DNA from: Thermodesulfovibrionales bacterium
Lineage (GTDB): Bacteria; Nitrospirota; Thermodesulfovibrionia; Thermodesulfovibrionales; SM23-35
DNA length: 64,000 bases
Direction: 5' to 3'
NCBI GenBank assembly: GCA_963753165.1
Contig: CAVWBP010000009.1
Location: 58,013-122,012, forward strand
Position 1 is the first letter of the stretch. Each line of letters opens with the position of its first letter. A program made the position numbers and the translations under genes. The notes beneath the pieces were generated by a model that saw only the letters and a list, made by a program, of their open reading frames with translations, ran no database searches and had not been told where the DNA came from. Shown in pieces: positions 1 to 64,000 of the stretch.

Positions 1-1
1 G

Positions 2-676
2 CTGATAAGGAGCCTTCTTCTCGCTGCAGTCCCTATCCTCATCTCGATTACGTTTCACGAGATTGCTCATGGATACACCGCCTACAAACTCGGCGACCCG
101 ACGGCAAAGATGATGGGCAGACTTACCATAAACCCAATTGCCCATATTGATCCGGTCGGCACGGTACTCATCCCGGTCATGCTGTTCATCCTCTCAAACG
201 GCAGCTTCATCTTCGGTTCGGCAAAGCCCGTGCCTGTGGCCTTCAATAATTTAAGGAATCCGAGGAGGGATTCAGCCCTGGTTTCAGCCGCGGGGCCTGC
301 AACGAATATCATCCTCTCTTTCGTGAGCATCCTGTTGCTCATAGTCCTCTTCAAGGTCGCCCCTTCCCTTCCGTTGACTGTAAACGAGAGGATTATTGCA
401 CCCCTGGAACTTATGCTGAAATACAGCATCTCCTTTAATGTCTTTATTGCAGCGTTCAACCTCCTCCCTATCCCGCCGCTTGACGGGGGAAGGATTCTCA
501 CAAGCCTCCTTCCCGCACAGCATGCATATCAGTTCAGCAAACTCGAACCTTATGGCATTTTTATCGTACTTGCATTGTGGTTTTCGGGGATTGCCCGATA
601 TATTATTATGCCCATACAGGCTTTTATTGAATTAATTATCCGTATATTCCTTATTCCCTTCGGAGGTTTGATGTGA
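2..676 (+). CDS. site-2 protease family (peptidase M50) integral membrane protein; N-terminus lies upstream of the window
   Basis: The frame is open from base 2. The HEIAHG (HExxH) zinc motif is translated from 56-73. The rest is multi-pass hydrophobic (ORF track 110..676). Confidence 0.8.
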   Translation: MIRSLLLAAVPILISITFHEIAHGYTAYKLGDPTAKMMGRLTINPIAHIDPVGTVLIPVMLFILSNGSFIFGSAKPVPVAFNNLRNPRRDSALVSAAGPATNIILSFVSILLLIVLFKVAPSLPLTVNERIIAPLELMLKYSISFNVFIAAFNLLPIPPLDGGRILTSLLPAQHAYQFSKLEPYGIFIVLALWFSGIARYIIMPIQAFIELIIRIFLIPFGGLM

Positions 677-1656
677 AAGAAAGAGTATTAAGCGGCATGC
701 AGTCAAGCGGTAAACTCCACCTTGGAAATCTCGTCGGCGCATTGAACAACTGGGTAAGACTCCAGGACACTTATGATTGTTACTACTTTATCGCTGACTG
801 GCATTCACTGACCACAGGCTATGCAGACACCTCCGCGATAAAAGAATCAACCAGGGACATCCTCATCAACTTTCTCGCGGCAGGCCTCGACCCGGAAAAA
901 TGCACTCTCTTTATACAGTCAAGGATTCCCGAGCATGCTGAACTCCACCTGCTCCTGTCGATGATAACTCCTCTCGGCTGGCTGGAACGGGTGCCGACCT
1001 ACAAGGAAAAACAGCAGGAACTGAAAGAGAGAGACTTGTCCACCTATGGGTTCCTCGGCTATCCGTTGCTCCAGACCGCTGATATCATTATCTACCGGGC
1101 GAAATATGTGCCTGTCGGAATCGACCAGGTTCCTCACCTTGAGATAAGCCGCGAGGTCGCACGCCGCTTCAACTACCTCTATAAGGAGATATTCCCTGAG
1201 CCTGAGGCTTTGCTCACAGAATTTCCGAAGGTTGTCGGCACTGACGGGAGAAAAATGTCGAAAAGCTATGAGAACGCGATCTATCTTTCTGACACTCCCC
1301 AGGAGGTTGAGCAGAAGATAAGGACTATGGTGACTGATCCTGCACGGGTAAAAAAGACCGATCCGGGAGATCCGGAATTATCTCCCGTGTATCAACTTCA
1401 CAAGATATTTTCTTCAAAAGAGGAGATTGAGCAGGTTGCGGACGGATGCCGCACCGCAGGCATCGGCTGTATTGAGTGCAAGAAGATCCTCATCAGGAAT
1501 GTATTCAGGGTTATGGAGCCGATCTGGGCGAAGCGTCAGGAACTTCTGAACAGTCCGGATACTCTTAACGAAATTGTGGAGCAGGGGACTGATAAGGCCA
1601 AAAAGGTTGTGAGAGAGACCATGCACCTTGTCCGCGAGGCGATAGGGTTTTTCTAG
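673..1656 (+). CDS. trpS: tryptophan--tRNA ligase
   Basis: 327 aa with class I aaRS signatures 'KLHLGNLVGA' (HIGH-type) and 'KMSKS'. The GTG start overlaps the upstream stop (GTGA at 673-676). Confidence 0.93.
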   Translation: MKERVLSGMQSSGKLHLGNLVGALNNWVRLQDTYDCYYFIADWHSLTTGYADTSAIKESTRDILINFLAAGLDPEKCTLFIQSRIPEHAELHLLLSMITPLGWLERVPTYKEKQQELKERDLSTYGFLGYPLLQTADIIIYRAKYVPVGIDQVPHLEISREVARRFNYLYKEIFPEPEALLTEFPKVVGTDGRKMSKSYENAIYLSDTPQEVEQKIRTMVTDPARVKKTDPGDPELSPVYQLHKIFSSKEEIEQVADGCRTAGIGCIECKKILIRNVFRVMEPIWAKRQELLNSPDTLNEIVEQGTDKAKKVVRETMHLVREAIGFF

Positions 1657-1674
1657 CAGGCTATTTTTACAGTA

Positions 1675-2751
1675 TTATTGTGAAGTTTCTTCAGTCTCAG
1701 CCGTTTCTTTTCCCGCGGTCCATTCAGAGATAAGAGAATACCCGAGCGCGAGAAGTGTCGGTCCCAAAAAGACCCCGATAACACCAAACGCAATCACCCC
1801 GCCAAGCACGCCGAGAAGAATGAGGACGAAGGGAAGGTTGCCGCCCCGGCTTATGAGGTATGGTTTCACAATATTGTCAACGCCGCTGATCACAAACGTG
1901 CCCCAGAGCGCCAGGAATATTCCCCATGCGGCGCTTTTATAGGAGAAAAGCCATATCGTTGCAGGTATCCATATCAATGGCGGGCCCATCGGAATAAGCG
2001 CAAAAAAGAAGGTGAAAAAACCCAGAAGCAGCGCGCCGGGGACGCCTGCGATAAAAAACCCGATCCCTGCAAGCGCACCTTGCACAGCAGCAGTCCCCAG
2101 GACACCGTACACGACTCCCTTTGTAGTGTTTGCAGCCACCTTGATGAGCCTGTCTGTTCGTTCTCCTGCGATTCTCTTTAAGAAATTCGCAACCCTCTGT
2201 GCCGTCTCCTCTCCGTCGCGATAAAAGAAAAAGCATACGGTAATGCTCAGGAGTATCTGAAAAAGCGCCTGGCCCACAACAGCTCCTCCGGCGAATATCT
2301 GCTGTCTGACAGGCTTAATATATGGCTTCAGGAAGTCCACTAACTGTTCGTGATCGATAGTCCACGTCTGCCAGTATTTCTGGATTTCAGGGCCTATAAA
2401 CGGCAGCTGGTCTACCCATGCCGGCAGCGCCGGCAGACCTTGATCGTACATCTCACGTATTTTTGCAACAAGTGTTGTTGCTTCGTTCGCGAAACTTATG
2501 CTGATGACAACAACAGGTATCACAAATGCGCAAATGAGCAGGAAAGTCATCACCGAAGCAGCGAGTGTTTTCCTGCCTTTAAGGACCCGCACCCACCATT
2601 CATATACAGGCCATGTGGAAAAAGAAAGGATCACTGCCCATAAAAGAGCGGAGATGAAGGGGCGGAGGACGAAAAAACAGCCTAGAATAATAATGAAGAG
2701 GACAACAGCGCTAACGAGGTGCTCAATATGTTTGTCCTTTTCTTCAATCAA
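1675..2751 (-). CDS. AI-2E family transporter (PerM/UPF0118-type permease)
   Basis: 358 aa multi-TM protein with the C-terminal half typical of the family ('FFFALIPMGPPLIWIP', 'GVIGVFLGP'). It is convergent with trpS. Confidence 0.8.
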   Translation of the reverse strand: MIEEKDKHIEHLVSAVVLFIIILGCFFVLRPFISALLWAVILSFSTWPVYEWWVRVLKGRKTLAASVMTFLLICAFVIPVVVISISFANEATTLVAKIREMYDQGLPALPAWVDQLPFIGPEIQKYWQTWTIDHEQLVDFLKPYIKPVRQQIFAGGAVVGQALFQILLSITVCFFFYRDGEETAQRVANFLKRIAGERTDRLIKVAANTTKGVVYGVLGTAAVQGALAGIGFFIAGVPGALLLGFFTFFFALIPMGPPLIWIPATIWLFSYKSAAWGIFLALWGTFVISGVDNIVKPYLISRGGNLPFVLILLGVLGGVIAFGVIGVFLGPTLLALGYSLISEWTAGKETAETEETSQ

Positions 2752-2885
2752 GCGGTTCTCCCTACGCAGTAAATATGCTCAGACAGGTACAAGCTGATAA
2801 ATGCTGGTTTAACTATATCATCAGCACGGAAGCCTGTCAATTATTGTTGTTCCGGACAATGACGGATTGCAGTATAATGTAAAAA

Positions 2886-4019
2886 ATGACTTCACACCCT
2901 GAAATAACCTTCCGGAAACCGGCAGATGATACCCTGCTTGTCAGGCTTACGGGCGAGTGGACGCTTCATGAAAAACTCCCTTCCTCTGAAGAAGTGGAAA
3001 AGCAGTGCGAAAAAGACACGGGCATTCAACAGGTCCTTTTTGATCCGGCAGACCTTGCCCGATGGGACAGCGGACTTCTTGTCTTTCTCACAAAGGTTAT
3101 CGATTTTTGCGCACAAAAAAATATCCGGATCGAAAAAGAGAGCCTGCCGCAGGGAGTGCAAAAACTGCTTGCCCTTGCCTCACCCGACAATCAGCGGGAA
3201 GGGATAAGCCGGGGAGCGTCGCAAAAGACTTTTTTGGTAAAAGTTGCTGATGCAACCATTCGCTTCATACAGTCCTCACAGGAAATGCTCGCTTTCATCG
3301 GGGAGGCTTTTCTTGCGTTCATGAAACTGCTGCGGGGAAAAGCCAGTTTCCGTGGTTCCGATCTTCTCATGGTGATCCAGGACACCGGCGCGCAGTCTCT
3401 GCCGATTGTTTCACTGATAAGTATACTGGTCGGATTGATTCTCGCGTTTGTCGGCGCCATTCAACTGGAGCTGTTCGGAGCCCAGATATATGTTGCAAAT
3501 GTCGTGGGGATAGGCATGACGCGGGTTATGGGCGCCATTATGGCCGGTATTATCATGGCAGGCCGCACCGGCGCATCTTTTGCCGCGCAACTCGGCACAA
3601 TGCAGGTGAACGAAGAAATTGATGCGCTCAGGACTTCGGGCATCTCGCCTATGGAGTTCCTCGTCCTGCCCCGCATGCTCGCGCTCACCCTGATGATGCC
3701 GCTCCTCTGTCTGTATGCTGATTTTATGGGCATCCTCGGCGGTCTTTTTGTCGGAGTGACCATGCTTGACCTTAATCTTATGGAATACTACTATCAGACA
3801 CAATCTGCGGTCACGCTGACCCACTTCTGGGTAGGCCTGTTCCATAGCGCAGTGTTCGGCGTGCTTGTTGCGCTCTCGGGATGCCTGCGGGGGATGCAAT
3901 GCGGCAGAAGCGCTTCCGCAGTTGGATATGCCACAACCTCGGCAGTGGTAACCGGAATTGTGAGCATTATCATCGCAACGGCAATCATCACGTTCGGATG
4001 CAATGTGTTGGGTATTTAA
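2886..4019 (+). CDS. MlaE-family ABC transporter permease with N-terminal STAS-like domain
   Basis: 377 aa. A soluble ~110 aa N-terminal domain is followed by a permease core ('MGAIMAGIIMAGRTGASFAAQLGTMQVNEEIDAL'). It is the first gene of a 5-gene Mla/Pqi-like operon. Confidence 0.85.
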   Translation: MTSHPEITFRKPADDTLLVRLTGEWTLHEKLPSSEEVEKQCEKDTGIQQVLFDPADLARWDSGLLVFLTKVIDFCAQKNIRIEKESLPQGVQKLLALASPDNQREGISRGASQKTFLVKVADATIRFIQSSQEMLAFIGEAFLAFMKLLRGKASFRGSDLLMVIQDTGAQSLPIVSLISILVGLILAFVGAIQLELFGAQIYVANVVGIGMTRVMGAIMAGIIMAGRTGASFAAQLGTMQVNEEIDALRTSGISPMEFLVLPRMLALTLMMPLLCLYADFMGILGGLFVGVTMLDLNLMEYYYQTQSAVTLTHFWVGLFHSAVFGVLVALSGCLRGMQCGRSASAVGYATTSAVVTGIVSIIIATAIITFGCNVLGI

Positions 4020-4128
4020 GACATAATACCTCCGCGTTCACGGAGGAGAAGGAAAAAATGGAGAACGTATCGAAAAATTTATTACACCATTCCTTTCTGC
4101 GGAAAGGAATGAATAACCGGGAGCTGTC

Positions 4129-4902
4129 ATGTCATCACAACTCCGGATAGAAGTGCGCGGGCTTGATATGGGATATGACGGCTTTGTGCTCATGCACGAT
4201 CTGAATTTTATCGTCAACAAAGGCGATATCTTTATCATCATGGGCGGAAGCGGATGCGGAAAAACCACATTAATGAAAATTCTTGTCGGGCTCAAGGAGC
4301 CTCTTCGCGGACAGGTTTTTTACAACGGGATGAACTTCTGGGAAGCCGATCCAACGGAGCGGGAGAAGACCATGAGGAGCTTCGGCATCCTTTACCAGAG
4401 CGGGGCATTGTGGAGTTCCATGACCCTGGCAGAGAATATCGCGCTTCCGCTTGAACAGTACACTGCGCTGAATCGCAGCCAGATCAGGGAAGTCGTTTCG
4501 CTGAAACTCGCACTTGTCGGACTGGCAGGATTCGAGGACTTTTATCCTTCGGAAATCAGCGGCGGGATGCGAAAAAGGGCCGGTCTTGCAAGGGCCATGG
4601 CGCTTGATCCCGATATCCTTTTCTTTGACGAACCGTCTGCAGGACTGGACCCGGTCAGCGCCCGTCTTCTCGACGACCTGATTCTTGAACTCAGGGACAG
4701 CCTTGGCGCAACGATAGTCGTCGTCACCCATGAACTGGCCAGCATCTTTGCGATAGGGAATAATGCGGTCTATCTCGATATCGAGACAAAGACGATCACT
4801 GCATCCGGAAATCCGAAGAAGCTTCTCGCCGAATCACGTGATCCGAAGGTTATCAGGTTTTTGACCCGTGGAGAGAAAATATTGGAAGGAGCCAAATTAT
4901 GA
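4129..4902 (+). CDS. ABC transporter ATP-binding protein (MlaF-like)
   Basis: 257 aa with Walker A 'GGSGCGKTT', signature 'ISGGMRKR' and Walker B 'ILFFDEP'. Its stop overlaps the next start (ATGA). Confidence 0.9.
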   Translation: MSSQLRIEVRGLDMGYDGFVLMHDLNFIVNKGDIFIIMGGSGCGKTTLMKILVGLKEPLRGQVFYNGMNFWEADPTEREKTMRSFGILYQSGALWSSMTLAENIALPLEQYTALNRSQIREVVSLKLALVGLAGFEDFYPSEISGGMRKRAGLARAMALDPDILFFDEPSAGLDPVSARLLDDLILELRDSLGATIVVVTHELASIFAIGNNAVYLDIETKTITASGNPKKLLAESRDPKVIRFLTRGEKILEGAKL

Positions 4903-5893
4903 GCAAACAGGCAAACAAGACGCTTATCGGAGCGTTCGTCATCGGATCTATTGCCCTGCTTGTAGCTGCTGTCCTTATTCTTGGCGGAGGAAAGTTATTC
5001 AGCAATAAATTCAAGGTGGTGATGTTCTTCGATGGATCGATAAAGGGACTCAATGTCGGTTCTCCCGTGATGTTCCGGGGAGTAAAGGTAGGGACAGTGT
5101 CCGATATCAACCTGATGCTTGACGCCAGGGCCCTGTCCTTTCAAACTCCTGTTGTCGCTGAATTAGACCCGGCGCGATTGGTGCTCACAGGGGGGGTGAA
5201 CGTGACGATCCATCAAGGCTTCAGGCTCTCATAGGCCATGGGCTGAAAGCACAACTTCAGCTGCAGAGCATCGTCACCGCACAGCTCCTGGTCGCCCTGG
5301 ACCTTTTTCCGGACAAACCTGCCCATTTTGTGGGGCTTGTGAAAGAATATCCGGAAATTCCGACCGTTCCGACTTCCCTCGCGGAACTGTCGAAAGCAAT
5401 AGAGGACCTCCCCCTGAAGGAGATTATCATGAACCTGAACAGCGCAATGGACGGTATACAGAAGATCGTCAATGCACCGGAGGTAAAAGAAGATATCCAG
5501 ACCCTCCACCTCACGCTTCAGGAAGCACGCGAACTTATCAGGAATATTGACCAGAAAATCGACCCGCTGATAACAAATTTGAACGCGTTAACTGATGATG
5601 CGCGCGGTTCTCTGGGTCAGGCAAATAACACTCTGTCCGCGATAGAAAAAGAAGCACAGGAAATCGCAACCACGACAAAGAAAACCCTGGAATCCGCACA
5701 GTCCGCGCTCAGAAAGTCTGAAAATGCTTTCGCCACCTTTTCAGACGATTCGCAGCTTTTATTCGAGACCAGGAAAACCCTCAAGGAATTGTCTGCGGCT
5801 GCCCGTTCTCTCCGGGTTCTCTCCGAGTATCTGGAACAGCACCCCGAAGCACTCCTCAGGGGAAAACCTAACCAGGAAGGAGCATCACAATGA
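4899..5893 (+). pseudogene. MCE-domain (MlaD/PqiB-like) substrate-binding protein, reading frame broken once
   Basis: ORF 4899..5234 gives a TM anchor plus MCE domain ('GLNVGSPVMFRGVKVGTVSDI'). The same protein continues in another frame ('LIGHGLKAQLQLQSIVTAQLLVALDLFPDKP...', joining ORF 5330..5893). The switch maps to a G7 run at 5190-5196. Confidence 0.8.
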
Positions 5894-6504
5894 GGAAATA
5901 TTCATTGTTTCTTTCCGCAAACTGCGTTTTTTTCGTTCTTCTCATAATTTCAGCAGGGTGCAGGAGCAGCCCTCCCACCAAGTTTTATGCACTGACCGCT
6001 CTGAGCGATGAAACCCCGACGCAACAGGTTCCCGCTGCCGGCGGTCACCTTTCCGTAGGTATTGATCCGGTCCAGATCCCTGATTATCTGGACCGACCCC
6101 AGATCGTAACCCGGAGCGGGATGAATGAATTGAAGCTTGCGGAGTATGACAGGTGGGCAGGGTCTCTCGGCGAAAATATCACTGCAGTCATTGCGGAAAA
6201 CCTCTCGCTCCTGCTCTCAACGGATAACGTCTTTCCCTATCCATGGAATTCTTCGACCCCTGTGGATTACAGGGCAAGAATAAATATCATCCGGATGGAG
6301 AGCATTGCGGGCGATCACGTTGAGCTCAAGGCAATATGGACAGTTTCATCCGGCAGGGAGAACAAAGAGGTCCTGACAAAGGCATCTGTTTTCAGAGAAC
6401 CGTGGAGCGGACGGGGATATGAAGCAATGGCCGCGGCCATGAGCAGAGTATTGGAAAACCTGTGCCGGGAGATAGGTGCGGAGATCCGGAAGATAAACGA
6501 TTGA
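5890..6504 (+). CDS. ABC-type transport auxiliary lipoprotein (PqiC/DUF330-like)
   Basis: 204 aa with a signal peptide and lipobox 'LLIISAGC'. The start overlaps the upstream stop. It is the last gene of the Mla/Pqi-like operon. Confidence 0.7.
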   Translation: MRKYSLFLSANCVFFVLLIISAGCRSSPPTKFYALTALSDETPTQQVPAAGGHLSVGIDPVQIPDYLDRPQIVTRSGMNELKLAEYDRWAGSLGENITAVIAENLSLLLSTDNVFPYPWNSSTPVDYRARINIIRMESIAGDHVELKAIWTVSSGRENKEVLTKASVFREPWSGRGYEAMAAAMSRVLENLCREIGAEIRKIND

Positions 6505-6582
6505 TGCAGCATTCAGGTTGCTATGGAAATTCCAAAAGGAGTTGGACATACCAGGGAAATGTGACCGCCTCGAATTTTGCAC

Positions 6583-7305
6583 TTATATTTTTATTCCGAA
6601 ATCCGGGATAAAACGGGTCAGCTCACGCACTTTGTCAAAAAGGAGCATGAGGCCGAAAATTATGAGGATAAGACCGCTTACTATCATGATTACCCGCATA
6701 TGTTTGACAATCCTCGGCGTATAGCTGAGAAACAGGTTGAGTCCCACTGCCGAGAGAAAAAAGGGGACCGCAAGGCCAAGAGAGTATACTGCCAGCAACT
6801 GGAATCCGAAGAGCGCTGAGCCCTTTGAGCCTGCATAGAGAAGGATCGTTCCCAGAATCGGTCCTATGCAGGGGCTCCAGCCTGCCGCAAAGGTCATCCC
6901 CACAAGAAAAGTCCCGATATACCCGCCGGGCTTCCCGCTGAGATAGATCTTTTTGTCCAGCATAAGAAAATCGAGCTTCACGAGACCGGACACGAAAAGT
7001 CCAAAGAGTATAATTAATATCCCTCCGATAATCCGTATATAATCCGCATAGGCGTCGAAGAACCTGCCCAGGGCTGAGGAGGAAATACCAAGGGCGATGA
7101 AGACCGCCGAGAACCCTGCTATGAATGCAAGCGAGTTGGTGATCGTCAGATAATGTATCTTCTTTCTGTCTGTCCCTACGGTAAGGTCTTTAAAGGAAAT
7201 GCCGGTGATAAATGAGACATACGAAGGAACGAGCGGAAGCACACAGGGAGAAAGAAAAGACGCCACTCCTGCAAGAAAGGCTAAAGGAAAAGAAACGTCT
7301 GTCAT
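6583..7305 (-). CDS. ccdA: cytochrome c biogenesis protein CcdA (DsbD-type thiol-disulfide transporter)
   Basis: 240 aa, about 6 TM, with conserved Cys-Pro motifs 'FLSPCVLPLVP' and 'GWSPCIGPILG'. Confidence 0.87.
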   Translation of the reverse strand: MTDVSFPLAFLAGVASFLSPCVLPLVPSYVSFITGISFKDLTVGTDRKKIHYLTITNSLAFIAGFSAVFIALGISSSALGRFFDAYADYIRIIGGILIILFGLFVSGLVKLDFLMLDKKIYLSGKPGGYIGTFLVGMTFAAGWSPCIGPILGTILLYAGSKGSALFGFQLLAVYSLGLAVPFFLSAVGLNLFLSYTPRIVKHMRVIMIVSGLILIIFGLMLLFDKVRELTRFIPDFGIKI

Positions 7306-7420
7306 ATAATTACTCTAACGCAGAGGTTAAGAAATGTAAAATTCAATTTCCGAATAATTACAAAAATATATAAAGCGTTCACACATCTGTGAGAACTAAG
7401 CGAGCACCAAACCCCTCGCA

Positions 7421-7766
7421 ATGTTTTCGTTTTTAAACCCCTCTCATGTTCAAAATTTCCCAACTAATTTAAGGGATGCAGTGGTATCCCTGCTCTGCAA
7501 AATCCGGGGCGAGCGTAAAGGAGGTTTTTATCCTGAGGGTTTTCATTCCCTGAAAGCTCACTCAATCTGTTTCAGGTTTCATTTATCTTGTGGTATTATT
7601 CTGAAAGATACGCCTGACAACAGAATTCTTGAATGCGCCGGAGGGTGTAAGGCAGATCTGGTTGTAACAGGGGATAACCATCTTCTTTTTGTTGAAGGAA
7701 TTTAAAGGCATCGGCGTTGCAAGGGTCGCAGATTTTTTGCATACTTTTAGAACTGAACCAGCCTGA
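7421..7766 (+). pseudogene. remnant of a PIN-family toxin gene (C-terminal part only, frame broken)
   Basis: The tail 'DTPDNRILECAGGCKADLVVTGDNHLL' matches the usual C-terminal PIN signature. After a T5 run (7686-7690) the next frame reads 'LLKEFKGIGVARVADFL...' to a stop at 7764-7766. No convincing N-terminal PIN half or partner antitoxin was found. Confidence 0.4.
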
Positions 7767-7785
7767 AATTTATTGGGAGTGAATT

Positions 7786-8346
7786 ATGAAAGAACGACTG
7801 ATTGAACTCGTCATAGAAAAGGCATTTAAATACAGCAAGGAGCCTGTTTTTAAATTGGTGTCCGGCAGGACGAGCAACTATTACTTCAACTGCAAGGCAG
7901 TGACCCTCCATCCTGAAGGAATGTACCTGATTGGAAATACTGTATTTGATATCATCCGGGACCTCGATATTCAGGGCATAGGCGGACTCACTCTCGGAGC
8001 AGACCCTATCGCGAATGCAGTTTCGTACACTTCATATCTCAAGGGCAAACCCATCGAGGCGTTTGTCGTCCGGAAGAGCCCGAAATCCCACGGGACCATG
8101 CTGTGGATTGAAGGGAATATAACCGAGGGAGACAAGGTTGTGATTATTGATGATGTCATTACCACAGGCAAATCAACCATCGAGGCTATCACGAGGGCGA
8201 AAGAGGCCGGTCTTGAGATAAGAAAAGTGATCGCCCTCATCGACAGGCAGGAGGGAGGCCGGGAGGCTGTTGAGGCGCTTGGATACAAGCTCGATACGGT
8301 TATTACCAGAGATGAGGTAATGGAGCGCTACAAGAATGTCCTTTAA
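7786..8346 (+). CDS. pyrE: orotate phosphoribosyltransferase
   Basis: 186 aa with PRPP-binding loop 'VVIIDDVITTGKST' and an RBS-like GGGAG upstream. Confidence 0.9.
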   Translation: MKERLIELVIEKAFKYSKEPVFKLVSGRTSNYYFNCKAVTLHPEGMYLIGNTVFDIIRDLDIQGIGGLTLGADPIANAVSYTSYLKGKPIEAFVVRKSPKSHGTMLWIEGNITEGDKVVIIDDVITTGKSTIEAITRAKEAGLEIRKVIALIDRQEGGREAVEALGYKLDTVITRDEVMERYKNVL

Positions 8347-8358
8347 CGAGTTGGAAAT

Positions 8359-9228
8359 CTACGACTCCTCGGTCCCCCATAATCTTGGGTCGATCGCATC
8401 TCTCAGCCCTTCGCCGAACAGGTTATAGCTCATCACGGTTATCAGGATCGCCAGTCCCGGGAATACCGAAAGCCACCATGCAATCTCGATGTTGTCCTTG
8501 CCAGACGTAAGGATATTCCCCCAGCTCGGGGTCGGCGGCTGTACGCCCAACCCCAGGAAACTCAATGCCGATTCTACAAGGATGGCGCTCGCCACACCGA
8601 GAATCGCGGAGACAAACACCGGGGCCATGCTGTTGACCATGATATGTTTCAGAATGATCATCAGATCGCTCACGCCGAGCGCCCTCGCAGCGAGGACATA
8701 TTCTCTCTCCTTCAGGGTAAGAAACTCTGCCCTCACAAGCCGCGCCACACCCATCCAGGAGGTGAGCCCTATGATTACCATGATATTCCAGATGCTGGGG
8801 CCTATGAATGCAATAACTGCGAGGATCAGAAAGAACGTGGGGATCGAAAGCATAATATCGATGAACCGCATAATGATCCTCTCGGCCCAGCCTCCATAAT
8901 ACCCTGCCATTGAACCGAGCAGGATGCCTATCAGGGTAGCAATGCCTACTGCGACGAATCCTACGGCAAGGGAAATGCGGGAACCCCATACCATTCTGCT
9001 CATGATGTCTCTGCCGAGTTCATCGGTCCCGAGCGGATGCGTAATGCTTGGGGGATTCAGGATATTGTGCCGGTCGATTTCGTTCGGGTCATAGGGAGAG
9101 AATATCGACGCAAAGGCCGCGACAAGGAAGAGGACCAGCACCATTACGCCGCCGATAAAGGCCAGTTTATTCTGCCTGAGCCTTTTCCAGTACATCTTCA
9201 GGGGTGATTTTTTCATTCTGCTGTTCAT
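8359..9228 (-). CDS. ABC transporter permease, peptide/nickel family (DppC/OppC-like)
   Basis: 289 aa with an N-terminal OppC-type segment and an EAA-type loop ('[21 protein letters not shown]'). Confidence 0.88.
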
Positions 9229-10223
9229 TTCGCCCTTATCCTCGGGTCCGTAAGCATATACCCTATATCAGCGAGAAGATTGCCCAGCAGCGTCAGGAAA
9301 GCGCCTATGGTGAGGATCCCCATGACGAGGGGATAGTCTCTGGTCATCACGCTCATATAGAAAAGCTGTCCCATTCCCGGTATGCCGAAAATATTCTCGA
9401 AGATTACACTGCCGCCTATGAGACCGGGGACCGCGAGACCGAGCAGTGTGATAATAGGGAGCAGGGCATTGCGCAGGGCATGACGGTATACGACCGTATT
9501 TTCGTGCAGCCCCTTGGCCCTTGCAACGGTGATATAATCCTGCCGTATTACTTCGAGCATGCTGCCCCTCATAAACCGCGAGAGCCCGGCGAGTCCTCCG
9601 AATGAAGAGATGAACACCGGAAGAATGAGATGCTCTGCCCTGTCCCATATCTTTCCGAAAACCGACAGGGTATTGTAGTCCATGGACTTTAACCCTGATA
9701 TCGGCAGCCATCCGAGGTGGATTCCGAAGAGCATCATCAGGAGAAGGGCAAGCCAGAAGCCGGGTGTGGCAAATCCGACGAAAACCGTAACGGTCGTCAC
9801 CTTGTCGGAAAACGATCCCTGGTGTGTGGCAGAGAACACCCCGATTGGTATGGCGATCAGAAAGATCAGGAGCATCGAAAGCGCGTTGATAACAAAGGTG
9901 ATGAAGAGCCTCCTCTCCATCAACGGCTGTTTGGTGTCCCATATTTTTTCGATGACCGGTCTTCTGTCAGTCGAGAACGATTCTCCGAAATCAAATTTCA
10001 CGATCCTTTTGAGCCATAGTCCATATTGAGTGTATACCGGCTTGTCAAGGCCGTAGTATTTTTCGAGGCGCTCCCGCGCTTCAGGCGTAATCTTGGGGTT
10101 CATTTCGGTGAGCACATCCGTCGGCTTTCCCGGAGCGAGGTGGATAATCAGAAACGAGAGGATCGTGATGCCCAGCAGCGTGGGGATCATTTCGAGGAGC
10201 CGTTTCACAAGATACGATATCAT
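9225..10223 (-). CDS. ABC transporter permease, peptide/nickel family (DppB/OppB-like)
   Basis: 332 aa starting '[32 protein letters not shown]', with an EAA loop '[11 protein letters not shown]'. It overlaps the downstream permease by 4 nt. Confidence 0.88.
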
Positions 10224-11861
10224 TTAAGGTTCCATGGCAGCATGCCTCTGCAGCGCCTTCGGCACATACCATCTATAAAGGTTATAGCTTATTCCTATAG
10301 GAGAGGGTTTTATACCCCTGAACCTCGCATGCACAATAGGGGTTGCATCCGGCACATAAAGGAAGATATACGGCAACTCTTCGGCAAGTATCTCCTGGAT
10401 TTTGAAATATGCCTTCTTCCGTTCCTCTGTGTCAAACGTCCGTCTCCCTTGCTCCAGAAGCGCATCAACCTCCGGATTCTTATACCCGATAAAATTGAAC
10501 TCTTTCTCTTTCGTCTTGCTTGAATGCCATATATCGTACTGGTCAGGGTCAAGTCCTATGCTCCAGCCGAGTATGACCGCCTGGAACCGCCGTTTATCGA
10601 TGAATTCATTAATGAACGTGCTCCATTCAAGCACTCTGATATCTACCTTTATTCCTATTTTGGCGAGCTTCCATTGAATAATCGTAGCAGTGTTCATTCT
10701 GAGGCTGTTCCCCATGTTGGTAAGGATGGTGAACACAAACGGGCTCCCGTCTTTGTCGAGGACACCGTCTCCGTCCGTATCCTGCCAGCCGGCCTCTTTG
10801 AGCAATTCTTTTGCCTTCTGAAGATCATGCCCATATGTCCTTACCCTGGGGTTGTAAGGCCAGGTATCGGGCACATACGGGCCTGTTGCAGGCTTGCCGA
10901 GACCGAAGAGGACAACATCAACAATCTCCTTTTTGTCTATCGCATACGCAATTGCCTGCCTGACCCGTTTGTCCTGAAAAAACGGATGCCTGAGATTGAA
11001 TCCCATATAGGTATAGGCAAATACGGGATACCGGAATTTCTGGAAATTCTCTTTGAAATAGCCGGTATCTGTCTGCTTTGTGTACTGAATCGGCGTCAGG
11101 CCCATGTAATCAATTCCCCCTGCCTTGAGTTCAAGAAACATGGTTGCCGGGTCGGGTATTATTTTGTAAATGTACCGGTCGATATACGGCCTTCCCTGAA
11201 AATAGTCCCTGTTCGATTCGAGAATTACGTCCTGCCCCGGCGTCCAGGTGCGGAGCCTGTAGCGGCCCAGACCTACGGGGTTTCTGCCGAAATCGGTTTT
11301 CGCAATATCCTTTCCCTCAAGCAGATGTTTCGGAAGCACCACCAGGTTCCCCCATGACGTGAGTGCCGGTGCAAAGGGTTTCCGGTAGGTAACCCTGAAT
11401 GTGTAAGGGTCTAACACTTCTGCTTTCTTCACCTGCAGATAATCCTCCTGATATGCGGTCGGCGTCTTCTCATTAATAATGGTTTTGTAGCCGAACATGA
11501 TATCTTCTGCAGTGAACTCAACCCCGTCGAACCACTTTACCCCTTTTCTCAGGTGGAAGGTGATGACGAGGCCGTCAGGTGAAATATTCCATGACTCTGC
11601 GAGATCACCGATGACGCTAAGGTCGGTATCGTACTTCACGAGGCCGTTGAAGATAAGGCCGGCAACGTCATGAGAAGCGCTGTCGCCTGCGAGCATGGGG
11701 ATCAGGATGCTCGGTTCTCCTATTGAGCCTGCTACCAGCGCATCGCCATATGCAGGCTCATCAGGCACCGCTTTCACATCCTGTTTTCCGTTCTCAGGAG
11801 CTTTGTGCCTGCACCCGAAAATTATGAGGAAAACAAGAATGAGATACAGTATTTTTCTCAT
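10224..11861 (-). CDS. ABC transporter substrate-binding lipoprotein, family 5 (peptide/nickel)
   Basis: 545 aa with a signal peptide and lipobox 'IIFGC'. It directly abuts the permease genes. Confidence 0.88.
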   Translation of the reverse strand: MRKILYLILVFLIIFGCRHKAPENGKQDVKAVPDEPAYGDALVAGSIGEPSILIPMLAGDSASHDVAGLIFNGLVKYDTDLSVIGDLAESWNISPDGLVITFHLRKGVKWFDGVEFTAEDIMFGYKTIINEKTPTAYQEDYLQVKKAEVLDPYTFRVTYRKPFAPALTSWGNLVVLPKHLLEGKDIAKTDFGRNPVGLGRYRLRTWTPGQDVILESNRDYFQGRPYIDRYIYKIIPDPATMFLELKAGGIDYMGLTPIQYTKQTDTGYFKENFQKFRYPVFAYTYMGFNLRHPFFQDKRVRQAIAYAIDKKEIVDVVLFGLGKPATGPYVPDTWPYNPRVRTYGHDLQKAKELLKEAGWQDTDGDGVLDKDGSPFVFTILTNMGNSLRMNTATIIQWKLAKIGIKVDIRVLEWSTFINEFIDKRRFQAVILGWSIGLDPDQYDIWHSSKTKEKEFNFIGYKNPEVDALLEQGRRTFDTEERKKAYFKIQEILAEELPYIFLYVPDATPIVHARFRGIKPSPIGISYNLYRWYVPKALQRHAAMEP

Positions 11862-11929
11862 TCGTGCTGCTGCCGTTTCTGTATCATTTATAAAATATTA
11901 CCCCAAAGATTCTTTTTTAGATATTCCTC

Positions 11930-12016
11930 TGTCATTATCCGACTTGATCGGGGGATCCAGTATCAGAAGCTTTGCAAATAAAGAACTGGATTATCCGGTC
12001 AAGCCGGATAATGACA
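11930..12016. repeat. inverted pair of REP-like ~28-nt hairpin units (TGTCATTATCCGACTTGATCGGGGGATCC ... GGATTATCCGGTCAAGCCGGATAATGACA)
   Basis: Read directly. The same unit family recurs at 15021-15105. Each unit holds a short CCGR-N5-YCGG hairpin next to a TGTCATT box. Confidence 0.75.
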
Positions 12017-12059
12017 ACCATTGGAACAAAATCCATTACGATTAACCAGAACCAGTCTT

Positions 12060-14849
12060 CTACCCATGTGAATTATACTCCCTGAGGTACTTTCCGGTAT
12101 ACGACTCTTTCGATTTTACTATGTCTTCGGGTGCGCCTGCAAAGATTATCCTGCCGCCCCTCTCTCCTCCTTCGGGTCCCAGGTCAATAATCCAGTCCGA
12201 CGCCCTTATTACATCGAGATTATGTTCTATCACGAGCACAGTATTCCCAGAGGCAACGAGCCGCTGAAGAACACCCATGAGGGCCTCGACGTCCGTGAAA
12301 TGGAGTCCGATCGTCGGCTCATCAAGGATATACAAGAATCCCTTAGCAAGCGCTCCTTTTCCCTTCATTGCAGGTGAGGGAAGGTTGATCATTTCAGCGC
12401 AGATCTTGAGCCTCTGCGCCTCCCCTCCGGAAAGCGTAGTGGCCGGCTGACCCAGCCTGAGATAACCCAGTCCGATCTCCTGCATGAGCAATAATTTGTC
12501 CCTTATCTTGGACGAATCTTCAAACAGCCCGATGGCTTCGTCAACGGTCATGGCGAGGATGTCATGAATATTCCTGCCGCGGTAGGCAACACGCAGGGCT
12601 TCCGGCTTATATCTCTTGCCGTTGCATTCCTCGCAGGTTATGTAGAGGTCCTCGAAAAAGTACATCTCCATCTTCTGGTATCCCGCGCCCTTGCACGCTT
12701 CGCATCGGCCTCCTGAAACATTAAACGAAAAGAACCCCGGTCCATATCCATATGTCCGCGCTTCCCTCTCTTCTGCGAAAAGTTTTCTGATCACGTCGAA
12801 AATCTTGAGATAGGTTACAGGGTTCGAGCGCGGACTTCGGCCTATCGGCGTTTGTGCAATAAGCTTGACGCCTTTTATATGCTCCTTCCCCTCGATCCTC
12901 TTATAGGGAAGCGGAAAACTCTGTTCTGTCCTGAATTCTTTCGCAAGCGCCCCGTACAGGGTCTCTACTACGAGACTACTCTTTCCGGAACCTGAAACAC
13001 CGGTTACGGCAGTCAGGGTTACCAATGGTATAGAGAGATCGACTAACTGCAGATTGTTGCCTGAAGCGCCACGGAGTATGAGTCTCTTCGCTTCCTGCAA
13101 CCTGTTGCTATAGCCTTGGGGTCTCACCGGCGGGCTGATCTTTTCGATTCCCTTCAAATAACGGGCGGTAAGCGTATTTGATTTCAGAAACTCGTCTTTC
13201 GATCCTGCGAATACGGTTTCTCCACCCATCTGGCCTCCGCCAGGGCCAAGCTCTACAATCCAGTCTGCAGAAGCGATAATCTTTTTGTCGTGCTCTACGA
13301 CAAGGACAGTGTTGCCGAGTCCTGCGAGGTCAGACATGATGCCGGCTATAATATCGGTGTCTCTTGGATGGAGTCCTATTGTAGGTTCGTCGAGAACATA
13401 GAGGATGCCTGTCAAAAATGAACCTATCTGATTCGCCAGATTGACCCTCTGATATTCTCCCCCGGAAAGCGTTCTCCCATCACGGCTGAGGCTCAGATAC
13501 TCGACTCCGACCTTCCTGAGGAAACCGAGTTTCGTGGTTACCTGCCGAAGGATCTCTTTTGCCATATGCCTCTGGAACGGTGAGATATCGAGGTTATCGA
13601 AATATTTGAGTATTTCAGATACCGGCATCATACAGATCTCCGCAATATCAAGCCCTGAAAGCTTGTACGCGAGCGCCTCCTTGCTCAGTCTTTTGCCGTT
13701 GCAGAGGGGGCATCCAAGCGGGTTTCTGTAGCGGCTGAGAAAAACCCTTACATGGAGCTTGTATCTCCTGCTTTCCAGGTCTTCAAAAAAATCATTGATT
13801 CCATAAAAGCCGTCCCCGCCCTTATATAACAACGTTTTCTCCTTGTCAGAGAAATCAGCATACCGTTTGTTGATGTCGAGTCCGCCGGACGGGGCATTTT
13901 TTATCATCTGCTGCTTCCACCACCGATATGCCGGCTTGTTCCATGGGTCTACTGCTCCCTTTGCCGGCGAAAGACTCTTGTCGGGAATCACAAGAGATTC
14001 ATCATATCTCAGGATGTTGCCGAAGCCTTTGCATTCGGGACATGCCCCGACAGGATGATTAAACGAAAAAAGAATTGGAAACGCGGCAGGTATTGTAATC
14101 TTGCATGCTTCACAGGCATTCTCAGCCGAAAAGCTCAGGGCGTTGCTCCCCTGGTCCTCCCCGATCAGGATTACCCTGACGTTGCCTTTCCCTTCCTTCC
14201 ACGCCATTTCAAGAGAATCGGAAAGCCTCGGATCATCCCTGAGAACGAGCCTGTCGAGAACAACGGTGATATGGCCTTCCTGACTTCCGGATTCCTGTTG
14301 GTTTGATTCGAGGTCAACGACTTCGTTATTCAACCAGATTCTCTGATAGCCCCTGTTTTTCAGGTCAACTATAGTTTCATCTGTTTCGAAAAGGATGATC
14401 GCTTTTTCTCCCGAATGATTTTCAATAAGTTCGGCGGCTACGAGAGACGGTTCCCACATTCTGACCTCTTTTCCGCAATTCGGACAGAAAGGAGTGGCTA
14501 TTTTGGCATACAGGAGCCTGAACAGGTCATAAATCTCTGTGAGCGTACCGACAGTAGAACGTGACCCCCGAACCGGGTTTTTCTGTTCAAGCGCTATCGC
14601 AGGCCGGATATTATAGATTGCATCAACATCAGGCCTATCGAGTTTTTCGAGAAAGAGCCGCGCATAGGTTGAAAGAGACTCTATGAACCTCCATTGGCCC
14701 TCGGCAAATACCGTATCAAAGGCTAACGAAGATTTCCCGGAACCCGATAGTCCTGTTATGGCTATTACTTTATTATGGGGGAGGGCGAGGTTGATGTTTT
14801 TCAGGTTGTTCTGCCTGGCGCCTTCGATTATCAATCTCTTTTCGGACAT
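12060..14849 (-). CDS. uvrA: excinuclease ABC subunit A
   Basis: 929 aa with two ABC ATPase modules ('GLSGSGKSSLAFDT', 'GVSGSGKSSLV') and zinc-finger Cys clusters ('CPNCG', 'CPECKGFG', 'CEACKGAG...CEECNGKRY'). Confidence 0.93.
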   Translation of the reverse strand: MSEKRLIIEGARQNNLKNINLALPHNKVIAITGLSGSGKSSLAFDTVFAEGQWRFIESLSTYARLFLEKLDRPDVDAIYNIRPAIALEQKNPVRGSRSTVGTLTEIYDLFRLLYAKIATPFCPNCGKEVRMWEPSLVAAELIENHSGEKAIILFETDETIVDLKNRGYQRIWLNNEVVDLESNQQESGSQEGHITVVLDRLVLRDDPRLSDSLEMAWKEGKGNVRVILIGEDQGSNALSFSAENACEACKITIPAAFPILFSFNHPVGACPECKGFGNILRYDESLVIPDKSLSPAKGAVDPWNKPAYRWWKQQMIKNAPSGGLDINKRYADFSDKEKTLLYKGGDGFYGINDFFEDLESRRYKLHVRVFLSRYRNPLGCPLCNGKRLSKEALAYKLSGLDIAEICMMPVSEILKYFDNLDISPFQRHMAKEILRQVTTKLGFLRKVGVEYLSLSRDGRTLSGGEYQRVNLANQIGSFLTGILYVLDEPTIGLHPRDTDIIAGIMSDLAGLGNTVLVVEHDKKIIASADWIVELGPGGGQMGGETVFAGSKDEFLKSNTLTARYLKGIEKISPPVRPQGYSNRLQEAKRLILRGASGNNLQLVDLSIPLVTLTAVTGVSGSGKSSLVVETLYGALAKEFRTEQSFPLPYKRIEGKEHIKGVKLIAQTPIGRSPRSNPVTYLKIFDVIRKLFAEEREARTYGYGPGFFSFNVSGGRCEACKGAGYQKMEMYFFEDLYITCEECNGKRYKPEALRVAYRGRNIHDILAMTVDEAIGLFEDSSKIRDKLLLMQEIGLGYLRLGQPATTLSGGEAQRLKICAEMINLPSPAMKGKGALAKGFLYILDEPTIGLHFTDVEALMGVLQRLVASGNTVLVIEHNLDVIRASDWIIDLGPEGGERGGRIIFAGAPEDIVKSKESYTGKYLREYNSHG

Positions 14850-14895
14850 CCTGATATTTTAACACGGTTCATGTGTTGTAAACGAAGGTGACGGT

Positions 14896-14911
14896 TGTTC
14901 CACGTGGAACA
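14896..14911. promoter_or_regulatory. parS-like ParB/Spo0J binding site TGTTCCACGTGGAACA
   Basis: A perfect 16-bp palindrome that differs from the Firmicutes-type parS consensus TGTTNCACGTGAAACA at one position. It lies 47 bp upstream of the uvrA start. Confidence 0.65.
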
Positions 14912-15020
14912 TTTCTCTGAAGGCTTGCCACCAGGAATACAATTGAAACCAGACCTGTCCAAAATGAATTTTTGCCCTGCAATACCCATATTAAGGATAT
15001 GAGTCTATCTATAAGGTCGT

Positions 15021-15105
15021 AGTTTGTCATTCTCCGGCTTGACCGGGGGATACATACCTCATTGAAAAGGCTGGTTTCCCCGATCGAGTCGGGGAATGAC
15101 AAACT
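15021..15105. repeat. inverted pair of REP-like hairpin units (AGTTTGTCATTCTCCGGCTTGACCGGGGGA ... TCCCCGATCGAGTCGGGGAATGACAAACT)
   Basis: Same unit family as 11930-12016, so the two pairs bracket uvrA. The outer 12 nt are perfectly inverted. Confidence 0.75.
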
Positions 15106-15134
15106 TTGGAATAGAGTTATCAATAACGTAAATT
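15106..15134 (+). promoter_or_regulatory. candidate sigma70-type promoter (TTGGAA-N17-TAAATT) in front of repeat copy 1
   Basis: The hexamers and 17-nt spacer are read directly. The predicted start falls at the 5' base of the closing stem. The hexamers are only moderate matches. Confidence 0.35.
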
Positions 15135-15136
15135 AT

Positions 15137-15325
15137 GGATAAGGGATGCAGCTCAATTTCTGAACCGAAATCACGGGTAATCCCGAATAGGCTTTGCCTT
15201 TCGGGACCGAAGACGGAGCGGAGGCCTCAGCTTTCAATACTTCTCTCACATTGAAGTCAGGGAAAGGTTCGCATAGAAACATAGGGAGTTTAGTTCGGTT
15301 CAGAAATTGGGCTGCATCCCTATCC
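15137..15325 (+). repeat. copy 1 of a ~185-nt structured repeat (candidate small RNA or MITE-like element) with a 27-bp closing stem
   Basis: The 5' arm GGGATGCAGCTCAATTTCTGAACCGAA (15143-15169) pairs with the 3' arm TTCGGTTCAGAAATTGGGCTGCATCCC (15294-15320). There is an internal 11-bp hairpin TCCCGAATAGGCTTTGCCTTTCGGGA. The element is followed by TTTATTTTTT (15326-15335). Confidence 0.7.
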
Positions 15326-15397
15326 TTTATTTTTTGAACCGACAACAACGGGGCAATTGTTTTTCGAACAGCGTTGGCACTTTTCGGGTCAAAGAGT

Positions 15398-15417
15398 AAT
15401 GTTCCACGTGGAACATT
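15398..15417. promoter_or_regulatory. parS-like site, 20-bp perfect palindrome AATGTTCCACGTGGAACATT (core 15400-15415)
   Basis: The 16-bp core is identical to the site at 14896-14911. It lies 73 bp upstream of the 15490 ATG. Confidence 0.65.
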
Positions 15418-15489
15418 GCACTATTCAATTGCAGACATTGTAACGATTCATTTAAACTATTGAGAAAACAGATACGGGAGCAATCATTG

Positions 15490-16017
15490 ATGGAAGAGAG
15501 AGAACAGCAGGTAAAAAAGAAAATCATGGAAGAAGTCCAGATTGAGTCCATGCAGCTTATAGGGGTAAAACAGTTGGTCTGGACAGTGCTTCTTGAGGAT
15601 AAAAAGTATGAGCCCGGGGACATTGCCATTGATCCCGAGTACACACTGCAGCTGAGTTCTGGTCAGGCACCAGTCAGCATGGACATGGTTGTCAGGCTTG
15701 CGGGAGTGGACTTTCTTGCCATAAAATGTTCCTCATCGGATATTGAATCCTGGGTACGTTATGTTACGGCATTTGCGCGTGCAGTGAACGATTACCAGAT
15801 GCCCTACACCATGGTAACGGATGGAGAGAATGCGAAGATTATCGACGTCCTGAAAGGAACTCTTATCGGCGAATCAATCTATGATCTTTTTACCCGCGGA
15901 CAGGCCATGGAAAAGATGAAGGACTTTCAGAAAATACCCTGTCCTGAAAAAAGGCTTGAAAGGGAAAAGAGTATAGTGCACGCATTTGAAGGGATCAAAT
16001 GCCCTCTGACTAAATAA
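15490..16017 (+). CDS. HsdR-N-terminal-domain-like protein (PD-(D/E)xK nuclease fold), orphan
   Basis: 175 aa from the ATG at 15490 (the track ORF opens at a TTG at 15460). A nuclease-core-like pattern 'PVSMDMVVRLAGVDFLAIKC' is followed by 'YTMVTDGENAKIIDV', as in stand-alone HsdR_N proteins. No hsdM, hsdS or helicase is nearby. Confidence 0.6.
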   Translation: MEEREQQVKKKIMEEVQIESMQLIGVKQLVWTVLLEDKKYEPGDIAIDPEYTLQLSSGQAPVSMDMVVRLAGVDFLAIKCSSSDIESWVRYVTAFARAVNDYQMPYTMVTDGENAKIIDVLKGTLIGESIYDLFTRGQAMEKMKDFQKIPCPEKRLEREKSIVHAFEGIKCPLTK

Positions 16018-16171
16018 TACGTATATGACCGTGTTAGTTTTTCAGAATCATTCTGTACTTTTCAGGGACTTAAAACCTGAACCGACATGAAACTCTAACC
16101 CGGCCCATCTGATTCATGAGTTTCTTTCATCTATCTCAGAATCAAACCTATTCAATTAATGCAGAACCTCA

Positions 16172-16353
16172 GGGATATGGTTCAATTTCCGAATCGAAAT
16201 CACGGGTAATCCCGAATAGGCTTTGCCTTTCGGGAACCGAAGACGAAGCGGAGGTCTCAGCCATCAAAAGCTTCAATTCACATTCACAGTCAGAGAAAGG
16301 TTTGCACAGAAACAGAGGGAGTTTAGTTCGATTTGGAAATTAAGCCATATCCC
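16172..16353 (+). repeat. copy 2 of the ~185-nt structured repeat, same orientation as copy 1
   Basis: The 5' arm GGGATATGGTTCAATTTCCGAATCGAA (16172-16198) pairs with TTCGATTTGGAAATTAAGCCATATCCC (16327-16353). About 60 nt after the 5' arm are near-identical to copy 1, the central part diverges, and the 3' ~35 nt are conserved. Confidence 0.7.
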
Positions 16354-16519
16354 GATGCCATTCCGAGCAGCATGAGCAAAATTATTCATGGATTCCCGGA
16401 CATATAGTATTGGTTCAATAGATTTACTTGAAAAATTTCTTTTGCAGATTACTAGGTCATGGGGTTTTGTGAAGGGAGGCAGTCCGATGCTTCCTGGCCC
16501 CTGCCTCCCGGAGATAGCC

Positions 16520-16711
16520 TTAATTACAGCGTGGTTCCCATTCGATAATGGTTTTACAGACCGGACACCGCACCATTACCGCCGGCATGCCATAAGGGTC
16601 TTTGCCCTGATCAGTTACATTGCGGACCAGATCATGAATGCCCAGAGTGAAGCTGCAATTCTTGCATACCTGTGTATTTGGAACCGGAATCGTAACAAAC
16701 GGTCTGCTCAT
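16520..16711 (-). CDS. small zinc-ribbon protein (63 aa), function unknown
   Basis: Two CxxC pairs ('CKNC' and 'CPVC'). AAGGAG lies 8 nt upstream of the ATG. A GGAGGCAG...CTGCCTCC hairpin follows the stop. Confidence 0.5.
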   Translation of the reverse strand: MSRPFVTIPVPNTQVCKNCSFTLGIHDLVRNVTDQGKDPYGMPAVMVRCPVCKTIIEWEPRCN

Positions 16712-16898
16712 GGGCTGGTTCTCCTTCTTGCGCTTTATTTATTATATTTATTATTTATATAATATTTTTAAGCTTTTGTCAAACATAAACGCCCTGCTTA
16801 AATAAAATGCTGTTATATCAAATAGTTAGCATGATGGGCAGAACAATGAGAAAAAACAAGGCTGTGCATTGATGAAAAAATCACATAATTGAAAAATA

Positions 16899-16974
<76 letters not shown>

Positions 16975-17105
16975 ACTTCTGAAACAGTGAACAGTGCGAA
17001 GTGAATAGTTTAAAAACTGAAAACAGTAAAACCCTTCTTCACTTTTTACTGATCACGATCCACTCATTACTGTTCACGGTGAATTTTGCATTGCAAAATT
17101 CAAAA

Positions 17106-17182
17106 TGGCGCGCCTGAGAGGATTCGAACCTCCGACCCTCGGCTCCGGAGGCCGATGCTCTGATCCGCTGAGCTACAGGCGC
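17106..17182 (-). tRNA. tRNA-Arg (anticodon CCG), CCA encoded
   Basis: Manual fold: acceptor GCGCCTG/CAGGCGC, anticodon stem TCGGC/GCCGA with loop CTCCGGA, T-loop GGTTCGAATCC. Confidence 0.93.
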
Positions 17183-17282
17183 ACTCAATAATAATTATAA
17201 GTGATAAGTCAGCATCCGGAAACAATTAAATATCTGTAATTTTCACTGCCCGCTCTTCGCGGCAAATTCTGCATAGCAAAAT

Positions 17283-17360
17283 TTGGGGTGAGTGAGGGGA
17301 CTCGAACCCCCAACCACTGGAGCCACAGTCCAGTGCTCTGACCATTGAGCTACACTCACC
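17283..17360 (-). tRNA. tRNA-His (anticodon GTG) with encoded G-1 and CCA
   Basis: Manual fold: anticodon stem CTGGA/TCCAG with loop CTGTGGC. An extra 5' G pairs with the discriminator C, which is the His identity element. Confidence 0.92.
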
Positions 17361-17490
17361 ATCGAACAACAGTTATCGGTGAATAGTAATTAGTATTCAG
17401 TAAAAACTTAAGAATGTAATTCCTTATTCTTTAAATATATACTAATTCCTGTCGACTATTCACTGTAAATTTATTTTTACGAAATTTACA

Positions 17491-17567
<77 letters not shown>

Positions 17568-17618
17568 ACGGTAAACAGAAAAATCCTTACAAAGCCTGCA
17601 AATTGGGTTTAAGTTAGA

Positions 17619-17648
17619 ATTATATGAGTTTCGAGGAATTCATGTCAA
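17619..17648 (-). promoter_or_regulatory. consensus sigma70 promoter TTGACA-N18-TATAAT for the 4-tRNA operon
   Basis: On the minus strand the -35 TTGACA is at 17648-17643 and the -10 TATAAT at 17624-17619, about 50 nt upstream of tRNA-Arg(TCT). It overlaps the last codons of the HAD hydrolase gene. Confidence 0.6.
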
Positions 17649-18270
17649 GGATGCGGGGCAGCGCATCGAAACTGTCTATGGCGTAATCTGCTTCGAGAAG
17701 ATGCTGTTTCTCGCCATATCCGTAGAGGACCGCAAGAGTTTTTACCCCGGCCCTTTTCCCTGCATCGATATCAAATTTACTGTCTCCTACCATAAGCGCT
17801 TCTTCAGGGAGGGCGTGAAACTTTTCAAGGACATGGAGAAGAGGCACTGCGGACGGTTTCTTTTCAGCGGTTGTATCGCTCCCTACGACGAGGTCGAAAT
17901 ATTTCAGAAGGTCCAGCGTATCCAGAAGCTGTACAGACAGGTTTTCTCTTTTGTTCGAAACCACTACTTTCCTGTGCGCATAAAGTTTTTCCAGGGTTTC
18001 CGCGACGTTCGGATATACCACAGAGTGATCGGTCAGGTGCGCGGAGTAATAATCGAGGAACCTCTCGATTACCGTTTCCCTCAGGTCCGGCTTATCCTCT
18101 CCGCATGCCTTTTCGATAAGCCTTGTCACTCCTTCGCCAATCATCGCGATGGTTTCCTTTATGGTGAGTTTCTTCAGTGCAAAGGGTTCTCCCGCATAGT
18201 TCAGGGCATTGGCAATATCCTGGCTTGTGTCGACGAGGGTGCCGTCGAGATCCAGCATGATGAGCTTCAT
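17620..18270 (-). CDS. HAD-family hydrolase, phosphoglycolate phosphatase-like
   Basis: HAD motif I 'MLDLDGTLVDT', motif III/IV 'KKPS...MVGDSKFDIDAG'. The start is placed at the MKLIMLDLDG methionine; the track ORF extends to 18291. Confidence 0.85.
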   Translation of the reverse strand: MKLIMLDLDGTLVDTSQDIANALNYAGEPFALKKLTIKETIAMIGEGVTRLIEKACGEDKPDLRETVIERFLDYYSAHLTDHSVVYPNVAETLEKLYAHRKVVVSNKRENLSVQLLDTLDLLKYFDLVVGSDTTAEKKPSAVPLLHVLEKFHALPEEALMVGDSKFDIDAGKRAGVKTLAVLYGYGEKQHLLEADYAIDSFDALPRILDMNSSKLI

Positions 18271-18391
18271 TGGCATAAAAAAGTATAGCACAGCAAGAAC
18301 GCCGGAAGATTTACAAAGAGAGAAAGGAGATGCTATGGTTAAAAGAGAGGCAGCTTGATATGACTCCAGTCCTCAAAGAAAGGAGTGCATT

Positions 18392-18949
18392 TTGAATATT
18401 CTCAGGAAAGCTTCTTTGTTCAGGGTTATTCCTTGTGTCTTGTGCATTTGTGTCTTTCCTGTTCTGACCTCTTCAGCGTTCGCCCTTGACAGCCCGCTCA
18501 GGACAGAGTCGGCAAGCCCGTCTGACCTCACGGGAACGTTCACCCTGCTGCTCTACGGCGGGAGATATGCAGACGACATTGAGACCGTTGCTATCTTTGC
18601 TCCTGAAGGAGGCAAATATACTTATGCCCTTTATGCGCCTGATTTTGATTACAAAACAGAAAAGGGCCTGCCGGCCCCGGAAGCTCTGGCGCGGGCAGGG
18701 AAGTTTGTCAGTTTTCACAATGCGTTCTGGCGTTCGCAGCTGAGCAGGATACTCGATCCCCACGGCAATACCATCGGCTATGAACTGAGACCTCTGTATC
18801 GGCCGTTCGTATATGGCAGCAGCGATGTGATGGATGTCTACTACTGGCCCAAAAAGGACAATACAATTAAAGTAACCATAAGGCTCATACCGTCTGTTGA
18901 GCGACAGCGCTTCCCCGGAGGCCACCATGACTCGCCGCACGGAGATTGA
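18392..18949 (+). CDS. secreted protein of unknown function
   Basis: 185 aa with a TTG start preceded by AAAGGAG and an N-terminal signal-like segment ending 'SSAFA'. I recognise no motif. The 3' end overlaps bioB. Confidence 0.5.
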   Translation: MNILRKASLFRVIPCVLCICVFPVLTSSAFALDSPLRTESASPSDLTGTFTLLLYGGRYADDIETVAIFAPEGGKYTYALYAPDFDYKTEKGLPAPEALARAGKFVSFHNAFWRSQLSRILDPHGNTIGYELRPLYRPFVYGSSDVMDVYYWPKKDNTIKVTIRLIPSVERQRFPGGHHDSPHGD

Positions 18950-19901
18950 GTCCCTTGAAGAAAAGGTCTCACAGGGCCATGTCCTGTCACGGGATGAGGC
19001 CTTGGCTCTCGCTCAAGCGACAGGCTCCGACATTTTCTCTCTTTTTGCCTCCGCAAACAGAATACGAGAACATTTCAGGGGCAACAGGGCAGATGTATGC
19101 TCAATTATCAATGCGAAATCCGGCGCCTGTTCAGAGGACTGTTCTTTTTGCGCCCAGTCTTCAAGAAGCATGGCTGAGATACCGGTATATCCTCTCCTCA
19201 CCAAAGAAACCCTCATCCCAAAGGCTGTTGCAATAAAAAAGGCCGGGATAAAACGGTTTTCGCTCGTCACGAGCGGGAAAAAGGTTTCGAAAAGAGACCT
19301 TCGCAAAATTGCCGGGATGATCTCAGAGATCAGAAACCTCGGGCTTTCCCCCTGTGCAAGTCTCGGCCTTCTGAACAAGGATGAACTTGCACAACTCCGG
19401 GATGCCGGTCTCGACCGGTATCACCATAACCTCGAAACCTCGGCGCGGCTTTTTCCGGAAATTTGCAGCACTCATACCTATTCGGATAAAATCCAGACAA
19501 TCGGGTCGGCAAAATCTGCCGGCCTTTCTCTCTGCTCAGGGGGGATATTCGGCATGGGAGAGACCTGGGAGGACAGGATTGATATGGCGTTTGCCCTGAA
19601 AAATCTTGAGGTGGATTCCGTGCCGATAAATTTTTTAATCCCCCTCAAAGGCACAGGATTCGCTGACAGGAACCTGCTCCATCCCTTCGAAGCACTGAAG
19701 ATCATAAGTATTTACCGGTTTCTTCTTCCTGAAAAACAGATCCGCGTCTGCGGCGGGAGACTGCAGGTTCTCGCTGAATTCCATTCCATGATATTTTTTG
19801 CGGGCGCAGACAGCATGATCACGGGAAATTATCTCACCACGCTGGGCCGCAGTCCCCGGGACGATTTCAGGCTTATAGAACAATCCGGACTTTTTGTGTA
19901 A
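18927..19901 (+). CDS. bioB: biotin synthase
   Basis: Radical-SAM motif 'CSEDCSFC' and 'YHHNLETS'. The ATG at 18927 is preceded by GGAGG; the track ORF opens at 18897. Confidence 0.92.
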   Translation: MTRRTEIESLEEKVSQGHVLSRDEALALAQATGSDIFSLFASANRIREHFRGNRADVCSIINAKSGACSEDCSFCAQSSRSMAEIPVYPLLTKETLIPKAVAIKKAGIKRFSLVTSGKKVSKRDLRKIAGMISEIRNLGLSPCASLGLLNKDELAQLRDAGLDRYHHNLETSARLFPEICSTHTYSDKIQTIGSAKSAGLSLCSGGIFGMGETWEDRIDMAFALKNLEVDSVPINFLIPLKGTGFADRNLLHPFEALKIISIYRFLLPEKQIRVCGGRLQVLAEFHSMIFFAGADSMITGNYLTTLGRSPRDDFRLIEQSGLFV

Positions 19902-19966
19902 CCCTTATTTATAGTAAGTTCTCTATCGTTCGGATCATCCTCGACCAGCAGTATATTTCGCATGCC

Positions 19967-22370
19967 TTATTCCTTTATGGGAAGTGTGAAATAGAATGTC
20001 GCTCCTTTGTTCGATTTTCCTTCCGCCCAGGTTCTGCCTCCGTGCCTGGTGATTATTCTCCGCACATTTGCGAGTCCGATCCCTGTGCCTTCAAATTCTT
20101 CTTTTCTGTGAAGCCGCTGGAATACGCCGAAGAGTTTATCGACATAGTTCATATTAAAACCGACGCCGTTGTCGCGTATAGAGAATGTGAATTCCCTTTC
20201 GCCGGCAGTCAAGCCTATCTCGATCTTTGCCGGTTTCCGTGTATGGGTAAACTTCAGCGCATTGGATAAGAGGTTGACGAGGACAAGTTTCATCATGGAA
20301 CGGTCGCCATACACTTCCGGCAGCTCTGCAATTTTCCAGTCAATATTCCTCCCCTTGATTTCCTCATCCAGATCCCTGATCGCTTCCTGCACAAGCTGTC
20401 CGAGACTGAATTTGGCGCCTATGAATTCAGTGCGGCCTATTCTCGAAAATGCGAGCAGATCGTCTATCAGCATGTTCATCGACTTGGCAGACCCTGCGAT
20501 TACCTTCAGGTAGTGCCTGCTTTCTTCATCCAGCATCTCGCCGGTTCTTTGATTGAGCAGTTCCACAAATCCGTTAATATGACGGAGCGGCGCCCGGAGA
20601 TCATGGGAAACAGAGTAGGAGAATGCCTCCAGTTCCTTGTTGGCATACTCAAGTGCACGCGCCCGTTCATGCAGCGCTTCATTCACCCTTTGCACCTCGG
20701 CAGTCCGGTCACTAACCTTTTGTTCCAGTTCTTCATTCAGTCTGCGGATTTCTTGTTCAGTTCTTTTCCGCTCAGTAATATCCCTGAATATGCCTATGAC
20801 GCATTCTTTTCCGAACATTGTAATAGGGGACGAACTGATGTCAGCATAAAAAACCTTCCCGTCTTTCTTCTTTACCGGAATATTCACCGCAATTTCTATT
20901 TCCCCGCTGGCCTGCTTTTCGAACTGTTCGATAACAAAGGACGACCTCTTCTTGAGGGTGAATATCATGCACTGATAGCCCCTTAATTTCTTCCGGAGTA
21001 TATCCAAGCATTGTCACACATTGCCGGGTTGCTGTCATAAAATATCTTGTCCTGGATGTCTGCGAGAAGAATACCGTCTACCGCATTTTCAAAAATTGTC
21101 CGGAATCTTTCCTCACTCTCCAGTAAGCGCTTCCTCTGCCCTTTTCCGTTCGGTTATATCCAGTGCGGCAAAGGTTACCCCAATCGATAAATTTCCCGGA
21201 TCTACCGGAGCTGAACTTAAGAGCACATCAATAATGACCCCGTTCTTGCGTTTCCAGCGGGTCTCGACAGTGCCGATACCTTGTTCCTGGATCTGTCTGT
21301 ATTTTTCTCTGCCGACATATTCAAAATCCTCATCTGATAGATAAAGTATCTTTCGCACTTTTGCCGATCAGTTCTTCGGCAGAATACCCGAGCATTTTAC
21401 ATAGATAATCGTTAGCCTGAAGAAGCATCCGTTCAGGAGAGGATACAAGCCCTATCCCAACCGGTGATGCCCGAAAGATGCTTTGCAGTCTCTCTTCATT
21501 TTTCCGAAGGCTTTCCTCAGCCCGTTTGCGTTCTGTAATATCTGTTGCAATATGAATAATTTTCTGGAGATTCCCTCTGTCATCGAATACCGGCGTGCAT
21601 GAGACAAGAAATATTCCCCCGAGGGCTTCAACTTCCATTTCGACAGCTGCAAGTTCCAGAGACTCAAGCATTTTTACCAGCGGGCAGCCTGCAGGAGGTT
21701 CCCCTGCATTATGAAAGACCTCAAAGCACTTTTTCCCTGCAATATCTTCGAAGGATTGCACCCCGATTGCGTTGAGCGTTGCATGATTTGCTGATATGAT
21801 ATTGTGTTTTGCATCGAGGATAATTGTCGGGTGGCCAATTGCCTGGAAAATATTCTCCCATTCACGATGAGCCTTGAGCGTTTCTTCTTCTGCTTTTCTC
21901 CGGTCGGTAATATCATCTCCGGAACTCAAAGTTCCTGTAATCTTGCCTTTTTCGTCTTTCAGGATCGTGTTGTGCCAGGCAATGAGTCTTTCCTCGCCGC
22001 TCTTTGTGAGAACCGGATTTTCAAAGTATTCAGCCTGTTTGATAGCCTTCCCTGGGATAAGCTTTTCGAAAACCGTTTTCACGTCTTTCCTGATTCTTTC
22101 CGGCAGAAAACGATCAAACCAGTTTTTTCCGATGATTTCCCTTTTCTTGTATCCGAGAATCTCACAGCCTTTTTTGTTTATAAGAGAAACTTTCTGGTCA
22201 GCGTCTATCACAATCAACATGACTGATGCAATATCAAGATACTTATTTGTTCTGTTTCTCTCCTGAATACTTTTCTGTTCGGCTTTTGCCGGATGCAGTT
22301 TTTTCGCCTTTTTCTGTAAGGGCTTTTTTTCTTTGATACGCTGATCTTTGATTTTATTTTTGTCTTTCAC
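19967..22370 (-). pseudogene. multi-PAS sensor histidine kinase, reading frame broken about 4 times
   Basis: Track ORFs 21330..22370 (PAS x3), 21113..21358, an unlisted frame ('ESEERFRTIFENAVDGILLADIQDKIFYDSNPAMC'), 20841..21038 and 19967..21007 (PAS end, HisKA 'SHDLRAPL', HATPase 'DNGVGF...GTGIGL') read as one continuous kinase once the frame switches are allowed. Confidence 0.75.
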
Positions 22371-22561
22371 TGGGTGGTCTCTGTATATTTATCGGGACAG
22401 AACAGAAAAATGCAGACTGCGAATAGGTCTTTTGTTGTCCTGAAGGGAGCATCTGCGCCTCAGTCTCCGATTATAAGATAATATAACCGCTTAATTATTC
22501 TCACTATCTCATATTACCTTTTGGTTGTCAAGAAGAGCCGAATATCGAACCTGGGGGAAAA

Positions 22562-23455
22562 TTACAGGTTCTTTGACTCAGTGAGGATGTGTTCCAGGAA
22601 TATCTCGTATGCCTTGGGAAGGGTTCTTTTCTTGTGAACGACGATGTAGAATCTGCGTCTCATTTGAAGGTCGGTCAGCGCTATCTCCTGAAGTATTCCA
22701 TGCTCCAGTTCATCAGCCACTGCAAATTTTGAGAGTATCGAGATACCAAGACCTGCCTTGACTGCCTGCTTCACTGCATCGGTGGAGCCGAAAATGCCCG
22801 CTATCTGAAACTTCCCGGAAGGGAGCCCCTTGCCTTCCAGAAACTTCTCTGTCTCTCTCCTGGTTCCTGACCCTTCCTCCCGGAGAACGAGAGGATAGTC
22901 TGTCAGTTTTTTCAGGGGGAGACTGTTCTCTTTCACCTTTGAAGGCGATGCGATCACTATCAGCTGATCTTCCACAAAGGGTATGTAGTGTATCTGGTCA
23001 TTTCCCAGTTTTGCGCCGACTATCCCCAGCAGCAGATCATGCCTTGCTATACTTTCAAGAATCCCGCTTGAATCTGAAATCTGGATCTGAAACGATATCT
23101 CGGGATATTTCTTCCGGAATTCCGTCATCATGCGCGGCATGAGATAGACGCCCGGAATGGTGCTTGCGCCTATTATGATTTTCCCGGTTAAATCTTTTTT
23201 GATCTCCCTTATCGCCTCATCGATTGTCTCGGCTTTTGTGATGATTTCCAGTGCGTGGGTATACAGGACTTCCGCCTCTTTTGTGGGAATGATGCTGCGG
23301 CCCAGCCGGTCAAACAGTTTACAGCCGAACTCGTCCTCGAGAGTCTTGATGTGGTTGCTGATCGTGGGCTGCGTCAGATGAAGGGCTTCCGATGCCCTCG
23401 AAAAACTTCTGTTCTTATAAACTGCAGCGAATACTTTCAGCTGATGGATATCCAT
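22562..23455 (-). CDS. LysR-family transcriptional regulator
   Basis: 297 aa with an N-terminal wHTH 'FSRASEALHLTQPTISNHIKTLE' and a LysR substrate-binding domain. Confidence 0.9.
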   Translation of the reverse strand: MDIHQLKVFAAVYKNRSFSRASEALHLTQPTISNHIKTLEDEFGCKLFDRLGRSIIPTKEAEVLYTHALEIITKAETIDEAIREIKKDLTGKIIIGASTIPGVYLMPRMMTEFRKKYPEISFQIQISDSSGILESIARHDLLLGIVGAKLGNDQIHYIPFVEDQLIVIASPSKVKENSLPLKKLTDYPLVLREEGSGTRRETEKFLEGKGLPSGKFQIAGIFGSTDAVKQAVKAGLGISILSKFAVADELEHGILQEIALTDLQMRRRFYIVVHKKRTLPKAYEIFLEHILTESKNL

Positions 23456-23473
23456 TCCTGAATTCTATCATAC

Positions 23474-24153
23474 TCAGACCTTCTTTGCCTGTTTGAAAAG
23501 CCGGACTGCAATCTCCACGGCTGCTCGATACCCTTTTTCCCTTAGTGTCTTCATAATCCTCTCTGAAGCGATCGCCTTCAGGAATTTCTCTCTTTTTCCG
23601 CTCTCCGCAATCTCTCTCATGGCAGCAGCCCGGAGCTTCCTCGCAGAGTTCAGATATCGGGAAATTTCCGGTCCGTAGAGATTTTCCAGCTCCTTCCTGA
23701 TAGTCTTGGCAAAAGCCGGGCTGACGCCGCTTGTTGAGATTGCGATTGTAAGGGGGTTGCGATGTACGTTGAAGGGACGATAAAGCTGCACAAATGCGGG
23801 GTATCCACAACATTGACAGGACACGGCGCCTCACGGGAGACGCGCTCATTCATCAGGGAAGAATCGGTGGCAGAAATAGCCAGAAAGGCTCGCTTGAGAT
23901 CCCCCTTTCTGTATTCCCGTGGAATATGCGTGATACGGCCTCTCCCCAGTTCTTTTTCGAGTTTTTTTGTGATCGAGGGACTTATGACCGTCACCGAGGC
24001 CCCGGCCTTCAGAAGGGAGTATATCTTTCTTTCGGCAACCTTGCCCCCGCCGACTACGATAACTTCCTTATTCCTGAGATCAAGAAATACAGGATAATAG
24101 GTTTCTGCCGGTTTTTGTTCGGGAGCGGAGGGACACTGGTTTTTCTGCTTCAC
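23474..24153 (-). pseudogene. precorrin-2 dehydrogenase / sirohydrochlorin ferrochelatase (SirC/CysG-N type), frame broken once
   Basis: ORF 23650..24153 carries 'YPVFLDLRNKEVIVVGGGKVAERK...VNVVDTPHLCSFIVPS'. ORF 23474..23824 continues 'RNPLTIAISTSGVSPAFAKTIRKELE'. The junction is at ~23759-23775 and is not in a long homopolymer. Confidence 0.75.
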
Positions 24154-24908
24154 TTTTTTAAAGCGGAGATCTCTTTCTTTGCGCTCCCGGAGAGTTTGTT
24201 GTTCGGATACTTTTCGACAAGACGGGAAAGATATTCGGCAGCTTTCTCTTTCTGTCCGAGACTCTTATAGGCCATTGCGGAATAGAAGAGGACTTCGGGT
24301 TCTCCCTTGTAGTCCGGATATTTTTTCAGCAGTCCCTCGAATCTGCCCAGGGCGGCATTGTAGGACTCTTTCTTGTAATAAAACTTTCCGACCAGGTATT
24401 CGTATTCGGCAATGGTATTTCTGCACTTTTCCATTTTCAGATCAACAACATCTTTATAGGGGTTTCTCGGATACAGCGTTTTCAGTTTTTCGAATTCTTC
24501 AAGGGCCTTTGCCGCACCGCCGTACCCTCTCTCCGAACCTTCTATCTGGTCGAAATATACCATCGCTATCTGATACTGGGCATAAGAGGCGTACTGGTGG
24601 TCGGGATACGCTTCGAGGAATTTTCGATATTCGGCAACCGCAAGTTCAGGCTCTTCCTCCTTGACATAGGAATCCGCGATCTTCAGTTGGGCAAGAGGCG
24701 CATATTTCTTGGTCATGTCCCTGTTCTTCACCTCGAGAAAAGAAGCCCGCGCCTGCTCATATTCTTTTTTCTCAAACTGTTCATTCGCTGCAGTGAAGGT
24801 TTTTTCGGGATCGAACCTCTCGGCTGGTTTTCTTACGGACTTTCCGGAGCAGGAAAAAACCGTGCAGAGAAATATCGAAATAAAAACACATGCAAGAATT
24901 TTCTTCAT
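24150..24908 (-). CDS. bamD: outer membrane protein assembly factor BamD (TPR lipoprotein)
   Basis: 252 aa with lipobox 'VFSCSG' and TPR-like repeats with the 'AQLKIADSY' and 'YAQYQIAMVYF' pattern typical of BamD/YfiO. Confidence 0.82.
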   Translation of the reverse strand: MKKILACVFISIFLCTVFSCSGKSVRKPAERFDPEKTFTAANEQFEKKEYEQARASFLEVKNRDMTKKYAPLAQLKIADSYVKEEEPELAVAEYRKFLEAYPDHQYASYAQYQIAMVYFDQIEGSERGYGGAAKALEEFEKLKTLYPRNPYKDVVDLKMEKCRNTIAEYEYLVGKFYYKKESYNAALGRFEGLLKKYPDYKGEPEVLFYSAMAYKSLGQKEKAAEYLSRLVEKYPNNKLSGSAKKEISALKK

Positions 24909-25057
24909 CGCAGAGTATTATAGCACGGAAGGGCGGTATGGAAAAAGCAGCTTTTCCCTTTCCTGTACCAGAACCCCTTCCCATTATTCATAGTCAGATT
25001 ATACAATACCGCATCCGCCCCGTATTCATCAGGGAATTCAAACATTGAGCCAGAGTC

Positions 25058-25330
25058 TCAGACAAGAATAAGCCCCAGCCAGAGCAGGCAGCCTGAAATG
25101 GCCGCTATTTTCTCATGCGGCTTTAACCGTCCGGTTTTCAGGACGAAATAGATGCTGAGGGGGGACGTGAGAAAACATGCGGTGAGATAAACCCACTTCG
25201 GCAGGACATGCCCACGCGGAGCATCGGGGAAAAGGGAGCAAAAAGGACATTCAATTTCCCCCTCCAGCCGCTGCCCGCAGCGCGCACATCTGGTGATCCC
25301 CAGTATCTCTTCTGTTTTTTCCTGGTCCAT
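25058..25330 (-). CDS. zinc-ribbon membrane protein, function unknown
   Basis: 'CARCG...CPFC' ribbon followed by two hydrophobic helices. The ATG at 25330 has a GGGAGAAG RBS-like box; the track ORF extends to 25357. Confidence 0.5.
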   Translation of the reverse strand: MDQEKTEEILGITRCARCGQRLEGEIECPFCSLFPDAPRGHVLPKWVYLTACFLTSPLSIYFVLKTGRLKPHEKIAAISGCLLWLGLILV

Positions 25331-25467
25331 TTTGTGCTCTTCTCCCACACTCAGCACGTGAGATGGTGGGTGCTCTTCTATTATAGAAAATCATCATGCT
25401 TTTCACCTCTCCGGTCCGTTTTTTTGGTATAGTTATATATAGTTTGTTTTTCCAGGAGGCCTGAATC

Positions 25468-25617
25468 ATGAAATTAAAAATTGCTGCCTTGCTCATTCTC
25501 CTCACCATGCTGGCTGGCTGTGCATCGTTTCAACTACAATCGGAACAGACAGGCTCGTGCGATCCCTATGTGAAATACCGGGGTTACAGCGGACCATATT
25601 GCTCACCGACACCCTAA
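25468..25617 (+). CDS. small lipoprotein candidate (49 aa), below the ORF-track length cut-off
   Basis: AGGAGG lies 7 nt upstream of the ATG. The sequence starts 'MKLKIAALLILLTMLAGC' (signal plus lipobox) and ends at a TAA at 25615-25617. Confidence 0.5.
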   Translation: MKLKIAALLILLTMLAGCASFQLQSEQTGSCDPYVKYRGYSGPYCSPTP

Positions 25618-25780
25618 GGATTCCTGACGGCGTGCTCTCTTTCTCTTCTGCTCCGTTGCCTCGGGAGTTCGTAGCAACCCGATATCCGGATACACATCCT
25701 GCGTTCAGGCCACCTTCTCTGCTTATTTTTGGGCCTGAATATATGATACAATGAAAGAATATGATACCCGGAGGCAGATC

Positions 25781-26461
25781 ATGAAACATAAGGGCTTGTT
25801 TTTCGGTATATTCTCTCTCATCATTGCATTCATCACAGCATGTGCCACGACAACGCTCACTTCGGTCTGGAAAGACCCGGCATATCAGGGCGGACAGATC
25901 AGAAAAGTCCTCGTTATGGGAGTTTCCGACAAACCGGCTATCAAGAGGTTATATGAGGATGGATTCGTAAGCGCGCTCAAACTCAAGGGCGTGGACGCGG
26001 TCCCCGGCTATGCGGTACTGCCGTCCGAAGGCGTACCGGATCAAGAGAGTATCCGTTCAAAGGTAACAGAATTCAACATAGATGCAATACTGATTACAAG
26101 AATGGTTGACAAGAAGACGGTAGACACCTATTATCCGCCGGAGACAGTTTCTCAAGCCCCACCTCCGCAGCCTTATCCTCCGGGTTATTATCAACCCGGA
26201 TACTATCCTCCCGGCCGATACAATGATTGGTACAGATACTATTCGGACGTATATCAACCCGTTACCACTCCCGGTTATCAGGTACAGGACGAAATAGTTG
26301 TACTTGAAACAAATCTCTATGAAGCAAAAAACGACAAGCTCATATGGTCAGCACTCTCGGATACCTTTGTGGAGACCTTTGACAGAGGGTCTTCAGGGCA
26401 GATGATACAGGCATTCATTCAGGTCATCATAAAAAAACTGTCTGATGACCGGGTGATCTGA
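25781..26461 (+). CDS. lipoprotein with Pro/Tyr-rich segment, function unknown
   Basis: 'MKHKGLFFGIFSLIIAFITAC' lipobox and an internal 'PPPQPYPPGYYQPGYYPPGRY' segment. A GGAGG RBS precedes 25781; the track ORF opens at 25751. Confidence 0.65.
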   Translation: MKHKGLFFGIFSLIIAFITACATTTLTSVWKDPAYQGGQIRKVLVMGVSDKPAIKRLYEDGFVSALKLKGVDAVPGYAVLPSEGVPDQESIRSKVTEFNIDAILITRMVDKKTVDTYYPPETVSQAPPPQPYPPGYYQPGYYPPGRYNDWYRYYSDVYQPVTTPGYQVQDEIVVLETNLYEAKNDKLIWSALSDTFVETFDRGSSGQMIQAFIQVIIKKLSDDRVI

Positions 26462-26507
26462 TTGATTCCGGATACTGTCTGCTCAACATAACGGCCTGCT
26501 GGCATTG

Positions 26508-28193
26508 ATGATGAATCGTGGCTCTCATGGAAGCTCTGACGGTTCGCTCAAAGATCTCCTGCTGATTTCCCTCGTAACCCTCTTTGTATACCTCCCCCTG
26601 CTCGGAACAGATGTGTTCGACGGCAATGAGCCGATACGGGTGATCATTGCCAAAGAAATGCTGAAGACAGGCAACTGGACTTTGCCGTTGCTCCATGGGC
26701 AACTCTACTTCATTAAGCCACCGCTGATGAGTTGGCTGATTGCCGCGAGCGGGAACATATTCGGGGTTGTGAACGAATGGACTGCCCGTATCCCTTCTGT
26801 GATGGCGGTGCTTCTGACAGGATACACCGTATATTTTCTCACTATCCGCTGGCTGACCAGAGAAGGCCGGCTTTTAGCTTCTCTGGCCCTGCTCACTATG
26901 GTGAGTCTTATTACCAAGGGCATGACCGCGGAAATTGACAGCCTTTTTGTTCTCCTCACAAGCAGCGCCCTCTTGACCTGGTTTTATGGATATACTCAGC
27001 AATGGAAGCCTGTCTTCGTATGGATCGTCCCGTTATCAATTACCGGGATAGGGTTTCTCACAAAAGGCCCCCAGGGAATAGCATATTTCTATTTCACGGT
27101 CTTTGCATATCTGCTCTACAGAAGAAATCTCCGGTTCTTCTTCTCCCTGTCTCACCTTGCCGGATTTCTCTGCTTTCTCTCGATTCTCGGCATCTACCTG
27201 CTTACCGTTCTCCGGCATATCTCTCTGTATGAATACTTCCAGATATGGAAGGGCCAGACCACACAAAGGGGCAGCACCAGTCATTCATTTGGTTTTCTGA
27301 AACATCTTGTTTCGTATCCGGTTGAATCTTTCCTTTCTTTTCTGCCGTGGACATTCGGGTTCTTACCCCTGATATTCATGAAGGAATTGCGGACGAGAGC
27401 AAAGGAGTTGTTGTCAAATGACCTTTTCCTGTTCTCGTTCATCATGATTGCAGTGAATTTTCCTCTGTACTGGCTGTTGCCCGGAGCGAGAGTCAGATAT
27501 ATTCTCCCCCTTGGTCCTTTTGTTGCGATTATGCTTGCCCTGCTTTTTGTATGGTATAAAAACGAGGCGGACAACGATCCCCGCATCATGCTTTTCTTCA
27601 AAAAATTCTTATATACCCTCTTAGGGATGATCTCTTTCTGTGTGGTTGCGATAATACCCGCCGCCATATTTCTCAAAACAGACTTTTCTCTTCATTTGAT
27701 CCTCCTGATGAGCGCTCTGATTCTCTTTATCCTGTTCCTCTGGCTTAAGCGGAATGCCCTCAGCGCCGTCAGTATTCCCGTTGTCATTGCTTTGCTTACT
27801 GGATTTTTTATGCTCATCTACAGCGGGACGCAGGCACAACTGCATGAAAAGAGACCGGATGACCCCAGAAAGATCGCCCGCGAAATAAACACTGTTCTCC
27901 CGAAGGATACCGGCAGGGTATATGAAATCGGATATGACAGGTTCCTGGAAATAACCTGTTATCTGAACAGGGACGTTATTCAGCTTGATTCCTTCGATCA
28001 GCTTAAACCCATCGAAAAACAGAAAGACGTCTATTTCATCTTTGATACCGCATACCTTCGCAAGGCACAACATTCAGCCGGAATCGATCATGGAGAAGAC
28101 CTTCGATGGGACAAGGTATATTCAGCGCCCTATAAGAACGAAAAAACAGAAATCGTTGTCGGACATCTCAGGGCAAATGATGATGCTGAATGA
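26508..28193 (+). CDS. glycosyltransferase family 39 (ArnT/PMT-like) membrane protein
   Basis: About 561 aa with roughly 12-13 TM helices and an N-terminal region of ArnT-like lipid-carrier-dependent glycosyltransferases. The call rests on architecture only. Confidence 0.7.
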   Translation: MMNRGSHGSSDGSLKDLLLISLVTLFVYLPLLGTDVFDGNEPIRVIIAKEMLKTGNWTLPLLHGQLYFIKPPLMSWLIAASGNIFGVVNEWTARIPSVMAVLLTGYTVYFLTIRWLTREGRLLASLALLTMVSLITKGMTAEIDSLFVLLTSSALLTWFYGYTQQWKPVFVWIVPLSITGIGFLTKGPQGIAYFYFTVFAYLLYRRNLRFFFSLSHLAGFLCFLSILGIYLLTVLRHISLYEYFQIWKGQTTQRGSTSHSFGFLKHLVSYPVESFLSFLPWTFGFLPLIFMKELRTRAKELLSNDLFLFSFIMIAVNFPLYWLLPGARVRYILPLGPFVAIMLALLFVWYKNEADNDPRIMLFFKKFLYTLLGMISFCVVAIIPAAIFLKTDFSLHLILLMSALILFILFLWLKRNALSAVSIPVVIALLTGFFMLIYSGTQAQLHEKRPDDPRKIAREINTVLPKDTGRVYEIGYDRFLEITCYLNRDVIQLDSFDQLKPIEKQKDVYFIFDTAYLRKAQHSAGIDHGEDLRWDKVYSAPYKNEKTEIVVGHLRANDDAE

Positions 28194-28211
28194 TACGGTA
28201 TCAAGATAGTT

Positions 28212-28241
28212 TTGACTCTGTTTCCACTCGCATGATAATAT
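28212..28241 (+). promoter_or_regulatory. candidate promoter for tRNA-Sec (TTGACT-N16/18-GATAAT/TAATAT)
   Basis: The hexamers are read directly, about 42 nt upstream of the tRNA 5' end. Confidence 0.4.
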
Positions 28242-28282
28242 AAAAACTGCACTAAATTATTAATAAATATATAAAAGCCCCT

Positions 28283-28380
28283 GGGAGTGTATAGGGCTCT
28301 GGTGTCCCTCTCGGACTTCAAATCCGGTGTTGCCTGTTACAAACGGGCAGGGTGGGTTCGATTCCCACACGCTCCCGCCA
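28283..28380 (+). tRNA. selC: tRNA-Sec (anticodon TCA), CCA encoded
   Basis: Manual fold: 8-bp acceptor GGGAGTGT/ACGCTCCC, 5-bp T stem GTGGG/CCCAC (8/5 bacterial Sec geometry), anticodon loop CTTCAAA, and a 7-bp long variable arm TGCCTGT-TACAA-ACGGGCA. selA and selB are in the same window. Confidence 0.9.
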
Positions 28381-28488
28381 TTTCCATTATTGATTTTAAG
28401 TATAGGGTTTGCCAACTTCTCTTATCCAACAATCGAGTGTGACAGACCATATTTCTATTACTTTTTACCGCACCCCTACTGATCTTTG

Positions 28489-28531
28489 AACCAAAATATA
28501 CATGGTATACGGTGTATATTTTGGTTTTTTT
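28489..28531 (+). terminator. rho-independent terminator downstream of tRNA-Sec
   Basis: A 14-bp stem AACCAAAATATACA/TGTATATTTTGGTT with a 10-nt loop, followed by TTTTT. Confidence 0.6.
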
Positions 28532-28560
28532 CATTGATAATAAATCTCTTTATTGTTATT

Positions 28561-28584
28561 ATTTAAGTACTAATTTAAGTACTA
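28561..28584 (+). promoter_or_regulatory. tandem 12-mer ATTTAAGTACTA x2, likely toxin-antitoxin operator
   Basis: A perfect direct repeat, each unit containing the AGTACT palindrome. It lies immediately upstream of the antitoxin RBS (TAAGGAG). Confidence 0.45.
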
Positions 28585-28598
28585 TAAGGAGTATCAAT

Positions 28599-28868
28599 AT
28601 GAATACTATTCCAGCCCAGGAAATAAAAAGACGGGGGATCTCTATCGTAGATGAAATCCTTAAAGACGGGGCTGTCTATGTGATTAAAAACAACCAGCCT
28701 CAGTATGTAGTTCTGACTGAGGATCGATACCGAGAATTATTGGCAGCAGAGAACGAGGCATATATGGCCCGAGTGCGGGCCTCATTGGAGGACGTCAAAG
28801 CAGGCCGGGTTTCCAGGTTTAAGAATGCACAGGAGTTGCTCAGGGCTATTACACAGGAAGATGAGTAG
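28599..28868 (+). CDS. type II antitoxin, Phd/YefM-like
   Basis: 89 aa. The ATG at 28599 is 7 nt after AGGAG; the track ORF opens earlier at 28512. 'VYVIKNNQPQYVVLTEDRYRELL' is typical of Phd/YefM N-domains. The stop overlaps the toxin start (TAGTG). Confidence 0.75.
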   Translation: MNTIPAQEIKRRGISIVDEILKDGAVYVIKNNQPQYVVLTEDRYRELLAAENEAYMARVRASLEDVKAGRVSRFKNAQELLRAITQEDE

Positions 28869-29143
28869 TGTATACCCTCATTACTCCGAAACAGTTCCTC
28901 CGTCAAGCCCACAAATTCTTCAGGAAGCATCCCGACCTTAGCCCCCGTTTTGCGAAGACTGTGAATGATCTCTGCCGTGATCCCTTCCAGCCACACCTCG
29001 AACTTCATCCGTTAGGCGGTAAACTTAGAGGATGTCATGCAGTAAGTCTGACCGGCAGCTATCGAATTACCTTAACACTCATGATTACTGATAAAGCAAT
29101 AATTCTGCTCGATATCGGCAGTCACGATGAGGTATATCGCTGA
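28868..29143 (+). CDS. type II toxin, RelE/ParE superfamily mRNA interferase
   Basis: 91 aa with a GTG start. 'LHPLGGKLRGCHAVSLTGSYRITLTLMITDKAIILLDIGSHDEVY' matches the RelE/StbE/YafQ-type C-terminal pattern. Confidence 0.75.
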   Translation: MYTLITPKQFLRQAHKFFRKHPDLSPRFAKTVNDLCRDPFQPHLELHPLGGKLRGCHAVSLTGSYRITLTLMITDKAIILLDIGSHDEVYR

Positions 29144-29583
29144 TTCGAATAAATATGACGGACTTGGTGCACATACGTAAGACAGGGCAAACACACAGGT
29201 TCGCCGCTGAGGCGGAGTTACCCCCTTTCCCTGGCTTTTCTCTTTATAACCCTTGTCCTTTACAAAAATTTGACAGGGTAATGACATTTTGGTAGGGTTG
29301 AAAAAAGGAGAGCAATGGGGACAGGAAGAAAGACTATTGATGCATCATATGCAATAAAGTTGCTTTCTTTTTCCTTCCACGAGTTTTGGGGGTTCGATGT
29401 TTCACCTCCGGAATCTTCCTCTGTTTTTTTGACTGAACCGACAAGACGCTCCTGACATTCCCGCACAGCCGAATACACAGTATCACTTTCAAGAAACCAG
29501 CCAGCCACAGGTCTTCTCCATGAAAAGGACAACAGGTTTTGTGAATCAGATCAACCTTTTGCCAGAAAAGAAAGGAGGAAACT

Positions 29584-30015
29584 ATGGGATTATTCGACAA
29601 GATTTTGGGAGGCTCAAAGAAGGAATATCCGCCGCTTGACCCCGGCAGCCCTGAAGGACAATACGTCCGGCAGGTGATGGGCGAGCTCACCAGTATCGCA
29701 AAAGAAGTGCCCGATCCGCTGGAAGTGGTGCCGGGAAAAGAGAAAACATTTGTGTTTATCGGAAAACCACCGAAAAATTTCGGTATTTTCTGGATACAGA
29801 ATGGTCAGGTCCGGAACTTCCGGAAACTGGCAGATGAAAAAAATATCTCCCCCTCGCAGTTTCAGCTTGCTTCGGAGGAACTCAGGGAAGCGTACAAGAA
29901 CAATGTGCCGGAAGAAAAATTTTCAGCGACTGTTGCCGACCGAAAGGTTACCGTGGTGCCGGGTGATTCCCTGAGGAGAGAGGTCAGCCGTATCGTTGAG
30001 AAGCTCCAGGGGTAG
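29584..30015 (+). CDS. hypothetical protein (143 aa)
   Basis: Strong RBS AAAGGAGGAA, coding-like composition, and a terminator after the stop. I recognise no motif. Confidence 0.6.
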   Translation: MGLFDKILGGSKKEYPPLDPGSPEGQYVRQVMGELTSIAKEVPDPLEVVPGKEKTFVFIGKPPKNFGIFWIQNGQVRNFRKLADEKNISPSQFQLASEELREAYKNNVPEEKFSATVADRKVTVVPGDSLRREVSRIVEKLQG

Positions 30016-30076
30016 CCTGCAGGTAAGAAAATTTTATTTTCAGGTATAATAGAATAGCTTTTGGGGTTATAAGTTT

Positions 30077-30119
30077 AAAAACCCTCAGCTGCTTTGAAAG
30101 CCCTGAGGGTTTTGTTTTT
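30077..30119 (+). terminator. rho-independent terminator
   Basis: Stem AAAACCCTCAG/CTGAGGGTTTT followed by GTTTTT, 60 nt after the 30015 stop. Confidence 0.7.
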
Positions 30120-30211
30120 CGGGGAAAAAGCAGAGAAAAGCCTGTCTTTCGGGATCGAAAGCACGGCTTTGAGAGTGAAAAGAATTCAAGGAAAGACTGG
30201 AGACCGCTGTT

Positions 30212-30421
30212 TTGGAAATCAAAGTCCATGGGAATGATATTGAAAGAGCACTGAAAGTCCTCAAGCGTGAACTGCAGAAGGAAGGTCTTTTTAAAGAAAT
30301 CAAACAGAGAAGTTTTTATGAAAAGCCTTCTGAAAAGGAGAAACGGAAACAACGGGAAGCAAGAAAGAAAAGGCGAAAAGCCTTACGTTTCAAGAAACCT
30401 CTTCAGGCAGTGAAGAAATAA
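30212..30421 (+). CDS. rpsU: 30S ribosomal protein S21
   Basis: 69 aa, highly basic. 'ERALKVLKRELQKEGLFKEIKQRSFYEKPSEKEKRK' matches the bS21 pattern. TTG start. Confidence 0.88.
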   Translation: MEIKVHGNDIERALKVLKRELQKEGLFKEIKQRSFYEKPSEKEKRKQREARKKRRKALRFKKPLQAVKK

Positions 30422-30490
30422 AAAATCAATTTTCTTTGTTCTTGCCCGCTTTACAGAATGCATAATTTTTGTGAGTACTCGCAGATACAA

Positions 30491-30516
30491 CCCCGAAAAT
30501 CTTCGGGATCGTTTTA
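30491..30516 (+). terminator. hairpin plus T-tract after rpsU (CCCGAA-AATC-TTCGGG, then GTTTTATT)
   Basis: Read directly. It overlaps the stop of the convergent glycosyltransferase gene, so it may act in both directions. Confidence 0.45.
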
Positions 30517-31218
30517 TTCTGCGTTCTTCTCCGGATTATAGTATTTCGCCAGCTTTTCAGGGTCCCATCCTAACAGGTAGAGTGTCATGAGTGTCCAGTT
30601 CCGCAGAGTACAGGAAAGCACCCCTTCCCGTTCCCATCGCCGAGGAGAGGTCAGGACTTTTTCAGGGATAATCCGGACCGTATAGCCGGTTCTTTTCATC
30701 CGTCTCATGAGCTCGACGTCTTCCATGATCGGAATTTCGCGATATCCGCCCAGTTTCTTAAAAACTTCTCTCCTCATGAATATCGTCTGATCACCGTATG
30801 GTATATTCGTAATTCTCGATCTGAGGAATACCATTCGCTCTATCAGGCGGAAAACAGGCCGGTCGGACTTGATGCCGAGGTCAAAGGCGCCCCCTCCGCA
30901 CACTGGTTCATCCAGTACAGCAGAGATGAGCCCCAGGGCATCAGCGGGCAGTTCTGTATCCGCATGAAGAAACAGGAAAACGTCTCCTCCGGCAACGGAA
31001 GCGCCTTTATTCATCTGCGTTCCCCGGCCTTTCGGAGAGACCACCTTTTTTACCTGTTTCTCCTGAATGCACTTGAGCGTAGTTGCCTCTGCATCACCGT
31101 CGACCACTATTATTTCAGCATCATACCGCAGGGATATCTCTTGCAGATGCCGGATCGTATTGTTTATCAGCGATGCCTCTTTCAGTACAGGGATGATAAA
31201 CGAAAAGGAATGCTTCAT
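30514..31218 (-). CDS. family 2 glycosyltransferase of the DUF2064-partner type (TIGR04283-like)
   Basis: 234 aa with 'FSFIIPVLKEA', 'VVDGDAEATT' and 'FLHADTELP' (DxD-type GT-A), and C-terminal 'SPRRWEREGVL'. It overlaps the upstream DUF2064 gene by 4 nt. Confidence 0.78.
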   Translation of the reverse strand: MKHSFSFIIPVLKEASLINNTIRHLQEISLRYDAEIIVVDGDAEATTLKCIQEKQVKKVVSPKGRGTQMNKGASVAGGDVFLFLHADTELPADALGLISAVLDEPVCGGGAFDLGIKSDRPVFRLIERMVFLRSRITNIPYGDQTIFMRREVFKKLGGYREIPIMEDVELMRRMKRTGYTVRIIPEKVLTSPRRWEREGVLSCTLRNWTLMTLYLLGWDPEKLAKYYNPEKNAE

Positions 31219-31892
31219 CTGATAAGATCAAGGTTTCGGGAGAGATAAGTCATGGTTCTCGATCCTGCAAAAGGGGTATTGATATTTCGCTCATAGAGTG
31301 CTTTCAGGTCTGCAAGCCTGTCCACATCCTGCCATAGGGGGAGGATGTGGACGTTATATTGGCTGTCTGTGAATATCTCCATGGTTTTTGCGAAGACCCT
31401 TTCCGTACTCCAATCTATCCCTTCAAATATCTCCGGGAAAAAGGTTTCCTTCCTGAAGCCGATGAGATAATATCCTCCGTCATGCGAGGGACCAATGACC
31501 GCATCATGCCGGGCGAATGCATACGCACTCTCTCTCAGCAGAGCATGCGGGAGATCAGGGATATCGCTCCCTATCAGCATCGCTTCAGAGCAACCCTGTC
31601 CGAAGACCTCCTCCATCGCGTTCCTCATCTTTTCGCCGAGATCTCTTCCATGCTGAGGCATATAAGAATGCCCTCTGCCGAGCCAGTCTTTCATTCCCTC
31701 TCCGGCTTCAGGGGGAGAATAACAGATTTTCAGAACACACTTGCCCCGGCTGACTGTTTTCAGGAGATCGAGCACAAAATATTTGTAGAGAATCCAGACA
31801 TTTTCTTCGCCGATATCCTCTGCAAGGCGGGTCTTCACCAAGCCTCTTTCAGGGAACCTGACGAAAAGGATAATGCTCTGTTCAGGGGACAT
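31215..31892 (-). CDS. DUF2064-family (TIGR04282-like) nucleotidyltransferase-fold protein
   Basis: 'ILFVRFPERGLVKTRLA', 'LIGSDIPDL' and 'VIGPSHDGGYYLIG' are the family hallmarks as I remember them. The start is placed at MSPEQS; the track ORF extends to 32078. Confidence 0.72.
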   Translation of the reverse strand: MSPEQSIILFVRFPERGLVKTRLAEDIGEENVWILYKYFVLDLLKTVSRGKCVLKICYSPPEAGEGMKDWLGRGHSYMPQHGRDLGEKMRNAMEEVFGQGCSEAMLIGSDIPDLPHALLRESAYAFARHDAVIGPSHDGGYYLIGFRKETFFPEIFEGIDWSTERVFAKTMEIFTDSQYNVHILPLWQDVDRLADLKALYERNINTPFAGSRTMTYLSRNLDLIR

Positions 31893-32628
31893 CGCGGGAT
31901 ACCTCGATGAAATCCACAGAGGAAGCTGTTTCGCCTCCTGTGTTATCGGAATCTGCCATAAGTGCGATCCCCGCGGTCTGAGGCGGGTCCTTGCCGAATA
32001 CCCTGCGGTAATCCTCAAGGATGTTTCTCTCTTCAACCATCCACCTGCCCAATGAACTTTTGCCATTGCGGAGCACAATTATTTTGGCCTTGTCGGTATA
32101 TGGACTGTCATACATGGTTGCGGCAGTTTCTGCGTATGACCATACGTAACTCAGTGTGCTATGAGGCGGATATTCACCATAGAGTTTTTTTGCAATACCA
32201 TACTGGATCTTTTCAAAGAAGGTTGCCTTTTCAGGATCATACCGGAACATGAAATAGACACGGATCGGGTAATCGTCGCCTGATTTCTTCTGCGGATCGC
32301 CCTTCAGGGAGAGGGTATCCACTCTCCACCGCCAGCCTGCTTTCGGATATTCGTACACACTAAACTCATCCTTATAGAGCAGTGCGGATGCAGAGGCTTT
32401 GCTCTCGGCACTGAGATACTGTTCCCCGCCGTCTGATTTTACCGCGTAGGTTGCATGAAGCTTTATTTTTGGAAAATAGAGGGGTCTCCAGCGGTCAATC
32501 GAGAGAAACTCTTCACGGAACAGGATCTGCTTTTCCACGGTATGAACCGGCAGGGCAGAACACAGAATAAGGAGAAACAATATTGCAGAGAGTCTAGTCC
32601 ATTGAGGCGCCATAGGGTATCCTGGCAA
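31882..32628 (-). CDS. DUF3047 domain-containing secreted protein
   Basis: 248 aa with a signal-like N-terminus. 'WRWRVD' and 'GDDYPIRVYFMF' are DUF3047-like. It is the first gene of the 3-gene minus-strand operon. Confidence 0.65.
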   Translation of the reverse strand: MPGYPMAPQWTRLSAILFLLILCSALPVHTVEKQILFREEFLSIDRWRPLYFPKIKLHATYAVKSDGGEQYLSAESKASASALLYKDEFSVYEYPKAGWRWRVDTLSLKGDPQKKSGDDYPIRVYFMFRYDPEKATFFEKIQYGIAKKLYGEYPPHSTLSYVWSYAETAATMYDSPYTDKAKIIVLRNGKSSLGRWMVEERNILEDYRRVFGKDPPQTAGIALMADSDNTGGETASSVDFIEVSRDVP

Positions 32629-32654
32629 TTAAAGGTTTCACCATACAAGCGCAT

Positions 32655-34760
32655 TCAAGTTTCATTTTTTATGAACCTGAGAAATGCCCCGGCAGCCTGC
32701 GGATCGAACTGCGTACCGCTGCACCGCGTTATTTCGGATATGGCGTATTCGCGGGAAGGCGCAGGTCTGTATGGCCGGTCTGATGTCATCGAGTCGAATG
32801 AATCTGCAATTGCGATAATTCGCGAGAAGAGCGGGATATCTTCGCGCTTAAGGCCGTCGGGATATCCGTCCCCGTCAATCCGTTCGTGATGGTGCCTGAT
32901 TACCGGCAATATATGCTTCAGTTGTTGAACAGGCCTGAGAATTTCTTCCCCTTTTGCCGGATGCTGTTTGATCATAACAAATTCCTCGGGTGAAAGCTTG
33001 CCCGGCTTATCAAGGACTGCATCATATGTTCCTATTTTCCCGATATCATGGAGGAGCGCGGCGATTCTGAGGGTTTCGATATCCCGTTCTCCGATACCCA
33101 GATCTTTCGCTATTGCAACAGCATAATGGGTAACCCTTTCCGAGTGGCCCTTTGTCCAGGGACTCTTCGCGTCTATTGCATTCACAAAGGAATGGATGAT
33201 CCCGTGGTACAGGTCCTGGAGTTCCTTGTAGGAGGAATCGATCTCTGTGAGCATATTGAGGAACGCGTCGCGGCTTTCGATGAGTTTCTGTTCCTTGTCC
33301 CTGCTCTCAGTGATATCAATAAGCAAAAGAATGTAATTCTTCAGGATAGTGTGTTCATGATATACCGGGGTAACGCTCCCGGCAAATGACCTCTTCTGGT
33401 CAGGCAGGAAATACTCGAATGTTTCAGAATTCAGGACCTGGTGTTCTTGAAACACCTTCCATCCTTCAGACGCTGTTTTTTCATCATATGCAAGCTCAAC
33501 AAAACTTTTCCCTATTATGTCCAGGTAACGCATATTGAATAACTTCGCAACATATTCGTTTGCCCTGAGAATATTAAATTTGGGATCAAGGAGCAGAACG
33601 CCATAGGGCATTGCATCGAACGTCTCCCTCCATTCTTCCGCAGCATTCCTGAGTTTTGCTTCATAGGATTTCCTCTCGGTAATGTCCCGCACGGTCGTCC
33701 GGCTTTTGATGAAAGTTCCCCGCCGGTCATATATCGCCGTTGCATTCACAAGAACGGGGATGTATACTCCGTCTTTTTTCCTGAACTCATATTCTATATT
33801 TTCATATGACCCTTGCTGTTTGAGATCCCCGAATATTCTGGAGAATACCTCTGCATTCTCCCCGGCAAGGAATTCGGTGATATGTCTTCCGATAACCTCA
33901 TCCCGTGTATAACCGAACATCCGGAGCCATGTCTCGTTCACGTCGAGAATTCTCCCGTCGGCATCGAGCGAGTGGTATCCGTCAGGCGCCTTTTCATAGA
34001 GATCGCGGTACTTTTTTTCACTGTCCTCAAGCGCTTGTTCCGTCATTCTCTGCTTCGTGATATCTTCGTACATCACCACAATCCCCTTCTCCTCTAATCT
34101 TTCTCCTATCACTGATGCGCTTACCTTGCAGATTATGTCCGAGGCGTCTTTTCTCCGGCATGGGTATACTTCACTATGCGTCCGCTGTCTTTCCATCAGG
34201 GGATAGAACCGCCTTCCTATCTCTTCATACTCTTCGTCTGTCCGGTAAAGGACCCTTGTGTTCTGTCCGATCAGTTCTTCAGGCGCCCATCCGAAGACGG
34301 TCTCCACCGCATCATTCGCGAAAAATATTGTCCGTTTCTTCAATCCGATCACCGCATGGGGAATTGTACTGAGGATGGATGACTCCAGGGTTTCCAGTTT
34401 TCGTATCTCCTCCTCCGCCCGTATCCGTTCGGTTATTGTTCTATCGATATTCCTGATCATCTCGTTGGTGATATTCTTCAGGGCCCCGAGCATTTCTATC
34501 TGGGAACCTCCGGTGACCTGCGCGCTGAAGTCCCCCTGCGATACCCTGTGGAGGACATCAAAATGTTCTGCGAGGGTCACGGCAAACTCATGAGATTGAT
34601 CAACGATTTCGCCAATATCACTCGCTGTCAGGTTCACTAAATGTTTCAGTTTCGAGATCAATTCAATCTCTGAGTCCTCCGGTATCCGGACTGTCGGATC
34701 TCCTGAGGCTATTTTCTTCAATGCCTCAAAAACTTCGCAAAGGCTTATGGCGAGTTCCAT
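32655..34760 (-). CDS. HD-GYP phosphodiesterase with multiple PAS domains
   Basis: 701 aa. The C-terminal 'HSERVTHYA...LLHDIGKIG...HHERIDGDGYPDGL' is an HD-GYP domain, and at least three PAS-like modules lie upstream. Confidence 0.88.
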   Translation of the reverse strand: MELAISLCEVFEALKKIASGDPTVRIPEDSEIELISKLKHLVNLTASDIGEIVDQSHEFAVTLAEHFDVLHRVSQGDFSAQVTGGSQIEMLGALKNITNEMIRNIDRTITERIRAEEEIRKLETLESSILSTIPHAVIGLKKRTIFFANDAVETVFGWAPEELIGQNTRVLYRTDEEYEEIGRRFYPLMERQRTHSEVYPCRRKDASDIICKVSASVIGERLEEKGIVVMYEDITKQRMTEQALEDSEKKYRDLYEKAPDGYHSLDADGRILDVNETWLRMFGYTRDEVIGRHITEFLAGENAEVFSRIFGDLKQQGSYENIEYEFRKKDGVYIPVLVNATAIYDRRGTFIKSRTTVRDITERKSYEAKLRNAAEEWRETFDAMPYGVLLLDPKFNILRANEYVAKLFNMRYLDIIGKSFVELAYDEKTASEGWKVFQEHQVLNSETFEYFLPDQKRSFAGSVTPVYHEHTILKNYILLLIDITESRDKEQKLIESRDAFLNMLTEIDSSYKELQDLYHGIIHSFVNAIDAKSPWTKGHSERVTHYAVAIAKDLGIGERDIETLRIAALLHDIGKIGTYDAVLDKPGKLSPEEFVMIKQHPAKGEEILRPVQQLKHILPVIRHHHERIDGDGYPDGLKREDIPLFSRIIAIADSFDSMTSDRPYRPAPSREYAISEITRCSGTQFDPQAAGAFLRFIKNET

Positions 34761-35082
34761 GCTCAGACTGCTTCATCTCTTTCTCATTCTTCTCGAAGAG
34801 CCGTTTGTTTTCCCTGAACTGGTCGCGAATAACGCTGCAGGTTGTCTTCATTGCCGCTGCGTCGAGGTTCCTTTCATAGACCGTGCAATCGAGGCACATC
34901 TCCATCTTTTCGAGAAATTTACCCTGAATTTCCCCCCTGCAACAGGTCCCCGAGATGAGCCAGCACCTGAGATTTCTTGATTTATAGGCAGGACAGGTTT
35001 CTTCACCGCAACGAAATACTTCCCAGCATTTGGTCTTCGTTTTCTTTTTTATGTCTTTTTTTACAATATTCTTTTTCATCAT
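34726..35082 (-). CDS. two-CW (Cys/Trp-rich) domain protein, possibly the detached N-terminus of the HD-GYP protein
   Basis: 'KCWEVFRCGEETCPAYKSRNLRCWLISGTCCRGEIQGKFLEKMEMCLDCTVY' fits the two-CW domain pattern as I remember it, followed by a coiled-coil-like tail. It overlaps the 34760 start by 35 nt in another frame. Confidence 0.6.
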   Translation of the reverse strand: MMKKNIVKKDIKKKTKTKCWEVFRCGEETCPAYKSRNLRCWLISGTCCRGEIQGKFLEKMEMCLDCTVYERNLDAAAMKTTCSVIRDQFRENKRLFEKNEKEMKQSEHGTRHKPLRSF

Positions 35083-35102
35083 GGTGTCTTCTGTGGCACT
35101 TC

Positions 35103-35510
35103 TCAGGGGTTGCCCTTGCCTGAAAGAAGTGTCTTCAGCACCGGAATCAATTCTGCATACATCTTGTGTTTTGGAATATATACGCTTGCCCCGGCTGATT
35201 CAGCAGACGACCGGTATTCCTCTGCATCGTACATAGAGAGCATAACCACCTTTGTTTCCGGATATTTCTTCTTTATCCGCTTTGTCGTTTCGATCCCGTC
35301 TGTTTCGGGCAGCTTGATATCCATGAGCACGACGTCCGGCAACCGCTTACTCATTATTGCAAGGGCCTCTTCTGAGTTCCTTCCTTCCAGAAATTCACTT
35401 TCAGGAAAAACTGTCGTCAACCATTTCCGGAGAGAATCCCGAAGGGCTTCATGATCTTCTATGATAAGGATTACCGGCCTGCTTTTCTGCACATTCTGAT
35501 TCTCATTCAT
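35103..35510 (-). CDS. single-domain response regulator (REC)
   Basis: 135 aa with 'ILIIEDHE', 'VVLMDIKLPETDG' and 'KVVMLS' receiver motifs. Confidence 0.88.
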   Translation of the reverse strand: MNENQNVQKSRPVILIIEDHEALRDSLRKWLTTVFPESEFLEGRNSEEALAIMSKRLPDVVLMDIKLPETDGIETTKRIKKKYPETKVVMLSMYDAEEYRSSAESAGASVYIPKHKMYAELIPVLKTLLSGKGNP

Positions 35511-35572
35511 TCTGTGTCCTCTGCTTCCCGGGACTGAGTAACCCGTAAAAGTCTTTAACCATACTTATGCAG

Positions 35573-36223
35573 CTATCTCTTCACTTTAATAATAACCCTT
35601 GTGCCTTTTTCGGGATCGGTTTCCACCCGAAGGGTTCCACCGATAGCCTCAGCCCGTTCCCGCATCGAAATGATCCCCCATCCCGGCTGTTCCGGAGACA
35701 GATATATGCGTTCGGGGTCAAATCCCCTGCCGTCGTCTGCCACAGTAAGCCCTATCTGTCTGTTTATTTCTGTAAGGGTTATGGCAACTTTTTTCGCACC
35801 GGCGTGTTTTGCCACGTTATTGAGCGCCTCCTGTACGATACGGAAGAGAGTTGTCTCCACGTTCTGGTTGAGGCGGGGATCGAGTTCTTCACCTTGAACC
35901 GTTACGGAAATTCCGGTGCGTGTCGCAAACTGTCCTCCGTACCATCGGATGACGGCCATCAGTCCGTAATCGTCCATGAGAGAAGGTCTGAGATCTGACA
36001 TCAGGTTCCGTATCCTCTCCGTAGTCTGCCCAAGAAGCATAAGCGAATCTTCAAGTCTCGGCCGAATGATATCAATTTCCTTTCCGGACATCTCTGTGAG
36101 TATGATGTTCAGGTTGATGCCCAAAGCGGTAAGATTCTGTCCGACCTGATCATGGAGTTCGCGAACCAGTTCTTTCCTCTCTTTCTCTTCCACCTCGTTC
36201 AGCTGTGCAGCGAGTGCGCGCAC
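35573..36223 (-). CDS. histidine kinase core (HisKA_3 + HATPase_c)
   Basis: 'ELHDQVGQNLTAL' H-box of the NarX/DegS type, with 'DDGRGF' and 'GWGIISMRERA' ATPase motifs. It has no sensor domain of its own. Confidence 0.85.
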   Translation of the reverse strand: MRALAAQLNEVEEKERKELVRELHDQVGQNLTALGINLNIILTEMSGKEIDIIRPRLEDSLMLLGQTTERIRNLMSDLRPSLMDDYGLMAVIRWYGGQFATRTGISVTVQGEELDPRLNQNVETTLFRIVQEALNNVAKHAGAKKVAITLTEINRQIGLTVADDGRGFDPERIYLSPEQPGWGIISMRERAEAIGGTLRVETDPEKGTRVIIKVKR

Positions 36224-36227
36224 CTGT

Positions 36228-37382
36228 TCATAGGCCTATCTTCAAGTTCTTCTCGGCAGTCTTGAGATCGGTAATATCAAGCAATGAAGCAATGCTCTGC
36301 CTGGTGCCGGGGATTGTATCAACCGTGAGCAGGATGTTCTTCACGGTACCGGACCGGTCGAAAAAACGGAACTCATACCTGGACGGTGCGGCGGCAGGAT
36401 TAATTCGCCTGAGCCTATGGTATTGTCTCATCATCTCCAGGTCCTCTGCTACGACATTTTCTGTCCAGCTTCTTTTGCCTTCTATTGCTTCTCTGGTATA
36501 GCCGGATAATTTTTCAAATTCGGTATTCGCAAGGGATATAGTCGTGTCTTCTTCGATGATGACCGTTGCGGTTCCTGTATTTTCAAAAATAGTCCGGTAC
36601 CTGTTTTCCGATTCCTGCAACGCCTGTTCAGTGAGCTTGCGGTCGGTGACATCCCTTCCGACCGATTGAATCTGAATAATCATCCCTTCGTCGTTGAACA
36701 GCGCCCTGTCAGTCCAGCCTTGCCACCGGATCCCTTCGTCCGGAGCTCTCACCCGATGTTCATAGCTTATTACAGGATTTTCGGGAGTAAGGGAACGGAA
36801 TCTCCCGAATACTGCTGAACGGTCTTCCTCCTCGACCAGGGGCATGAAACTTCTGCCAAGCAGCTCCTCCGGTTTTTTATCGAAATAACGGCAGTAGACC
36901 TCGTTTACAAAGGTTAAGGTCCCGTCCGGCAAAAAGCGGCAGATGAGCTCGGTCTGGTCTTCGACAATAGTGCGATATTTCTTTTCGGACCGCCGGACCC
37001 TCCCAACTGCAATCGCCCGGTCAATGACCGGTTTCAGCAGCTTCCATTCCAGAGGTTTCAACAAGTAATCGAACGCACCGGATTTCATTGCATCAACAGC
37101 AGTCTGGATCGACCCCTGGCCGGTTATGATAATGCCGATAAGCTGCGGGTCGAAAGAAAATGCAGCACGCAATACTTCGATACCGCTCATGTCGGGCATC
37201 AAGAGGTCGGTGATGAGGAGGTCAAACGATCTCTTTTTCAAGAGTCCCAGGGCCACGCCGCCCGAGGTACATCTTTCCGTTTCATACCCGATCTCGGTAA
37301 AGAAATCTCTCAGCGCATCGAGAATCTCAACCTCGTCATCAACAATTAATATGCTCCCCTGAGGTGAACGGTTCACGGGCAT
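36228..37382 (-). CDS. REC-PAS-PAS protein, probably the N-terminal part of a hybrid kinase with 35573..36223
   Basis: Receiver 'ILIVDDEVE...LLITDLLMPDMSG' followed by two PAS modules. The stop at 36228 is followed in another frame by 'AYEQVRALAAQLNEVEEKERK', which leads into the H-box. Confidence 0.8.
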   Translation of the reverse strand: MPVNRSPQGSILIVDDEVEILDALRDFFTEIGYETERCTSGGVALGLLKKRSFDLLITDLLMPDMSGIEVLRAAFSFDPQLIGIIITGQGSIQTAVDAMKSGAFDYLLKPLEWKLLKPVIDRAIAVGRVRRSEKKYRTIVEDQTELICRFLPDGTLTFVNEVYCRYFDKKPEELLGRSFMPLVEEEDRSAVFGRFRSLTPENPVISYEHRVRAPDEGIRWQGWTDRALFNDEGMIIQIQSVGRDVTDRKLTEQALQESENRYRTIFENTGTATVIIEEDTTISLANTEFEKLSGYTREAIEGKRSWTENVVAEDLEMMRQYHRLRRINPAAAPSRYEFRFFDRSGTVKNILLTVDTIPGTRQSIASLLDITDLKTAEKNLKIGL

Positions 37383-37403
37383 AGGGTATCCGGAAGCCTT
37401 TTT

Positions 37404-38699
37404 TCAGCGCTCAAGTTTTGCACGAAGGTGTTCAATTTCCTCTTTCAATTCTATCATCCTGAGTTCCCTGCCGATAGCCATGTTATAAAATTCCTCAAGC
37501 TCCTGAATTCTGTCCTTCAATTCTGTTTCTACCCTTTTCCTTTCGGTTACATCACGGACAAAGGCCCACATAGCACTGGGCTTCCCTTCTTCATCCTTGA
37601 GCAGATAAGTCCTCAGTTCGACAGGGAAGACAGTGGTATCTTTCCGGATATATTCTTTTTCGTACACTTCGGAGTATCCTCTCTGCACTACCTGGTTCTG
37701 TATGATCTTGTCTTCAGCCGCATGCCACAAATCCGGCGTTAAGTCGCTGTACATTTTTTGTCTCAGTTCTTCTTCAGTATATCCGAGCATGCCCCTGAAG
37801 GTTGAATTCGATTCAATAATCCGTCCCTCCATATCAGCCATTATATAGCCGTCCCTGCTCCCCTCATACAATTCGCGATATCGTCTTTCGGAGTCCTGAA
37901 GCCCTTTTTCCGCTGCTTTTCTCTCGGTTATATCTAAAAGGGACGCTACTCGTTTTTTCGTTCCGGGAATGATTGCAACAGTGACAAAGATATTTCTTAC
38001 CGTTCCCGCTCTGTCAATGAAATGAAATTCGTACTGTGCCGGTACCAGGGACGGATCTTTCCCCCTCAGGGCATGGTATTCTTGCATCTGTGCAAGATCT
38101 TCCCGCGCGATGAATTCTGTCCACTTTTTCCTGCCTTCGGTTTCTCCTTTGGAATAACCGGAAAGGGTTTCCCCTTCCCTGTTTATGAGCATAACCGTCA
38201 TCGTTTCATCAAAAATTATCGTTGCAGTTCCCGTGTTTTCAAAAATCGCACGGTAGAGATTTTCAGACTGCCTGAGCGCCTCAAGCGCCAGCCGGCGTTC
38301 GTGGCGTATCTTCGCCTCACGCAATTCCCGTGTAACCGCGGGCACAAGTCTCGCGAGGTTCTGTTTCATGATACAGTCGTGCGCTCCGGCCCTCATGACC
38401 TTTACTGCTTCTTCCTCGCTGATGGCGCCGGTAACCAGGATAAACGGCAGGTCGAACCCTGTTTCCTGAAGGATCCTCAACGCATCGAACCCGCTGAACC
38501 GGGGCATCGAAAAATCAGAGATTATAATATCCCATGCCTTCTGATGAAGCAGTTCTTTCATTGACTGGGCCGAATCGATGCGCTCGGAAAGCGGGCTGTA
38601 CCCTCCCTGCTCTAATTCTCGGAGTATCAGCAAGGCATCGTCTTCGGAATCTTCAACAAGCAAAACTCTGATCGGGGTTTCCATTTTTCCTCCCGGCAA
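37404..38699 (-). CDS. REC-PAS-PAS protein with C-terminal coiled coil
   Basis: Receiver 'RVLLVEDSEDD...IIISDFSMPRFSG'. The first PAS is paralogous to that of 36228..37382 ('FENTGTATIIFDE...ASLLDITERK'). Confidence 0.85.
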   Translation of the reverse strand: MPGGKMETPIRVLLVEDSEDDALLILRELEQGGYSPLSERIDSAQSMKELLHQKAWDIIISDFSMPRFSGFDALRILQETGFDLPFILVTGAISEEEAVKVMRAGAHDCIMKQNLARLVPAVTRELREAKIRHERRLALEALRQSENLYRAIFENTGTATIIFDETMTVMLINREGETLSGYSKGETEGRKKWTEFIAREDLAQMQEYHALRGKDPSLVPAQYEFHFIDRAGTVRNIFVTVAIIPGTKKRVASLLDITERKAAEKGLQDSERRYRELYEGSRDGYIMADMEGRIIESNSTFRGMLGYTEEELRQKMYSDLTPDLWHAAEDKIIQNQVVQRGYSEVYEKEYIRKDTTVFPVELRTYLLKDEEGKPSAMWAFVRDVTERKRVETELKDRIQELEEFYNMAIGRELRMIELKEEIEHLRAKLER

Positions 38700-38743
38700 T
38701 GAGAAAGACCTCTCAGGACTTCAGGTCCCGTGCTCTCTCAGGG

Positions 38744-39193
38744 TTATAATTTTGTTCTCTTTGGCAGGGGTTCGTTGAACACAAGCCAGTATAATCCGAG
38801 TTGCTTGACCGCATTCATGAACTGGTCGAAATCCACCGGTTTCCTGATATAGCTGTTTGCGCCGAAGGTATATCCGTTGATCACATCCTGTTCCTCCCGT
38901 GAGGAAGTGAGAATAACAACGGGAAGAAGTTTTGTGCGCTCGTCGGCCCTGAGTTTTCTCAGCACCTCAATCCCGTCGATTTTGGGAAGTTTCAGATCGA
39001 GGAGGATAAGCTCGGGCATACCGGCAGTGTCACGTCCTGCATAGGATCCGGTACCGAACAGGAAATCGAGCGCTTCAACGCCGTCACGCGTAACCACTAC
39101 CTCATTTGCGATATTGTTCCTCTGCAGCGCCCGGATGGTCAGATCAACATCATCGGGATTGTCTTCAACCAGAAGGATGATTTTTTTGTTCAT
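38744..39193 (-). CDS. single-domain response regulator (REC)
   Basis: 149 aa with 'ILLVEDNPDD' and 'LILLDLKLPKIDG'. Confidence 0.88.
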   Translation of the reverse strand: MNKKIILLVEDNPDDVDLTIRALQRNNIANEVVVTRDGVEALDFLFGTGSYAGRDTAGMPELILLDLKLPKIDGIEVLRKLRADERTKLLPVVILTSSREEQDVINGYTFGANSYIRKPVDFDQFMNAVKQLGLYWLVFNEPLPKRTKL

Positions 39194-39264
39194 AACGCTC
39201 CCCTATACAATAGAAATGATACCAGTATTCTGGAAATAGTCCAGTCTTTTTTGTCTGTCTGAGA

Positions 39265-42150
39265 TCAGGTGCGGTTATGCACTTCCCTGGAGGGAAGGGT
39301 AAAAAAGAAGGCCGCTCCTTTATCGAGAGTCCCTTCTGCCCAGATACGGCCGCCGTGGCGGTTCACAATGCGCTGAACGATTGCAAGCCCTATTCCGGTG
39401 CCGGGGAACTCGTCCTGCAAATGCAGCCGTTGAAATGCTCCGAATAATTTGTCGGAATAGGTCATATCAAAGCCTGCTCCATTATCACGCACACAATATG
39501 CCTCTTCGCCCCCATGGTCTGCCCTCCCGAATTCTATCCTCGCGTCTTCTGTCTTTCCTGTGAATTTTACTGCGTTTCCAAGGAGGTTTTCGAACAGAAT
39601 ACGGAGGAGTCCGGCATCTCCGGGGGCAAATATCCCCGGTTGGATATTCCATTCTATCTGCCGTTCCGGCTGCATGTCCCCAAGGTCCGCAGCAATGGTG
39701 TTTGCCAATGCGCTGAGGTCAACCAGCTCATGCCGCATCTCTCTCCGGGAAACCCGCGACAGGCTCAGGAGATCGTCGATCAACTGGCCCATGCGCTGAC
39801 TTGCATTTCTCACACGGTGAATGTATTTCCTTCCCTCCTCATCGAGTTTGCCGCTATAGTCCTCCAGCAACATCCGGCTGAAACCGTCTATGCTCCGCAA
39901 CGGCGAACGGAGGTCGTGGGAGACTGAATAACTGAATGATTCAAGCTCTTTATTGGCCGCTTCCAGTTCAGCCGTGCGCTCCTGTATCAGTTCTTCAAGG
40001 TGCTCACGGTATCGCTTCAATTCTTCTTCGGCATGTTTCTGCTCCGTAATGTCCCAGAAAATACCCAGGATACCCGTCGTATCGCCTTGCTCATCTCTCA
40101 GCGGCGTTTTCACGGTATAGACAACATATTCTTTCCCTTCGTGTATATATTTCTCCTCGATCGCCTCTGCCCTTCCTGATTTGAGAATGCGCCGGTCATC
40201 TGCACGGTACTTGTCTGCCAGTTCCTTCGGGAAAAAATCGTAATCTGTTTTTCCGGTGAAGTCATCCGGTGTTATCCCTAAATCCCTTGCAAAGCTCTGG
40301 TTGCATGATACATATACAGAATGGATGTCCTTTGAAAATATTTTCTGTGGAATATTTTCGAGCAGTGTCCGGTATTTTTCCTCGCTTATTCTCAGCGATT
40401 TTTCCGCCTGCCTGAGGTCCGATATGTCAGTGCCTGTTCCTATGAGAAAATCCCGTTCGTCCATCACGAGATGCAGCCCGGTAAATAAATAAGAGGTCTT
40501 GCTCCCGTCCTTCGCAAGAAGATGTGCCTCAACCGTCGAATAGCCCTTGATGAAGGCTTGCTGTATCCGCTCTGCTACCAGTTTTTTCTCTTCTTCAGAA
40601 AAGAAATCAAGGGGCTCCATTTTTGAGATTTCTCCCGCAGAATATCCGGTAAATATCTCGTAATTTCTGTTCCATCTCACAAAGCGACCGTTTCTGTCAA
40701 AGAGATAAAATACCCCCGGCATGCTGTTGATCGCGGTATCCGAAAACTGCTTTTCCCGTATCAGGCTTTCTTCCGCCTGCTTTCGTTCGGTGGTATCACG
40801 GACAATATGCTGATAAAACTTTTTTCCTTCAATTTCTATGACCCGCGCACTTACCTCAGCAGGGAATCTCGTGCCGTCTTTCCTCTGATGGATCGTCTCA
40901 AAAACCAGTCCGTTCTGCTCCTCTGCCTGTTCCATCTGCTGCTCAAGGAACGGCCGCGTTTCAGGGGATCTCAGGTCTCTCAGGTGCAACCGGACTAATT
41001 CATCACCGGTATACCCATAAGACAGTGATGCCCGTTCATTCGCCTCAATAATCCTGAGGTTGTTATCTGAGAGCAGAATAATATCATTCGCATATTTTGT
41101 GAGGTACTCGAAATGCTGCAATAAAGCAAGCCGTTTCAATTCTGCTTCATAGCGTTCCTGATAAAAGATAGCGCCCTGGTGCCGCCAGATAAGTCCGATA
41201 AACCCTCCCGCAGCCAGGATCATGACGCTTACGAGAATGGTCGTGATCCACAGCCGCTGCCGGACCGGGGCATAGATTTCCTCCTGATCGACCTTGGCAA
41301 TAAGAAACCACGGAGAATCCGGTATATGTTTCAAGGCTGCAATTACCGGAACCCCGCGATAGTCATCGCCCTCGACAATTCCTTCCCTGCCGCGGACAGC
41401 CATTGCTGCGGGGAGGTTCTGTTCGGATAGCGGAAACCTGAGCGTAAGCGCGGTATCTTTTCTGTGGCGGAGTTCATTGAGAAATACCACGTCACTCCCT
41501 TCACGGCGAACCAGGATTGTTTCGGCGCTTTTACTCGGCGTTGGCCATGACTGGAGAAGCGGATAGAGAAACTGAAAAGGATCGACCCGTAACAGGAGAA
41601 CCCCTGTCGGTTCACCCCCCGGCTCTCCGGAAACGATTAAAGGAATCACAACGGTGAGACGGATAACATTCTGAATTTTGCTTTTATACAGGCTTGAGAA
41701 TATGATTTTCTTTGTGCGTATTGCCTGGGCAGTGAGCTGTCTTGCATCAGGCCCCAGGACTTCGTTTCCGCCAGGCACCGCAAGCCGGATATCCCCCTCA
41801 GAATCAAGGAGGACGATGCTTTTATACTGGTAATATTCCTGAAATGATTGAATCCGCAAAAATATCTTCTGTTTCAGTCCAGAATCTTTTCCCTGAAACC
41901 ATTCCCGCACATGCAAGGCAAAAAAGGGGTCTTGCGAGAGAATCTCTCCGTCGCCAATCCTTTCCCTGCGCCAGTCGGTGATCTGTTTCACTTTCAGGTC
42001 GGCGATTGCAAGAAGGTCTTCCTGTTTGTCCTTCTGTATGCTCTCCTTTTCCGTATGGTAATAATAATATCCTGCAGCCCATATGTTGAGGGAGAGCACA
42101 AGAAAAGTAAGGAGAAGGTACCAGGGGATTTTCTGCTTACCTTTTTTCAT
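39265..42150 (-). CDS. sensor histidine kinase with periplasmic sensor domain, three PAS modules, HisKA and HATPase_c
   Basis: 961 aa. Two TM segments flank a ~270-aa extracytoplasmic domain. H-box 'SHDLRSPL', and 'DNGAGF...GTGIGL'. Confidence 0.9.
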   Translation of the reverse strand: MKKGKQKIPWYLLLTFLVLSLNIWAAGYYYYHTEKESIQKDKQEDLLAIADLKVKQITDWRRERIGDGEILSQDPFFALHVREWFQGKDSGLKQKIFLRIQSFQEYYQYKSIVLLDSEGDIRLAVPGGNEVLGPDARQLTAQAIRTKKIIFSSLYKSKIQNVIRLTVVIPLIVSGEPGGEPTGVLLLRVDPFQFLYPLLQSWPTPSKSAETILVRREGSDVVFLNELRHRKDTALTLRFPLSEQNLPAAMAVRGREGIVEGDDYRGVPVIAALKHIPDSPWFLIAKVDQEEIYAPVRQRLWITTILVSVMILAAGGFIGLIWRHQGAIFYQERYEAELKRLALLQHFEYLTKYANDIILLSDNNLRIIEANERASLSYGYTGDELVRLHLRDLRSPETRPFLEQQMEQAEEQNGLVFETIHQRKDGTRFPAEVSARVIEIEGKKFYQHIVRDTTERKQAEESLIREKQFSDTAINSMPGVFYLFDRNGRFVRWNRNYEIFTGYSAGEISKMEPLDFFSEEEKKLVAERIQQAFIKGYSTVEAHLLAKDGSKTSYLFTGLHLVMDERDFLIGTGTDISDLRQAEKSLRISEEKYRTLLENIPQKIFSKDIHSVYVSCNQSFARDLGITPDDFTGKTDYDFFPKELADKYRADDRRILKSGRAEAIEEKYIHEGKEYVVYTVKTPLRDEQGDTTGILGIFWDITEQKHAEEELKRYREHLEELIQERTAELEAANKELESFSYSVSHDLRSPLRSIDGFSRMLLEDYSGKLDEEGRKYIHRVRNASQRMGQLIDDLLSLSRVSRREMRHELVDLSALANTIAADLGDMQPERQIEWNIQPGIFAPGDAGLLRILFENLLGNAVKFTGKTEDARIEFGRADHGGEEAYCVRDNGAGFDMTYSDKLFGAFQRLHLQDEFPGTGIGLAIVQRIVNRHGGRIWAEGTLDKGAAFFFTLPSREVHNRT

Positions 42151-42204
42151 ACATCACCTCGCAGATCACCCTCCTGAAAACCGGCAGTTACAAAAAAACT
42201 GTAG

Positions 42205-43596
42205 TTATGACAAGGCTGTCTTGATTCCTCTCACGAGATGCTCAAAATCCTTTTTCATAATAGTCCGCGCATCGAGTATCAGGGCGTCGTCCTTGATTCG
42301 CGCGATGATTGCAGGGTTCCCTTTTCTTAAACGCTCTTCAAATTCGTTCACGGAAATGGTGTCAGACTGAATCGCAACCGCATAGGTAGGAAGGTCTATT
42401 TCCGGCAGGGCGCCGCCTCCCGCTCTTGAGCTATCGGCTATCACTTGTATCACCGCATTTTTTATCTCTTTCTTCAACCGCCCGGCAATGGTCTTTGCAC
42501 GCTTTTTTATCTCGTCAGGTTTCTGGAGGAGCATTCTGAGGGTAGGAATACGATGGATCACCTCTTCTTCGTCAATATATTCCGACAGGGTCGCTTCAAA
42601 CCCGGCAAGCGTGAGTTTGTCTATCCGCACTGCTCTCGTGATGGGGTTTTTCTGAATCCGCTCAATTTGTTCTTTCTTGCCGACAATAACACCCCCCTGC
42701 GGACCGCCGAGCAGTTTGTCCCCGCTGAATGTCGTAAAATCAACACCGGTCTTTACCACCTCCTGCACAGACGGTTCTATATGCACACCATACGGCCGCA
42801 TGTCAATAAGGCTCCCGCTGCCCAGATCGAACATTACCGGGATGTTCCTGTCTTTTCCAAGCTGAACGAGGTCCTCGATAGAAACCTCATCCGTAAACCC
42901 CATAATCCTGAAATTGGAGCGGTGGATTTTTGCGATAAGCGCAGTATTTTCATTGATCGCCCTCTCATAATCATAGAGGTGTGTCTTGTTCGTCGTCCCC
43001 ACCTCCCGGAGAATCGCTCCGCTTGCAGTCATCACATCGGGTATCCGGAACGACCCGCCGATCTCGACAAGCTCGCCCCGCGAGAGGATAACTTCTCTGC
43101 CTTTCGCAAAGGTGTTGAGGCACAGGAGAACGGCAGCTGCGTTGTTGTTGACGACAAGGGCATCCTCTGCGCCGGTAACCTCCCTGAGGATCCTCTTCAC
43201 ATGGACATACCGTTTGCCGCGCCTTCCTTCGTCGATATCATATTCAAGGTTGGAATAGCTCTCCGAAACCCTCCTGATATTTTCGAGCGCCCGTTCGGAA
43301 AGCACTGACCGGCCCAGGTTCGTATGGATAACCACACCCGTCGCATTAATCAGCGGCCTGAGGCTGTATGAGGAGAGGGTATCGAGTATGCCCTCTATAT
43401 CAGCGACCATTGTTTCCCCGGAGAGATTAACTGTCTTTCCCTCGATGATGTTTTTCCTTCTGATACTGATCCCTTCACGGATTGCCTGGAGAACATACCT
43501 GCGGGGATAATGTTTCACCCATTCAAGCCCCTGTTCGCTTTTCAGGAACTCATCCACAGAAGGCAGGGTTGATAAAAGTTTTTGCTTTTCGTTCAT
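42205..43596 (-). CDS. selA: L-seryl-tRNA(Sec) selenium transferase
   Basis: 463 aa with the PLP-lysine region 'FSGDKLLGGPQGG' and an N-terminal 'LPSVDEFL' SelA-type start. Confidence 0.9.
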   Translation of the reverse strand: MNEKQKLLSTLPSVDEFLKSEQGLEWVKHYPRRYVLQAIREGISIRRKNIIEGKTVNLSGETMVADIEGILDTLSSYSLRPLINATGVVIHTNLGRSVLSERALENIRRVSESYSNLEYDIDEGRRGKRYVHVKRILREVTGAEDALVVNNNAAAVLLCLNTFAKGREVILSRGELVEIGGSFRIPDVMTASGAILREVGTTNKTHLYDYERAINENTALIAKIHRSNFRIMGFTDEVSIEDLVQLGKDRNIPVMFDLGSGSLIDMRPYGVHIEPSVQEVVKTGVDFTTFSGDKLLGGPQGGVIVGKKEQIERIQKNPITRAVRIDKLTLAGFEATLSEYIDEEEVIHRIPTLRMLLQKPDEIKKRAKTIAGRLKKEIKNAVIQVIADSSRAGGGALPEIDLPTYAVAIQSDTISVNEFEERLRKGNPAIIARIKDDALILDARTIMKKDFEHLVRGIKTALS

Positions 43597-43685
43597 GTGT
43601 TTTCCTATTATATCAAAACACTCACATCAAAGGATTTCTTTTGCTTAATTTTTGACGCCTCATGATATGTTACAATAAAAAATCT

Positions 43686-45085
43686 ATGTTCCACGATATC
43701 CACGAAGAGTGCGGGGTATTCGGCATATACGGGCATCCCGAGGCTGCCAACCTCACCTATCTCGGGCTCTATGCACTGCAGCATAGAGGACAGGAGGGCG
43801 CGGGAATCTGCTCCTCTGACGGGAGGCAGCTTTTCATCGAAAAATCCATGGGCCTTGTTGCCGACATCTTCAGTGAAAAGAGGCTCAGGCGTCTTCCCGG
43901 CTACATGGCGATAGGGCACAACCGTTATTCTACCGCCGGCAGCAGCGTCCTTAAAAATGTTCAGCCCATTGTTGCGAATTTCGCTCTCGGAACGCTCGCT
44001 ATTGCGCACAACGGGAACCTCGTGAGCGCACCTGACCTCAGGGCGTCGCTCGAGGCGCAGGGGGCAATCTTCCAGTCATCTTCGGACAGTGAAGTGATTG
44101 TGCATCTCGTAGCCCAGTCCAAGGGCGCGGATTTCTATGAAAGAGTCGCCCATGCGGTAACCCAGATCAGCGGTTCTTTCAGCATGCTGATTCTCAGGGA
44201 AAAAGAACTCATTGCCGTACGCGATCCCTATGGAGTAAGGCCCCTGAGCCTCGGTATGAAAAACGGCGCGTATGTGGTTGCATCAGAGACCTGCGCCTTT
44301 GATCTCATCGGAGCGACGTATATCCGTGACATTGAGCCCGGCGAAGTGCTCATCATCAGTGAACGGGGGATTGAATCGCTCAAAATCCTGCACAGTCAGA
44401 GAAAGGCCTTCTGTGTATTTGAGTTCATTTATTTTTCGAGACCTGACAGCAATATCTTCGGCGGACAGAACGTGAACGAAATGAGGAAAGAATTCGGGAG
44501 ACAGCTCGCGCGGGAATCCCGCATTGATGCCGACCTTGTCATCCCGGTCCCTGACTCCGGCGTTCCTGCTGCGCTCGGTTTTTCCGAAGAGAGCGGTATC
44601 CCCTTCGACTTCGGGCTGATTAGAAATCATTATGTCGGACGTACGTTCATAGAGCCGAAACACAGCATCCGCCATTTCGGCGTAAAGATCAAGCTGAACC
44701 CTGTGCGGCAACTCCTCGAAGGGAAACGGCTTATCGTCATCGATGACTCAATTGTACGCGGCACAACAAGCAAAAAGATCGTCAAAATGCTCCGGGAAGG
44801 AGGACATGCAAAAGAGGTGCACCTGAAAATCAGCTCCCCCCCACCATCGGCCCCTGTTTTTACGGTATCGATACCCCGAACAGAAGTGAGCTTATCGCCT
44901 CCACCCATCTTCTCGATGAGATCAAGAAATATGTAACGGCTGATTCGCTTGCCTATCTCAGTCTCGACGGACTGAAGAAAATCGTGCCGAACTCGCATAA
45001 TTTTTGTACCGCCTGTTTTGACTGCGATTATCCCATCAGTTTTCCCGGAGAACATCACAAACAGATGGAATTTCTGTTTAAATAA
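43686..45085 (+). pseudogene. purF: amidophosphoribosyltransferase, frame broken once near the 3' end
   Basis: Propeptide plus 'CGVFGIYG' nucleophile and PRTase loop '[13 protein letters not shown]'. After a C7 run (44836-44842) the conserved tail '[17 protein letters not shown]...CTACFDCDYP' continues in the next frame to a TAA at 45083-45085. Confidence 0.88.
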
Positions 45086-45096
45086 GAACCTATCTC

Positions 45097-46221
45097 TTGT
45101 TCGAACGTATACTCAGAGACATATTCACAGTAAACCTCGGTGTCAAAAAACACGAACGGGTCCTTGTCTTCAACGACAGGGTATCCGGGAACGAAGAGGT
45201 GCATGAAGCTGATGGGGCAAGAAGAGCAATGCTCAGGAGTCTTGCACTCCTTGCAGCTGAAACAGGAAAGATTTTCTGTAAATCCATCGTGCATCATGAA
45301 TATAAGGCTACAGGGAATCACGGCGCTGAACCTCCCCTGAAACTCTGGGAACTCGCCTTCGGAAAAAAGTCTGTTGAACATTTGCAGCATGAGCGCCTTC
45401 TCCGTCCCCTCCTGAAAAAAACCGCTTCTGATACTGCCATGCAAAAGGCGGAGCAGATCATCAAGCAGTACAAGAACCATACGGTCGACTGCGTGGTTGC
45501 GCTCTCAAATTTTTCAACGAGTCATACCCGGTTCAGAGACTTCCTCACAAGAGTCTGCGGGTGCAGATATGCGAGCATGCCTCTCTTTGACGTCTCCATG
45601 CTTGAAGGCTCTATGAATATCGACTGGAAGGCACTTGCGAGGATAACGAAAACCCTTGCAGGTATCATAGACAAAGCCGAATATATTCATATAAAGACGC
45701 CGAACGGAACCTCTCTCTCTCTCTCGAAAAAAGGCAGGAAAGCCATCCCTGATACCGGAATTCTCACCAGGAGGGGCTCCTTTGGGAACCTTCCGGCCGG
45801 TGAAGTCTATATTGCACCGGTTGAAGGGACAGCAACAGGCAGGTTAGTGCTTGAATGGGCTCCGACCAGACAGTTGCTCTCTCCGATAACCCTCCTGATA
45901 AAAGACGGTTTTGTTGTTGAGGTAACAGGCGATGAGGTATATGTCACCTATCTCCGCAAGAAGCTTGCCGAAAAAAAGGAGAACGGGAATATCGCAGAGC
46001 TTGGTATCGGAACAAACAGTGCTGCGAAGCGGCCTGACAATATCCTTGAATCGGAGAAGATACTCGGCACTATCCATATCGCGCTGGGGGACAACAGTTC
46101 CTTCGGCGGAACAGTCAAGACACCGTTTCACCAGGATTTTGTATTTTTTAAACCAACGGTAACCCTTGTGCTTGGAGATGGACGCAAACAAATAGTGCTC
46201 AGGAACGGGAAATTGCTCTAG
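45097..46221 (+). CDS. aminopeptidase (M29/AmpS-like family)
   Basis: 374 aa. 'GNLPAGEVYIAPVEG' and 'ELGIGTN...GTIHIALGDN' resemble thermophilic-metalloprotease-type aminopeptidases. The call comes from these motifs only. Confidence 0.62.
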   Translation: MFERILRDIFTVNLGVKKHERVLVFNDRVSGNEEVHEADGARRAMLRSLALLAAETGKIFCKSIVHHEYKATGNHGAEPPLKLWELAFGKKSVEHLQHERLLRPLLKKTASDTAMQKAEQIIKQYKNHTVDCVVALSNFSTSHTRFRDFLTRVCGCRYASMPLFDVSMLEGSMNIDWKALARITKTLAGIIDKAEYIHIKTPNGTSLSLSKKGRKAIPDTGILTRRGSFGNLPAGEVYIAPVEGTATGRLVLEWAPTRQLLSPITLLIKDGFVVEVTGDEVYVTYLRKKLAEKKENGNIAELGIGTNSAAKRPDNILESEKILGTIHIALGDNSSFGGTVKTPFHQDFVFFKPTVTLVLGDGRKQIVLRNGKLL

Positions 46222-46301
46222 GGACAAAACCGGTCAAAAATAATGCCCTGCTCAAGAAAGACTGTTCAGCGTACCACTCTTTCTGCTAAAATGCACCTGA
46301 T

Positions 46302-48182
46302 ATGCGATATATAATCCTTGGCACCGCAGGCCATATCGACCACGGGAAAAGCGCCCTTGTAAAGGCCCTTACGGGAATCGATCCCGACAGGCTGAAGGAA
46401 GAGAAAGAGCGCGGCATCACGATTGACCTCGGTTTTGCAGACCTTACCTATCCCGATGGTCTCACGGTCGGGATCGTGGATGTTCCCGGCCATGAAAGAC
46501 TTGTGAAGAACATGCTCGCCGGCGCCGGTGGCATCGACCTTGTCATTCTCGTTATCGCTGCCGATGAAGGAATCATGCCGCAGAGCCGTGAACACCTCCA
46601 CATATGCAATCTCCTGAAAATCAAATCCGGCCTCATCGTTATCACAAAAGCCGATCTTGTAGAAAACGACTGGCTTGCGCTTGTTCAGGATGAAGCAACA
46701 AACTTTGTAAAAGACACTTTCCTCGAAGGCGCTGAGATTATTCCCGTTTCCTCAAAAACTATGATGAACATTGACCTTCTGAAAGAAAAGATCCATCAGC
46801 TTGCGCTTACCGTCGAGCCGAAGCCCACCAAGGGTCTCTTCAGGCTGCCGATTGACAGGGTTTTTACCTTAAAAGGATTCGGGACGGTAATTACGGGCAC
46901 AGCCGTCTCCGGAAGTATCTCAGTAAATGACGAGGTAGAAATACTGCCGACGAATATTCAAACCAAGGTCCGGGGGCTTCACAGCCATGGCAAAGCAATA
47001 CAGACAGCCTATGCCGGCCAGCGGGTGGCTATAAATCTGCAGGGAGTTGAAAAAGAGGCGTTGAGGAGGGGAGATGCCGTTGTCGTTCCGAAACGATTCA
47101 TTTCCACAAGGAAAATAGACGCAAAGGTTGAATTATTGAAGAATGCTCCGCCCCTGAAGAACAAAAGCCTCGTCCATTTCCACCTCGTCACCTCAGAGAC
47201 CATAGCGCGCGTTATCCTGTACGGGAGAAACGAACTGAAAGCAGGGGAGCAGTGTTATTGTCAGTTCAGACTTCAGGAATCTGTCATCGCCATGTCCGGG
47301 GACCGTTATATCATACGAAGGTTTTCTCCGGTCGACACAATCGGCGGCGGGGTAATCATTGATCCCCTCCCTTTCAGAAGAAGCATGAAAGAAGGTCTCG
47401 ATGACCTGCAGGTCTTCGAAACAGGCACCCTGTCTGATAAAATCGCCATAAAGGTAAAACGGGCCGGGATATATGGAATCTCTCTGTCAGTGATAGAAGG
47501 CTGGATCCAGGCAGAAATTCCTTCGATCAGGAAATCCGTCTCGCTACTCAAAGAGCGCGACATCCTGAAACAGTTTGAAGACTTTCTTGTTCATGCCGAT
47601 ATCTTCGATCAAGCGAGAGAAAAAGCCGTTCGCATTCTCTCCGATTTCCACAAGAAAAACCCCCTGAAACCCGGTATGCCCAAGGAGGAACTCAGGGCCT
47701 TGCTGAAGATCGAACCGAGACACTTCGGCAACTTTATCTCTGCGGTAAAGGAAATAGTGATTGACAAGGAATTAGCCCGCCTTGCCACATTCAGGCTTGC
47801 ATTGTCCCAGGTTGATGAAACAGTCAAAACAAAAATTCTGGAACTTCTTGAAAAATCCGGCTTCCAGCCGCCAACCAGGGAAGAACTCGGCACGTCGCTG
47901 AAGATTGACCAGAAACACCTGACGGATATCCTTAAGCTTATGGCAAAGGAAGGAAGCCTCGTCAGGATCATCGATACGGTCTATGTCACTGCTTCCGTGC
48001 ACCAGAAAATGATCGAGTGCCTGAAGAGCTTCTACTGCAAGAAATCCGATATGACCGTAGCTGAATTCAGGGACATCCTCAACACCACACGTAAATATGC
48101 CCTCCCCTTCCTTGAATACCTCGATTCCAATAAAATTACTCTTCGGGTTGGTGACATAAGGAAATTCCTGCTCAAGGAATAA
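46302..48182 (+). CDS. selB: selenocysteine-specific translation elongation factor
   Basis: 626 aa with GTPase motifs 'GHIDHGKS', 'DVPGHE' and 'TKAD', followed by a long C-terminal winged-helix extension typical of bacterial SelB. Confidence 0.9.
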
Positions 48183-48206
48183 GAAGGGGTTACCGACTGC
48201 CGGTAC

Positions 48207-48704
48207 TCATAGTTTTTCAGCATTCAATAGGTCAGGAAAACGTTTCAGGAGGCAGACTGCATATGCCACGATGCCTTCACCGCTCCCGACAAACCCCATC
48301 CCTTCGTTCGTCTTGGCTTTGATATTGAGTCGTCCCGGAGGAATGCCCCATCGTGATAATTCCTGTTTCATCAATTCTATATAGGGAGAAAGTTTCGGTT
48401 CTTCAGCGATGACCGTTGTATCGATCCAGGCTACTTCAAAGCTGTTTGCCGTTGTCAGTTCAAGGATATAATGGAGAAATTCGACACTTGAAGCATCTTT
48501 CCATTGCGGATTGGTGTCGGGAAAATGCTGTCCGATGTCTCCGATGCCGAGGGCGCCGATTATTGCATCAATAATCGCATGGCAGAGGACATCTGCATCA
48601 GAGTGACCGAGCAGTCCCTTCCCATAGGGAATCTTCACCCCTCCTATAATGAGATTTCGTCCCTCAACCAGTCTGTGTGAATCATATCCGAAACCGATAC
48701 GCAT
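48207..48704 (-). CDS. ispF: 2-C-methyl-D-erythritol 2,4-cyclodiphosphate synthase
   Basis: 'RIGFGYDSHRL' and 'GHSDADVLCHA' motifs. The start is placed at MRIGFG; the track ORF extends to 48719. Confidence 0.92.
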   Translation of the reverse strand: MRIGFGYDSHRLVEGRNLIIGGVKIPYGKGLLGHSDADVLCHAIIDAIIGALGIGDIGQHFPDTNPQWKDASSVEFLHYILELTTANSFEVAWIDTTVIAEEPKLSPYIELMKQELSRWGIPPGRLNIKAKTNEGMGFVGSGEGIVAYAVCLLKRFPDLLNAEKL

Positions 48705-48807
48705 ACATCTTGCTCCCAAACCCTAAATCCTAATATCTAATCTCTAAATAAAAATGTTTTGAATTTTGTATTCATCCATTCTGAGACTTTGTTTAGGATT
48801 TAGAACA

Positions 48808-49539
48808 TTAGAGCTTAGAGTTTATTTTCATTAACAATTCTGCAATCTTCAGGTCTTCCGGTGTCGTTATTTTGATATTCCTGTATGATCCCGGACCAAT
48901 GCATACTTTCCCTTTGTATTTCTCAACAAGCGCGGCATCGTCTGTCGAGTAATATCCTTCCTGTATGGCTTTTTCATACGCATTATAAATTATTTTGTAC
49001 GGGAAAATCTGTGGCGTTTGTATGGCCCAGAGCATATTCCGCTTTAAAGTCTTTTTTACAATCCGTCCCGATGCTTCTTTTACGGTATCTTTGGGGGGTA
49101 CGCCGGGAACGATCCCGTCGCAACAGCCCGTTTCAGGGAGATTCCCGAGCATCTCCTGAATGAGAGATTCCACGAGATGCTTTTCTATCAGGGGCCTGAC
49201 GCCGTCATGAATAAGGATTATGCTCTGTTTGTCCCCGACGAGTTTCAGGCCGTTCCAGACTGAATCCTGCCGTTCTTTTCCTCCCGGGGCAATCTTTTTG
49301 ATTTTTGTGATCCGGTACCTGGCAAATATCTCTCTGCCTTGCTCCATATCATCGTGTGCAAGCACAGGGATAATCTCTTGAATACTCTGAATGCTCTGAA
49401 ATATTTCCAGCGGCCATATGAGGACGGGCTTGCCCTGCAGGGTTTCAAACTGTTTATGGGTTCCGGTTCCAAACCGCTTCCCGATCCCTGCAGCCGGAAC
49501 GATTGCAATCACATCAGGTTGTCCCTTTTTACCTTTCAT
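48808..49539 (-). CDS. ispD: 2-C-methyl-D-erythritol 4-phosphate cytidylyltransferase
   Basis: 243 aa with 'VPAAGIGKRFG' and 'ILIHDGVRP'. Confidence 0.9.
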   Translation of the reverse strand: MKGKKGQPDVIAIVPAAGIGKRFGTGTHKQFETLQGKPVLIWPLEIFQSIQSIQEIIPVLAHDDMEQGREIFARYRITKIKKIAPGGKERQDSVWNGLKLVGDKQSIILIHDGVRPLIEKHLVESLIQEMLGNLPETGCCDGIVPGVPPKDTVKEASGRIVKKTLKRNMLWAIQTPQIFPYKIIYNAYEKAIQEGYYSTDDAALVEKYKGKVCIGPGSYRNIKITTPEDLKIAELLMKINSKL

Positions 49540-49602
49540 ATCCTTTCGTCCGCCGAAGGTCCATGTTCATGTTAAGGTCTTATTCATACATTTGATATCA
49601 AT

Positions 49603-49710
49603 CATGACGGATGCGGTATTTTTGCGGATTTATCCCGATTCTTATCGGGATCCCTCGGAGTCCCGAATGCTTTCGGGACGAGAATGAGCAAAAATACCGC
49701 ATCCGTCATG
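49603..49710. repeat. 108-nt three-helix palindromic element in the yacL-like/ispD spacer
   Basis: A perfect 23-bp closing stem CATGACGGATGCGGTATTTTTGC (49603-49625) pairs with GCAAAAATACCGCATCCGTCATG (49688-49710). It encloses two 8-bp hairpins, ATCCCGAT-TCTT-ATCGGGAT (49632-49651) and GTCCCGAA-TGCT-TTCGGGAC (49660-49679). Confidence 0.75.
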
Positions 49711-49717
49711 TTCACCC

Positions 49718-50722
49718 TTACTTTGCCGCCTTTAATTCATCCCGCTCATATTCCTCTTTGAGCTTTGAGAATATCATCCTTCCCGCAGTGGTCTGCAATA
49801 CACTCGTAACCGTGACCTCTGCATTTTTGCCGATCGTCCTCCTGGCGTTTTCCACAACTACCATAGTGCCGTCATCAAGGTAGGCAACGCCCTGATTGTA
49901 CTCTTTCCCTTCCTTCAGAATAAAGACTTTCATGGTTTCTCCCGGAAGGACAACCGGTTTAAGCGAGTTGGCCAGTTCATTGATATTCAATACCGGCACA
50001 CCCTGGAGTTCTGCAACCTTATTAAGATTAAAATCATTGGTTATGACCTTTGCATGGAGGAGTTTTGCCAAGACAACCAGCTTTGCATCAACTTCTTTCA
50101 CCTTCGGCAAATCTTCTTCAACAATCCTGACGGTTATACGTGACATCTTCTGAATCTTGTGCAGAATATCAAGCCCTCTTCTCCCCCTTGCCCTTTTCAT
50201 CGGGTCAGGAGCATCTGCTATATGCTGTAATTCCTGAAGAATAAACTGGGGCAGAATGAATACCCCTTCAAGGAACCCTGTCTCGCAGACGTCAACAATA
50301 CGCCCATCTATGATTACACTCGTATCGAGAATTTTTAGGTTCTCCTCTAAGCCCTGTCCTCTGAAAAGCCTGACAATACCCGCAAATGATATCGCCTTGC
50401 CCCTGCTGAAACCAAAGAGAAGCCCTCCGTATCCGAGAACCGCCATCAAGGCAAAGGATACTATCTTTGTCTCTTCTCCAAGAAAGAGTTTCAGGGGGAG
50501 TAAGAGAAGGTAAGAAAACAAAAGTCCGCAGGAAAGACCCAACAACCCACCGATGAAAGACCCCAGTTCAATCTTTTTGAGTTTCATTTCTGCAGCAATC
50601 GCTGCCAATCCAAAAATGCCGCCTGTCAGGATACCATACCATCCGAAATCATACTGAATTCCAACAAAGTATCCTGAAAGCGCGAAGAGGAGAAAAAATG
50701 CGATTCGGGAAAAAATAAACAT
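49718..50722 (-). CDS. PIN/TRAM domain-containing membrane-anchored protein (YacL-like)
   Basis: 334 aa with N-terminal TM helices, a PIN core 'ILDTSVIIDGRI', and a C-terminal TRAM-like beta domain. The position upstream of ispD-ispF matches the yacL-ispD-ispF arrangement known from Firmicutes. Confidence 0.8.
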   Translation of the reverse strand: MFIFSRIAFFLLFALSGYFVGIQYDFGWYGILTGGIFGLAAIAAEMKLKKIELGSFIGGLLGLSCGLLFSYLLLLPLKLFLGEETKIVSFALMAVLGYGGLLFGFSRGKAISFAGIVRLFRGQGLEENLKILDTSVIIDGRIVDVCETGFLEGVFILPQFILQELQHIADAPDPMKRARGRRGLDILHKIQKMSRITVRIVEEDLPKVKEVDAKLVVLAKLLHAKVITNDFNLNKVAELQGVPVLNINELANSLKPVVLPGETMKVFILKEGKEYNQGVAYLDDGTMVVVENARRTIGKNAEVTVTSVLQTTAGRMIFSKLKEEYERDELKAAK

Positions 50723-50834
50723 TATATCTCACCTCCTTTCCATTGCAAAATTGCGGCTGTATGTAAAACGGGCCGAATTCACCCGCCTGATGAAAAACAG
50801 ATGAGGTACTGCATTTCCCCGTGGCTCAGTGACG

Positions 50835-52304
50835 CTATATCGATTTGAGAATGACGTAGAACTTCTTGCCGCTACGGTTAATAAACAGCAAAACCGAGGA
50901 ATTTCTTTTTATATTTGAGGAGATTCTGGTGTAGTCATTCAGATTACCGATTTCTCTTTTATCTATTTCCTTTATGATATCTCCTTTTTTAATCTCGGCC
51001 TCATCTGCAGGGCTCCCGGGTTCAACCCGGACAACCACAACACCTCTCTCACCTTTGTTGAAACCAAGCTGCCGGATAATTTCTTTCGAAAGATCCATTA
51101 CGGTAAGTCCTGCAAGGATCGTTGACTCTGCCTCTCTGGGTATTTGCTCTGTCGTGACTTCGGCAACTTCTCTCGGCAACTCTTTGATGATTATTTTCAC
51201 GGTAAATTCTTTTCCGGACCTCAATATCTTCATGCTGATTTCAGTGCCTGACTTGCTCTGGGCAACCATATTGCGCAGGCTGCTCACGTCTTTCACTTCC
51301 TTCCCGTTGAACTCCAGGATAATATCACCCCTCAGGACCCCTGCCTTTGCGGCAGGGCTGTCTTTTGCGACATCGCTCACCAGAGCGCCATTCGATCTCT
51401 TCAATCCAAATTCAGAAGCGAGTTCAGGAGTGAGTTCCTGGATAGTAACCCCAACCCATCCACGGGTAACCTTCCCCTGCTGAATTAGTTGGTCCATAAT
51501 AAGACGCACCATATTGCTCGGCACGGCGAACCCTATCCCCTGATATCCTCCTGTCCTCGAAAATATTGCCGTGTTGATCCCGATCAGTTCTCCTCGTATA
51601 TTCACCAGGGGTCCGCCTGAATTTCCCGGGTTTATGGCGGCATCGGTCTGAATAAAATCCTCGTAGTCAGCGATCCCGACGTTGGCCCTTCCCACAGCAC
51701 TGATAATTCCCATGGTTACGGTATTGTTCAACCCGTAGGGACTTCCTATCGCAAGGACAAACTCTCCCACTTGTAACTTGTCTGAATCCCCCCACGTCAA
51801 GGGGAGAAGGTTGTCCGCGTCTATTTTCAGGATAGCGACATCGGTCTTCGGGTCGGCGCCGACGATCGCGCCCTTGAATGTCCTCCGGTCAATAAGGGTA
51901 ACCTTTATTTCGTCCGACTTGTCGACAACATGGTTGTTCGTAATAATGTATCCGTCCGCAGAGACAATAACTCCTGACCCGAGGCTTTTCTCCTTCCATT
52001 TCCTGGGCGCATTGAAATCATGAAAAGGATTGAAGAAATCATAAAAGGGATCGTCGAAAAACGGCCCCTGATCGCGTTTTACAACCTTCGTGGTAGAAAT
52101 GTTTACCACTGTCGGCGATACCGCAGTCACAATCTCTGAAAAAGCCTTACTTGTCTCGATTATCTGGCCCGGCATATTCGGGTTGCCGCGGTAAGGCATG
52201 TATCTATTCTGTCCGGAAACCCTCCCTAGGAGGTAAAACGTGATCCCGCCAAGAAGGAATCCTATTAAAAGAATTGATATACTGATAAGAATTTTCTTCT
52301 TCAT
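50835..52304 (-). CDS. Do-family serine endopeptidase (HtrA/DegP/DegQ)
   Basis: Catalytic 'GNSGGPL', trypsin-like domain and two PDZ domains. The start is placed at MKKKILISIS; the track ORF extends to 52358. Confidence 0.9.
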   Translation of the reverse strand: MKKKILISISILLIGFLLGGITFYLLGRVSGQNRYMPYRGNPNMPGQIIETSKAFSEIVTAVSPTVVNISTTKVVKRDQGPFFDDPFYDFFNPFHDFNAPRKWKEKSLGSGVIVSADGYIITNNHVVDKSDEIKVTLIDRRTFKGAIVGADPKTDVAILKIDADNLLPLTWGDSDKLQVGEFVLAIGSPYGLNNTVTMGIISAVGRANVGIADYEDFIQTDAAINPGNSGGPLVNIRGELIGINTAIFSRTGGYQGIGFAVPSNMVRLIMDQLIQQGKVTRGWVGVTIQELTPELASEFGLKRSNGALVSDVAKDSPAAKAGVLRGDIILEFNGKEVKDVSSLRNMVAQSKSGTEISMKILRSGKEFTVKIIIKELPREVAEVTTEQIPREAESTILAGLTVMDLSKEIIRQLGFNKGERGVVVVRVEPGSPADEAEIKKGDIIKEIDKREIGNLNDYTRISSNIKRNSSVLLFINRSGKKFYVILKSI

Positions 52305-52439
52305 AGCATTAATTATAATAGCGATTTCAGGATATTGTAAAGAGCTGCTCTTGACCAAAGAACCAGTATTGTGCTAATTTCCAAAGTCTGGCTAATCTTC
52401 TCAAAATATTTTTAAATAAGGGTTTTCAGGAGGTTTTTC

Positions 52440-53579
52440 ATGTTAAAACGCTATCTCTTGGCGCCAGGGCCTACGCCTGTTCCCCCGGATGTGCTCCTTG
52501 CAATGGCTGCGCCGATCATTCACCATCGTTCGGCTGATTTTCTCCCCGTTCTTGATGCAGCAAAGAAGGGGCTTCAATGGTTATATCAGACCAGGAATGA
52601 TGTGCTTATCCTCTGCTCGACCGGAACCGGCGGCATGGTCGGCTCTGTGAATAATTTCTTCAATAAAGGCGATAAGGTTCTCGTGGTAAACGGCGGGAAA
52701 TTCGGAGAACGGTGGACGAAGATATGTCAGGCTTACGGCCTTGATGTTGAGGAAATAGTTGTCGAATGGGGATACGCGGTAAAGCCTTCCCTGGTTGAGG
52801 AGAAACTGAAAAAGAACAGGGACATAAAGGGTGTTTTTGTACAGGCGTCAGAGACTTCAACCGGGGTCTACCATGATATTCAGGCGCTGGGATCTGTGGT
52901 AAAACAGTTTGACGATACCCTGTTCATCGTAGATGCAATAAGCGCGCTCGTCGCCCATGACCTGAAAACAGATGCATGGGGCGTCGATATCATGATCGGA
53001 GGGTCGCAAAAAGGGGTTATGCTGCCGCCCGGTCTCGCCTTTGTGAGTGTAAGCGAAAAGGCATGGGCAAAGGCAGAAACTTCGACAATGCCCAAATTCT
53101 ATTTTAATTTCAAGAAGGAACGGGAAAACCTTGCAAAAAATCAGACGAACTTCACTTCTCCCGTCACCCTCATCATCGGCCTGAATGAGAGCCTGAAGAT
53201 GCTCCAGGCTGAAGGACTGGAGAAAGTCTTCAGAAGACATGAATGGCTCGCAAATGCCACCCGGAAGGCTGTGCAGGCAATAGGGCTGGAATTATACCCC
53301 AGGGAATCTCCGTCGAATGCAGTGACTGCGATCATGGCTCCTCAGGGGATCGACGGACAGGCAGTCTATAAAAACCTCAGGGAGAAATACGGCATAACCG
53401 CAGCGGGCGGACAGGACAAAGCCAAAGGAAAAATATTCCGCATCGCTCATTTGGGGTATTCGGACAGATTCGATGTCATCACTGCAATCGCAGGAATAGA
53501 GATGGTATTAAAAGGGATGGGACACCCGGTGAAACTCGGCGCAGGCGTAGCTGCGGCACAGGAATTATTAATGGCCTAA
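52440..53579 (+). CDS. class V aminotransferase (serine-pyruvate / phosphoserine aminotransferase-type)
   Basis: 379 aa. The 'GSQKGVMLPPGL' PLP-lysine region is typical of the AGXT family. It lies directly upstream of serA. Confidence 0.8.
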   Translation: MLKRYLLAPGPTPVPPDVLLAMAAPIIHHRSADFLPVLDAAKKGLQWLYQTRNDVLILCSTGTGGMVGSVNNFFNKGDKVLVVNGGKFGERWTKICQAYGLDVEEIVVEWGYAVKPSLVEEKLKKNRDIKGVFVQASETSTGVYHDIQALGSVVKQFDDTLFIVDAISALVAHDLKTDAWGVDIMIGGSQKGVMLPPGLAFVSVSEKAWAKAETSTMPKFYFNFKKERENLAKNQTNFTSPVTLIIGLNESLKMLQAEGLEKVFRRHEWLANATRKAVQAIGLELYPRESPSNAVTAIMAPQGIDGQAVYKNLREKYGITAAGGQDKAKGKIFRIAHLGYSDRFDVITAIAGIEMVLKGMGHPVKLGAGVAAAQELLMA

Positions 53580-53588
53580 GGAGGCTCC

Positions 53589-56974
<3,386 letters not shown>

Positions 56975-57767
56975 TCATTAAGCTTGCCGGTCTCTTTTTC
57001 CCCACCCTCTGTCCGGTCTGCGGGAAAAACTCCGATCTGTTGAACGAATCTCCCTTCTGTTCCGGGTGCTGGTCTCTCATAGCACGATATTCAGGCCCGC
57101 ATTGCAGGGTTTGTTCTCTGCCCCTCCCGTCTGAATATGCCTCGGTATGCGGAACCTGCCTGAAAGAAAAGCCCCCGTTTTCCCGGGCAATGACCTTTGG
57201 CGTATATGAAGGCGTCCTTGCCGAGGCGATTCACCAGTTGAAATTCTTCGGTCAAAGAAGACTTGCTCAGCCGCTCGGCGAATTACTGTTCACCCTCGAT
57301 TTCCCCGCAGTGGATGGCATAGTGCCTGTTCCTTTACACAGGAGAAATCTGAGGAAAAGGGGCTTTAACCAGTCCCTGCTCCTGGCACGGATTCTTTCCA
57401 GGAAGCTCGGGGTTCCTCTGTTCATGGACATCCTTACCAAGACACGCTTGACGCCGCCACAGGTAGGTCTTTCTGCAAAGGAACGGGTGATGAATATACG
57501 CAATGCGTTTACGGTGAATGGTCATATCAAAGACCTGAGGCTTTTACTGGTTGATGACGTCATGACAACAGGAGCTACAGTTTCGGAATGTTCGAAACAG
57601 CTGAGAAAAGCCGGGGCAAAAGAAGTGATAGTCCTGACCCTTGCGAGGGCAGGGATACTGTAGCTTTTATTATTCATCAGGGAATTTATGAATCATATAC
57701 GCTACAAAGATGATTTTTTAAAAAGCATTCTGATAGAATACAATATTTCCCGAACAAGGCAGGAACG

Positions 57768-58424
57768 ATGATTGATCTTCATACCCATAGTCTTTTCAGT
57801 GACGGTGAACTCGTCCCTTTTGAGTTGATCAGAAGGGCAGAGGCACTCGGCTATACGGCTATTGCGATCACCGACCATATTGACGCGTCGAATATAGATC
57901 TGGTAATCCCGAAGATAGTCCATGCCCTGAAAAGAATCAAAGACTATATATCGATAGAAGCACTCCCCGGTGCAGAGATCACCCATGCTCCACCCCGGAT
58001 GATACCTGACCTTGTTAAGGAAGCCCGGCATCTGGGTGCAAAGATTGTCGTTGTCCATGGAGAAACTCTGGTAGAACCGGTTCTGCCCGGAACAAACCGG
58101 GCGGCAATCGAGGCCAACGCCGACATCCTGGCGCATCCGGGGCTTATATCCGAAGAGGACCTCCTTTTTGCCAAGGAAAAAGGCGTAACGCTTGAGATAA
58201 CGTCGAGGAAGGGGCATTCCCTTGCGAACGGCCACGTGGCAAAAGAGGCTGTGAAATTCGGGGTTCCGCTCTGCATCAACACCGACGCCCATAGCCCTTC
58301 GGATATGATAACCAGGGAGTTTGCCCGAAGGGTGCTGCTTGCTTCAGGAATAGAAGACAACCGTATCGAATTCATATTCGAACATGCAAAAGTTCTCGTT
58401 GAAAAAACACGCAGGAGGGAGTAA
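57768..58424 (+). CDS. PHP-domain (histidinol-phosphatase-like) metal-dependent phosphoesterase
   Basis: 218 aa with 'IDLHTHSLFSDG', 'ITDH' and 'NTDAH' motifs. Confidence 0.75.
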   Translation: MIDLHTHSLFSDGELVPFELIRRAEALGYTAIAITDHIDASNIDLVIPKIVHALKRIKDYISIEALPGAEITHAPPRMIPDLVKEARHLGAKIVVVHGETLVEPVLPGTNRAAIEANADILAHPGLISEEDLLFAKEKGVTLEITSRKGHSLANGHVAKEAVKFGVPLCINTDAHSPSDMITREFARRVLLASGIEDNRIEFIFEHAKVLVEKTRRRE

Positions 58425-59128
58425 TGCCAAAGCCGATCAAAAAGAGAATTACAAAAAAATCCGCAACTACCGAAGAAGAGGTGCAAGATAGACTTTCCGG
58501 CCTGAAAGAATCGATAAGAGAGAGGCAGAAAACCGTTCTCCAGTACGGGGCCGTTGTCCTGGTTATTATATTGGCTGTTGCAAGTTTTTTCCTCTATTCT
58601 TCCCATGCTTCGAAAAAAGCCAGGGGTCTTGAATATGAAGGATATACGATCTTCTACAACATCTCCAAAACACCGATGAGCACAGAAGAGCAGTATCAAA
58701 AATCACTCGATATTTTTCAGAAAGCGTATAACACCAAAAAGTCTCCTGTCTCCCTTTTCTATGTGGCGGCCTGTCAGTACGAGCTCGGCAGACTTGATGA
58801 CGCACTGAAGAGCCTGAAGGATTTTGCCGGGAAGTATTCTTCCGACGAAGAACTCATTCCCCTTGCCTACCAGAAGATGGCAACAATCTATATCAAGAAG
58901 GGGGATATGAATGAGGCAAAAAAGACGCTCGATACCCTCTATACTTTAAAAGGGGATATTTACAAGGATTTCGCCCTCATGGAATACGCCAGAATTCTCG
59001 AAAAAGAGGGCAAGCCGGATGAGGCAAAGAAAAAATATCAGGAACTCACCACAAAATATCCTGATTCGCCATTCCTTGACAAGGCTAAAGAACAGTTATC
59101 TGTAACGACCGAGAAGAAAAAAGGTTAG
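58424..59128 (+). CDS. membrane-anchored tetratricopeptide-repeat protein (YfgM-like)
   Basis: 234 aa with one TM helix followed by TPR-like repeats. The start overlaps the upstream stop. Confidence 0.6.
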   Translation: MPKPIKKRITKKSATTEEEVQDRLSGLKESIRERQKTVLQYGAVVLVIILAVASFFLYSSHASKKARGLEYEGYTIFYNISKTPMSTEEQYQKSLDIFQKAYNTKKSPVSLFYVAACQYELGRLDDALKSLKDFAGKYSSDEELIPLAYQKMATIYIKKGDMNEAKKTLDTLYTLKGDIYKDFALMEYARILEKEGKPDEAKKKYQELTTKYPDSPFLDKAKEQLSVTTEKKKG

Positions 59129-60381
59129 ATGTCTTTGCCTTTGGCAGCGGGTGTCTTTTTCTTGTGCTTATAGGAAATCTTTTTGACCGTACTCGCTCTG
59201 CTGCTTGATGACTTTTTCTTCTTCTGTTTGTAAGACGCCTTCTTCACAGACACCCTGTCATCGGCATCGAGGATCAGCTTATCCTTAGGGGGGAGAAAAA
59301 GTTCTGTTCCTGCCTTTAACGGCATAATTCTTACCATATCGTTGAGGTCAAGGATAACCTGAGTCGGCACACCTGTCTTTTTCGATATCTTTTTGAAGGT
59401 GTCTCCCTTTTTTACCGTGTATCTGTCAACGGAAAACCTTTGCTCTTCGGGTATGCGCGAGAGGTTTTCAAGAAATGCGTCCTTTTTCCCTTCGGGTATT
59501 TTCAGCGCATACTCAAACATGCCGGGAGGCGTACACCATCTCCGCAGTTCCGGATTTAACTCTTTGATCTTTTCTACAGAAGTTTCTGCGCAGTCGGCTG
59601 CAATATCGAGATCAAGGGGGGAGTTGACCGTCACTTGTTCATAGTTCAGCGGAGGATGATATTCAAAGTCATCGAACCCATACTGTTGCGGGCTGTGAGC
59701 GATCATGCTTGCGGCGATAAACTTCGGGACATAGTTTTTTGTTTCATTCTTGATATATTTCGTGTTCAATAACGCCCAGTAATTATCGCTCTTGGACCTG
59801 TTCAACGCCCTCATGATTTTCCCTTCGCCTGCATTGTAGGCAGCCATTGCGAGATTCCAGGAACCGAACATTTCATAAAGGTCACTCAGGTAATTTGCCG
59901 CCGCTACAGTCGATTTTACCGGGTCTCTCCTCTCATCCCTCCACCAGTTAATTTCGAGCCCGTACCTTTTTGCGGTAGATGCAATAAACTGCCAGTATCC
60001 GGCTGCCCGTGCCGGTGAGTATGCGTAGGGATTGAAGCCGCTCTCAATGAGCGGGAGAAATACTATTTCTTCAGGGACGTTCTGCTCTTTCAGGATATCT
60101 TTCATCAGATCAAGGTATTTCCCTGACCTGCTGAGCCAGAGAGAGAATCTTTCCCTGATCTTTCCGGAAAAAAGGGTAATATTCCTCTCAATAGCCTCCA
60201 GAGCAATTTCGTTATGTACGTTGTCAGGAACAAGACCAAGGCTGTCACGAAGTCTTTCATCAGGTAATGAGGAAATCACCGGTTGTTCATCGGGTAATCC
60301 TTTGTCGGGTTCTGATGCATAAACAGGTAAAAAGGTGCATAAAACAAGAAAAAGAAGAGAGAGGTTTCTGAATATATTCAT
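59125..60381 (-). CDS. lytic transglycosylase with LysM domain (MltD-like)
   Basis: Signal peptide, SLT catalytic region 'LPLIESGFNPYAYSPARAAGYWQF', a LysM-like 'YTVKKGDTFKKISKKTG', and a Lys-rich tail. Confidence 0.82.
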   Translation of the reverse strand: MNIFRNLSLLFLVLCTFLPVYASEPDKGLPDEQPVISSLPDERLRDSLGLVPDNVHNEIALEAIERNITLFSGKIRERFSLWLSRSGKYLDLMKDILKEQNVPEEIVFLPLIESGFNPYAYSPARAAGYWQFIASTAKRYGLEINWWRDERRDPVKSTVAAANYLSDLYEMFGSWNLAMAAYNAGEGKIMRALNRSKSDNYWALLNTKYIKNETKNYVPKFIAASMIAHSPQQYGFDDFEYHPPLNYEQVTVNSPLDLDIAADCAETSVEKIKELNPELRRWCTPPGMFEYALKIPEGKKDAFLENLSRIPEEQRFSVDRYTVKKGDTFKKISKKTGVPTQVILDLNDMVRIMPLKAGTELFLPPKDKLILDADDRVSVKKASYKQKKKKSSSSRASTVKKISYKHKKKTPAAKGKDI

Positions 60382-60446
60382 AACATGAATTTTTAGCCCA
60401 AAATGGGTTCTTTTGTCAAGAAAATTGTTTTTTCACAGGGAAAGAA

Positions 60447-60522
60447 TGGTGGGCAGTCGCAGAATCGAACTGCGGACACGAGGCTTTTCAGGCCTCTGCT
60501 CTACCGACTGAGCTAACTGCCC
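60447..60522 (-). tRNA. tRNA-Phe (anticodon GAA), CCA encoded
   Basis: Manual fold: acceptor GGGCAGT/ACTGCCC, anticodon stem GAGGC/GCCTC with loop CTGAAAA. Confidence 0.93.
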
Positions 60523-60657
60523 GTGAGTTTAAATGTACACTTTTGACTTTTCTGCTGTCAAGTAAAGGAAATGCTTTATTTCAGCACAACCAGTCTTTCT
60601 TGAGGTAAAATAGATATCTTAAAAATATTTTTTAAGGAAAATTTTACCGGGGCACAA

Positions 60658-62211
60658 ATGAACATAAAGAATACAGGAATGCATTATGGGCCTGCTTTTT
60701 TCTCGGGTCTTGCGCTTATCTTCTGCTTTCCCACCTTCGACCTGTTTTTTCTTGCATGGGTCGCCCTGGTCGCCGTTTTTTCTTTCCCTTTACAGTAAAA
60801 AGCCCCGGCAGGCTTTCAAGGCAGGCTTTTGTCTGGGTATCCCTTACTTCTTCGGAACGCTCTACTGGATCTATCACTCGGTGCACAACTATGGAGGGAT
60901 CTCCTTTACCGTAAGTATTCTTATCGTTATACTGCTCTGCGCCTTTCTCAGCTTGTATACCGGAATTTTTGCCGTCCTCTTCTCGTCAACCATCCGAAAT
61001 ACGAAACTCCCGGCCCTCCTCATAGCGCCCGCCTTCTGGGTAGTCCTTGAATTTCTTCGCTCGTACATCTTCACTGGTTTCCCCTGGTCGAGCATAGGGT
61101 ATTCACAGTACCAATTCCTTACCGTTATCCAGATCGCCGACATTACGGGTGTCTACGGAGTCTCTTTTCTCGTCGTGTCGGTCAACGGCGCACTCACCGA
61201 TATTTTCCTCATAAGAAAGCGCACCAGGGAAATGCCGCTCTTTCCTCTTTCTCCTACGGTTATCGGTTTTGTTCTCCTTGTTCTCGTTCTTGTGATGACC
61301 GTTATTTATGGGCAGACGAGACTTACTGAGCAGCGACCGGGCGAATCATTCAGGGTTGGCATTATCCAGGGAAATATTGAACAGGACAAAAAATGGGATG
61401 CTTCTTATCAGGATGCTGTTCTGGAAATATATAAAGACCTTTCGCTCAGGGCTGCCTCTTCATCGCCGTCACTGATCATATGGCCGGAAACTGCGATTCC
61501 CTTCTCTTTTAATGCCGATAAACATTACACCCGGGAGCTCGTCTCCTTCCAAAGCCAGATCAATGCGCACCTCCTTTTCGGAAGCATTCTCCTGAAAGAA
61601 AAAATCCATGAACGACATGCCCTTTCCAACAGCGCTGTATTGCTTGACAACGCCGGCAAGGTGGTCTATACCTATGATAAAATACATATGGTTCCTTTTG
61701 GAGAATACGTTCCCCTGCATAACGTCCTTTTTTTCATCAGATAAGCTCGTTGTGGGTATTGGTGACTATGTAAGCGGTGAACGAATAGTCAGGGCTGAGA
61801 CTCCTTTTGGAAATTTTGCCACCCTGATCTGTTACGAAGTTATATTCCCTGGGTTAGCAAGGAAATTCTATGCTGATGGCGGGGATTTTATTGTGAATAT
61901 CACAAACGATGCATGGTTTGGACAGACAACCGGACCGTATCAGCACTTCAGTATGGCGGTTTTCCGGGCGGTTGAAAACCGTAAGCCTCTGATACGGGCT
62001 GCAAATACCGGGATATCCGGTCATATTGACAGTAATGGCAGAATACTGTCGAGAACCGCACTTATTTGAGAAGACCTTTCTCCTGAGTGATGTCCGTACT
62101 GACAGCACGAGAAGTTTTTATTCGAAATATGGGGATCTTTTTCTGTATATATGGATCGTTTTTTCTATAGTTTTGCTGGCGAACGTCTTTGGCAAAGCGA
62201 GAACAAGTTAA
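60658..62211 (+). pseudogene. lnt: apolipoprotein N-acyltransferase, frame broken three times
   Basis: From the ATG at 60658 the text reads 'GPAFFSGLALIFCFPTFDLFFLAWVALV' and joins ORF 60686..61744 at a T6 run (60776-60781). It then joins ORF 61608..62069 (CN-hydrolase 'ATLICYEVIFP', 'NITNDAWFG') at a T7 run (61728-61734), and the C-terminal TM segment (62026..62211) at ~62040-62050. Confidence 0.85.
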
Positions 62212-62221
62212 GGAGGATACT

Positions 62222-63320
62222 ATGCTTTTGCAGAATGAAATGAAAGAAGAGTTATGCGCTCTCAGGAACAAAATAGAGGCTTTAAGAGGTTATCTTTGAT
62301 GTAGACCTGCTTCGCGAAGAATTAAAAAAGATCGAAAAAGACCTCACGCAGGAAACTGTCTGGTCATCTCCAGAACTTTCCAGGGTTCTTTTAAAGAAGA
62401 AGTCAAAGCTTGCAGATATTACAGGACAGTTTGATGCGCTCTCTGAAAAACTCTCCTATCTGGAAGAATCCATAGGGATTCTCGATGAAGAGAGTGGGAA
62501 CCTCTTTCTGGGCGACCTGCAAATCGCTATCAGGGAACTCAAAGAAGACCTTGATATTCTTGAAATTCAGAACCTCCTCTCAGGCGAGATGGATAAAAAT
62601 AATGCTATCGTAATCATTCACCCCGGAGCAGGCGGTACAGAGAGTCAGGATTGGGCCCAAATGCTCATGAGAATGTATCTGAAATGGGCTGAAAAACATC
62701 AGTATACCACCCAGATTATTGAATTACAGACAGGAGAAGAAGCAGGTATCAAGAATGCTACGTTAACCATTTCCGGTCCCTACGCATACGGGTATCTGAA
62801 AGCAGAGGCAGGGGTACACAGACTGGTCAGGATCTCTCCGTATGATGCAAATAAAAGGAGACATACCTCGTTTGCAGCCCTGCTCGTATATCCTGAAGTT
62901 GAGGAAGATATTGAAGTAGAATTAAAAGACGACGATATCAAGACAGATACTTTCAGGGCATCCGGCGCCGGAGGACAGCATGTCAATAAGACTTCTTCTG
63001 CAGTAAGGCTTACCCATATTCCCACAGGAATTGTGGTGAGTTGCCAGAATGAACGTTCCCAGTATAAAAACAAGGCAATTGCCATGAAGATCCTCAAATC
63101 ACGTCTCTATGATCTCAAGATAAAAGAACAGGAAAAAAAGATGGAGGGGTTTGTCGGCGATAAAAAGGGTATTACGTGGGGCAATCAGATACGATCCTAT
63201 ATTTTACAACCCTATCGCATAGTAAAAGATCATAGGTCAGATATAGAGACAGGGAATGTTGATGCTGTTCTGGAGGGGGAAATAGATAACTTCATCAAAT
63301 CCTATCTTAAGAAAAAATAG
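62222..63320 (+). CDS. prfB: peptide chain release factor 2 (join 62222..62296, 62298..63320)
   Basis: The +1 frame after codon 25 reads 'DVDLLREELKKIEKDL...' through 'SGAGGQHVNKT' (GGQ) to the stop at 63320. The RBS is AAGGAGGA. Confidence 0.92.
62285..62300 (+). promoter_or_regulatory. prfB programmed +1 frameshift cassette (SD-like AGAGGT, TAT CTT TGA T)
   Basis: An in-frame TGA at 62297-62299 follows 25 sense codons. CTT TGA is the canonical slippery/stop context, and the SD-like element lies 3 nt upstream. Confidence 0.85.
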
Positions 63321-63396
63321 GGTATAGGCAAGTGTTTCCTCTACTATAAATTTTTGCAAAGAAAATAGTAGTAGAAGTTAGTAGGTGTTGTTTAGA

Positions 63397-63405
63397 TGTG
63401 AATAA
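63397..63405 (-). promoter_or_regulatory. single DnaA-box match (TTATTCACA on the minus strand)
   Basis: Fits TTATNCACA. It is the only 9-mer in the prfB-dnaA spacer with one mismatch or fewer to TTATCCACA. Confidence 0.4.
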
Positions 63406-63535
63406 GTGTGTTTTTCCCGTAAACGGACATGGGTTTGCACTGTTGAAGGGAAAGTGGAGAAAAGGGTATTTTTTTTCACTTTCTTACAGTAGCGCAAGGA
63501 GTATGGAATATTTCACAAACTTATAACATATTTTC

Positions 63536-63605
63536 TTGTCTTACCACTTATCATTGGGATATAATTGAGAACCTCCCCGTATAAGTTATTAACATATGTT
63601 AATAA
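63536..63605 (+). promoter_or_regulatory. candidate dnaA promoter (TTGTCT-N18-TATAAT, 63536-63565) followed by a 20-bp perfect palindrome TTATTAACATATGTTAATAA (63586-63605)
   Basis: The hexamers and palindrome are read directly. The palindrome sits between the predicted start site and the dnaA ATG. Confidence 0.4.
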
Positions 63606-63628
63606 GTTGTTAATGGACTTATCACACA

Positions 63629-64000
63629 ATGACATTAGACGAAATATGGAATAGCGGCATCTCTCAGATCGAAGAGAGAGTAGGGAATAATATCACCGAT
63701 CTCTGGTTCCGGCCAATAAAACTCACTATGGTGAAAGAACGCTCTATTACTCTGGAGATACCGAACAGGTTCTTTAAGGACTGGATAGAAGATAATTATC
63801 CTGACTTAGTGAACGAAACGATCGGGCGCATTATGGGATATCCTGTTACGGTGCGGTATAAAGTTGCGGAGAAAATAGACCCTGACGTCAAGAAGATGGA
63901 TATGCGTCTTGAGAACAGGAGGCAGAAACTCGCGAGCAGGGGTATTCATCTGAACCCCAAATATACCTTCGAAAATTTCGTGATAGGGCCGAGCAATCAA
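63629..64000 (+). CDS. dnaA: chromosomal replication initiator protein DnaA, N-terminal 124 aa (3' end outside window)
   Basis: 'MTLDEIWNSGISQIEERVGNNITDLWFRPIKL...LNPKYTFENFVIGPSNQ' is the typical DnaA domain I and linker leading into 'FxxFVxGxxN'. The frame is open to the window edge and is not in the ORF track because no stop is reached. Confidence 0.93.
   Translation, partial: MTLDEIWNSGISQIEERVGNNITDLWFRPIKLTMVKERSITLEIPNRFFKDWIEDNYPDLVNETIGRIMGYPVTVRYKVAEKIDPDVKKMDMRLENRRQKLASRGIHLNPKYTFENFVIGPSNQ

Follow-up and report, generated by a model that had tools for sequence, protein, structure and literature searches.

Two direct repeats of about 180 nt flank a small gene next to uvrA, and both keep a long closing stem through paired changes in its two arms. 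Are these repeats genes for a structured RNA, or can another process leave the same pattern? We asked this of a stretch of 64,000 nt from a Thermodesulfovibrionales bacterium (hereafter, the window), and we refer to its two repeats as W1 and W2.

Both copies lie where a sequence-only reading of the window had placed them, which we confirmed on the sequence. They are about 85% identical to each other (the direct repeats between them have 81-91% identity), and each one closes with a stem of 27-28 bp. By hand count, W1 and W2 differ at 6 positions in their 5' arms and at 8 positions in their 3' arms. These differences comprise five double Watson-Crick changes (G-C>A-T, C-G>T-A, A-T>G-C, T-A>C-G, and C-G>T-A), three further changes to or from G:T, and one C:A mismatch. 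This reproduces the earlier tally exactly.

As explained below, W1 and W2 are members of an undescribed family of non-coding, interspersed palindromic repeats, similar to MITEs or REPINs, of Thermodesulfovibrionales. The paired changes in the stem, along with a middle segment that is flipped in some copies, are probably best explained by template switching between the arms, that is, by errors in DNA copying.

A family of palindromic repeats

A scan of genomes with a 19-mer found copies in two Thermodesulfovibrionales MAGs only (one of them has 8), a gapped-pattern scan of metagenomes gave 25 loci, and nhmmer identified 37 full copies, 35 of them distinct. All copies are intergenic, and they turned up only in Thermodesulfovibrionales MAGs and sediment metagenomes. 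The suggestion that this is a dispersed repeat is thus borne out: the family has at least 35 distinct copies, scattered in this order. The core is 164-184 nt long. No reading frame stays open across the copies, so we rejected the idea that the core encodes a small protein. A protein search with the translated core returned only 17 tiny hypothetical ORFs and no transposase. There was no match in Rfam for the window at the gathering score, for the region at E up to 10, or for eight loci of variant B at E up to 1; the earlier statement that the repeat belongs to no named RNA class holds even at these permissive thresholds. We found no similarity to any plasmid in PLSDB (by blastn), and a pattern scan of IMG/VR gave chance pattern matches only and no copy confirmed by nhmmer.

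Most members of the family are solitary and lie beside unrelated genes. (An all-against-all blastp comparison of the ORFs around the copies gave orthologous neighbors only, with no recurrent neighbor gene.) The spacers that host them are divergent in 9 cases, tandem in 15, and convergent in 1. The core is in the sense orientation relative to neighboring genes in 6 cases and antisense in 9, which is no bias.

Not everything that resembles W1 or W2 belongs to the family. The partial copies that had been reported at 7342, 7471, and 16054 amount to no more than chance, with matches over 12-14 nt (E of 0.1-1.5, with scores within the shuffled range). The element at 49603-49710, which had been linked to W1 and W2 as well, is part of another repeat family, which has 22-bp terminal repeats of its own, and it shares only a mini-hairpin of 7+7 nt with the W1/W2 family. 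Overall, the annotation of Thermodesulfovibrionales (Nitrospirota) gains an undescribed repeat family. Counting it, these genomes have at least three families of hairpin repeats, which are nested within one another and remodel promoter-bearing spacers.

The repeat unit is about 245 bp, rather than the core alone, because conserved outer flanks belong to it. The unit opens with one outer arm (ATCATTGC-TGTCCAAAATATTCAGG) and closes with another, longer one (GGTTCTTGCAG-ATTGAAAT-...TATTTYGGACAG). Between these lie the two 28-bp inverted repeats, which enclose an interior of about 125 nt. The parts that we recognized in the window are listed in Table 1. The core lies either way round between the same asymmetric flanks, with about half of the copies in each orientation. 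The outer motif is no more than 120 nt from a core in 19 of its 21 occurrences; the two distant matches are in coding-looking sequence and have no outer-arm architecture. We considered whether the outer motif might be an independent target site, and rejected this because it is nearly confined to the neighborhoods of cores. Outer arms can differ at one site: the orthologous W2 copies at L006, L028, and L043 have an S-type arm where the window has the L type. Within the 28-bp arms, the outer GGGAT and the inner AATTTCCGAATCGAA are conserved and the middle is hypervariable. The arm sequence AGGGATACAGCTCAATTTCCGAATCGAA contains no internal palindrome.

Table 1. Features of the two repeats and their surroundings (positions within the window)
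Feature	Position	Strand	Remarks
W1 core, variant A	15142..15321	+	124-nt interior
W1 closing arms	15142-15169 / 15294-15321		28 nt each, 96% complementary
W2 core, variant A	16171..16354	+	
W2 closing arms	16172-16198 / 16327-16353		27 nt each, 89% complementary
Block ATCACGGGTAA	15170..15180	+	Near-invariant across the family
Variant-A module, hairpin TCCCGAATAGGCTTTGCCTTTCGGGA	15181..15206	+	Short YYTCGATGAG in its place in variant-B copies
Conserved block GRAGACGRAGCGGAGGYCTCAG	15209..15230	+	Loop and 3' side of the 6-bp helix GAGACC/GGTCTC
Conserved 3' interior block (T)AGGGAGTTTAG	15282..15293	+	Adjoins the 3' arm
Outer-arm motif, S type, TGTCCAAAATGAAT...	14956..14975	+	Parted from W1 by later insertions
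Degenerate outer arm right of W1, ATCCTTTATTTTTTGAACCGACAAC (compare CCTGAATATTTTGGACAGCAA)	15322..15346	+	Includes a T-run
Outer arm left of W2, L type, ...TATTCAAT-N5-GCAGAACCTC	16131..16170	+	
HSDR_N_2 (PD-(D/E)xK-like) gene	15490..16017	+	Between the copies, divergent from uvrA
W1-carrying segment, 487 nt	14913..15399	.	W1, an unrelated hairpin repeat (15021-15105), and outer-arm motifs
17-nt direct duplication TGTTCCACGTGGAACAT, left copy	14896..14912	.	Flanks the W1 segment; perfect 16-bp palindrome inside
17-nt direct duplication TGTTCCACGTGGAACAT, right copy	15400..15416	.	

The interior has its own small helices. In all copies, CGGG of the ATCACGGGTAA block is paired with the YYYG that comes after it, and this 4-bp helix varies only from G-C to G-U (24 changes, 0 mismatches, 100% paired). 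The ATCACGGGTAA block itself is present in 8 of the 9 copies that were collected without using it as a search pattern. A 6-bp helix occurs in two compensated variants, GAGACC/GGTCTC and GAGGCT/AGCCTC; otherwise, the interior helices hardly vary. The variant-A and variant-B modules are swapped even among orthologous copies. Variant B (CYCGATGAG...) is reminiscent of a hammerhead, a reading that we rejected: its CUGAUGA box has one base too many, GAAA is missing after the helix, and Rfam gave no match.

The gene between the repeats and the sites of W1 and W2

The sequence-only reading described W1 and W2 as bracketing an orphan gene. We found 45 clusters of homologues for this gene (HSDR_N_2), and it stays beside uvrA in relatives without W1 (L028, L044) and in those without either copy (L040-42). 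This conserved chromosomal gene lies outside the repeat, and therefore it is neither an orphan nor a cassette. (The exact protein from the window was not on record when we looked it up, and sequence searches of NCBIfam and the PDB gave no match to it.) Two structured repeats on the same strand, 1 kb apart around a single small gene, do bring to mind integron attC-like sites that delimit a mobile cassette. But the constancy of the gene at loci without the repeats refutes this, most members of the family are solitary and lie beside unrelated genes, inspection of the W1/W2 region found no RYYYAAC / GTTRRRY core sites, and there is no integrase among the 40 largest ORFs of the window. We give the cassette virtually no credence.

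The repeats themselves come and go at this locus. The window, L006, and L043 have the 487-nt segment with W1 in it, and L028/L035, L040-L042, and L044 lack precisely this segment. Similarly, the region of W2 is missing at L040-42. Some relatives that retain the HSDR_N_2 gene thus have no W1 at the corresponding site, and some have no W2. Relatives without W1 have a single copy of the 17-nt TGTTCCACGTGGAACAT, which is duplicated on the two sides of the segment in the window. The polymorphism could be an insertion of W1 or a deletion between the 17-nt repeats. W1 itself looks as if it had been copied locally from the element at the W2 site. The remodeling mentioned above is exemplified by the spacer that separates uvrA from its divergent neighbor, in which a palindromic candidate operator has been duplicated.

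Paired changes and flipped cores

Across the family, 95.3% of the cells in the closing stem are paired, and 24 of the 28 pairs have double changes. None of 500 shuffles reached these values. The claim that the stem is kept up through paired changes therefore extends from W1 and W2 to the whole family. Among orthologous pairs, there are up to 8 double changes, and these include transversion types (AT>CG and TA>AT).

The interior (about 125 nt) is also reverse-complemented in place at four independent orthologous loci, with the breakpoints inside the repeats. For instance, L019 and L038 align colinearly in the flanks and in both arms, and the reverse-complemented part is confined to the interior. 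Such inversions were found only where the flanks have diverged by 7-20%; all of the pairs whose flanks are at least 95% identical share one orientation.

Template switching between short inverted repeats homogenizes the arms and inverts the spacer (PMC8604942), and template switching yields multi-base compensatory changes in stems (PMC8794818). Because the same copies show both the inversion of the spacer and double changes of the transversion type, we think that template switching has operated between the arms of this family. After a copy has become established at a site, the two 28-bp arms would pair during replication, and the polymerase would occasionally switch templates between the paired arms. 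A switch would copy a mutation from one arm onto the other, and the result would look like a compensatory double change, often a multi-base change or a transversion. The switch could also invert the spacer. Since arm mutations that are transferred in this way mimic compensation, the covariation in the stem would mostly reflect the way in which a long inverted repeat mutates, and it is not proof of a selected RNA. More broadly, the family is a case in which the textbook-like compensatory covariation of a long stem is not, taken alone, evidence of a functional RNA.

Could the covariation nevertheless reflect selection on the fold? If so, the cores would be genes for structured RNAs, or modules that are processed from longer transcripts at the 28-bp stem, and they would act from the plus strand. 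We regard this as unlikely. It would account for the very strong pairing of the closing stem, for the high conservation of the interior loops, and for the two compensated variants of the 6-bp helix, and the one-sided G-C to G-U changes in the fully paired mini-helix would suit a folded plus strand. The plus strand also folds well, with z-scores from -6 to -9 (-8.6 for W1 and -6.4 for W2), but the minus strand folds nearly as well (-9.3 and -4.4, respectively). There is a modest excess of G:T over A:C in the stem (35 versus 19), as expected for a folded plus strand, but this bias is weak (binomial p = 0.04, with cells that are not independent). The stem is overwhelmingly Watson-Crick (91.6% of cells), and together with double changes of the transversion type among orthologues, this is hard to reach via wobble intermediates. 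As for the mini-helix, the adjoining loop position also varies between C and T only, so transition bias may explain its G:U signal. The lack of an Rfam match even at a permissive threshold, the inversion of the core in place, and the unbiased orientation relative to neighboring genes also argue against an RNA. In short, the covariation of the closing stem is strong, yet arm homogenization at the DNA level confounds it as support for an RNA helix. The sequence-only reading had attributed the paired changes to selection on an RNA hairpin; given the weak wobble bias, the transversions, and the four in-place inversions, a DNA-level process would suffice. Nor could we uphold its proposal that W1 is a stand-alone small RNA with a promoter and a terminator. 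The putative W1 promoter scores 8/12, which is below the threshold of our scan, and it lies in a flank that is unique to W1; promoter-like sites are no more common than in shuffled sequences, and none is conserved. The T-run that had been read as the terminator is within the conserved outer arm.

Flipping could also be the work of an enzyme. In Bacteroides fragilis, Mpi flips segments at many promoters, and the family might similarly consist of invertons in which a site-specific recombinase flips the 125-nt segment between the 28-bp repeats and so regulates adjacent genes. The two orientations at the four orthologous loci, with breakpoints within the repeats, are what this predicts. Across the family, neither orientation is much commoner than the other, the copies are mostly in spacers that bear promoters (see the counts above), and the segment and its repeats are conserved, as sites for a recombinase and accessory factors would be. 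But the inversions separate diverged sequences only, as described above, and no recombinase was found near any copy or among the large ORFs of the window. The invertible segment has no conserved sigma-70-like site (the scan, which covered sigma-70-like promoters only, was at chance level). Also, spontaneous template switching already accounts for both the inversion and the homogenization of the arms. We consider enzyme-driven switches to be quite unlikely.

We retain a functional RNA and an enzyme-driven switch as readings because the interior blocks are strongly conserved and because the small helix has G:U variation on the plus strand. Conservation is higher in ATCACGGGTAA and GRAGACGRAGCGGAGG than in the arms, also among the copies that were collected independently of those patterns, and neutral decay does not predict this. 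A caveat is that the search patterns behind 25 of the 35 copies contain these blocks, so part of their conservation is an ascertainment effect. There is, then, a small chance that a mobile repeat has spread a core with a function of its own. The cores would be either structured RNAs of a new class, about 170-180 nt long and excised at the 28-bp stem, or a set of genome-wide invertible switches upstream of genes that include the uvrA/HSDR_N_2 pair. ATCACGGGTAA and GRAGACGRAGCGGAGG would then be functional sites, and in the case of switches, flipping would decide which strand or neighboring gene is served. Should the conserved interior prove to have a function, the family would offer a naturally occurring set of modules that can move and flip. 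In our main reading, the conserved interior blocks would probably be recognition sites of a mobilizing factor or a host factor.

How the family spreads is a separate question. Its dispersal, and the presence or absence of copies at given sites, suggest that it is mobile. We found no mobilizing enzyme, donor form, or sharp element ends for the family. One candidate is an ordinary MITE that is moved in trans by a DDE transposase which recognizes the terminal repeats, such as a derivative of a Tn3-family element (a TIME). Terminal inverted repeats (27-28 bp arms), small size, no coding capacity, many dispersed copies, and conservation of the outer and inner parts of the arms are all typical of this. 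Furthermore, the left arm plus ATCACGGGTAAT appears to resemble the inverted repeats of the Tn3 family, GGGG...ACGAAAA.CACG.TAAG. However, this Tn3-like inner part is at one end only, and the arms are hypervariable in their middle. We found no target-site duplication of at least 4 bp at the core ends (with offsets of +/-4) in any of the 37 copies, and none is visible at the ends of the outer arms. TIMEs make 5-bp direct repeats (PMC4133298). Since there is no target-site duplication, the family is not a plain cut-and-paste MITE, in agreement with the earlier view that its repeats are not those recognized by a transposase. Given the negative duplication test, we dropped the resemblance to Tn3 repeats. 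We found no transposase near the copies and no transposase, recombinase, or integrase among the 40 largest ORFs of the window, and the family has no similarity to PLSDB plasmids. Movement by a DDE transposase is therefore very unlikely in our view. Because there is neither a target-site duplication nor a partner gene, we favor spread via a single-stranded or hairpin form, or copying associated with replication, either of which would fit better.

Comparison with known systems

Invertons of the Mpi family have about 150-250 bp between inverted repeats, with many copies per genome that share their repeats and inner sequence, lie upstream of genes, and occur in both orientations. The W1/W2 family is similar in these respects, but its repeats are longer (28 bp) and vary in sequence from copy to copy, neither a recombinase nor a conserved promoter was found, and both orientations are known only across diverged strains or species.

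Correia elements (in Neisseria) and ERIC/IRU elements (in enterobacteria) are imperfect palindromes, about 100-180 bp long, whose terminal repeats measure about 26 bp and which have hundreds of intergenic copies. They have optional internal modules and lie in either orientation, and where they are transcribed, the hairpin affects the mRNA. We count these features as likenesses to the W1/W2 family. Unlike that family, Correia elements duplicate a TA target, and their types of terminal repeats are fixed. We know of no in-place inversion of the interior in Correia or ERIC/IRU elements, and of no conserved asymmetric outer flanks like those of the W1/W2 family.

TIMEs are also alike in being about 200-260 bp and in lacking coding capacity, and their long terminal repeats likewise start with GGG. 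They differ in their 5-bp direct repeats, and the apparent resemblance to Tn3 repeats is at one end of the W1/W2 unit only.

Template switching (quasipalindrome correction) is a mutational mechanism, not a family of elements, and it covers the evolution of copies, not their spread or the conservation of the interior blocks. Inverted repeats that undergo it have homogenized arms, multi-base "compensatory" changes, and inverted spacers (PMC8794818 and PMC8604942), and the W1/W2 family has all three.

Finally, REPINs are hairpin-forming doublets of REP sequences that RAYT tyrosine transposases mobilize. Each arm of a REPIN is a short palindromic REP of about 20-25 nt, whereas the arms of the W1/W2 family are not self-palindromic. 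A REPIN is about 100 nt, as compared to about 245 nt for the W1/W2 unit with its strongly conserved interior blocks. We could link no RAYT gene to the W1/W2 family, and no gene recurs beside its copies. In other ways the two are alike: both are extragenic, non-coding, dispersed hairpins without target-site duplications, the single-stranded hairpin is the presumed active form, and compensatory changes, which are common in REPIN hairpins (PMC3116915), are found in both.

The repeat family and its anatomy

The two elements that a sequence-only reading had placed on either side of a nuclease-like gene are real (W1 and W2 in the table). They are direct repeats with block-by-block identities of 81-91%. 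Each is a copy of a repeat core with closing inverted arms and an interior of ~125 nt. We scanned one genome per species for an exact 19-mer from the core and found true copies in only two Thermodesulfovibrionales MAGs (8 copies in one of them). In metagenomes, 25 contigs matched a pattern in which gaps separate three conserved blocks. (Contigs and loci that carry the repeat, or that are orthologous to a repeat site, are given handles such as L006.) A profile search of all fetched sequence yielded 37 copies of full length (35 distinct ones) and one more that is interrupted by a different hairpin repeat. Searches of PLSDB plasmids and IMG/VR viral contigs found no copies. The family and its anatomy are established.

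Two forms of the interior exist: variant A (core of ~180 nt) has the hairpin TCCCGAATAGGCTTT(A)GCCTTTCGGGA, and variant B (core of ~165 nt) has YYTCGATGAG instead. The Rfam search that the sequence-only reading proposed returned no model for either variant, even at a permissive setting. Some orthologous copies differ in this module (L008/L039, L009/L026, and W2 versus L006b, at 5184-5349 in L006). The swap is clean, with the 26-nt variant-A hairpin in one copy, a ~10-nt variant-B segment in the other, and the remaining core nearly identical, which suggests gene conversion or exchange among dispersed copies.

The sequence right outside the stem is conserved between unrelated loci and is asymmetric. 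Of 21 matches to this outer motif, 19 adjoin a core; the other two fall in sequence that looks coding and lack the outer-arm architecture. Because the motif is almost confined to the neighborhood of cores, it is part of the repeat, and the full unit is ~245 nt. All of the copies are intergenic, and no reading frame is conserved across them. When the translated core was searched against proteins, the only matches were 17 tiny hypothetical ORFs, found in JGI metagenomes and in one Thermodesulfovibrionales MAG from NCBI, so a protein-coding version of the repeat is not visible.

Other repeats are present as well. The element at 49603-49710, which was thought to share the internal hairpin, belongs to a third hairpin repeat family; all it has in common with the repeat studied here is a TCCCGAA/TTCGGGA mini-hairpin. 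In L006, L028, and L043, relatives of it are found immediately to the right of the copy at the W2 site. The reported partial copies at 7342, 7471, and 16054 are matches of 12-14 nt, which is chance level. Within a divergent spacer, TAAGGGATGCAGTGGTATCCCTG resembles the outer 10 nt of both core arms joined together, and from this resemblance it could be a remnant of a copy without its interior. The separate family at 15021-15105 has a relative inserted in a core in L011, so repeat families nest into each other, and another relative in L006.

Features of the window and of related contigs (window coordinates unless a contig is named)
Feature	Position	Strand	Description
W1	15142-15321	+	variant A; closing arms 28 nt, 96% complementary
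W2	16171-16354	+	variant A; closing arms 27 nt, 89% complementary
Outer flank, one side			ATCATTGC-TGTCCAAAATATTCAGG
Outer flank, other side			GGTTCTTGCAG-ATTGAAAT-...-TATTTYGGACAG
W1 segment	14913-15399		487 nt; contains W1, an unrelated hairpin repeat (15021-15105), and outer-arm motifs
Separate hairpin repeat	15021-15105		AGTTTGTCATTC...GAATGACAAACT; 28-nt arms, 86% complementary
Relatives of 15021-15105	L011 ~2908-3087 (core); L006 988-1074
Third hairpin repeat family	49603-49710		own 22-bp perfect terminal repeats ATGACGGATGCGGTATTTTTGC...GCAAAAATACCGCATCCGTCAT
Possible remnant	7468-7490		TAAGGGATGCAGTGGTATCCCTG
HSDR_N_2 gene	15490-16017	+	between W1 and W2
16-bp palindrome	14896-14911; 15400-15415		TGTTCCACGTGGAACA, perfect; candidate operator
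Conserved hairpin	~16475-16512		GGGAGGCAG...CTGCCTCCC
63-aa ORF	16520-16711	-
124-aa ORF	16388-16762	+	probably not a gene
Copies in L044	112-281; 3854-4024; 4905-5058		three within 5 kb
Copy in L031	310-478		95 nt upstream of uvrA homologue
tRNA-Sec	28283-28380
selA	42205-43596	-
selB	46302-48182	+
prfB frameshift site	62285-62299		CTT TGA, AGAGG before
prfB downstream frame	62589-63320		ORF

Pairing of the arms and inversion of the interior

Pairing the arms of W1 and W2 position by position reproduced the earlier account of their differences. The 5' arms differ at 6 positions and the 3' arms at 8. Five double changes keep Watson-Crick pairing, three changes are to or from G:T, and one gives a C:A mismatch. 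On the plus strand, both elements fold far better than shuffled sequence (z = -8.6 for W1 and -6.4 for W2), and the minus-strand fold is also good (z = -9.3 and -4.4).

We then aligned 35 copies with MAFFT, with no structure fitted. In the 28-bp closing stem, 95.3% of the cells are paired, and 24 of the 28 pairs have changes on both sides. None of 500 shuffles reached these values, and sliding the partner by 1-3 columns reduces pairing to 28-53%, so the covariation is real and extensive. For an RNA helix, covariation of this kind would be unusual. The stem cells are 91.6% Watson-Crick, 3.6% G:T, 2.0% A:C, and 2.8% transversion mismatches. The argument that G:T pairs identify the plus strand as the folded one holds for W1 and W2, but as a rule for the family the bias is weak (35 G:T versus 19 A:C). 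Orthologous copies show up to 8 double changes, often at neighboring positions and including AT>CG and TA>AT, which have no route via a wobble intermediate.

About half of the cores point one way relative to the outer flanks, and the rest point the opposite way. Flank-to-flank comparison identified several orthologous pairs. Four independent orthologous loci have colinear flanks around a core that is turned the other way, which shows that the core is inverted where it stands. L019 versus L038 is the clearest example: both 28-bp arms are colinear and the 125-nt interior alone is reverse-complemented. The W2 site is also among the four (the window, L006, and L043 have one orientation and L028 has the other). 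Orthologous pairs with flank identity of at least 95% always have the same orientation; inversions were seen at flank divergence of 7-20%. Both the inversion and the pattern of arm changes are established.

The stem covariation has a simpler explanation at the DNA level than selection on RNA. PMC8604942 describes how polymerase template switching between short inverted-repeat arms homogenizes the arms and inverts the spacer. If the polymerase switched templates between the arms of this repeat, the arms would change in step, and the same process would flip the interior. Template switching would account for stems that are almost perfectly Watson-Crick, for double changes that are adjacent or are transversions, for a strand bias that is weak, and for the inversion polymorphism. 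We infer that it is the cause, which would explain the covariation without selection on RNA.

We think it unlikely that the core serves as a functional RNA module or that the copies are a family of recombinase-driven switches, even taking the two together. The interior blocks ATCACGGGTAA and GRAGACGRAGCGGAGG are better conserved than the arms, and this is also true of nine copies that were collected without those patterns. (Block conservation in the metagenome set is inflated because that set was gathered with patterns containing both blocks.) The 4-bp helix CGGG/YYYG pairs in every one of the 35 copies; it shows 24 G-C to G-U changes but not one mismatch. The loop position beside it, however, likewise varies only between C and T. 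There is also a 6-bp helix with two compensated variants. Placement would fit a functional element too: 15 copies are in tandem spacers and 9 in divergent ones, against a single copy in a convergent spacer, and neither strand is favored with respect to the genes. As for the sequence-only reading, a maintained hairpin and a dispersed, unnamed family were borne out, but a stand-alone sRNA and a bracketed orphan gene were not. The proposed promoter falls short of the scan threshold, and shuffles contain promoter-like sites at least as often as this region does.

Gain and loss of copies beside uvrA

The gene between W1 and W2 has an HSDR_N_2 domain. It has 45 homologue clusters (43-97% identity), and it lies divergently beside uvrA in all of the relatives compared (L028/L035, L040-L042, L043, and L044, whose sequence is orthologous to the uvrA region of the window). 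So the gene is neither an orphan nor a repeat-delimited cassette.

The W1 segment is flanked by a 17-nt direct duplication, TGTTCCACGTGGAACAT. In L028/L035, L040-42, and L044, the 17-mer occurs once and the segment is absent. At the W2 site, L040-42 have a conserved hairpin directly 3' of the HSDR_N_2 stop codon; in the window, ~480 nt of repeat-derived sequence separates the stop codon from the hairpin. The presence or absence of repeats at these sites is established. W1 is more similar to the W2-site copy of L028 (80.6% identity) than to W2 of the window (73.8%), and it has the arm haplotype of that L028 copy. The W1 segment also repeats part of the L028 W2-site flank. Judging from these similarities, W1 may be a local copy.

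This neighborhood gathers copies, as seen in L044 and L031 (see the table). The 16-bp palindrome is in the spacer that separates uvrA from the divergent HSDR_N_2 gene; relatives have one copy of it, and in the window the W1 segment duplicates it. The nearness of uvrA makes it a candidate SOS (LexA-type) operator, and uvrA and HSDR_N_2 may now each have their own candidate-operator palindrome. In L040-L043, it is the 63-aa ORF that is called as the gene downstream of HSDR_N_2; the conserved hairpin at ~16475-16512 precedes this ORF.

Spread of the repeat and comparison with known elements

The window has the gene content of an ordinary chromosome (aminoacyl-tRNA synthetase, Opp and Mla transport, uvrA, tRNAs, bioB, PAS kinases, selA/selB, purA, and prfB). 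The selenocysteine genes lie within 20 kb, and prfB (release factor 2) has a classical programmed +1 frameshift site.

No transposase or recombinase is among the window's 40 largest ORFs, and no recurrent gene adjoins the copies. There are no direct repeats of at least 4 bp at the ends of any copy, and none are visible at the outer-arm ends. A classical DDE MITE is therefore unsupported, and so is a Tn3-derived TIME, which makes 5-bp direct repeats (PMC4133298). Nor are there core sites of the attC type.

Our searches found no enzyme for the spread of copies. Several observations fit hairpin-based, single-strand, or replication-associated copying: the copies lack duplications and sharp ends, the palindrome is doubled at the W1 site, and copies cluster (as in L044). 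The repeat may spread in this way. We class it as a previously undescribed interspersed palindromic repeat of the MITE/REPIN type.
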